Assembly: GCA_964016885.1 (NCBI GenBank) | Contig: OZ024743.1 | Location: 105,028,001-105,092,000, forward strand | Reading direction: 5' to 3' | DNA length: 64,000 nt | Source: Eledone cirrhosa | Taxonomy: Eukaryota | In this document: in pieces, positions 1-64,000 of the stretch | Layout: each line of letters opens with the position of its first letter | How positions within the stretch are numbered: the stretch's first letter is position 1 | Notes under the pieces: generated by a model | What the model was told of the DNA's origin: nothing | Database searches by the model: none | Seen by the model: the letters and a program-made list of their open reading frames with translations, nothing else | Made by a program: the position numbers and the translations under genes

Positions 1-419
1 CAATAAAAAAACACAACGAAGTGAAAGAAAAACAACGAAAAACAGCTGCCGCCACCACCACCATTTTTAAACTGCGCCTACAAAGGATAGCAATGTGTAT
101 TTAGCCTTGGTTGTTGACCTTCCTAGTTGTGGGCTATACAATAAAAACACTGGTAGTTACGTAACCTCATTAACGCAAATCTCATGAAAATGATGAGAAA
201 AAAATATGAATTGAAACTGATATGGGGGTGGAAGTAAAAGTAGGACTTTCATGGAATTGGTTGACAAAATGTGATTTTAAGAGATCAAGCACTAAAGACA
301 AACTCGATAAGGAATATATGGACAGTCGATCGACTTTCGTCAAATCGGACCGAGGAAACAATGTTTCTGTTGGTCTTTCCAATTGCTTATACTATCTATC
401 GGTCGCAACTCCAAGTAGA

Positions 420-538
420 AGGAACAACGTGAAGTAAAGTGTCTTGCTCAACGACATAGCGCATCGCCCATCCAGGAATCGAACTCACCACCTCAGAAAT
501 GCGAATTCAATTCTCTATCCACTCAACCACACGCCTTC
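420..538 (-). mobile_element. tRNA-derived CORE-type SINE, 5' fragment
   Basis: Minus strand has a tRNA-like head with B box GAGTTCGATTCC followed by a CORE-like TTGAGCAAGACACTT segment; related copy at 38575-38828. Confidence 0.6.
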
Positions 539-579
539 GGAATATATACATATATCCCAAATAATACAAATACATATAG

Positions 580-1235
580 GGTATGTGGGAAGAAGGTGGA
601 AAGTGTAATGCATATGGTGAGTGCCTGTGGCATGCTCGTGTAGAGGGTATATAAAAAGCGTCAACATAAAATGTGCTTACACCCCCATTGGTCTTTATGC
701 AAAAAATATGCGTTTGCAATCACTGAGAAATGGTATCAACACAAACCAGAAAGGTTCCTAGAAAATCAGACTATAAAACTCTTGTGGGACTTAACAATAC
801 AGACAGATAGAGTTCCTCAAAATACAGGACCAGACATAATTTTGATGGAGAAAGGAACTCAAAGCAGGTGTTTGTTGATCGATTTAGCTTGCATAGGAGA
901 CAATTACATCAATTGTAATAAAAACGAGAAAAATCTAAAGTATGCAGACTTGAGAATAGCTGTCGAGAGAATGTTGAATATAAAAGCGAGAGTTGTATCA
1001 ATTGTGATTGAAGCACTTGGGTCGGTGACAGAAAACTTCCAGAAAAACATTGATAGAATTGGAATCAGCCCCCGAATTACGGCATTGTAAAACAACCTTT
1101 GGGAACAGCAAATATCTTGCGGAAAGTATTGTGGTTACATAACTTGATAGGGAGTCAATTAAATGATCTGGTGTTAATAAGCTCATCATTGTTCAAATGA
1201 TTAATAATAATAATTGCTTCTACTTTTTGGCACAA

Positions 1236-1267
<32 letters not shown>

Positions 1268-1270
1268 TAT
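580..1270 (+). mobile_element. R4/Dong-like non-LTR retrotransposon, 5'-truncated (CCHC remnant plus restriction-like endonuclease) with (TAA)n tail
   Basis: Reads VCGKKVESVMHMVSAC, then ORF 671-1090 has HWSLCKKY..KWYQHKPE..LLWDLTIQTDR..PDII..LLIDLAC..EKNLKYADL..VVSIVIEALG, the RLE C-terminus typical of R4/Dong; followed by (TAA)n at ~1202-1270. Confidence 0.85.
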
Positions 1271-1381
1271 AATTGCTTCTACTTTAGGCACAAGGCCAAC
1301 AATTTGAAAGGGAGGAGAAAGTCGATTAAATCGATACCAGTGCATTACTGGTACTTTATTTTATCGACTCTGTAAGGATGA
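1271..1381 (-). mobile_element. tRNA-derived SINE family A, 3' part
   Basis: Reverse complement of the core CATCCTTAC..GTCGATAAAATAAAGTACCAG and tail GGCCTTGTGCCTAAAGTAGAA seen in full copies. Confidence 0.8.
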
Positions 1382-2139
1382 CTAATAATGGTAATAATTA
1401 GAATAATAAATAGATGAAAAAAAAGGAATTAACCAAATGCCCCCCCCCCCCCCTCCCCCCACGAAAAAAACAAAAAAAACAAACAAACAAAATAACATTC
1501 GAAACATTAAGGAAACAACAAAAACCTCCACAACAACAGCAACAAACAACAGTATTGAAATAAGAATACCATAACGTCGCTCCAGCATTGCCACAAACCA
1601 ACTAGTAAACGAGTAAACATATAAATGAAATAAAAGCCACCATGTTTAACATTGATGAAGACAATTAAAGTGCTATATTTGCTGTGGAAGATACACGATA
1701 ATTTCAAATGTTATTTCATTTAGATTTTCGTCATTCGTCATTCTTGCTATTTCATTCTTTGCTTCTCCGTCTTCCTTCTTCCTTCGCCATTTTTCTTTTT
1801 CTATTTTTTTTCCATTTTACCTTGTTTAGTTATTTATTTGTTTATTTGTGATTTATGTTTTTGGTATATTTGTTTGTGACAATTTCCCATCGCATTATAA
1901 ATTTTGATAGAATTTCATAACATTCCAAATGAATTTAAATTTATGATTAGCAAGCGAACATGTAACAGATCTTAATTCTTAATCTAATTTTAGCTGAAAA
2001 ATAAGACTTTGTGTAATTTCACGCGCATTTCTTCACATTCTTTTATTAATTTTTCTTCTTTTCTTTTTCACTCATTTCAGTGTTAAAATGTTATCTTGTA
2101 GAGCAAATTCCAAACATAACTAAAGGTCTCAATGGAAAA

Positions 2140-2360
2140 CAACAACAACAGAAACAACAGCAAAAACCATAGTAAACAAGATTTAAATAATAATAATAAT
2201 AATAGTAATAATAATGGTAATAATAGCAATAACAACAACAACAACACACACAACAGCAGCAGAAGCCACAGCAACAACAAGAACAAGAACAAGTATGAGA
2301 ACAGTTAGAATAATCGTTGACAGTATTAAAGAATGATAACAGTAATAATAATAGCAATTA
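2140..2360. repeat. Cryptic AAC/AAT/AGC trinucleotide low-complexity tract
   Basis: Mixed (AAC)n, (AAT)n and (AGC)n runs. Confidence 0.8.
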
Positions 2361-2710
2361 TTTGATAATGATGATACTGAGAGAGAAAAAGATGATAAAA
2401 GATACTGCTGAAAATGATAGTGCTTTTCATGATAATAATAAGTGAACGCAGATAGCTATTATACAAATCTCACCGAACGAGATATAGCAGTATCTTCCAT
2501 ATTTGAATTAAATTTTCATTGTTTGGTTAAAAAGTTGTTAAGAGAAAGTTCATGGAGATTGTTACGTTTTTACTAGAACGTAACATTAGAGTGAAATAAA
2601 TGTTAATTCTCTATTAACTCTTAACATCCTGCAATAATTTAGCAGAAAATACCTCAAACAAGATTTGTTAATTCAAATGATTAGAGTATCTTTACTATGG
2701 ACAGAACCTC

Positions 2711-4080
2711 ATGAAAATGTGCTATGCAACCAGGCAGTTCTTCAATAGCTGCCCATCGGAACCGGCATACAGGGACTCCTGGCACCTCATTGTCAAGCTT
2801 GACATGAGGAATGCCTTCAACTCTTTACGCCGGGATCATCTGTTCGAGGCCTACCTCAGCCGAGCCCCCTCTGCCTACCCGCTGGCCTACCTGTCATATG
2901 GAGTCCCGAGCATGCTCCTTGCTGCTGATACGGTCATACCCTCGGCTACTGGGGTCCAACAGCTTTGCCGGCGTATCTGTCATCGGTAACCTCGTGCCGC
3001 ATCCTCGTCAGCAGGGTTCTTCAAAACACAACAGAACCCTCTGTGTTCAGAGAACGTGAGGCGGCCTGTGAGACGTGGGACAGGCTGGGACTTAGCCCAG
3101 TAGAGGGCCGTCCTTCTTCTCCCCCTGTTGACGTCAAGTACCCCCAACGCACTTGGGATGCAATCCAGTGCAGCCTGGCCTCAGACAGGCTCATGCGCCA
3201 GCTCGACCAGCACCGCCTTGCTTGTTTCCGTGCGGCCTCCAAACCCCACAGTAGTGCCTGGCTCCATGCCCTGCCCTCCTCCACTGGCACGCAACTAGAC
3301 AAACATAGCCTGCGAATCGGCGTTTCCCTGAGGCTCGGCCTCCGGATCTGCCAGCCACACCAATGTCGCTGCGGTTCCACCGTGGACTCTTTCGGCCTCC
3401 ACCCGCTTTCCTGTCGCCACAGTGCCGACCGCATTCCACGCCATGCTGCCCTCAACGAGATCATTAAGCATGGCTTGGACGCTGCAGGCTTCCCTTCCCA
3501 GCTCGAGCCGGTGGGGCTGGATCGAGGGGACGGCAAAAGGTCAGATGGCATGACCATCTTCCCGTTCCGCGGTGACAAACCCCTCGTCTGGGATGCCACA
3601 TGCACCGACATTTTCTGCAGCCGCAACCTGGTGCAGTCTGCGACTGACCCAGGTTCTGCTGCACGTCGGGCTGAGGGGGCCAAACTCCTCAAAAACCGTT
3701 CGCTCTCCGACAGGTTTGCGGTCGTACCCCTGGCAGTGGAGACTTCTGGTGTCCTCGGGCCCAGGGTAACCTCCTTACTCACCACCATAGGCGCTGAGCT
3801 GGCCAGTCGCAGGTGTGAGCCCCGCGAGCTGGCGTGGCTTTTACAGCGCGTCTCCCTTGCCGTCCTACGGGGAACCGCCTTCTCCATTCTGTCCGCCGGG
3901 GCTGTGGGTGGGCCCCATCGCGTACCGTTCTAGTTGTTGTATACAGATATTAACTTATCAATCCATTGTCCTAATCCAAAAGTTAAATGCTTATTATTTT
4001 TTCGCTTTTTAGGTTTATATTTTTCTAGTTTTTCCTTCTATCAACTCCAAATTTTAATAAAATGACTGCATAACAAAACA
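2711..4080 (+). mobile_element. CRE-clade non-LTR retrotransposon, 5'-truncated and internally deleted (RT fragment plus zinc knuckle and RLE, then 3' UTR)
   Basis: ORF 2711-2989 has VKLDMRNAFNSLRRD and SATGVQQ (RT motifs). ORF 2965-3933 has LPAYLSS..AWLHALPS..CRCG..HPLSC..RHAALNEII..EPVGLDRGDGKRSDG..LVWDATC..VPLAVETSGVLG..LLQRVSLAVLRG. GC-rich island in AT-rich flanks. Confidence 0.88.
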
Positions 4081-4159
4081 AATTTAGCAGACAATGTCTG
4101 CAAAAAGTGTTTATTGATTCATATGATTAGAGTATCTTTACTAGTGGACAGACCATTGT

Positions 4160-4342
4160 GAATATTTGTGGTATTTAGTTATAGTTCTTCCGCTCTAAGT
4201 TTAAATCTCGTTGAGGTTAACTTTGCCTTTCTCCCTTACGAGGTTGATAAAATAAAGTATCAGTCAAGTTCAGGGGTGGATTTAATCGACTTTCCCCGCG
4301 TCAAAAATTGCCGGTCTTGTGCCTAAATTACAAACCATTATT
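4160..4342 (+). mobile_element. SINE family A (degenerate)
   Basis: B-box remnant AAGTTTAAATCTC, core GTTAACTTTGCCTTTCTCCCTTACGAGGTTGATAAAATAAAGTATCAG, tail CTTGTGCCTAAATTAC. Confidence 0.8.
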
Positions 4343-4415
4343 AGTTTATATTTTGCATGTAATCATCCTTATTGTTATAGTGTAACAGCGGAGAGAAAAC
4401 AAAGCAAATAGAAAA

Positions 4416-4417
<2 letters not shown>

Positions 4418-4500
<83 letters not shown>
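4418..4500. repeat. Compound (TA)n(GA)n microsatellite
   Basis: Direct reading. Confidence 0.95.
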
Positions 4501-4503
<3 letters not shown>

Positions 4504-4799
4504 GAGGGAGAGAAAAGCCGACAACCATTGCCTTTATTCATCATCATATCGACGACTGACGCCTCAGCCTATGTGTGAGTCGGAAATGAAACTTCAAGTA
4601 GGGTAGGTGCGAAAAGGATTCGATTAACTCGTTGATAAAAGTGGCCCGAGGGGAAGGAGCAGGAGGAGAGGGGGGTAGACGTCATACTCGATAAATGTCA
4701 CATGCAACTAAAAAGTCAGTTAAATTTATTTTATTTTATTGCTAATATATATATATATATGTACACGCACACTCAGACGCACACATATGCATATATATA

Positions 4800-4824
4800 T
4801 GTATGCACACACATACACACACAC

Positions 4825-4895
<71 letters not shown>
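4800..4895. repeat. (CA)n/(TA)n microsatellite
   Basis: Direct reading. Confidence 0.95.
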
Positions 4896-4897
<2 letters not shown>

Positions 4898-5124
4898 GGT
4901 GAAGTACATGATAAAATGAATCATAAATTTATCAAACAAATTGTAAACATGCTCAGCAAAACACAACTTATATAGACACACATATATGCACATTTTCTAC
5001 TAGCACACATACACATATTTCTTCTACTCTTTTACGCATACACACACCGACTTTCTTGCGTTCTCTTCCACAAGCACAAACTAACCCCACCCACCATCAC
5101 GCCTTTCCTTCACTCACACTGTAG

Positions 5125-5457
5125 GACCTACGTCGGTTCCGACGATGAGTGTTCCAATTGTCTGAACTACGAAACTGCCTAATCATGAAATTACCGTGGC
5201 AGTGGTTGAGCATTTCTCCGACACATGTACCCATAACGGAATTCTAAGGAAGGTAGAGCGTCAGCGTGACACAGTGTGTGATAAGGCTGTCCTTTGAATT
5301 ACAGGTACAGTACATCTGACACCCTTCCAAACAGTTTCTGTCTACAATATCATTCACAAGGCATGGGTCGACATGCAGCTGTAGTAAATGACACTTGCAC
5401 TGATCGATCCGGGACCTAATGATTGCGAAGCAAATTCCTTAACCATTCGGCCATGCT
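5125..5457 (-). mobile_element. tRNA-derived SINE family B (degenerate)
   Basis: tRNA-like head on the minus strand (AGCATGGCCGAATGGTTAAG); shares blocks GAAATTA..GTGG.TGA, TACCC.TAACG, TTTGAATTAC..GTACAG and CTTCCAAACAGTTTCTG with 17040-17290, and partly with 32165-32380. Confidence 0.6.
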
Positions 5458-5489
5458 ACATTCATTACGCATACACACACCCACCCAAC

Positions 5490-5520
<31 letters not shown>

Positions 5521-5787
5521 CATTATAACTTTAAATATCAGATTTAAATCGTTCGTGGAGATGATTATATCCGACGGCAAGTGGTTTTGGGTGGTGGAGG
5601 CTTATGGTGACTGTAGTAGTTGTGGTTGTAGTAGAGGTGGTGATATTAGAGGTGGTTTTAATTAACCTACTGGTTGTTTTAGTGGTAGTTCTGGTTGTTT
5701 TTATTGGTCATGTTTTTGTTATGCTGTTAATGGTTGTGACGATAAAGGTGTTGTTGGTAGTGTTGTGGGTTCGTCGTTTTGGTGGAT

Positions 5788-8700
5788 AGTTGTGTTGTCA
5801 GTTGGTAGTGTTGTAGGTTGGTTGTGTTGTAGGTTGGTTGTGTTGTAGGTTGGTTGTGTTGTCGGTTGGTTGTGTTGTCGGTTGGTTGTGTTGTAGGTTG
5901 GTTGTGTTATCGGTTGGTTGTGTTGTCGGTTGGTTGTGTTGTCGGTTGGTTGTGTTGTAGGTTGGTTGTGTTGTCGGTTGGTTGTGTTGTCGGTTGGTTG
6001 TGTTGTCGGTTGGTTGTGATGTCGGTTGGTTGTGTTGTCGGTTGGTTGTTTTGTCAATTGGTAGTGTTGTCGGTTGGTTGTGTTGTCGGTTGACTGTGTT
6101 GTCAGTTGTTAGTGTTGTCGGTTGGTTGTGTTGTCGGTTGCTTGCTTTGTCAGTTGGTAGTGTTGTCGGTTGGTTGTCATGTCGGTTGGTTGTGTTGTCG
6201 GTTGGTTGTTTTGTCGGTTGGTTGTGTTGTCGGTTGGTTGTGTTGACGGTTGGTTGTGTTGTCGGCTGGTTGTGTTGACGGTTGGTTGTGTTGTCGGCTG
6301 GTTGTGTTGTCGGTTGGTTGTGTTAACGGTTGGTGGTGTTGTCGGCTGGTTGTGTTGACGGTTGGTTGTGTTGTCGGCTGGTTGTGTTGTCGGTTGGTTG
6401 TGAAGTCGGTTGGTTGTGTTGTTGGTTGGTTGCTTTGTCAGTTGGTAGTGTTGTCGGTTGGTTGTCATGACGGTTAGTTGTCATGACGGTTGGTTGTATT
6501 GTCGGTTGGTTGTGTTGTCGGTTGGTTGTGTTGTCGGCTGGTTGTGTTGTCGGTTGGTTATGAAGTCGGTTGGTTGTGTTATTGGTTGGTTGTGTTGTCA
6601 GTTGGTAGTGTTGTCGGTTGGTTGTCATGTCGGTTGGTTGTGATGTCGGTTGGTTGTGTTGTCGGTTGGTTGTGTTGTTGGTTGGTTGTGTTGTCGGCGA
6701 TTGTGTTGTCGGCTGGTTGTGAAGTCGGTTGGTTGTGTTGTTGGTTGGTTGCTTTGTCAGTTGGTTGTGTTGTCGGTTGGTTGTCATGTCGGTTCGTTGT
6801 GATGTCGGTTAGTTGTGTTGTCGGTTGGTTGTGTTGTCGGCTGGTTGTGTTGTCGGTTGGTTGTGAAGTCGGTTGGTTGTGTTGTTGGTTGGCTGCTTTG
6901 TCAGTTGGTAGTGTTGTCGGTTGGTTGTCATGTCGGTTGGTTGTGATGTCGGTTGGTTGTATTGTCGGTTGGTTGTGTTGTCGGTTGGTTGTGTTGTCGG
7001 CTGGTTGTGTTGTCGGTTGGTTGTGAAGTCGGTTGGTTGTGTTGTTGGTTGGTTGCTTTGTCAGTTGGTAGTGTTGTCGGTTGGTTGTCATGTCGGTTGG
7101 TTGTGATGTCGGTTGGTTGTGTTGTCGGTTGGTTGTGTTGTCGGTTGGTTGTGTTGTCGGCGATTGTGTTGTCGGTTGGTTGTGAAGTCGGTTGGTTGTG
7201 TTGTTGGTTGGTTGCTTTGTCAGTTGGTAGTGTTATCGGTTGGTTGTCATGTCGGTTGGTTGTGATGTCGGTTAGTTGTGTTGTCGGTTGGTTGTGTTGT
7301 CGGCTGGTTGTGTTGTCGGTTGGTTGTGAAGTCGGTTGGTTGTGTTGTTGGTTGGCTGCTTTGTCAGTTGGTAGTGTTGTCGGTTGGTTGTGTTGTCGGT
7401 TGGTTGTGTTGTCGGTTGGTTGTGTTGTCGGTTGGTTGTCATGTCGGCTAGTTGTGATGTCGGTTGGTTGTGTTGTCGGTTGGTTGTGTTGTCGGCTGGT
7501 TGTGTTGTCGGTTGGTTGTCATGTCGGTTGGTTGTGTTGTCGGTTGGTTGTGTTGTGGGTTGGTTGTGTTGTCGGTTGTGTTGTCGGTTGGTTGTGTTGT
7601 CGGCTGGTTGTGTTGTCGGTTGGTTGTGTTGTTGGTTGGTTGCTTTGTCAGTGGTAGTGTTGTCGGTTGGTTGTCATGTCGGTTGGTTGTGATGTCGGTT
7701 AGTTGTGTTGTCGGTTGGTTGTGTTGTCGGCTGGTTGTGTTGTCGGTTGGTTGTGAAGTCGGTTGGTTGTGTTGTTGGTTGGCTGCTTTGTCAGTTGGTA
7801 GTGTTGTCGGTTGGTTGTGTTGTCGGTTGGTTGTGTTGTCGGCTGGTTGTGTTGTCGGTTGGTTGTGAAGTCGGTTGGTTGTGTTGTTGGTTGGTTGCTT
7901 TGTCAGTTGGTAGTGTTGTCGGTTGGTTGTCATGTCGGTTGGTTGTGATGTCGGTTGGTTGTGTTGTCGGTTGGTTGTGTTGTCGGTTGGTTGTGTTGTC
8001 GGCGATTGTGTTGTCGGTTGGTTGTGAAGTCGGTTGGTTGTGTTGTTGGTTGGTTGCTTTGTCAGTTGGTAGTGTTGTCGGTTGGTTGTCATGTCGGTTG
8101 GTTGTGATGTCGGTTAGTTGTGTTGTCGGTTGGTTGTGTTGTCGGCTGGTTGTGTTGTCGGTGGTTGTGAAGTCGGTTGGTTGTGTTGTTGGTTGGCTGC
8201 TTTGTCAGTTGGTAGTGTTGTCGGTTGGTTGTGTTGTCGGTTGGTTGTGTTGTCGGTTGGTTGTCATGTCGGCTAGTTGTGATGTCGGTTGGTTGTGTTG
8301 TCGGTTGGTTGTGTTGTCGGCTGGTTGTGTTGTCGGTTGGTTGTCATGTCGGTTGGTTGTGTTGTCGGTTGGTTGTGTTGTGGGTTGGTTGTGTTGTCGG
8401 TTGTGTTGTCGGTTGGTTGTGTTGTCGGCTGGTTGTGTTGTCGGTTGGTTGTGTTGTCAGTTGGTTGTGTTGTCGGTTGGTTGTTTTGTCGGTTGGTTGT
8501 TTTGTCGGTTGGTTGTGTTGTCGGTTGGTTGTGTTGTCGGTTGGTTGTGTTGTCGGTTGGTTGTGTTGTCGGTTGGTCGTGTTGTCGGTTGGTTGTTTTG
8601 TCGGTTGGTTATGTTGTCGGTTGGATGTGTTGTCGGTTGGTCGTGTTGTCGGTTGGTTGTGATGTCGGTTGGTTGTGTTGTCAGTTGGTTGTGTTGTCGG

Positions 8701-9585
8701 CTGGTTGTGATGTCGGCTGTTTGTGTTGTCGGTTGGTTGTGTTGTCGGTTGGTCGTGTTGTCGGTTGGTTGTTTTGTCGGTTGGTTATGTTGTCGGTTGG
8801 ATGTGTTGTCGGTTGGTCGTGTTGTCGGTTGGTTGTGATGTCGGTTGGTTGTGTTGTCAGTTGGTTGCGTTGTCGGCTGGTTGTGATGTCGGCTGGTTGT
8901 GTTGTCGGTTGGTTGTGTTGTCGGTTGGTTGTGTTGTCGGTTGGTTGTGTTGTCGGTTGGTTGTGGTGTCGGTTGGTTGTGTTGTCGGTTGGTTGTGATT
9001 TCGGTTGATTGTGATGTCGGCTGGTTGTGTTGTCAGTTGGTTTTGTTGTCGGTTGGTTGTGTTGTCGGTTGATTGTGATGTCGGCTGGTTGTGTTGTCAG
9101 TTGGTTGTGTTGTCGGTTGGTTGTGTTGTCGGTTGGTTGTGTTGTCGGTTGGTTGTGTTGTCGGTTGGTAGTATTGTCGGTTGGTAGTGTTGTCGGTTGG
9201 TAGTGTTGTCGGTTGGTAGTGTTGTCGGTTGGTTGTGTTGTCGGTTGGTTGTGTTGTCAGTTGGTTGTGTTGTCGGTTGGTTGTGTTGTCGGTTGGTAGT
9301 GTTTTTGGTTGGTTGTGTTGTCGGTTGGTTGTGTTGTCAGTTGGTTGTGTTGTCGGTTGGTTGTGTTGTCGGTTGTTTGTGTTGTCGGTTGGTAGTGTTG
9401 TCGGTTGGTTGTGTTGTCGGTTGGTAGAGTTGTCGGTTGGTAGTGTATTTGGTTGGTAGTGTTGTCAGTTGGTAGTGTTGTCAGTTGGTAGTGTTCTTGG
9501 TTGGTTGTGTTGTCGGTTGGTTGTGTTGTCGGTTGGTTGTGTTGTCGGTTGGTAGTGTTGTCGGTTGGTTGTGTTGTCGGTTGAT
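5788..9585. repeat. 16-bp minisatellite (GTTGGTTGTGTTGTCG)n, ~3.8 kb
   Basis: Continuous 16-nt period with variant units (TGAAGTC, TCATGTC, GCTTTGTC) recurring in higher-order blocks. Confidence 0.97.
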
Positions 9586-9599
9586 AGAGTTGTTAGAAG

Positions 9600-10340
9600 T
9601 TGTTATGGTGTAGTGCTGGTGGTAGTGCAGTGTAGGTGATTGGGGGGGGGGGGGGTCGTTGTCGGTTTTTGTGGTAGTTTTGGTGGTGGTTGTATGCTTT
9701 GATGGTAGTTGTATAGTTAGTTGTAGTCGTGGTGCTGTTTTATGTGAACGGTGGTGGTTGTAGTAATGGTGGTGGTCTTAATTGTGGTGGTGATTGTTGT
9801 AGTGATGATGATTATTGTAGTGATGGTGGGGATAGTAATGGTGGAGGTTGTTGTAGTGGTGGTGATTGTTGTAGAGGCGATGGTTGGTGTAGTGGCGGTG
9901 GTGATTCTAGTAGTTGTGGTGATTGTAATGGTCGTGGTTATTGTAGTAGTGGTGGTGTTGATTGTAATGGTGATGGTTGTAGTAGTTGTAGTGGTTATTG
10001 TAATATTAGTGGATGTTGTAATGGTGGTGGTTGTTGTAGTGGTGGTGATTGTTGTAGTGGTGATGGTGATTGTAATTGTGGTGTCGGTTCTCATGCTAAT
10101 AATGTTTGTGTTAGTGATGTTGGTAGTTGTAACATTGCTGGTTGCAGTGTTCTTAGTGGTGTTGGTGGTGTTGGTAGCGTTGTTTGTTGTTATAGTAGTT
10201 GTTGTTTTGTTGATTGTTGTAGCGGTGTTAGTTGTGTTGCTATTACTGGCATTAGTGTTAGTGGTTGTGGTATTGGTGTTGGTGGTTGTGGTGTTGGTGT
10301 TAGTGGTATTGATGTTAGTGGTGTTGATATTAGAGGTGTA
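9600..10340. repeat. Cryptic GTG/GTA/GAT/GTT low-complexity tract
   Basis: GT-rich degenerate triplets that give Val/Gly-rich pseudo-ORFs. Confidence 0.85.
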
Positions 10341-12120
10341 GGTGGTGTAGTATATTGTAGAGATGTGGTGTTGTTTATTGTAGTGATGTGGTGTTGTTTA
10401 TTGTAGAGGTGGTGTAGTATATTGTAGAGATGTGGTGTTGTTTATTGTAGAGCTGGTGTAGTATATTATAGAGATATGGTGTTGTTTATTGTAGCGGTAA
10501 TATAGTATATTGTAGAGGTAGTGTAGTATACTGTAGAAGCGGTGTAGTATATTGTAGAGGTAGTGTAGTATATTGTAGAGGTAGTGTAGTATATTGTAGA
10601 GGTGGTGTAGTATATTTTAGAGGTATATTGTTGAGGTAGTGTAGTATATACACTACAATATACTACACTACTTCTACAATATACTACACCACCTCTACAA
10701 TATACTACACTACTTCTACAATATACTACACTACCTCTACAATATACTACACTACCTCTACAATATACTACACCGCTTCTACAGTATACTACACTACCTC
10801 TACAATATACTATATTACCGCTACAATAAACAACACCACAGCTCTGCAATATACTACACCAGCTCTACAATAAACAACACCACATCTCTACAATATACTC
10901 CACCACCTCTACAATAAACACACCACATCTCTACAATATGCTACACCACCTACACCTCTAATATCAACACCACTAACATCAATACCACTAACACCAACAC
11001 CACAACCACTAACACCAATACCACAACCACTAGTGTAGTATATTGTAGAGGTGGTGTAGTACATTGTAGAGGTATATTGTAGAGGTAGTTTAGTACATTG
11101 TAGAGGTAGTGTAGTATATTGTAGAGGTGGTGTAGTATATTGTAGAGGCGGTGTAGTATATTGTAGAGGTGGTGTAGTATATTGTAGAGGTGCTGTAGTA
11201 TATTGTAGAGGTATATTATAGAGGTAGTGTAGTATATTGTAGAGGTAGTGTAGTATATTGTAGAGGTAGTGTAGTATATTGTAGAGGTAGTGTAGTATAT
11301 TGTAGAGGTGGTGTAGTATATTGTAGAGGTGGTGTAGTATATTGTAGAAGTGCTGTAGTATATTGTAGTAGTATATTGTAGAGGTGGTGTAGTATATTGT
11401 AGAGGTATATTGTAGAGGTAGTATAGTATATTGTAGAGGTGGTGTAGTATATTGTAGAGGTGGTGTAGTATATTGTAGAGGTATATTGTAGAGGTAGTAT
11501 AGTATATTGTAGAGGTGGTGTAGTATATTGTAGAGGTGGTGTAGTATATTGTAGAGGTATATTGTAGAGGTAGTATAGTATATTGTAGAGGTGGTGTAGT
11601 ATATTGTAGAGGTAGTGTAGTATATTGTAGAGGTGGTGTAGTATATTGTAGAGGTGGTGTAGTATATTGTAGAAGTGCTGTAGTATATTGTAGTAGTATA
11701 TTGTAGAGGTGGTGTAGTATATTGTAGAGGTATATTGTAGAGGTAGTATAGTATATTGTAGAGGTGGTGTAGTATATTGTAGAGGTGGTGTAGTATATTG
11801 TAGAGGTGGTGTAGTATATTGTAGAGGTGGTGTAGTATATTGTAGAGGTAGTGTAGTATATTGTAGAGGTGATGTAGTATATTGTAGAGGTGGTGTAGTA
11901 TATTGTAGAGGTGGTGTAGTATATTGTAGAGGTGGTGTAGTATACTGTAGAGGTGGTGTAGTATATTGTAGAAGTGGTGTAGTATATTGTAGAGGTGGTG
12001 TAGTATATTGTAGAGGTGGTGTAGTATATTGTAGAGGTGGTGTAGTATATTGTAGAGGTGGTGTAGTATACTGTAGAGGTGGTGTAGTATATTGTAGAGG
12101 TGGTGTAGTATATTGTAGAA
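10340..12120. repeat. 21-bp minisatellite (GTAGTATATTGTAGAGGTGGT)n with an internal inverted segment
   Basis: 21-nt period; 10651-11032 is on the opposite strand. Confidence 0.95.
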
Positions 12121-12779
12121 CTGTGGTGCTGTTTATCGTTTTATCATTATTAGTGATGGTAATAGTGGTGATTGTGTCGTTGTTTGTTGATGTGATGTTA
12201 GTGGTGTTGGTGTTCGTGTTGTTGGTGGTGATTGTGGTGTTGTGTGTTGGTGTGGTGTTAGTAATGTTGGTGTTAATGGTGCTGGTGTTAGTGTTGTTGG
12301 TACTGATTGTGTCGTTGTTTGTGGCTGTGGTGTTAGTAGTGTTGATGTTAGTAGTATTGGTGTTAGTGGTGGTGATTGTGGCGTTGTGTATCGTTATGGC
12401 CCTAAAACAACAGTGGATTGTTCACGCTGATGTATGATCTAGAGGAGAAAAACCAAATCGATAGACCGTGATTTGGGCTACCAATATCAGTTATCATGGA
12501 TAAGAAATACTTGCTAAGACCACAATAGTGGCGTGGGAACGTCTAACTGACTAGTATTTAGAGGATATGGGGTTTTCACAGGTCGAAATATATCTTTAAA
12601 CGCGCTACTTAATGTTTAGGTTTCAAGTACGAGAGAGGTAAGGTGATACCAGCATTAACCATCCTGCGTTTAAGCATTATCAATTTAATAAGTTTGTCTT
12701 TATCTCATTCGCCCTCTCAACATACACCTCTACAAAAACTCTCTATATATAATATTTAACATGAACACAAATAATTTTT

Positions 12780-12876
12780 TTTTCTATTTTAGGCACAAGG
12801 CCAGCAATTACCCAGTACATTACTGGTACTTTATTTTATCTACCCCGTAAGGATGAAAGGCAAAGTTAACCTTGGC
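12780..12876 (-). mobile_element. SINE family A, 3' half (short-tail variant)
   Basis: AGGCACAAGGCCAGCAATTACCCAGT..ACTGGTACTTTATTTTATC..GTAAGGATGAAAGGCAAAGTTAACC. Confidence 0.85.
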
Positions 12877-12969
12877 CTATACCTCATTATTGCTCATAAG
12901 AAGCTTAGCGAACTATCCACCCGCTTTGGTGAAACACGATAACTAGATTGTAAGAAAATATACAATATT

Positions 12970-13090
12970 ATGTATACATATGTGTACAAAAATACATACA
13001 TACATTTATACATACATACACCATGCATACACACATACATACATACATACATAATACACAGACACACGCATACACACACACATATATGGA

Positions 13091-13142
<52 letters not shown>

Positions 13143-13145
13143 CTG

Positions 13146-13179
<34 letters not shown>

Positions 13180-13271
13180 GGTTTGTGCATCTAAATGTGA
13201 GTGTAATAGAAACGCGCACACAGATACAACCCTGTTTCATTCACTCTATATATCTCTCGAAATTTTAATTC

Positions 13272-13340
<69 letters not shown>
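12970..13340. repeat. Microsatellite cluster (CATA)n,(CT)n,(TA)n,(GT)n,(TCTA)n
   Basis: Direct reading. Confidence 0.9.
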
Positions 13341-13850
13341 GCTATTTATTTTTCGGTCTGTCTGATACCTAACGATTTTCTAAATATCTTCCATAAGCTT
13401 TTTGAATTCCTGTTTGAATTCTATTATTTTTCCCCTCTTTATTCAGAATCTCATAAAATATGATTGATGACATTCGGTCTTGTGGGGTTATATAAAACTT
13501 TCTTCTTCAATTACCAATATAATTAAATATGGAGATTTTGTTTTGCTGAAGAAGTTCTGAGAGGAGGTCTAAGGTCTTAAATATATTCAGACTGTGTTCT
13601 TTGTTTTGCGCATGAATCCTCTCTTTAGGTTTGAATAAAACCATTGAAATTAACCAATTAATGTTAAGGCTTGTTTTACGTTGATAACATTGAAATAATC
13701 AGACAGCAGGCAAATCTTCGCCGTCATATGACACTGTGTATTGTCGTTAGCTTTGTCCGGAAAATGTGTCACATACACACACACAAGCACACACATACTC
13801 TCACAAACACACCCTCACACACTCACACACACACAAACACATACACACAA

Positions 13851-13882
<32 letters not shown>

Positions 13883-14451
13883 GTTCATATGTATTACATA
13901 ATATAATTATTAATATGTCCGTAATATTATCGATAAGTATGCTCTGGAATTATGCTCTGGAATACGAAATTTTCGCAACTAATTTCCATTGAGCTTTTAT
14001 GGGATTTGCTTATGGCTATTTTATGTACTGACCCCTTAAATGGTTGAGCTGCTTCATTGAAAGAATTGGTGCGCTATTTCTAGCTCCCCTATCAAACTCT
14101 TTGTTGTCCAATTGATGCAAAAAGCACACGGTGTCTCGTTTATTTCAGCATGGCGTTACCTGCTTAACTTAACAACACAAATGAATCAGTTTTCAACTGA
14201 TCTCAATGGATAGCCTTTATTTTGTAGCACTAAAAAGACATACCTACTGATGAAAACCAAGTCTTTTATTTAATTAATTATCTTATTTATTTTAACTATG
14301 GTAAGTAATAACTTTATGCCTGATTATTTTCTGTTTTGTCATATGTACTACAAGGCATTCGGGGTGGCCTTCTCACAATACAACAGATTTTACAGGCAGT
14401 CTCTGGATTGAATTTTCATTTTTCAATTACCTTGTATCTGTCCCCTATCTT

Positions 14452-14500
<49 letters not shown>

Positions 14501-14505
<5 letters not shown>

Positions 14506-14971
14506 GATAACAAGTTATCGTTATAGGTAATCCAGTTAGAGGTTGTGAGTACTTTGCGCCGTGGATAGTTTTAACGTACGGCTTTGTTTGACTCAACAAG
14601 GTGCTTCCATAGTTATGCAGCGAGTTCGCGGTAATTTCTATGCAAATTATACTTGGAGTAATAATAGTGAAATGATGGAGAGTAACATGGTTGGCTGTAC
14701 AATAAGGGGCTTTATTTAAAGTACTGACAATCGTTTCGTTGATCAGATGAGTCCAGAGTTCGCTAATCGCTTGAAGTTTCGTCACTCGATCTCCAATACA
14801 TTATATCTACGTACTCTGATGCGTTGACCAGAGGTAAATAATGAATTGGAGATCGAGTGACGCAACTTCAAGCAATTAGCGAACTCTAGACTCACCTGAT
14901 CAACGAAACGATTGTCAGTACTTTAAATAAAGCCCCTTATTGTACAGCCAACCATGTTACTCTTCATTCTT

Positions 14972-14978
<7 letters not shown>
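14501..14978. mobile_element. Non-coding hammerhead-bearing element family 1 (Penelope-like/retrozyme type) with ~140-bp inverted arms
   Basis: 14664-14804 is the reverse complement of 14838-14978 with a few mismatches; flanked by (TA)n at 14454-14503 and 14976-15017; contains a hammerhead fold at 14811-14921. Confidence 0.7.
14811..14921 (+). ncRNA. Type I hammerhead ribozyme motif (A9C core variant, palindromic minimal stem III)
   Basis: Stem I GTACT(14811-15)/AGTAC(14917-21); core CTGATGC; stem II GTTGAcCAG/CTGaTCAAC; GAAA 14905-08; stem III ACGATTGT; GUC cleavage triplet ending at 14916. Confidence 0.72.
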
Positions 14979-15019
<41 letters not shown>

Positions 15020-15086
15020 CAGGTTTAGCAAATAATGAAAAAGTTTCAAAATAAATTTTAAAAAATTGACTTTACTTACTATAGTT

Positions 15087-15170
15087 ACCTTTACCGAATC
15101 GGTTTCGAATCTCAAAAATAAACGGAGACCATACAGCCTTCGTTGCAAAGAAAGATTCTCGTCAGAAGGT
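15087..15170 (-). ncRNA. Type I hammerhead ribozyme (inverted copy)
   Basis: Reverse complement of 15734-15817 with core and all three stems intact. Confidence 0.85.
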
Positions 15171-15733
15171 TCTTTTCATTCGAAGAATATAAAATTCATG
15201 AATTTAAATTACGAACTAGCGCTATCCAAAACTGTTCCCGAGATGAGAGTAAATGAAGTGGAATCAATTTTTTCAAGGGCCGAAGTAAAGATAGAGGCAG
15301 AGGGAGGTAGGTCAAACGGCCACCACTATCACTAGCAGCAGTCGGGACGACCAAATTTTTTTCTCAACATAGAGGAGAATAGTAATAATAGGATATGTGT
15401 TCCTACACGCACAAAGCGCTAAGGGACACATGTATTGTCCAACCATATGCCAATTTGGTTCAATGGCAGGTTAATAAATTAACGAGCCACAACATATATA
15501 ATCAGGTTTAGCAAATAATGATAAAGTTTCAAAATAAATTTTAAAAAATTTGGTCGTTCCGACTGCTGCTAGTGATAGTGGTAGCCGTTTGACCTACCTC
15601 CCTCTGCCTCTATCTTTACTTCGGCCCTTGTAAAAATTGATTCCACTTCATTTACTCTCATCTCGGGAACAGTTTTGGATAGCGCTAGTTCGTAATTTAA
15701 ATTCATGAATTTTATATTCTTCGAATGAAAAGA

Positions 15734-15817
15734 ACCTTCTGACGAGAATCTTTCTTTGCAACGAAGGCCGTATGGTCTCCGTTTATTTTTGAGATTCGAA
15801 ACCGATTCGGTAAAGGT
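15734..15817 (+). ncRNA. Type I hammerhead ribozyme
   Basis: Stem I ACCTT(15734-38)/AAGGT(15813-17); core CTGACGA(15739-45); stem II GAATCT(15746-51)/AGATTC(15792-97) closing a 40-nt loop; GAAA(15798-801); stem III ACCG-ATT-CGGT; GUA triplet with predicted cleavage after 15812. All conserved core positions match the consensus. Confidence 0.88.
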
Positions 15818-15996
15818 AACTATAGTAAGTAAAGTCAATTTTTTAAAATTTATTTTGAAACTTTTTCATTATTTGCTAAACCTGATTATATATGTTCTGG
15901 CTCGTTAATTTATTAACCTGCCATTGAACCACATTGGCATATGGTTGGACAATACATGTGTCCCTTAGCGCTTTGTGCGTGTAGGAACACATATCC

Positions 15997-16042
<46 letters not shown>

Positions 16043-16096
16043 AAGTTAAATAAAAGTCAAATGATTAAAATTTAGCTTCGTTTATTACTGCGTTTA

Positions 16097-16097
<1 letters not shown>

Positions 16098-16127
<30 letters not shown>

Positions 16128-16190
16128 CATACATACATACATACATACATACATACATACATACATACATACATGTATATAAATATATAC

Positions 16191-16231
<41 letters not shown>

Positions 16232-16262
16232 CGTGTTTGTGTGTATGTATGTATACATATAT
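16098..16262. repeat. (CATA)n and (TA)n microsatellites
   Basis: Direct reading. Confidence 0.95.
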
Positions 16263-16269
16263 ATTTATG

Positions 16270-16878
16270 TCAGGACACCAGTTGGTGCTACTGGTAACAT
16301 GTATCCCGGTACAACTCGTCTCATGGTCGGGTCGTTGGCGACTAAACTGGCAACCCCACCAAGGTTTCTTGGTGAGGAGAGTGACTTTGGACATCCTGCA
16401 GAACTAAAAACAAAACATGTCAAAGGGCAAGGGAGCTCTTAAGAGTCAATGGCCATCCAAAATCACCGGGAGAGATGACCCCTTAGCCTTTGTCAAGGCA
16501 GAATTCTAGGAGAAGGAAAACTCTGATATAACACCTGCAACCCTGATGGTATCCAATGATGTTGACTTGTTCTTCTTTTTGGTAAATATCATCTTGGTTA
16601 AGAGAGTGGGACTGGTTTTGTGCAGTGCCTTTGCTCACTATAAACGCTTCACGGCACAGGCATTGCTTTATATCTGGAGATCTCTCTGCACTTGTCGTCA
16701 CATGGTACCATGGGCCCAGCACTATGTGTCAATAATTGTCACAAGTGTAGTGTTTGTACCATAGTTTTCAAGTCGCTGGCTGGACTAAAAAGTCACACTC
16801 GTTCAGCGCATCGGTAGGGGTTCTCCTACATGGATATAAAGTAGTGGCCGTACTCGAAAACGAGTTTGCAGCCACCAT
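16270..16878 (+). mobile_element. Non-autonomous RTE-derived element (5' UTR joined to the 3' end)
   Basis: Shares its 5' block (GCTACTGGTAACATG..CAACC..GGACATCCTGCAG..AAAGGGC..GAGTCAA) with copies at 35770 and 37685. The 3' part encodes CSVCTIVFKSLAGLKSHTRSAH (RTE-like C-terminal zinc finger) and ends GTGGCCGTACTCGAAAACGAG..GCAGCCACCAT. Confidence 0.7.
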
Positions 16879-17039
16879 ATATATATATATAAATATATAA
16901 ATTACCATTATAATAGTCGATCATTGTAACTGATATTAAAATGCTTGTTGAACTTGTTGAACAACTGGAAAACACATCATCGGCTATGACGATGTGTTTT
17001 CCAGTTGTTCCAAAAATAGAACAATGGAATAGCTTGTTC

Positions 17040-17290
17040 TTGGAATTAATGTGCAAATGGCTGACCTTTTAATAGACATGCGTACCCTTAACGTTGTTCT
17101 TAGTTAGACCCAGCACTAGACAGTATGTGACAAAACTAGCATTTTGAATTACCTGTACAGCCCATCCAATAGGCTTCCAAACAGTTTCTGCCTACCAAGT
17201 TACACTGATACCCGACGCTATTGTAAATTACATTTCTTCAAAATGTCACTTCGTAGGATCAAACGCGAGACCTTATGGTAACAGAGTAAA
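17040..17290 (-). mobile_element. SINE family B (degenerate)
   Basis: Colinear similarity to 5185-5440. Confidence 0.55.
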
Positions 17291-17361
17291 ATCGGTAGCT
17301 TATTGGACATGATACCTCGCAATGAATATTTACGTATCGAAATCCTGGACACGTCGATAAA

Positions 17362-17478
17362 TAGTACTAGATCGATTCTTTATATTTATGCTCTAGTCAA
17401 CTCTGTTTGAATATATACAGTAGTACTAGATTGATTTTTAATATTTATGCTCTAGTCAAATATGTTAAAATATATACA
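17362..17478. repeat. ~59-bp diverged tandem duplication
   Basis: TAGTACTAGAT.GATT.TT.ATATTTATGCTCTAGTCAA..TGTT..AATATATAC occurs twice. Confidence 0.8.
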
Positions 17479-17493
17479 TACATATATACATAT

Positions 17494-17548
<55 letters not shown>

Positions 17549-17693
17549 ATAAAAGTAAGTAGATTACAAACAAAAACGGGAAAACGAGACAGATCTCGTT
17601 GCAGCATTTAAATCTTCGAATGAAGCGTCTCTTTTAACAGTTGTTACACACGCACACACACATACACGCACGCGCGCACACACACACACATTT

Positions 17694-17918
<225 letters not shown>

Positions 17919-17946
17919 TAACAGATTTTAGTCTTCACATTTATTA

Positions 17947-18572
17947 TCTATATATCTAAAACAGAATGTCTGTCTGTATGTCTGTCAGCTCACTAAAACT
18001 CGAGAACCACCCAACCGATTGTTTTCAAATTTTACACATGTAATACTTATGGTCCTGTGAGTGTGTTGAGCAAAGACAATTTTCAATGCCCTAGGGACCG
18101 CATTAGGCGATTTAGCGATCTCTCTCTAACAATTCATAGTCTTTCTCTTTTTAGATAGATACATAGATATAATGTTGCGCCCTTATAATATCTGTCTGTA
18201 TGTCTGACTGTCTGCATTACGACATTATGACGCTGTGTGTGTATACATAGTGTGTGTATATATAGTGTGTGTATATATATATATATATAGTGTGTAACGT
18301 TTTTCGAAATATTTACTTCTGCGTTCACAGATTGATTCTTTTAGTTTCAGAAGACCCCGTTAAGGGTGAATGCAGCGATTCTTTGCTTAAACTATAATCT
18401 GTTATTTTAATATATATATATAATTATATATTCGCGTACAGATATTTTTGCATACACAATAACAAATTATAAACAAACGTATTTATTTCACGAGGCTCGA
18501 TAAGGATATATATATATCAAATATATAAGAACCCTAGAGCAAATCCCGAGCAATGCCGGGCGATTCTGCTAG
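17947..18572 (+). mobile_element. Complete non-autonomous Helitron
   Basis: Inserted between A(17946) and T(18573). 5' end TCTATATATCTAAAA followed by a TGTC-type microsatellite and CTCGAGAACCACCCAACCGATT; 3' GC hairpin CCCGAGCAATGCCGGG (18545-60) then CTAG (18569-72). Confidence 0.85.
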
Positions 18573-18590
18573 TTATTACTATTATATAAA

Positions 18591-18783
18591 CGGCCGAGCA
18601 TTGGCAGTATCGGTAGAGGGTCGGACGCTATGCATTGACGCATAGAGTTACGGCCCTTGCCATTCTGAGTTCAAATCCCGTGGAGGTTAACTTTGCCTTT
18701 CATCCTTACGGGGTCGATGAAATAAAGTACCAGTAATGCACTAGGTTAATGCTGGCCTTGTGCCAAAAGTAGAAACAATTATT
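18591..18783 (+). mobile_element. SINE family A, full length with 16-bp TSD
   Basis: A box TGGCAGTATCGGTAGA, B box GAGTTCAAATCC, core TTGCCTTTCATCCTTACGGGGTCGATGAAATAAAGTACCAG; TTATTACTATTATATA repeated at 18573-88 and 18779-94. Confidence 0.9.
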
Positions 18784-19393
18784 ACTATTATATATATATC
18801 AATATTATAGAAAGAGTTCCAGGAATGATTATCCTTTAATATTTGCATGCGTTAAATATCTCGGTCTACATTGTCCCCGGTGTCCTTCATTTTCCAAACG
18901 CAAGTTGGTATTTGAAGGATATATGACTGCTATTTGAAGCGCAATTTTTGGGTCGACAAAATTATTTCGCAAACCCTGAAATATATCACATTTATAGACT
19001 TCATTAAGATAACATAACTAACGTGAAACTGCAATAACAGGAGATGGAAATGGAACATGGTTTAAGCTCAACAAAAAAGATTATCTCTTACTTAAGAAGA
19101 ATTTTCTATGTATACATAAGACTATCGGTATGTGTTAATACCAAAACGAAAGCTATAGCCATTGATCATGACCTCTCATCAATCTTACTATTAAATGTTT
19201 GCTTAGAAATTCTCGATTACTAAAAGTAAGATTACAGTATATTAGCATGTATGTGTGAGCGTGTGTACATGGTTTGATATATCGAGAACTATATTTAATT
19301 CTTTACACATAAACACATACACATGCAGCTGCTTATACATACATACATATATACATACATGTATAAACACACACTTATGTACACTTATGTACA

Positions 19394-20217
<824 letters not shown>

Positions 20218-20296
20218 CTGTTTATATGTATGTGTTGCAAATACGTCCATGGGATGTAAAAAGGAAGAGAGTGATTTATCTAGTTCAAGAGAGATA

Positions 20297-20469
20297 ATTT
20301 ATTATGATTCCTACATGTAACACGTGTTGCGCTACCTTAGGTCTCAAGGAACTGGCCTGTTAGGTAGCATGTGCAGATTGGACACGGTGTTTCAAAAAGC
20401 CAGTGCAACGCATAGGCCTATTTTATTAGTCAAGCACAATACATGTTACGTGTATGAACCATAATAAAT
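20297..20469. mobile_element. Small MITE-like element with 37-bp imperfect terminal inverted repeats
   Basis: 20297-20333 matches the reverse complement of 20433-20469 at 31/37 positions. Confidence 0.6.
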
Positions 20470-21353
20470 GTATATGTGTTCACCCGAGGTTTTAACAACG
20501 TCAATTTTGCATGTTGTACGAATGTACATAAACCACAAATCAAATATAACATGTTCTTACTGTTCTTTCGCCATGAAATAATTCTGCTTATTAATTACAA
20601 GAAATTCATTACACAGTAGCATTCTTGAGAGGAGACCTTGGAGTATACGAACATTGAAAAAACCCCCAAAAACTATTAAAATACAAAAAACAGTTGCATT
20701 GGAAAATTTAATGGTTTCGAAGCTTATCAAACACCTGGGCTGTTTCGATCATGTCTCATCTTATTACTGGTTCATATCCTATCTTTGCTTAATTAAGCCG
20801 TTGTTGGTGGTGGGGCACCATTTTATAGATAATAAATGTCGTTATATTAAATTGAATAAACCGCAAGTTGAAATATGACTAAAAAGAAAAAAAAATATAT
20901 ATTCCTTCCCTACATATATATATATATATATACACATGTACATACACATGCATACAGACATGCACATACATACACAAGCAATACATACATACAGACACAC
21001 ATAAATACATACATACAGACACACATAGATACATACACACATACATACATACACACTTACATATATACGCATACATGTAGACACACACAGATATACACGG
21101 ACTGACAGACAGATTCCCCCTCTCCACAGTAGATTTGCGGCCAAGTGCCTAAAGTTAAAAATCATTGTTATATATGGTTATATATATTTTTCTGTATTTT
21201 ATGTTTGGCATTAAAATTTCAGACATTTCAAGAAAGGAATTTAATCAATTGTGGCAGTTGCATTACAAAACGTTAGAAGAATTGTGTCCAAGACACACAA
21301 GAAATAATACACACTTGGCCTTATTTCAAAGCAAAATCTATTCGGATTTTGGA

Positions 21354-21389
21354 TATTATTATTATTATTATTATTGTTGCTGCTGCTGC

Positions 21390-21471
<82 letters not shown>

Positions 21472-21533
21472 CTTCTTCTTCTTCTTCTTCTTCTTCTTCT
21501 TCTTCTTCTTCTTCTTCTTCTTCTTCTTCTTCT
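21354..21533. repeat. Compound trinucleotide microsatellite (TAT)n(TGC)n(TGT)n(TCT)n
   Basis: Direct reading. Confidence 0.97.
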
Positions 21534-21799
21534 GTTATCATGCTGTTGTTTTCTATATTGTTGTTGTTGGTCTCCATTTAGCTTTGTTTTCAAAATTTTC
21601 GTCGATTTCCTTCATGGTTGACATTGTCATCGTCCTAATTGTTGCTGTTATTATTGTTGTTATTTTCACATTTCTAGTTGTTGTCATTGTTACTGTTGCT
21701 CTTGTCATTGTTGTTGTTGTTGTTGTTTTAAATTAATATATCTTGTTGTTGTCGTATTTTTTTGTGTTTTTGCGTTCTTTTTCAACATCTTCTAATCTT

Positions 21800-22110
21800 T
21801 TTCCTCCTCCCCCGCCTCCTCCTCCTCATCCTCATGCTCCTCCCACTCCGGTTCCTCCTCCTCCTGCTCTTCCTCCTCATCCTCACCCCTCCTTCTCCAC
21901 CTCCTCCGCCTCCTTTTCCTCCTCCTCAATCTTCTCCTCCTCCTACTCGTCCTTCTCGTCGTCGTCCTCTCACTCCTCCTCAATCTTCTCCTCCTCTTCC
22001 TTTTCCTCAATCTTCACCCCCTCGTCCTCCTTCACGCCCCCGCTCCTCCTTTTCTTTCTCCCCCATCTTTTTAATGTACTCTCCGCTCCCCGACTCCCGT
22101 CCTCATTGTC
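21800..22110. repeat. CCT-rich polypyrimidine low-complexity tract
   Basis: Degenerate (CCT)n. Confidence 0.85.
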
Positions 22111-22189
22111 ATCAGTGTCACCATTCTCATAATTCCTCCCAATTCCACCATCACAACAGCTATCACCATAAGCCACACTCACCACTCCC

Positions 22190-23302
22190 ACTTTCATCAT
22201 CACCCCCCCCATCACCTGCTCCCCCACCACCTCCACCACCACGCTCTTCTCCACAACCTAAACTACCACTTACATCTCCACCACCAACACCTTCATCATT
22301 ACCGCCACCACCATCATCAACATCACCACCCCCCATCACCTGCTCCCCCACCACCTCCACCACCACGCTCTTCTCCACAACCTAAACTACCACTTACATC
22401 TCCACCACCAACACCTTCATCATTACCGCCACCACCATCATCAACATCCCCCCCCCCCATCATCTGCTCCCCCACCACCTCCACCACAACGGCCTTCTCC
22501 ACAACCTAAACTACCACTTACATCTCCACCACCAACACCTTCATCATTACCGCCACCACCATCATCAACATCATCACCCCCCATCATCTGCTCCCCCACC
22601 ACCTCCACCACAACGGCCTTCTCCACAACCTAAACTACCACTTACATCTCCACCACCAACACCTTCATCATTACCGCCACCACCATCATCAACATCATCA
22701 CCCCCCATCATCTGCTCCCCCACCACCTCCACCACAACGGCCTTCTCCACAACCTAAACTACCACTTACATCTCCACCACCAACACCTTCATCATTACCG
22801 CCACCACCATCATCAACATCATCACCCCCCATCATCTGCTCCCCCACCACCTCCACCACAACGGCCTTCTCCACAACCTAAACTACCACTTACATCTCCA
22901 CCACCAACACCTTCATCATTACCGCCACCACCATCATCAACATCATCACCCCCCATCATCTGCTCCCCCACCACCTCCACCACAACGGCCTTCTCCACAA
23001 CCTAAACTACCACTTACATCTCCACCACCAACACCTTCATCATTACCGCCACCACCATCATCAACATCATCACCCCCCATCATCTGCTCCCCCACCACCT
23101 CCACCACAACGGCCTTCTCCACAACCTAAACTACCACTTACATCTCCACCACTAACACCTTCATCATTACCGCCACCACCATCATCAACATCATCACCCC
23201 CCATCATCTGCTCCCCCACCACCTCCACCACAACGGCCTTCTCCACAACCTAAACTACCACTTACATCTCCACCACTAACACCTTCATCATTACCGCCAC
23301 CA
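22190..23302. repeat. 124-bp tandem repeat, 9 copies
   Basis: ACAACCTAAACTACCACTTACATCTCC recurs at 22253, 22377, 22501, 22625, 22749, 22873, 22997, 23121 and 23245. Confidence 0.97.
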
Positions 23303-26250
23303 TCTTCACCATCACCATCATCACCATCAACAACATTACTACCATCACCATCAGCATTATCATCAACAACAATACCAACACCATAGCTATCAGTATCATC
23401 AATACCATTATCGCCATCATCATCACCATCACCGTCATCACCATTATCATCTTCACCAACACCATCACCATCACCATCACCGCAATCACCACCATCACCA
23501 CCACCACCACCATCACCGCAATCACCACCATTACCAACATCACCACTACCATCACCGCAATCACCACCATCACTACCATTACCACCATCACCATCACCAT
23601 CACCACTATTACCACCATCACCACCACCATCACCACCACCATCACCATCACCATCACCGCAATCATCACCATTACCACCATCACCACCACCATCACCACC
23701 ACCATCACCACCATTACCACCATTACCACCATCACCATCACCATCACCACCATTACCACCATCACCACCACCATCACCATCACCACCATTACCACCATCA
23801 CCATCACCATCACCACCATCACCACCATTACCACCATCACCATCACCATCACCATCACCACCATCACCATCACTACAATTACCACCATCACCATCACCAT
23901 CACTACCATTACCACCACCACCATCACCACCACCATCACCACCACCATCACCATCACCACCACCACCACCATCACCACCATCACCACCATCACCACCACC
24001 ATCACCACCATCACCACCATCACCACCATCACCACCACCATCACCACCAACATCACCATCACCACCACCACCACCATCACCACCATTACCATCACCACCA
24101 TCACCACCATCACCACCACCATCACCACCACCACCACCACCATCACCACCATTACAATCACCACCATCACCACCACCACCACCATCATCACCATCACCAC
24201 CATCACCACCACCACCACAACCATCACCACCATCACCACCACCACCATCACCACCATTACCATCACCACCATCACCACCACCACCATCACCACCATCACC
24301 ACCATCACCACCACCACCATCACAACCATTACCATCACCACCATCACCACCACCACCCTCACCACCATTACCATCACCACCATCATTACCACCACCATCA
24401 CCACCATTACCATCACCACCATCACCACCACCACCACCACCATCAACACCACCACCACCACCATCAGCACCATCAACACCATTACCACCATTACCATCAC
24501 CACCATCAACATCACCACCATCACCACCACCACCACCACCACCACCATCAACACCACCACCACCACCATCAGCACCATCAACACCATTACCATCACCACC
24601 GTCACCACCATGACCATCACCACCACCATCATCACCACCATCACCACCATTACCATCACCACCATCACCACCATTACCATCACCACCATCACCACCATTA
24701 CCATCACCACCATCACCACCATCACCACCACCATCATCACCACCATCACCACCATCACCACCACCATCATCACCACCATCACCACCATTACCATCACCAC
24801 CATCACCACCATTACCATCACCACCATCACCACCACCATCATCACCACCATTACCACCATGACCATCACCACCACCACCATCACCACCATCACCACCATA
24901 TCCACCATCACCATCACCTCCATCACCACCACCACCATTACCGCCACCACCATTACCACCACCACCACCATCAACACCACCACCATCACCACCACCATCA
25001 ACACCACCACCACCATCACCACCATCACCACCACCACCATCACCATCACCACCACCACCACCACCACCACCACCACCACCATTACCACCATCACCACCAT
25101 CACCACCACCACCATCACCACCATCACCACCATTACCACCATCACCACCATCACCACCATCACCACCATCACCACCACCACCATCACCACCATTACCACC
25201 ATTACCACCATCACCACCATCACCACCATCACCACCACCACCACCACCATCACCACCATTACCACCATTACCACCATCACCACCATCACCACCATCACCA
25301 CCATCACCACCACCACCATCACCACCACCACCACCACCACCACCACCATTACCACCATCACCACCATCACCACCACCACCATCACCACCATCACCACCAT
25401 TACCACCACCATCACCACCACCACCATCACCACCATCACCACCATTACCACCACCACCACCATCACCAACACCACCACCACCACCACCACCACCACCATC
25501 ACCACCATCACCACCATTACAACCATCACCACCACCATCACCACCATCACCACCACCACCACCACCATCACCACCACCACCACCACCACCACCATCACCA
25601 CCATTACCACCACCACCACCATCACCACCACCACCACCACCACCACCACCACCATCACCACCATTACAACCATCACCACCACCACCACCATCACCACCAC
25701 CACCACCACCACCACCATCACCACCATTACCACCACCACCACCACCACCACCACCACCACCATCACCACCATCACCACCATTACAACCATCACCACCACC
25801 ACCACCATCACCACCATCACCACCACCACCACCACCATCACCACCACCACCACCACCACCACCATCACCACCATTACCACCACCACCACCACCACCACCA
25901 CCACCACCACCACCACCACCATCACCACCATCACCACCATTACAACCATCACCACCACCACCACCATCACCACCATCACCACCACCACCACCACCATCAC
26001 CACCACCACCAACACCACCACCACCACCACCACCACCACCACCACCATCACCACCACCACCACCACCACCACCACCACCACCACCACCATCACCACCATT
26101 ACAACCATCACCACCATCACCACCATCACCACCACCACCACCACCACCACCACCACCATCACCACCACCACCACCACCACCACCATCACCACCATTACCA
26201 CCATCGCCACCATCGCCACCATTATTATCATCTCCATCATCATCACAATC
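23302..26250. repeat. (ACC/ATC/ATT)n cryptic trinucleotide satellite, ~2.9 kb
   Basis: Direct reading. Confidence 0.97.
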
Positions 26251-26468
26251 ACTCCATGTTTGATTTATATTAATTTGCTGCGAATTATTAAATGTTAATA
26301 TATTAATGAAATATTTTCACTCCTGCAATGTGGTGGAATTTCATGATTTACAATCGTTGACGCCCCCTCCTCCTCCTCCTCCTCCTCCTCCTCCTCCTCC
26401 TCCTCCTCCTCATCATCATCATCATCATCTACCCCCCCCCACACACACACACAATGTCATTATTTTTG

Positions 26469-26670
26469 TTCTTGACAAAACCGCAAGAAAGAATTGATGG
26501 ACAGAGTTTACAGGCAAAACCCAACCAGCAGCAGGAGACTCAGAAATAGAGCCCGAGGAAGACGATTGGATAACATCCATGAGCTCGGCGGGCCCCGCTT
26601 CGGGATCCAGCTAGATCAATTGGTAACGGTTGCTTCTGACAGGACCCTCTGGAAGACAAAACTACAATAG
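26469..26670 (+). mobile_element. RTE-clade (Expander/Rex3-like) LINE 3' fragment
   Basis: Translates PQER..RVYRQNPTSSRRLRNRARGRRLDNIHELGGPRFGIQLDQLVTVASDRTLWKTKL, resembling the RPRGRPRxRWxDxIxxLxWxRLGI..DRxxW C-terminus. Confidence 0.6.
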
Positions 26671-26715
26671 TAACAACAATAACAAAAGTAATATCAATCA
26701 GGTGAGAGATAAAAG

Positions 26716-27575
26716 TTTCTTATATAGGCATAAGGCCAACAATATTGGGGGAAGGGGAAAGTCGATTAAATCGATGCCAGCGAGTGACTGGTACTTTATT
26801 TTATCGACCCCGTAAGGATAAAAGGCAAAGTTAACCTCCGCGGGATTGAAGTCAGAACATAAAAGGCCGTAACTCTATGCTGCAAAGCATGACGTCCGAT
26901 CCTCTACTAATATTGCCAATCCACCGCCCTGAGAAATAATAATAAAGGTTTTTGATTGATTTACTGGGTTAGAGAGGGTAAAGTTGATTAAAGTGACCCA
27001 GTATTTGGCTGGTACTTTATTTCATCGCTGGAAACTAAGTTGAAAGAGAAAGATTGGAAAAAATGGCGCAAAACATTTTGTCCGACGCTCTACCAACCCT
27101 GCCAATCCACTGCCCTAGAAACAAGAATATTTTCTACAATGGCACACACATGGTCAGTTATTTTGTGGGAGAAAAACAGTCAGTTTTATCGACCCCAGTA
27201 TTTGACAGTTTTTTTTTTATTTTACCAACCCAAGAAGCATAAGAAGCAAAGTTGCGGTTATCGGGATTTCAACTCAAAATATAAAGAGCTAGAAAAAATA
27301 CCGCAATGGCATTTTATCCAACGTTCTATCAATTACTACGAAACATTATATCGGTCACTATACAAATTACTGCGTAACCAAATACTACGAAGTATTATAT
27401 CGATCACTCTACAAATTACAGTAATAATTGTTTCTATTTTTTGCACATGGCCAGCAATTACCCAGTGCATTACTGGTATTTTATTTTATCGGCTCTATAA
27501 GGATGGAAAGCAAAGTTAACCACAGCAGAATTTGAACTCAGAACGTAAAGAGACGTAACTCCAGCTGCAAAGTAA
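26716..27575 (-). mobile_element. Cluster of SINE family A copies (one full length at 26716-26930, several degenerate)
   Basis: Repeated CTGGTACTTTATTTTATCGACCCCGTAAGGAT..GGCAAAGTTAACC, with heads TGCCAATCCACCGCCCT. Confidence 0.85.
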
Positions 27576-27999
27576 TACTGAAGCTAGAAGTGGTGTTGAA
27601 GCAGGTGAACAATTATGGCTGCAAAACTTAGGAGCTCACCCGTCTCTTTATTCGATTGCTGTGGTTGTTTTCAGCCTCAGGTGACTCCTTCTCATGGAGA
27701 ACTATAATAAAAATCTTTCCAGTCCTTATTTTGTCAAGTACCAGTAGAGTTAAAGCTATACCATCCAAATCAGCACACATTTGTTAAACACTAGATAAAC
27801 TGTTGCCTTTCATCGTTTCGATGTCGATCATAAAAAGATACCAGTGCAGTACTGAGGTTGATTCTTTATCTATATTTAATTTCCACCGTCCTCTCTCTTT
27901 CTCAAATTCTTTGGAAGAAATCTGCCAGGTTAAAATTGCTCATTACACGCTTTATGTCACAACGGTGACCCTACGACTGTATCAGGAGTTACAAGTCCT

Positions 28000-28166
<167 letters not shown>

Positions 28167-28785
28167 AAGCGTCATTTGCGAGAAATTTGGCTGCTATTTC
28201 TAGCAAATCAAGTCGTGATCTTAAGCAACAATTTTCAACCTTTGTTTTTACAGTGACCAACAGTGAGAGGTGTATTTTGTGTTGCGACACAATATGCATG
28301 TTTAATGAGGTTGTCTCTCTCACTGCATTATTATTTTAGATATTTTCTTAATGTCGTGACAAATTTTATTTATTTTGCACCCCGATAATAGGTCGGGAAT
28401 CACAGTTTGAACACCTTAACTAAGAGCCTTATCAATTTGTGACATAGAATTTTGGGAATTTTGGGAAATCCCAGCAGAGCATCTAGCAGTTCATATGAAA
28501 GACAATGACCTATAGTCTGTTACATGGATGTTTTACCTGTCGTTATTACATGAGATTCTGGGATATTCCTGCAGAGTAACTTGCAATTCACAGTAACACT
28601 TGTCTACTATTTCTATAAGAAATTGCTGCATTGCTTGTAGACTCAACCTTACAACATTACATTATTCATCACATGATCAATAATACTGATAATTCTCTTT
28701 CTGAAGCGTCTTCAAGTTTACACGCAGTTTGTCTTCTCTTATTATTCCCCAAGTCAACAAATATTTACATGGGCAAGTATCACAC

Positions 28786-29300
<515 letters not shown>

Positions 29301-29529
29301 CATTCACGATAAAATAACATCACACACACACATAGAAACGTAGACGGCCAGAGGCAAAAAGAACTTCGATTCAACATTAATATATTCCGAATGTCCTTCT
29401 GTCTAACAAGACTTCACAATAAGTAGTAAAACCTGTCTATTCCTTTTGTATAACTGCCATATTTTCATAGCTTTCACTCATATCTTACATCCTATTGTCT
29501 TCAGTAGAAGTTTTTAACCTTGTCGTCTG

Positions 29530-29950
29530 CCTCCCTATCTAATTGTCTAGTTGTTTATTCACCTGAAGGTATATCTGTCTATCTGTTTGTGTATCTATTT
29601 GTTTGTCTATCTGTCTATTTGTCTAGCTAAAGGTCCATCTGACGTTCTATATACGGCCTATCTGTTTTTCTACCTAAAGGTCCATTCCTTTTTTATCTGT
29701 CTACGTGAAGGTCTATTTAATTTTCTATCTATTTATCTAGATGAAAGTCAATCTGTTTGTCCACCTGAAGATCTATCTGTTTACCCAAAGGTGTAAATAT
29801 CTGCCATTGTCTATCTATTTGTCTATCTGAAGGTCTATCTGTCTGTCCAACTGAAAGACTATCTACTCTCTATCTATTTCTGTACCTGAAGGTGCAACTG
29901 TTTTTTTTTTTCTTTTATCTTATTGTCTATCTATTCGTCTACCTAAAGCC
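29530..29950. repeat. Degenerate minisatellite built from (TCTA/TCTG)n plus a CTGAAGGT motif
   Basis: About 10 recurrences of CTGAAGGT/CTAAAGGT-like motifs separated by CTAT/CTGT runs. Confidence 0.7.
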
Positions 29951-30100
29951 CTGTGTTTGTCCATGTTATTTCCGAGCAGAATGCATCTCGTCCCTTGGTA
30001 TAGAATGATCCATTCCTTTACTAAAATGCTAGAGTGTATAATGGGCGATATTTTGTTGCTATTCCAAGGACAACAAGTGACAACCTAGTGGTATCATGTT

Positions 30101-30290
30101 GGAGGCATTTGGCAGTATCGGTAGAGGGTCGGACGCAATGCTTTCCAGCATAGTTAAGTCCCTTTACGATCTGAGTTCAAATCCCGCCGAGGTTGACTTT
30201 GCCTTTCATCCTTACGAGGTCGATAAAATAAAGTACCAGTAATGCACTGGGTATTTGCTGGCCTTGTGCCTAAATTAGAAACAATTATTT
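30101..30290 (+). mobile_element. SINE family A, full length (short-tail variant)
   Basis: A box, B box GAGTTCAAATCC, core and tail GCCTTGTGCCTAAATTAGAAAC. Confidence 0.9.
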
Positions 30291-30872
30291 AGATAGATTT
30301 ACAGTTATAAGACAATTTAACTTGAAAAGGTATAGTTTTATCGTTAAAGACGTTCTCATTTTCGGTGCAATAAATTTGTATATATACGTATGTATATATA
30401 TATATATTATACATACACACATATATATAAATATATACACACAAACACACACACACTCACATACACATATATATGTATATATATACTATAGCAAGGGAAA
30501 ACATTCACCTAAAGAATGTTGTCGCAACAAAAAAAATCTCAAGTTCAATTATGTTCTGCAGTGAGTATCCGACTATTGAGATACGGTATTTTTAAGAAAT
30601 CATGAAATTGTTCTGATTTTTTGGTATTTTTCTTGAAATTTCCTATTTTTCTGTATCTTTGTATATTTTATGTTGTCGATGAAGATACAGGATTTAGTGA
30701 AATTAAGGATCATAGGTAAATATCTCCAGACAATTCTCAGATTCTAATATATAGGATACATCTCTATAGTGATGATGGCTCGAGCTGTTTTTTTTTACCA
30801 TTTCCTCTTGTCATCACATTCTTATTGAAACATGTGTAAGACAAATACAATGTTTTAAATTTCTTTATATTG

Positions 30873-30882
30873 ATTTTCTATC

Positions 30883-30972
<90 letters not shown>

Positions 30973-30982
30973 GATAGAAAAT
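30873..30982. repeat. Palindrome: 14-bp unique arms around (TA)n
   Basis: ATTTTCTATCCACT-(AT)n-AGTGGATAGAAAAT. Confidence 0.9.
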
Positions 30983-31459
30983 GTGTGTGTGTGTGTACAT
31001 TATGTAGTAGAAGAAGGAAGAGAAGAATCAGTTTCTTATAGATTTATGTGCCACTTTTTCTCCAGACTAATAAAGTTAATGTTATTGTTGTCCAGCTAAA
31101 GCTTCACTGGGTGAATGACCGTAGTAGAAGAATAACAGAAAATGTGACAATTGTTTTTAAGAAGATTTTCAGCAAAGTGTTTAGTTTCTTGTTTAACACC
31201 AGGACAATCATGGTCGATAAGACCTATGCTGAAAGCTGATCTAGACATAATCATCAATATATTCTTTGTTTTGTTTCAGGCATTCTATAACAAGAACTGC
31301 ATTTTCTAATGGATTGGGAATTATTATATTTGTTTTGATATATTGAGTGGAAATAAACAGCAATTATTATGAACACGAAAAGAAAAGAAACAAACACCGC
31401 AACAAAAACAATAACAATGATTATGATATTAATAACAGCAACAATAACAATGATAATAC

Positions 31460-32160
31460 GAGGCCAACAATTTGAGACGGAGTGGAAAGTCGTTTATATT
31501 GTTGACCTTAGTACTTGACTGGTACTTTATTTTAGCGAACCTGGAAGGATAAAAGGCAAAGTTAACCTCGGCAGGAATTGAAAATCAAGTTTAGCTTTCA
31601 TCATTCAGGGGTCGATAAAATAAAGTACCTTTCAAATACTGAGGTTGAGGTAAACAACTTTTACCCATCAGCCATATTTTTGACATTGTGCCTAAATTAG
31701 AAATCATTATTGAGTCGGACGCCATGTTTTGCAGCAAAGAGTTACGGCCCTTTATGGTCTGAGTTCAAATCTCGCTGGGGTTAACTTTGCCTTTCATCCT
31801 TATGGGGTCGATGAAATAAAGTACCAGTAATACCCTGGGATAATTGTTGGTCTTGTGCTAAAAGTAGAAACAATTATTAATAGTAAAGCGGTGGATTGGC
31901 AGTATCGGTAGAGCGTCGGGCGCCATACTTTGCAGCATAGAGTTACGGCTCTTTATTATCTGATTTCAAATCCCGCGAGGTCGATACAATAAAGTACCAG
32001 TCACGCACTGCAGTCGATTTAATCGACTTGCCACTCCCCCCCAAATTGCTGGCCTTGTGCCTAAAGTAGAAACAATTATTATTAGTAGTAGGCAGAATTG
32101 GTAGAGCACCGGACAAAATGCTTTATGGCATTCAGTCACGTCTTTCTATGTTCTGAGTTC
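31460..32160. mobile_element. Cluster of SINE family A copies (one minus, then head-to-tail plus copies)
   Basis: Core motif at ~31520(-), 31600, 31790 and 31980(+); heads at 31886 and 32090. Confidence 0.85.
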
Positions 32161-32164
32161 TGAG

Positions 32165-32400
32165 TGCTTTAATTGATCAACCATCGGAATAGCTTGCTCA
32201 GGAAATTAACGCACATGTGAGTAAGCATTGCACATATATCACTTCCAATTCATTGTAATTTTCAGGGAGATTCAGCATGAAACAGAATTACGTTAAGGGG
32301 ACTTGTATCTCTGGAGTGTAAGACAATGTAAGATAAGGCTCGCTCTTTTGAAATACAAGTACAACTCAATTTTTCCAGTTCCCCTCGATCCGAGAGTTGA
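32165..32400 (-). mobile_element. SINE family B-related fragment
   Basis: GGAATAGCTTGCTCAGGAAATTAACG..GGAGATTCAGC..TTTGAAATACAAGTACAACTC, similar to 5170-5310. Confidence 0.5.
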
Positions 32401-32784
32401 AAGACCTTACGATTGTGAACCAAGCACCTTAACGCTCTTATACGCACATAGACACATGACAGCGGCGCGCATGCGTACTCAGACATTTTGTAAAACAAAT
32501 GAAGCAAAAATAAATGTCATCTTTCATTTTTTTATATACTCTTGAGAATTAGTCTTTGGTAGTTAAAAAACAAAAAACAAAAAAAAATAGAAATAAAAAA
32601 ACATTAATCATTATCGATTACCCATTTTCTGGATGACTTCATTGACGTTTCAAGTCTCTGATATTGGTGATGATGATGATGACCGTGCTAATGGCGGTGA
32701 TGCTGAATATGTTGGCGATGATGACGATAATAATTATGATCATCCTTATCAACATCTTATATATGTATATATAATATATACATA

Positions 32785-33660
32785 TGTATGTTCTTTTGGT
32801 TTCATTATTTTATAAATTTCTACCAATAGAGAAAGAAAGTCCATTTATAACATAGACACAAGACTCTTTATTGAAATTTAGACATCAACTTGGTAAATAT
32901 GTATGTATGTCTGCATGCGTCTGTGTGTGTGTGTGTGTGCAAGTATGGGTGTTATAGTATGTGTGGATCTGTATGCTTTGAGTTATATGTGTACACATGC
33001 ATATGTTTTGTATCTATACATGTGCATATGCAGTTATTACGTTCAGAACTTTTGGAATGTTTTACATATTTTTACATTTCCATTAATAGATTGTATTTGT
33101 AGCTTCTTAACTAGTCGTATTCTTTCTGTTTCTGTGAAGCCCGGCTTCTCAAGATTTGTACTGAGGCAGTTACTAACATATCCCAGTGTCCCAATAATCA
33201 CAGGTATAAATCTGAAAGTATAATCAGGGTGGAGTACCTGCAGATTTCTCATTAGTTCTGCATAATATTTAATATTATATTGACATCATCTGGGCAGCTG
33301 TCTTGCACTACAGTACATGCCTTCTTTTCCCTGTCCCATATCATTATATCTGGTCTGTTATGCTTGCATTTTAGAGGGTTTTTTACTGGAACATTCCACC
33401 AATACTCTTTCATATTATGCATGTATATGTCTTCCACTTTGCTATAACTTTTAATGTTTATTGTCGGGACTATATTTTCCACGGAGTTTGACCACTACAT
33501 CCTGCCTCATAGATAGATAGTACCGTGATAATATCTTTGAACAGTTGCTTATGACATGGGTGATTTCTTCGATGTTAATTCTTCAGAGTCTGCATTTGTT
33601 ATCACAACTAGGTGTTTTGCCTGCATCCCTATCTCTTTTGTGAATCAGGCATTTGCAGTT
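32785..33660 (-). mobile_element. R4/Dong-like non-LTR retrotransposon 3' fragment (family with TACA tail)
   Basis: Minus strand reads CDNKCRL..SRYYLSMRQDVV..EYWWNVPVKNPLKCKHNRPDIMIWDREKK..SCPDDVNI..MRNLQVLHPDYTFRFIPVIIGTLG (zinc knuckle and RLE), then a 3' UTR ending in ACATACAT. Confidence 0.85.
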
Positions 33661-33734
33661 ATCTATGAAATGTGACTAGGTCAAACGTACACTTAACCAG
33701 AAATAACGGTCAAAACATGTTTCTCCAGTCAGAG

Positions 33735-33893
33735 GAAAGGTTAGTTTAGCTTGGTAGCCGAACCCCGCTATGAACGTAAATATTATCCATGAGGTCTAAT
33801 ATAGGACAGCGAAAGCAAGCTCAGCATTTGAAAGTCTTAGATTCATTGATTCGGAACGTATAGGAGTCATTTTCATAACCAAACTGAATATTT
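33735..33893 (+). mobile_element. RTE (BovB-like) LINE internal fragment, highly decayed
   Basis: Translates ..LGS..IIHEV*YRTAKASSAFESLR..ERIGVIFITKLNI, matching YLGS..DxEVxxRIAKASxAFGRL..WERRGIxLxTKLKVY. Confidence 0.6.
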
Positions 33894-33984
33894 GTTTTGT
33901 AGGGAGAGGAGAGTTGATTATATCGACCTCAATATTTGACTACATTTTCTAATATATTAGAAATTATTATTATAGTTTAGGAGA

Positions 33985-34208
33985 GGGCGGTGGATTGGCA
34001 GTATCGGTAGAGAGTCGGACACCACGCTTTGCAACATAGAGTTACGGCCATTTACCGTCTGAGTTCAAATCTCGCCGAGGTTAACTTTGCCTTTCATCCT
34101 TACGGGGTCGATAAAATAAAACACCAGTATCGTACTGGCGTCGATTTAATCGATTTTCCCCTACCCCTCAAATTACTGGCCTTATGTCTAAATTAGAAAT
34201 TATTATTA
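33985..34208 (+). mobile_element. SINE family A, full length (long-tail variant) with 26-bp flanking direct repeat
   Basis: Complete A box, B box, core and tail; ATTAGAAATTATTATTATAGTTTAGG at 33956-81 and 34192-217. Confidence 0.92.
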
Positions 34209-34319
34209 TAGTTTAGGTGTATGGAGTGGCAATAAGCATCAGTTATTATCAGTAAGAAAAGTATAATAAAACCAACAAATACAGAAAAAAGAATAATGAC
34301 AACAACAATAACAATATAA

Positions 34320-34475
34320 ACAATTTCTAACGTTGGTACGGTGGCCTGTAATTTAAGGTAAGTAGAAAGTCAACTACATCGAGTCCAGTATAGACCCCGG
34401 AAGGAAGAAACTTAAAGTTAACCCCGGCGAGATTTTAAACCAGAATATATAGTGCCGATTATAACGATTCTATTA
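34320..34475 (-). mobile_element. SINE family A, degenerate
   Basis: GACCCCGGAAGGAAGAAA..AAAGTTAACCCCGGCGAGATTT. Confidence 0.65.
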
Positions 34476-34594
34476 ATCACCTTCAAGATATGACCCCCCC
34501 CCTCCCAACAAAAAACTAGTTGAGAGGCATTCATGCCTTTCCCGCGTCTTTAAGAGACGCAAATATAAATTGTAAAGTTTCCAGTTCAGAATCA

Positions 34595-35400
34595 CCTGGC
34601 TGACTGGACAGGCGAAGGTCTCTGTCCCCCCAGTATACAAATGTCCAATGCAACTGGGACGACATCAAATGTAGGTTTTCTTTCAGGCGAATCGAGTTTT
34701 GCTTGGACTAACACCGACTCACCTGTCTCCGCCCCGCATTACACCCAAACAGCGGCGTACGGCTCAACTCGGTGACCTCCTCATCAACCGGTACTATTCT
34801 TGAGTGGCATCCGAGTGTCTCAACACCACGACCTCCGCGTGTGTGAGCCACTTAAATGCTGTTGCGGGGCGGTCGTTGACAAGTTCGGCTTGTACCCAGA
34901 GCGCAGGCTGGTTCTCACGACATGCCATTCTCAACGACATATTGAGAAGGAGCCTGGACGCAGCTGCTTCCCATCACAACTGGAACCAGCGTGCCTTGAC
35001 CGCGGAGATAGCAAGCGCACCGGTGGAATCACCCTCTTCCCATTCGAAGGGAGTAGATCCCTCATCTGGGACGCCACATGTGACACGTTCTCCGCGACCA
35101 ACATAGTCGCTTCGGCCACAAACCCCGATACTGCGACCCGCAATGTAAGTGGAAACGAAGATAAACAAATACTGGGGATTGTCTGGTTCTCTTCGCACCG
35201 GTCGCCGTTGAGACCTCAGGCGTACTTGAACCCCGTACAGCTGAGCTCCTCTGCAAGATCGGAACGTCAGCAGCCCGTCTGAGGTAGGAATCCTGTTAGG
35301 AGCCCCGTTAGGTAGAGTGGCTATTGCAGCGGGTGTCGCTGGCCATTGTCCTCGGGCATGCTTTTGCGGTTCTGTCCGCGGGGTCCTCCTCTTACCGCCA
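34595..35400 (+). mobile_element. Second CRE-clade fragment (RLE region), frameshifted
   Basis: Homologous to 3070-3900: QCNWDDIKC, SSTGT, CCCGAVVDKFGLYP, RHAILNDILRRSLDAA, FPSQLEPACLDRGDSKRTGGITLFPFEGSRSLIWDATC, PVAVETSG, WLLQRVSLAIV. Confidence 0.85.
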
Positions 35401-35769
35401 CACCCTAGGCCCATTCCCGATCATCCTTCCCCCTATCCTCATTCTTCTATCACACTAGAGCCCTTGTCCTCCCTTCCTTTTCCATTGTTTTTTATATTTT
35501 CTTATTTTACATTTCATTCTTTCTTCTCAATTAGCTAAAATATCAAGAATCCATATTTCTCATTTGGAAAACTCACGAGGCTTTCGTAATATTACATTAT
35601 TACCTATTTTGTCAAAATGAAGCTTTTACTTTATTTGTTTGTATGTATCTGTGTCTATGTATGTATGTATGTATGTATGTGTGTACGTATGTATGTATGA
35701 ATGTGTATGTGTGTACTTATGTATGTGTGGGTGTATGCATGTGTGTGCGTGCGTGTATGTATCTATTTA

Positions 35770-36274
35770 GGTCGCTCTTCAGCGCTACTGGTATGTAACC
35801 CAGTACAACCTGTGGGTGGTCGGGTCATCGGCTACAAAACCGGCAACCACACCAAGCTTGCTTGGTAAAGAGGCTGATACTGGAAACCCTACGGGATGAA
35901 AAACAAAGTCCGTCAACGGGCGGAGGAACTCAGGAGAGTCAATAAAGTTGTTTTTGATTTGTGCAGCGAGAGATTCCCAGTTTTCATTAAGACATCTGTC
36001 TAGAAGGTCACTATATAAAACCTGTGCCGGCATTTGCATCCAATGATATAAACCAGTTCTGCATTCGATGTTCAGAGAGTGGGATTGGCCCCGTGAAAAG
36101 CCTTTCCTCACTTAAAAAGCTTCATGCACAGGTATCGCTTGATATGAGACATTTTAAAGATGCATGCCATTGCTGGCTATAGGCAAGTCAGTAGCAGGAT
36201 TAATCAACCACGTCCATGATGCTGAAGCTTAAGTATAAAGTGATGGCATTAGTCGAAATCGAGTGCGCCATCAT
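35770..36274 (+). mobile_element. Non-autonomous RTE-derived element, copy 2
   Basis: Colinear with 16270-16878 at the 5' end, in GAGAGTGGGA..CCTTTCCTCACTTAAAAAGCTTCA and at the 3' terminus; embedded in (GTAT)n. Confidence 0.7.
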
Positions 36275-36276
36275 GT

Positions 36277-36975
36277 ATGTATGTTCTTCTGGTTTTATAA
36301 TTTCACAAATTTTTACCAATAGAGAGAGAGTCGGTTTCTAACATAGACACAAGACTCTCTCATTGGAATTTACACATCAACTAGGTAGATATGTATGCAT
36401 GTCTGCATGCATGCATGTGTAGATATGGATGTTACTGTATGTGTGGATGTGTATGTTTTGAGTTGTATGTGTATATATGCTTAGTATCTGTATATGTGTA
36501 TATGCAGTTGTTAGATGCAACATCTTTGGAATGTTTTACATATTTTTACTGTTCCATTAATGCATTGTACTTGTAATTTTCTAACTAGTTGTGTTCTTTC
36601 TGTTCCTGTGAATCCCAGCTTCTCAAGATTTGTATTGAGGCAGTTACTAACTTATCCCAGTGCCTCAATAATCACAGCCATAAATCTGAAGGTGTAATCA
36701 GGGTGGAGTATCTGCAGATTTCTCATCAGTTCTACATAAATATTCTCATTTTTGATATTCTCTTTATATTGGCATCTGCTGGGCAGCTAACTTCCACTAC
36801 TCTGCATGCTTTCTTTTCCCTGTCCCATATCATAATATCTGGTCTGTTATGCCTGCATTTTATTGGGGTTTTTACTGGAACATTCTACCAGTACCCTTTC
36901 ATATTATGTATATGTATGTCTTCCACATTGCTGTAGTTTTTAATGTGTTTATTATCGGGGCTATCTTTTCTACGG
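36277..36975 (-). mobile_element. R4/Dong-like 3' fragment, same family as 32785-33660
   Basis: Colinear with 32785-33482 (RPDIMIWDREKK, SCPADAN, LMRNLQILHPDYTFRF). An extra 3'-terminal stub lies at ~37040-37080. Confidence 0.85.
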
Positions 36976-37080
36976 ATTGCATTGTACTATTATCGGGGCT
37001 ATTTTGTATGTATTTATTTATGTATGTATGTAGTGTGTGTATGTATGTATGTTCTTCTGGTTTTATAATTGCACAAATTT

Positions 37081-37171
37081 TGTATGTATGTATGTATGTA
37101 TGTATGTATGTATGTATGTATGTATGTATGTATGTATGTATGTATGTATGTATGTATGTATGTATGTATGT
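37081..37171. repeat. (TGTA)n microsatellite
   Basis: Direct reading; a second tract lies at 37569-37680. Confidence 0.97.
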
Positions 37172-37180
37172 ATTAGTTCT

Positions 37181-64000: not shown

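What the first reader, a model, noticed from the sequence alone, without database searches (positions are those of the whole stretch)
14454..16036. (TA)n-embedded cluster of two unrelated hammerhead-carrying non-coding elements: candidate Penelope-like/retrozyme system
Seen: three (TA)n tracts separate two elements with no obvious mutual similarity. Both have a type I hammerhead with a long loop II and palindromic stem III, a sense copy running into (TA)n, and an upstream inverted copy of their own 3' part. Both inverted arms start within the same motif AGTAATAATAG (14657-67, 15381-91). Known: Penelope-like elements carry hammerheads in their pseudo-LTRs and often show inverted or tandem partial copies; animal non-LTR retrozymes are small hammerhead repeats that yield circRNAs. 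Inference: non-autonomous ribozyme retroelements mobilised by a PLE and primed at TA tracts. Whether these families are already described cannot be judged from here.
Basis: partly seen in the sequence, partly recalled or inferred. Interest (0 to 1): 0.85.

Follow-up and report, generated by a model that had tools for sequence, protein, structure and literature searches.

The report
Head-to-head ribozyme retroelements in TA repeats
Two short non-coding elements sit as head-to-head pairs between TA microsatellites, each with a hammerhead-ribozyme-like motif, and are likely passengers copied by Penelope-like retrotransposons, a known kind of element whose layout here suggests that both cut DNA strands start a copy.

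Summary
The layout is (TA)25 ←A−|A+→ (TA)21 ←B−|B+→ (TA)19: two unrelated non-coding elements, each a head-to-head pair with both 3′ ends in (TA)n. B is a circularly permuted 483-nt unit. One arm is 540 nt (1.12 units), the other 460 nt, they meet at an 8-nt overlap, and each carries a complete canonical type I hammerhead that the copy runs through uncut. A has one near-canonical hammerhead (C at core position 9, probably impaired). Laid reads show B is a diverse repeat family (1,026 contigs in one run, also in a second organism), with (TA)n junctions and the unit-to-unit join in other copies. Covariation was inconclusive, A's family was not examined, and no RT/GIY-YIG partner was found. Everything matches published Penelope-like element (PLE) insertions: inverted head-to-head copy, one-sided tail, palindromic stem III, TA bias. 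The idea that animal retrozymes are non-autonomous PLE ends is also in print. Best reading: PLE-mobilised passengers, written in by priming on both nicked strands of the self-complementary TA target from a longer-than-unit RNA. New member of a known kind; moderate interest.

The parts
14454..14503 (.). (TA)25 tract, left target remnant
14504..14804 (-). A− arm (301 nt): starts inside hammerhead loop II, carries only the 3′ half of the hammerhead, passes the CTATTATTACT motif and continues 160 nt (long tail or rest of the unit) into (TA)n
   Evidence: 141 nt shared with A+, 8 mismatches
14657..14667 (-). CTATTATTACT motif in A−; the equivalent point in A+ is the 3′ junction with (TA)n
14805..14978 (+). 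A+ arm (174 nt): begins about 6 nt before hammerhead stem I, ends CACTA|TATA in the middle tract
14811..14921 (+). Type I hammerhead-like motif A: stems I/II 5/5 bp, loop II 72 nt, stem III ACGATTGT (near-palindrome, no loop), GUC site after 14916, C instead of A at position 9
14976..15017 (.). (TA)21 tract shared by the 3′ ends of A+ and B−
15011..15550 (-). B− arm (540 nt): one full 483-nt unit plus a 57-nt terminal direct repeat (15011-15067 / 15494-15550); 3′ end at internal TTATATAT
   Evidence: family data
15087..15170 (-). Complete canonical type I hammerhead, copy in B−
15362..15384 (-). 23-nt linker ('tail') present only in B−; joins the unit's end to its start
   Evidence: spanned by variant contigs X1 record 6, X4 records 12 and 15
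15381..15391 (-). CTATTATTACT motif in B−; the equivalent point in B+ is the 3′ junction with (TA)n
15536..15551 (.). Head-to-head junction of B: 8-nt overlap of the two arms (15543-15550) inside a 7-bp palindrome
15543..16002 (+). B+ arm (460 of the 483 nt of the unit), 7 mismatches to B−, ends CCTAT|TATA
15734..15817 (+). Complete canonical type I hammerhead, copy in B+: CUGACGA / GAAA core, stem I 5 bp, stem II 7 bp (G10.1-C11.1), 38-nt loop II with an inner hairpin, stem III ACCGA-T-TCGGT, GUA site after 15812; equals the predicted MFE fold
16000..16037 (.). (TA)19 tract, right target remnant

Best explanation
[quoted passage not shown] Shown: the layout; B's 483-nt unit closed on itself; B's multi-copy family with TA junctions. 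Inferred steps: (1) The PLE protein nicks both strands of a (TA)n tract; because (TA)n is self-complementary, both nicks give the same ...TATA-3′ primer. (2) Each primer starts reverse transcription at an internal AU-rich site of the RNA (TTATATAT, CTATTAT in B; CACTAT in A). Different start sites on the two sides leave the one-sided 'tail'. (3) The template is longer than one unit and not cut at the hammerhead (a tandem read-through transcript or a ligated circle), since B− is 1.12 units and both B arms cross the cleavage site. (4) The two cDNA ends are joined at a short overlap (8 nt in B), giving the head-to-head pair. (5) The second element landed later in a TA tract beside the first. The hammerhead would cut only as a dimer through its palindromic stem III; this copy of A is likely impaired.
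For: Anatomy. Family behaviour of B: 1,026 contigs of X1 laid (150/325/335/216 at 99+/95-99/90-95/<90% identity), 2,309 reads of X13, 30 contigs of X4, 6 of X5 (another organism). (TA)n loose ends at the TTATATAT site in 13 X1 contigs and 176 X13 reads, and 8 nt from the CTATTAT site in one X4 contig. The end-to-start join is spanned by three variant contigs. X1 summed depth rises from about 4-5k to 97k in the element's 5′→3′ direction (Spearman 0.92 over 17 bins chosen afterwards), as 5′ truncation gives. A one-base deletion in 296 of 723 X13 reads turns stem III into a perfect 10-nt palindrome. Neither arm can be copied from the other alone: B− has a 23-nt linker that B+ lacks; A− has 160 nt that A+ lacks and A+ about 33 nt that A− lacks. 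Literature: purified anole Poseidon protein nicks and extends both strands of AT-rich DNA, starts internally at two sites whose spacing is the tail, and uses uncleaved RNA (PMC11167929). Inverted 5′-truncated copies, tails and (TA)n bias are PLE traits (PMC8557442; PMC3846280). PLE hammerheads have palindromic stem III and occur as opposite-strand pairs 100-700 bp apart (PMC4209133).
Against: No autonomous partner was found: no RT or GIY-YIG hit in 56 of 83 window ORFs, and no genome is held. Covariation is not shown: 0 of the 40 displayed substitutions (of 164) fall in the 32 core/stem I/stem III positions, only P=0.053, and one common stem II change (15109) would break a pair unless an undisplayed partner change exists. 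The depth gradient is seen in X1 only, not in X13 or X4, and the tool says summed depth is no copy number. No displayed loose end shows (TA)n exactly at CTATTAT in other copies (188 rows not displayed). In the anole system the start site is not homologous to the target, whereas three of four junctions here are TA-like. B's junction lies in a 7-bp palindrome, which favours the fold-back rival. No read spanning the head-to-head junctions was examined.
Confidence: 0.62

Rival explanations
1. Same identity (PLE-mobilised passengers), but the inverted arm is made by fold-back self-priming of one cDNA at a junction palindrome, not by a second target-primed copy.
For: Proposed for rotifer PLEs because inverted junctions carry palindromes (PMC3846280, passages). 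B's junction has a 7-bp palindrome and its arms are 98.5% identical. B+ is contained in a circularised B−.
Against: Fold-back needs an extra template jump for B and cannot supply the arm-specific sequence of A. A's junction has only 3-bp palindromes. The anole protein extends both strands in vitro.
Confidence: 0.15
2. The arms are 5′-truncated stumps of ordinary autonomous PLEs (pLTR plus tail), not separate non-autonomous families. Most likely for A.
For: Most PLE insertions are truncated and single. A's unit is not closed at this locus. B's depth falls toward its 5′ side.
Against: B's end joins its own start with no ORF between, here and in three variant contigs. No ATG-led ORF in any arm. 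The 99-codon open frame in A− (reached by 0.9% of shuffles) hit only two repetitive bacterial-type proteins.
Confidence: 0.13
3. B is a classical non-LTR retrozyme whose template is specifically a circular RNA made by hammerhead cleavage and ligation.
For: Permuted, longer-than-unit copy crossing the cleavage site. Unit length within the reported 51-972 bp. Circular templates were proposed for PLEs and retrozymes. This is a special case of the best explanation.
Against: Only one hammerhead per arm, so this locus is not a same-strand tandem. Circular fold z = -1.7 against 60 shuffles. Hammerhead cleavage was dispensable in the anole system. An uncut tandem transcript explains the same anatomy.
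Confidence: 0.06
4. TA-targeting MITEs or fold-back DNA elements, or an assembly artefact at microsatellites.
For: Long inverted repeats between TA tracts. No single record spans the laid stretch.
Against: The outer ends are not each other's inverted repeats but different internal positions of one unit. The arms differ at 7 of 460 and 8 of 141 sites; at 5 of the 7 in B the family majority has the B+ letter, so the arms are distinct molecules. The hammerhead motifs exceed chance.
Confidence: 0.04

Closest known systems
Insertion units of endonuclease-positive Penelope-like elements (pLTR, adjacent inverted 5′-truncated copy, optional 30-40 bp tail; PMC3846280, PMC8557442, PMC11167929)
   Same: Head-to-head inverted copy with a short overlap (15 bp in rotifer Pen2a, 8 nt in B), one-sided 3′ extension, AT-rich or (TA)n target, type I hammerhead crossed uncut.
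   Different: No ORF. B's extension leads back into the start of the same unit. A's extension is 160 nt. Three of four junctions resemble the target, unlike the anole in vitro start site.
Metazoan non-LTR retrozymes (PMC7229834; bioRxiv 10.64898/2026.07.22.740005)
   Same: Non-coding, low-GC repeat unit with a type I hammerhead; proposed to be non-autonomous PLE-end derivatives.
   Different: Not a same-strand tandem at this locus (1.12 units at most) but head-to-head pairs in (TA)n. Loops II of 38 and 72 nt. No RNA evidence.
PLE-type dimeric hammerheads (PMC4209133)
   Same: Short stem I (5 bp), longer stem II, G10.1-C11.1, palindromic stem III, opposite-strand pairs within 100-700 bp.
   Different: No extra base between positions 9 and 10.1. 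Long structured loop II; Rfam models miss these motifs. A has C9.
Cephalopod Naiad PLEs (PMC8557442 supplement)
   Same: (TA)n preference.
   Different: Naiads lack canonical hammerheads and cephalopod ones are reported long inactive. The octopus Naiad ends I read showed no evident likeness to A or B by eye.

Membership tests
Autonomous EN+ Penelope-like element | ORF with telomerase-like RT and GIY-YIG endonuclease | tested here: not met
   No such ORF in the arms; no Pfam hit in 56 of 83 window ORFs
PLE-type insertion unit | Adjacent inverted copy in head-to-head orientation | tested here: met
PLE-type insertion unit | 3′ extension (tail) on only one arm | tested here: met
   23 nt then unit start in B, 160 nt in A; lengths differ from the published 30-40 bp
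PLE-type insertion unit | 3′ ends in AT-rich or (TA)n targets, variable 5′ truncation | tested here: met
   All four arms; for B also other copies. Truncation gradient in X1 only
PLE-type insertion unit | Sequence homology to the pLTR of an autonomous PLE | not testable with these tools
   No genome; Dfam and Repbase not available; octopus Naiad ends compared by eye only
Type I hammerhead ribozyme (element B) | CUGANGA / GAAA / UH core with three stems | tested here: met
   (MFE fold equals the hammerhead fold); no Rfam hit
Type I hammerhead ribozyme (element A) | Conserved core including A9 | tested here: not met
   C9; predicted C9-G12 pair; family state not examined
Type I hammerhead ribozyme | Stem covariation and core conservation across copies | tested here: inconclusive
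   0 of 40 displayed changes in core/stems I and III, P=0.053; unphased; 124 rows not displayed
Type I hammerhead ribozyme | Self-cleavage | not testable with these tools
   Needs in vitro assay
Non-LTR retrozyme | Non-coding repeat unit joined head to tail | tested here: met
   B only: 483-nt period, join in three variant contigs; not shown for A
Non-LTR retrozyme | At least two consecutive same-strand units with complete hammerheads | tested here: not met
   At this locus 1.12 units at most; other loci not examined
Non-LTR retrozyme | Expressed as linear and circular monomer RNA | not testable with these tools
   No run on record as RNA was available to lay
MITE (TA-targeting) | Matching terminal inverted repeats at the two outer ends | tested here: not met
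   Outer ends map to different internal unit positions

The most novel reading that the evidence does not exclude
A and B are two undescribed, unrelated ribozyme passengers that share one PLE driver and one start signal (CTATTATTACT, at the TA junction of both sense arms). They replicate through circular RNA, carry long-loop-II hammerheads that Rfam misses, and record a general rule: PLE head-to-head inversions arise because a self-complementary (TA)n target is primed on both strands. Such a high-copy family would be a natural data set to decide between double priming and fold-back and between circular and tandem templates.
Probability: 0.22. Interest if true: 0.62.

Novelty: new member of a known kind. 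Interest (0 to 1): 0.4.

Why it matters
How Penelope-like elements make their inverted head-to-head copies and tails, and what their hammerheads do, is still open (PMC8557442, PMC11167929). B is small, young (arms 98.5% identical) and multi-copy, and its arms record start sites, a longer-than-unit template and the joining overlap. Counting such pairs across the genome would test double priming against fold-back directly. It also shows that hammerheads with long loop II escape Rfam, so such families may be under-counted.

Tried and rejected
Rfam: no hammerhead at gathering score over the window or at E<=10 over 14000-16500; the 46 hits there belong to other families, the strongest on microsatellites. 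Own genome not held. Read ends piling up in X13 at 15064, 15196, 15266, 15477/15480 and 15540 (6 of 7 displayed places) coincide with AATT sites and are taken as a restriction-library artefact, not element ends. Metagenome scans: 0 hits for an A motif; 13 of 13 hits for a B motif have no CUGANGA upstream and no similarity beyond the pattern, so are chance. The 99-codon frame in A−: two weak hits to repetitive bacterial-type proteins, rejected. No common hairpin around the shared motif in A and B (z +1.5 and -1.5), and the circular fold of B is not significant. No tRNA gene. No other copy of A or B in the window. Look-ups of earlier findings by sequence and place were blank. I found no text on the effect of an A9C change in the passages and section read.

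Full report
Verdict. The feature is real and is best read as two Penelope-like-element (PLE) passenger insertions in one TA microsatellite. It is a new member of a known kind, with anatomy that is useful for an open mechanistic question.

1. What is there. Three (TA)n tracts lie at 14454-14503, 14976-15017 and 16000-16037. Between them are two elements with no overall similarity (best local score matched by 7% of 300 shuffles) and no other copy in the window. Each element is a pair of arms that read outward from a central junction: A− (14804→14504, 301 nt) and A+ (14805→14978, 174 nt); B− (15550→15011, 540 nt) and B+ (15543→16002, 460 nt). All four 3′ ends run into (TA)n. B− has a 483-nt period: its first and last 57 nt are a direct repeat, and B+ aligns without gaps to the doubled unit with 7 mismatches in 460. 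B+ lacks only a 23-nt linker that in B− joins the unit's end to its start. The B arms overlap by 8 nt inside a 7-bp palindrome. The A arms share 141 nt with 8 mismatches; A− has 160 further nt at its 3′ end and A+ about 33 nt at its 5′ end.

2. Hammerheads. A descriptor scan of both strands of the window gave three hits: 14811-14921(+), 15734-15817(+) and 15170-15087(−). In 6.0 Mb of simulated sequence the relaxed descriptor gave 22 hits, and none reached the stem lengths of A or B. B is canonical (CUGACGA, GAAA, GUA; stems 5/7/5 bp; 38-nt loop II with an inner hairpin) and its predicted MFE fold is the hammerhead itself. A has C at position 9; the fold pairs it with G12, and stem III is a loopless near-palindrome. 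From recalled knowledge, A9 and G12 form a sheared pair and G12 is catalytic, so this copy is probably impaired; I found no text on this change in what I read. Against: Rfam reports no hammerhead and the folding z-scores are only −0.1 and −1.4.

3. The shared motif. AGTAATAATAG occurs only at 14657 and 15381. Read in the element sense it is CTATTATTACT, the point at which A+ and B+ pass into (TA)n while A− and B− read on. As a longest common word it is borderline (91 of 2,000 shuffles reach 11 nt). Given that it sits at the same functional position in both, a rough after-the-fact estimate is about 1e-4. It may be a common start signal. However, no displayed loose end shows (TA)n exactly there in other B copies, and no common hairpin surrounds it.

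4. Family data, B only. No genome is held. Fifteen runs were listed; I laid 4 of them on 15040-15550, one B unit, and did not lay A. X1 gave 1,026 contigs (150/325/335/216 at 99+/95-99/90-95/<90% identity), X13 2,309 reads, X4 30 contigs and X5, another organism, 6 contigs. (TA)n loose ends lie at the TTATATAT site (13 X1 contigs, 176 X13 reads) and at 15396 (one X4 contig); nine X1 contigs at 15402 show a (TAA)n-like end that could also be a diverged unit; 188 rows were not displayed. The end-to-start join is spanned by X1 record 6 and X4 records 12 and 15, which carry 10-28 other letters, so closure of the unit is a family trait. X1 summed depth climbs from 4-5k to 97k in the element's 5′→3′ direction (Spearman 0.92, 17 bins chosen afterwards; the edge bin 15040 and bins from 15364 up were left out) and is lowest on the linker (3.2k). 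X13 and X4 do not show this gradient, and the tool states that summed depth is no copy number. Six of seven displayed read-end pile-ups in X13 are AATT sites, a library artefact. Of 164 substitution rows 40 were displayed: none in the 32 core/stem I/stem III positions (P=0.053), two in stem II (one wobble-compatible, one that breaks a pair unless an undisplayed change compensates) and one in loop II. A one-base deletion in 296 of 723 X13 reads makes stem III a perfect palindrome. By eye, two single X5 contigs keep the loop II hairpin arm with GCAA or GUAA in place of GUAU. Covariation is therefore suggestive, not shown. At 5 of the 7 differences between the B arms the family majority has the B+ letter, so the arms are distinct molecules and not an assembly echo; the junctions themselves were not checked in reads.

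5. No coding partner. No arm has an ATG-led ORF of note. A 99-codon open frame in A− (0.9% of shuffles) hit only two repetitive bacterial-type proteins. Pfam found no RT or GIY-YIG domain in 56 of the 83 non-satellite ORFs of at least 65 aa; 27 were not sent. Metagenome pattern scans gave nothing real.

6. How it most likely works (inferred). A PLE protein nicks both strands of (TA)n. The target is self-complementary, so both nicks expose the same primer. Each primes at an internal AU-rich site of the RNA; different sites on the two sides give the one-sided tail. B− is longer than one unit and both B arms cross the cleavage site, so the template was an uncut tandem transcript or a ligated circle; the DNA cannot tell these apart. 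The two cDNA ends are joined at a short overlap. The anole Poseidon protein nicks and extends both strands of AT-rich DNA, starts internally at two sites that define the tail, is predicted to be a dimer and uses uncleaved RNA (PMC11167929, parts 1-2 of 4 read); its start site, unlike three of four junctions here, is not target-like. The main rival is fold-back self-priming (PMC3846280, passages). B's junction palindrome favours it, but it needs an extra jump for B and cannot supply the arm-specific sequence of A.

7. Comparison with what is known. Inverted 5′-truncated copies, tails and (TA)n bias: PMC8557442 (passages; supplement searches and part 24 of 59) and PMC8969392 (passages). PLE hammerheads with palindromic stem III, opposite-strand pairs and the circular-template idea: PMC4209133 (parts 1-2 of 4). 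Retrozymes as PLE-dependent repeats and circles: PMC7229834 (passages) and bioRxiv 10.64898/2026.07.22.740005 (abstract, introduction, part of methods, most of results, discussion; supplements not seen). It works like a PLE insertion unit but is not an autonomous PLE, and at this locus it fails the tandem definition of an active retrozyme. The host is likely an octopod; this rests on a recalled SINE motif and was not tested. An Octopus vulgaris repeat paper lists 31 recently active Penelope-like families and does not use the word ribozyme (PMC13282606, passages; its supplement was listed, not read, and its repeat library was not seen). Searches for octopus with hammerhead and Penelope, octopus with retrozyme, twin priming with PLE terms and retrozyme with head-to-head listed no paper describing these families or the double-priming reading. 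The library lacks most subscription papers, and Dfam and Repbase could not be checked, so the families may already be catalogued.

8. Scores. Interest 0.40; new member of a known kind. Most novel reading (shared driver and start signal, circular template, double priming as the rule): probability 0.22, interest 0.62 if true.

Noticed in passing
window:30874-30981: A 12-bp perfect inverted repeat (TTTTCTATCCAC / GTGGATAGAAAA) directly flanks an 84-nt (TA)n tract, making the whole stretch a palindrome; possibly a tiny remnant of a TA-targeted event or a fold-back repair.
   Followed up: no
window:644-1087(+), 2681-3930(+), 34776-35279(+): ORF remnants that by eye resemble the C-terminal part of non-LTR retrotransposons with a restriction-like endonuclease (recalled motifs); Pfam gave no hit.
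   Followed up: partly
window:18590-18780, 30100-30290, 31700-32080, 33990-34210, 38240-38430: Many 81-90% identical copies of a short interspersed repeat that I recall as an octopod SINE family; the basis for the host guess, not tested.
   Followed up: no
window:16270-16880, 35770-36130, 37680-37880: Related fragments of another repeat, at least two of them directly after (TACA/TATG)n microsatellites, recalled as resembling the 5′ region of an RTE-type LINE.
   Followed up: no
window:14504-14530: The 3′ end of A− carries a 7-bp hairpin just before the TA junction, and an ATGCAAAT octamer lies at 14640 on the + strand; significance unknown.
   Followed up: no
window:14805-14811: A+ begins about 6 nt before hammerhead stem I, whereas B+ begins 191 nt before it.
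   Followed up: partly
window:43731-62490: About 19 kb of (CAA/CAGTAA)-type satellite; tandem repeats cover 37,337 of 64,000 bases.
   Followed up: no

Follow-up and report, generated by a model that had tools for sequence, protein, structure and literature searches.

At this locus a 483-nt unit with a predicted hammerhead ribozyme stands in both orientations between two TA microsatellites, which raises the question of what RNA was copied into DNA there (a circle, a head-to-tail multimer or a plain linear RNA) and by what kind of element. The window, i.e., the whole stretch of DNA that was analysed (64 kb), is repeat-rich DNA of animal type.

Architecture of the insertion and its surroundings

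Block B was found as a direct repeat of 57 nt (15011-15067 and 15494-15550) with a spacing of 483 nt, and the block order given in the preliminary description was reproduced: B-A-u-C(hammerhead)-B on the minus strand from 15550 to 15011, and C(hammerhead)-B-A on the plus strand from 15543 to 16002. Two inverted repeats are contained in this arrangement, one of 351 nt (15011-15361 and 15543-15893) and one of 166 nt (15385-15550 and 15837-16002); the repeat pairs within the window gave blastn E values of 1e-22 to 1e-178. The copies had been said to differ at only a few bases, and the counts agree with this (1/57 nt for the direct repeat, 4/351 nt and 3/166 nt for the inverted ones); the arms of the insertion are 1.4% apart. 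The microhomology at which the orientation had been proposed to switch, AAAAAATT at 15543-15550, is indeed common to both arms. Block u is simply the 23 nt (15362-15384) that occur once at the locus, with no separately defined module; no further copy of the 483-nt unit was found elsewhere in the 64-kb window.

The left arm carries a pseudo-LTR by partial tandem, B recurring 483 nt upstream, and an inverted 5'-truncated copy is joined to it head-to-head at the 5' end. The 3' ends of both arms face outward into (TA)n; a tail extension is present at the right end only (A, 109 nt), the left end being without a tail. The TSD is unreadable because both flanks are (TA)n. The left arm comprises 1.1 units; it extends through the predicted cut site and across the B-A junction, and 24 nt separate its end from where the next cut site upstream would lie. 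The coordinates of the features are collected in Table 1.

Table 1. Features of the insertion and its flanks (positions of the window; strand given where the feature has one).
Position	Strand	Feature	Contigs
14976..15017		(TA)21 microsatellite on the left, likely the target; it also flanks the neighbouring element on its right	
15011..15550	-	Left arm of 1.1 units, minus strand as sense: B (upstream copy, 5'-truncated)-A-u-C-B; tailless, running into (TA)n	
15017..15499	-	Single 483-nt unit in the order A-u-C-B, G+C 36%; its family has many copies in public runs	
15011..15067	-	Block B, with which the unit ends 3'; (TA)n follows at this end in other copies too	13 contigs of X1 at 15504
15087..15170	-	Left-arm hammerhead motif (type I), predicted to cut after 15092	
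15223..15240	-	REQFWI codons, left arm; possible remnant of a PLE GIY-YIG endonuclease end (unproven)	
15362..15384	-	u, 23 nt present once at the locus; divergent copies elsewhere cross u	
15385..15493	-	Block A, 5' part of the unit	
15494..15550	-	Incomplete copy of B upstream (pseudo-LTR from a partial tandem); starts 24 nt past the would-be upstream cut site	
15543..15550		8-nt overlap AAAAAATT of both arms; head-to-head inversion junction	
15543..16002	+	Right arm, 5'-truncated C-B, then a tail of 109 nt formed by A, up to (TA)n	
15664..15681	+	REQFWI codons, right-arm copy	
15734..15817	+	Right-arm hammerhead motif (type I), predicted to cut after 15812	
16000..16037		(TA)19 microsatellite, right flank	

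A second, unrelated element (14503-14975), built like the studied insertion, lies between (TA)24 and (TA)21. Its inverted arms are 141 nt long (14664-14804 and 14838-14978; 94%), only the left arm has a tail (~160 nt), and a hammerhead-like motif of type I on the plus strand (C3 at 14816, cut after 14916) has A9 changed to C and a very long helix II. The tailed arm of this element is continued by TATTATTAC, as at the A end of the studied unit, and it is in the right-hand TA flank of this element that the studied insertion is located.

Other features of the window were recorded as follows. Frames at 644-1087 (+) and 33046-33494 (-) were taken by us to resemble the C-terminal restriction-like endonuclease of R4/Dong or NeSL non-LTR retrotransposons, and a 334-codon frame at 2681-3930 (+), with a decayed relative at 34776-35279 (+), presumably resembles the ends of CRE-type non-LTR retrotransposons; no Pfam family was found in these frames. 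The left part of a G+C-richer segment between TA/TACA runs (16270-16875) recurs at 37623-37875 as a 77% copy, and at 16644-16814 the segment weakly matches a C2H2 zinc finger (E 0.00016, short of the curated cut-off); the segment is probably another mobile-element fragment. A dispersed repeat of ~190 nt, SINE-like in size, is present in at least 7 copies of 78-92% identity (18592-18791, 26709-26930, 30109-30289, 31714-31885, 33984-34206, 38235-38432 and 63113-63317), and long strand-skewed satellite arrays occupy 10318-12390, with inverted blocks around 10650, and 22139-26252.

The 483-nt family in public sequencing runs

Four of 15 runs (X1, X4, X5 and X13) were compared with one unit (15068-15550), runs X6-X12, of small shares, being left out; none of the 15 is on record as RNA, and they speak neither for nor against expression. 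Matches to the unit were given by 851 contigs of X1 (all likeness levels), 29 of X4 and 5 of X5 (another organism label), and by 2201 raw reads of X13. Among the 21 pieces listed, the A-u junction is bridged by at least 2 and the u-C junction by at least 3, with at least 31 letters on each side; these bridging pieces are divergent (10, 13 and 28 other letters). The B-A junction is bridged by at least 1 piece under the same rule and by at least 3 more with about 20 letters on one side, and the continuity of C-B is visible as go-back joints in contigs. Since all four junctions are crossed in other copies, every ring-closing junction exists outside the locus. The joining of the end of the unit to its start, as put forward in the preliminary description, is thus corroborated by the A-u junction in divergent copies elsewhere, which is not unique to the locus. 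The 483-nt unit is a real repeat and not a one-off join.

Loose ends running into (TA)n were observed at the B end in 13 contigs of X1 and at the A end in 1 contig of X4; X1 has 9 short AT-rich ends near 15402. Depth in X1 peaks at 117,524 at the start of A and reaches its minimum of 3,670 around u, sloping from both sides (summed contig depth, which is no copy number); the dip at u is less deep in X4 and X13. A minimum at u is as expected from 5' truncation plus staggered tail ends. Read-end pile-ups in X13 were considered as element ends and rejected, all 7 sites listed being AATT or CATG, i.e., library restriction cuts.

Both arms carry the same non-majority letter at 7/7 sites checked at which X1 mostly differs, and are for this reason assigned to one sub-lineage. 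No piece spanning the whole unit or two ribozymes was found among the pieces listed for the 4 runs, and no strand-change joint at 15550 among the joints listed; the runs may come from another individual. In X5, sense-strand C is joined to an antisense part of the ribozyme at one loose end (1 contig; 3 mismatches in 18, a likeness reached by 7/100 shuffles), which is a weak indication of a second inversion with another breakpoint. In one X5 contig the sequence before B shares, by eye, ~10 letters with the end of A; this B-containing contig could be a shorter, ribozyme-less deletion derivative in another organism.

Pattern scans for the unit gave 0 matches in metagenome contigs and 0 in viral contigs; 18 matches in prokaryote genomes were set aside as chance (uniform composition would give ~9; the 15 with a blastn hit all stay within 40 nt; (TA)8 in 0/18). 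No published description of the 483-nt family was found in literature searches; Repbase, Dfam or the supplements of the 2026 bioRxiv survey might list it. In the available text of the Octopus vulgaris repeat-annotation paper (PMC13282606), neither hammerheads nor retrozymes are mentioned.

Hammerhead motif and coding content

A complete type I hammerhead motif is present in each arm (C3 at 15739 (+) and 15165 (-)), in the order CUGACGA, helix II (7 bp, with a long hairpin inserted), GAAA, a near-palindromic short helix III, GUA and an open helix I of 5 bp; helices I/II/III of both motifs are of 5/7/4-5 bp. Perfect-core matches in the 64-kb window number 2, both in these arms, and the descriptor was matched by 0/5000 shuffles of the unit. 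Rfam gave 0 matches in the whole window at the gathering level; at E ≤ 10, 36 matches were obtained in 14500-16500, with no hammerhead among them. The motifs lie on opposite strands, 574 bp apart, with a helix II of 7 bp, a helix I of 5 bp and G-C at G10.1-C11.1. Hammerheads of Penelope-like elements (PLEs) show a helix II of 7-8 bp, a helix I of 4-5 bp, G10.1-C11.1 and a palindromic helix III, are often paired on opposite strands 100-700 bp apart, and are weak in vitro (PMC4209133); they have an extra nucleotide between 9 and 10.1 (PMC4209133), whereas the motif of the unit is without such a base.

A variant with a one-base deletion turns helix III into a perfect 10-nt palindrome; its depth was 10,942/85,570 in X1 and 36/39 in X4, and it was carried by 292/660 reads in X13. 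To go by the sequence, a perfectly palindromic helix III would suit a ribozyme working as a dimer. Folded as a circle, the unit was predicted to be 56% paired (58% in 60 shuffles; energy z -2.1, 3/60 as low), with pair probabilities of ~0.01/0.2/0.12 for helices I/II/III; the linear right arm folded better than 100/100 shuffles (z -3.8), via local hairpins. The locus has one ribozyme per strand, its transcript would contain a long hairpin, and no release of a monomer or circle from the locus is therefore expected. Splice-donor-like words were noted at 15813-15830 (+), GTAACT directly 3' of the ribozyme and GTAAGT 10 nt further; a 5'-UTR intron is known in PLE pseudo-LTRs (PMC8557442).

A search for REQFWI in the six frames of the window gave 2 matches only, both in the unit, on the sense strand, just upstream of the ribozyme; the stub lies 60-75 nt before the ribozyme, and its sense frame ends 33 nt before the ribozyme core. 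The motif was obtained in 12/20000 shuffles, a figure that is too favourable because the motif was picked after the sequence had been seen. Endonuclease ends of Neptune and Naiad are of the type E-K...R-E-x-aromatic-W-I...L-N (PMC8557442, supplement Fig. S2). In the left arm LEKI is found in a neighbouring frame, 25 nt upstream of REQFWI; the stub is without the conserved L-x-T-x-x-P-x-G between WI and LN, the WI-LN segment is 5 residues short, and W (15226) is replaced by a stop in about half of the X1 depth. Protein searches gave no relatives of the stub, Pfam no family, and PDB chance matches only, outside the motif. The chances that REQFWI is a true remnant of a PLE endonuclease end appear evenly balanced.

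The longest sense frame of the unit has 55 codons and no Pfam family; neither an RT nor a GIY-YIG family was found (Pfam) in the 150 of 152 window frames scanned. The ORF of a telomerase-like RT and a GIY-YIG endonuclease between pseudo-LTRs, by which an autonomous PLE is recognised, is absent, and no autonomous partner or Penelope ORF was found in the 64-kb window. A Penelope-like element that lost nearly all of its ORF is the likely source of the unit.

Template, insertion and relation to known systems

The evidence leans towards a single insertion in the TA microsatellite of a multicopy non-coding 483-nt repeat with a predicted hammerhead, a non-autonomous PLE of the non-LTR retrozyme type, copied by a borrowed Penelope RT-endonuclease from uncut head-to-tail RNA. 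Partial tandems, adjacent inverted 5'-truncated copies, one-end tails and a microsatellite bias are known from PLE insertions (PMC8557442), and a head-to-head overlap of 15 bp between an inverted and a direct pLTR has been described (PMC3846280). The purified PLE protein PAc, the only one so far examined in vitro, nicks and extends both strands of AT-rich target DNA, starts at two internal RNA sites, the distance between which is the tail, and mainly uses uncleaved RNA, cleavage being unneeded for insertion (PMC11167929). Published PLE tails are of 30-40 bp; that of the locus, 109 nt, is longer.

At the locus the enzyme would nick both strands of (TA)n; one cDNA would start at the B end and extend over 1.1 units, past the ribozyme site and the junction of units, and the start of the other would lie 109 nt farther along, at the A end (giving the 'tail'). 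The RNA start sites at the B and A ends, both TA-like, could pair with the target. The complementary cDNA 3' ends AAAAAATT and AATTTTTT (8 nt) would anneal, each priming the second strand of the other, and such mutual priming would produce the head-to-head inversion. This annealing of cDNA ends resembles twin priming in L1.

The left arm is longer than one unit and runs through the cut site; it is therefore likely that the template exceeded one unit and was continuous over the cut site, and a cut linear monomer is ruled out as template. Of the circular or multimeric RNA template proposed in the preliminary description, the excess over one unit is accordingly retained as likely, and the circle is indistinguishable from an uncut head-to-tail linear RNA; it is not implied, because both arms could be templated by a linear RNA of 643 nt (51 nt of B, one unit and A) with one ribozyme. 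According to the published retrozyme model, a dimer locus elsewhere would be transcribed, cut by the paired hammerheads and ligated to a 483-nt circle, and reverse transcription would go more than once round; for this insertion a circular template is considered possible rather than probable. A ligated circle templating more-than-unit cDNA, and hence head-to-tail PLEs, was proposed in 2014 (PMC4209133) and again in a 2020 review (PMC7761336), and circular forms of animal non-LTR retrozymes accumulate in coral, mussel and axolotl (PMC7229834). It agrees with a circle that the junctions C-B, B-A, A-u and u-C are all crossed by contigs of other copies, that the left arm, with its 1.1 units, crosses the cut site, and that the ribozyme core is intact in both arms; no end pile-up is listed at the cut site and X13 depth is level over 15068-15118, so that a cut linear monomer was not the main template. 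The same DNA is, however, predicted by an uncut linear RNA, the circular fold of the unit (56% paired against 58% in shuffles) is unlike the highly self-paired retrozyme circles, and the helix I/II/III pair probabilities are low (~0.01/0.2/0.12). Moreover, the ribozyme belongs to the PLE type, which is weak in vitro (PMC4209133), only 1/9 frog retrozyme dimers were cleaved (bioRxiv 10.64898/2026.07.22.740005), and the insertion by PAc needed no cleavage (PMC11167929).

An origin at the DNA level or in two steps, in which one copy was inserted and the inverted arm was added later by a second insertion, by cDNA fold-back (self-priming) or by repair, is regarded as distinctly unlikely. Of the 7 differences between the arms, compared with the X1 majority, 5 are private to the left arm, 1 probably to the right (two loose ends) and 1 is unassigned, which is in keeping with a later arm, but this skew lacks significance (p 0.13 to 0.45) and both arms carry the same sub-lineage letters. 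Self-priming is a published proposal for inversions of PLEs (PMC3846280), PAc is capable of inserting into its own pLTR (PMC11167929), and overlaps of 8 nt are not unusual, since 26 of the unit's 8-mers have their reverse complement in the unit; against this, a single fold-back from the left would yield C-B without the tail A, and one from the right B-A without u-C-B, and (TA)n is absent between the arms. An assembly artefact, in which a chimeric or fold-back read made the inverted arrangement out of a common repeat lying between two TA runs, is highly improbable. PLE structures of such a build trouble assemblies (PMC8557442), and the strand-change joint at 15550 is not among the joints listed for the 4 runs, the best of which contains 0.48 of the sampled words; these runs, though, may come from another individual. 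The arms differ at 7 sites, at least 5 of which leave one arm with the majority letter of the family, the junction lacks symmetry, 181 nt separating the long arms, and the neighbouring unrelated element (14503-14975) is built alike, all of which speaks for a genuine insertion.

A bolder version of the circular reading, that a single internal deletion turned a Neptune-type Penelope element into a 483-nt circular RNA parasite, which kept the last endonuclease codons and was rewritten into DNA by priming from both TA-repeat strands, one cDNA running more than once round, is thought unlikely; if true, one locus would show the birth of a retrozyme from a PLE, rolling reverse transcription and two-strand priming together.

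The value of the family is that of a clean test case for Penelope-type insertion. The making of tandem, inverted and tailed PLE insertions and the role of PLE hammerheads are not yet settled in print (PMC8557442, PMC11167929). The family is small, young and multicopy, it has two defined TA-like start sites, and its junction fits two-strand priming with one annealing step; it may also connect a retrozyme-type unit to a Neptune ORF. A tally of start sites, truncation points and overlap lengths over thousands of insertions in one genome could separate a circular from a linear template.

Compared with non-LTR retrozymes of animals (Cervera and de la Pena 2020, PMC7229834; bioRxiv 10.64898/2026.07.22.740005), the unit is alike in being non-coding, with one type I hammerhead, a G+C content below 45% (here 36%), multiple copies and the end joined to the start. 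In the 2026 survey (Li, Clavereau and Pollet, bioRxiv 10.64898/2026.07.22.740005) retrozymes are tied to PLE pseudo-LTRs and proposed to be non-autonomous PLEs, with units of 51-972 bp; 483 nt falls within this range and is longer than the circles of 170-400 nt shown in invertebrates. The ribozyme is canonical there and of the PLE type here, no partner loop for tertiary contacts being seen in the unit; the circles are highly self-paired, unlike the unit (56% against 58% in shuffles), a trait that is not part of the definition given in the survey. Two consecutive ribozymes are required there for an active retrozyme; the studied locus is without them and falls outside that definition. An LTR retrozyme of plants, recognised by a type III hammerhead in LTRs together with a primer-binding site and a polypurine tract, was also considered and rejected: the open helix is helix I, so that the hammerhead is not of type III, and there is no LTR pair.

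With endonuclease-bearing PLEs that carry hammerheads (PMC8557442, PMC3846280, PMC4209133, PMC11167929) the insertion shares the pseudo-LTR partial tandem, the head-to-head inverted 5'-truncated copy, the short overlap, the one-end tail, the AT-rich or microsatellite target, the long helix II and the palindromic helix III, and the possible endonuclease-end stub of the unit lies at the expected place; the unit differs in having no RT/endonuclease ORF and in a tail of 109 nt vs 30-40. PAc starts at RNA sites non-homologous to the cut DNA (PMC11167929), whereas the 3' ends of the unit are TA-like and could pair with the target. Naiad PLEs (PMC8557442) share with the unit the (TA)n target, tandem and inverted insertions and the tail; canonical hammerheads are absent from them as described there, and their endonuclease is N-terminal, which would be at odds with a stub near the 3' end. 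The non-autonomous Chlamys PLEs, of which MRC1 (PMC8557442) is an example, differ from the unit in that they are green algal, target (CA)n or (C)n and belong to a clade mostly without hammerheads. Five short motifs of the unit were absent from the PMC8557442 supplement. The nearest endonuclease-bearing PLE clade is most likely Neptune. By the structural tests for PLEs, the unit appears to work like a non-autonomous PLE, and the 483-nt family likely adds one member to the known class of short hammerhead-bearing Penelope derivatives.

Follow-up and report, generated by a model that had tools for sequence, protein, structure and literature searches.

Opposite-strand hammerhead motifs in Eledone cirrhosa lie in one inverted insertion of a dispersed, non-coding and probably retrozyme-type repeat family

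Two intact type I hammerhead motifs lie on opposite strands of a 64,000-nt stretch of Eledone cirrhosa DNA (contig OZ024743.1 of assembly GCA_964016885.1, positions 105,028,001 to 105,092,000; hereafter the window), and both belong to a single element, 15011-16002, inserted in inverted form in a (TA)n run. We consider it probable that this element is a member of a non-coding retrozyme family, likely of the non-LTR kind, whose copying is predicted to depend on a Penelope-like element (PLE), through its endonuclease and reverse transcriptase. The hammerhead at 15734-15817 travels with a mobile repeat as a commonplace passenger, in a genome rich in hammerheads. Since each orientation is one arm of the same inverted insertion, which is of PLE type, no special function is required to explain them. 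The window consists largely of simple repeats and retroelement remains, and the assembly spans 3.0 Gb.

Sequence inspection and folding located one motif on each strand (Table 1). The core elements CUGANGA, GAAA and UH are present in that order, and in the minimum-energy fold of the 84-mer there are three stems, of which stem I contains the two ends of the RNA. On the plus strand the 10.1-11.1 pair is G15746-C15797, the cleavage triplet is GUA, cleavage is predicted after A15812, and stem II continues beyond its base-paired part into an internal loop and a distal hairpin. The minus-strand motif differs by one base, a C to U change in the distal stem II hairpin that retains a U-G pair. For the isolated 84-nt RNAs of the two copies the hammerhead was the minimum-energy structure (-22.1 and -19.7 kcal/mol). 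A descriptor demanding at least 5, 6 and 4 bp in stems I, II and III, run on both strands, found two hammerheads in the window and none in 100 block-shuffled windows. The preliminary description of an intact consensus type I hammerhead, with its G10.1-C11.1 pair, GUA triplet and palindromic stem III, and of a second intact copy on the minus strand was borne out by these results. The covariance-model search that it had proposed as a check gave a different outcome: Rfam returned 0 matches for the whole window at the gathering score, and none of the 54 matches in 14400-16400 at E<=10 was a hammerhead. The 40-nt insert in stem II is a likely reason for this miss.

Table 1. Features of the inverted insertion and of its two hammerhead motifs (positions within the window)
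Feature	Position	Strand	Remarks
Left (TA)n run	14976-15017	.	insertion target; overlaps the ATATAT end of the arm
Left arm, 540 nt	15011-15550	-	unit 296-483 then 1-352; 3' end at site A joins (TA)n
Whole minus hammerhead	15087-15170	-	predicted cleavage after 15092
Arm junction	15543-15550	.	8-nt overlap common to both 5'-truncated arms
Right arm, 460 nt	15543-16002	+	unit ~1-461; 3' end at site B joins (TA)n
Candidate pseudoknot strand, purine-rich, flanking stem I on its 5' side	15727-15733	+	inferred from covariation
Whole plus hammerhead	15734-15817	+	5, 7 and 4 bp in stems I, II and III
Stem I strands	15734-15738 ACCTT with 15813-15817 AAGGT	+	5 bp
Core CTGACGA	15739-15745	+	
Stem II 5' strand GAATCT	15746-15751	+	then 40 nt
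Stem II internal loop 5' strand, candidate partner	15753-15759	+	
Stem II 3' strand AGATTC	15792-15797	+	
GAAA core	15798-15801	+	then CCG-ATT-CGG
Palindromic stem III	15801-15811	+	able to form an intermolecular duplex
T15811 A15812	15811-15812	+	before AAGGT 15813-15817
Internal site A copy, short TA run	15884-15893	+	read through in right arm
109-nt tail between sites A and B	15894-16002	+	on one arm end only
Right (TA)n run	16000-16037	.	

Both motifs are inside a 351-nt inverted repeat of 98.9% identity, formed by 15011-15361 with 15543-15893. The arms diverge from the 8-nt overlap and each has a (TA)n run at its outer end; the motifs are 564 bp apart, with one sense ribozyme per strand and no two motifs on the same strand. 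We rejected an assembly fold-back artefact because the arms differ at 4/351 and 3/166 positions and have different ends. This copy is 99% identical to other loci and is a young member of a dispersed family.

Several other repeats were seen in the window. At 14661-14982 there is a further inverted PLE-like fragment, an 89% palindrome with relatives at loci L130, L039 and L035, which ends at the same left (TA)n run. On the minus strand, 16038-16091 is a 3' fragment from a different hammerhead family, one also seen at L004. The 5' end of this fragment, which follows a 9-nt duplication, coincides with the cleavage site predicted for that family; judged from sequence, this end is possibly a trace of in vivo cleavage. 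A 230-nt, 97% inverted repeat lies within a 21-bp minisatellite (10395-10920), and 40528-62490 is a ~22 kb CAA/CAG/TAA-type repeat with a strong strand skew.

This locus is one of a whole family. A 24-mer from the 3' half of the ribozyme had 260 exact matches in the genome against 0 for the control, and the best copies among the matches listed were 96-99% identical over 458 nt. Tandem units at L037 place successive cleavage sites exactly 483 nt apart, which defines the unit; its GC content is 36%. Arrays reach ~3.5 units, and tandem units each carrying a type I hammerhead were found at L037, L034, L107, L108 and L038. The locus belongs to subfamily I; subfamily II has a 486-bp unit, is 84% identical to subfamily I and gave 649 motif matches, while subfamily III is 72-76% identical and gave 175. 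Divergence within a subfamily is 2-10%, and the period of 483-487 bp was kept through the three successive subfamilies. The predicted fold of the circular monomer has an energy of -114.8 kcal/mol, compared with -92.6 +/- 4.6 in 25 shuffles. Runs X4 (88 million letters of contigs) and X1 both cover the whole unit and also the unit-to-unit joint; A>G plus T>C changes account for 19/33 in X4 and 15/31 in X1, the spectra are alike, and the molecule type of X4 is not on record. A subfamily II copy is located 14 kb upstream of the window (G000:C4:105013775-105014216, L128), and G000:C3:88918583-88937300 holds nine copies of one insertion carried within a larger tandem expansion. The 483-bp family appears to be undescribed: a literature search on hammerheads with Penelope in octopus or cephalopods and on Penelope twin priming, its scope excluding supplements and subscription journals, returned no such family, and the words hammerhead, ribozyme and retrozyme are absent from the accessible text of a 2026 octopus repeat annotation (PMC13282606).

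Hammerheads of other families are numerous in this genome. Two such families gave 6,856 and 15,648 exact motif matches (controls 0), together >22,000. In the flanks of loci L001-L108 the descriptor returned 46 rows at ~41 distinct places, representing type I hammerheads of at least 10 other families; L004, L041, L056, L072, L088 and L093 contain opposite-strand pairs of other families. Other retrozyme-like tandems were observed at L095:3371-4807, L053:650-1184 and L099:247-742, the periods being 457 bp (in four units with an 8-bp stem III) and 465 bp.

To describe how the family inserts we mapped 101 clusters from 108 fetched loci and dropped nine, tandem or segmental duplicates of two insertions, which left 92 insertions in a non-random sample (30 loci were those with the best full-length matches, and most of the rest came from the first 100 of the 260 pattern places). 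Their 3' ends fall at two fixed positions 109 nt apart, unit 352 (site A, the commonest 3' end across the family) and unit 461 (site B). The 53 single-arm insertions end at A in 42 cases, at B in 8 and at other positions in 3. The remaining 39 insertions are inverted, all with the divergent polarity seen at 15011-16002, and comprise 29 AB, 2 AA, no BB and 8 with one end elsewhere. When both ends lie at the sites, AB makes up 29/31 against an expected 50% (p 2e-7), and the pattern-picked loci alone gave 17/18 (p 7e-5). This count shows cleanly that the ends are coupled when a PLE-type insertion is inverted. In subfamily II the 12 inverted loci, picked with a near full-length query that favours site B, comprised 9 AB, no AA or BB and 3 with one end elsewhere. 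A TA-rich 12-mer adjoins 111/120 ends; where the flanks are (TA)n, target-site duplications are unreadable. None of the 5' arm ends falls exactly at the cleavage site (unit 272), and the nine arms with starts at 275-282 make up an excess that is weak and post hoc. A pile-up of ends at unit 1 proved to be an artefact of the position at which the query unit had been cut. One exception to the insertion rule was seen at L037:4249-5695, where the array comes very close to three full units (unit 254 to 251) and lacks both the usual ends and TA flanks. Distances within an insertion were below the between-insertion median in 47/55 tandem and 41/54 inverted comparisons, which are not independent. Near-identical units occur in some arrays only, and many units are as different from their neighbours in an array as from units elsewhere, which does not speak for rolling on a single circle.

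The asymmetry of the ends admits a second account, bearing solely on the nicking and extension step of the model proposed below, in which there are no two priming sites and the DNA intermediate, folded back on itself, is cut by an endonuclease within the element, at the TA-like site A. Both sites do resemble the target, A being a short TA run and B an ATT repeat, and the tail has been ascribed to endonuclease resolution (PMC8557442). The inner ends of paired arms, however, are unrelated and joined by short overlaps, and in vitro the tail maps to two RT start sites (PMC11167929), so we regard a fold-back cut as rather unlikely and prefer two priming sites. A stem closing sites A and B, present in one fold with flanking TA, was absent in 4 natural internal copies and was rejected.

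The insertion traits are all PLE traits: PLEs leave inverted 5'-truncated copies, often with a tail at one end only, and show a (TA)n bias (PMC8557442); the tail runs from one RT start site to the other, and cutting and extension affect both strands (PMC11167929). For truncated PLE ends, pairs of hammerheads on opposite strands, 100-700 bp from each other, were described in 2014 (PMC4209133). The unit could on this evidence be the pseudo-LTR of an autonomous PLE with a rare or lost body, its copies representing 5'-truncated insertions and short pLTR multimers that involve no circular RNA. We found no homologous autonomous parent in three DNA searches, in each of which 40 candidates of 1,905-2,784 were scored, so that a rare one could be missed, or at four Neptune-type loci; a non-exhaustive search for an RT plus GIY-YIG frame between pLTRs likewise found none at the loci examined. 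What tells against a pseudo-LTR is that arms longer than one unit run into another unit and never into a shared body (92 insertions, and 20 + 20 loci of subfamilies II and III), that the period is constant in all three subfamilies, and that Pfam gave no match for the longest frames over the ribozyme, which have 98 aa (antisense) and 59 aa. We consider this explanation improbable and retain the retrozyme reading.

The best candidate for a helper, as judged from sequence, is a Neptune-type PLE. Locus L145:2877-6953 (-) contains a full-length PLE with a 1,240-aa open frame between two repeats, each with a minimal hammerhead. The frame has the RT motif YVDD, a CX4CX2C linker and, at its C terminus, a GIY-YIG-like domain, and gave no match to Pfam or to the sequences of solved structures; its putative assignment as Neptune-type follows from these motifs and from the description in PMC8557442, in which Nematis has the CX4CX2C linker too. 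This PLE family gave 15,648 exact motif matches (control 0), and several more copies of Neptune-type PLE have frames >1,000 aa. It has no sequence in common with our unit at the nucleotide level, which counts against the retrozyme model; a 9-mer common to both near their ends was within chance by a rough estimate. At L096/L129 (L129 being G000:C3:21125.5-21128.0 kb) and at L038:3235-4580 a piece of the Neptune-type PLE is joined 5' to 5' with the unit, with no TA between the arms and each arm terminating at one of the usual ends; at L074 the unit is joined head to tail with a relative. In the two chimeric inverted insertions A goes with A and B with B, which departs from the AB rule and counts against the retrozyme model. 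Nested independent insertions could explain the chimeras, and other direct joints involve unrelated repeats; we treat the joints as a lead only towards the helper.

We then asked how well the ribozyme has been kept. The core is intact in 106/112 distinct copies of subfamily I, 33/39 of II and 19/22 of III, the copies having been found with a fuzzy core pattern that favours intact ones. Across subfamilies the outer stem I pair changes from A-U to G-C and pair 3 of stem II from A-U to G-U to G-C. In subfamily III the sequence of stem II is wholly different yet paired, with an internal A-U/U-A swap, and its first pair is U-U in 22/22 copies. A distal C-G pair is U-A in 8/21 rows. Over 21 distinct rows 93.5% of the cells pair and 13 two-sided changes were counted; two of five covariation measures were not above shuffles, and related rows inflate the others. 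In single natural copies the stem I, core and stem III positions were kept at 27/28 where the 5' region is 80% identical and at 25/28 where it is 72%. It could be argued that the ribozyme is a passive hitch-hiker, intact because the copies are young and without a role in spread, as the low divergence within subfamilies would allow. PLE hammerhead mutants do insert in vitro (PMC11167929), and, taken whole, the ribozyme region does not exceed the 3' region in conservation (0.87 vs 0.89-0.91 to subfamily II, 0.70 vs 0.81-0.82 to III). Because the core and stem positions were kept and the stem changes are compensatory, sequence comparison nevertheless shows selection on the hammerhead fold during the history of the lineage, and we give the hitch-hiker explanation a slightly lower standing still than the pseudo-LTR. 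The preliminary description had suggested probable catalytic competence, and the same pattern of kept or compensated core and stems across three subfamilies 72-84% alike argues for it; we think it somewhat likelier than otherwise that the ribozyme is cleavage-competent within its source RNA.

It had also been proposed that the ribozyme might work better as a dimer. Stem III is palindromic in all three subfamilies, being a loopless 8-nt palindrome in III, and its predicted duplex energies of -14.3, -16.6 and -14.1 kcal/mol compare with -2.0, -0.9 and 0 for the hairpins. These calculated energies support the dimer idea for tandem transcripts. In subfamily I, to which the present copy belongs, stem III is thus dimer-prone as suggested, while a cis-dimer does not arise here, given the single sense ribozyme on each strand. 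The purine-rich 5' flank of stem I may moreover form a pseudoknot with the stem II internal loop: it can make 6/7 pairs in subfamily I, 7-8 in two others and 6 in subfamily III, where the register moves by one base and an A-U pair becomes G-C. Hammerheads commonly have pseudoknots of this kind (PMC3088659). The interaction is supported by two covarying positions, which lie in sequence of low complexity, and other pairing registers score nearly equal in this A/U-rich stretch; we put its chances at about even.

The fate of RNA reading through the locus was predicted by folding, with a program that models neither pseudoknots nor dimers. In such RNA the antisense arm precedes the ribozyme, and the pairing probability of all three stems was 0.00 on both strands, with the same result for RNA ending directly behind the motif. 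Removing the antisense arm did not rescue the monomer fold in long contexts (stem I probability 0.00-0.06 for 250-800 nt), and only short contexts favoured it. A transcript of 15700-15822, started inside the right arm near the motif, can fold it, with a stem I probability of 0.56-0.76. The read-through transcript is predicted not to be cut but to form a duplex of ~350 bp in which both ribozymes are buried. No host exon was recognised in the window, 20 kb upstream or 10 kb downstream, a weak test in a large-intron genome. The preliminary description had reasoned that transcription in either direction would include a ribozyme and that a host pre-mRNA could be cut if the locus is intronic. The two orientations are instead the arms of one PLE-type insertion, one of the 39 inverted among 92. 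With stems at 0.00, long contexts disfavouring the monomer, one sense motif per strand and no exon recognised, cutting of host RNA appears unlikely. A bidirectional self-cleaving device acting on host pre-mRNA or other read-through RNA would have two intact ribozymes at its disposal, and a start close to the motif would let one fold; set against the buried stems of full read-through RNA and the place of this locus as a young member of a dispersed family, we judge such a device very improbable. The copy at 15011-16002 is, on these predictions, most likely a dead end.

How the family relates to known systems can be stated in some detail. In L1 twin priming, two target 3' ends prime cDNA and an inverted 5' part is joined by microhomology; here, by difference, both priming sites are fixed 109 nt apart and the arms run far past the other site. 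As in non-LTR retrozymes, the units are tandem, non-coding and low in GC with one type I hammerhead each (PMC7229834; 10.64898/2026.07.22.740005), occur as dispersed monomers to short multimers, have a highly self-paired predicted circle and share the genome with PLEs; animal retrozymes have been proposed to be PLE derivatives (10.64898/2026.07.22.740005). The unit of 483-487 bp is longer than the 170-400 nt RNAs and 150-450 bp units described (PMC7229834), a point against the retrozyme model, but 483 nt is within the 51-972 bp range of the preprint (10.64898/2026.07.22.740005). Further differences are the frequent two-end inverted insertions, the strict (TA)n target and the failure of our searches to find a homologous PLE. 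With PLE pseudo-LTR hammerheads (PMC4209133) the motif has in common a 7-bp stem II, a 5-bp stem I, a palindromic stem III and opposite-strand pairs 100-700 bp apart; it differs in its 4-bp looped stem III, which makes a monomer fold possible, in the long internal loop and distal hairpin of stem II, in the candidate pseudoknot and in having no coding body. The EN+ PLEs (Neptune, Naiad, Poseidon) likewise show partial tandems, an inverted 5'-truncated copy, a one-sided tail, (TA)n targets and two fixed 3' ends, but our unit has no RT or GIY-YIG frame and its tail is 109 nt compared with 30-40 nt (PMC8557442, PMC11167929). The counts that place our insertions beside them are 39/92 inverted truncated copies, a one-sided tail in 29/31 and a microsatellite at 111/120 ends. 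In pseudoknotted hammerheads the partner differs from our candidate, an internal loop 7 bp up stem II (PMC3088659).

Taken with the observed unit, copies, tandem arrays, fixed ends, TA targets and conserved fold, we propose the following course of events. A tandem source copy would be transcribed and its hammerheads would cut the RNA into 483-nt monomers, probably aided by stem III dimerisation and the candidate 5'-flank pseudoknot; the monomers may be circularised. A PLE protein would bind the RNA near the conserved 3' region and nick a (TA)n run on each of its strands. The resulting two 3' ends would then be extended, one from site A and the other from site B. Joining of the two 5'-truncated cDNAs by microhomology would produce divergent arms, one with the 109-nt tail. 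Several observations already given sit uneasily with this model, namely the missing 5' end at unit 272, the disfavoured monomer fold in a unit-length context and the difference between units of one array. In addition, of nine predicted frog retrozyme dimers assayed in vitro only one cleaved (10.64898/2026.07.22.740005), and PLEs inserted in vitro without needing hammerhead cleavage (PMC11167929).

That hammerheads occur in retrozymes and at PLE ends is already known and widespread. The 483-bp family offers a short template and a candidate helper for testing PLE integration, and inverted copies like 15011-16002 are potential sources of long double-stranded RNA, not of cleavage. As a more speculative proposal, which we hold only tentatively, the family may be a long-lived retrozyme that uses the protein of a non-homologous Neptune-type PLE, with coupled A/B priming, 109 nt apart, on the two nicked strands of a single (TA)n target and a pseudoknot-stabilised, dimer-prone hammerhead. 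If so, the 483-nt RNA and the 1,240-aa helper would constitute a ready in vitro system for PLE inversions and tails.
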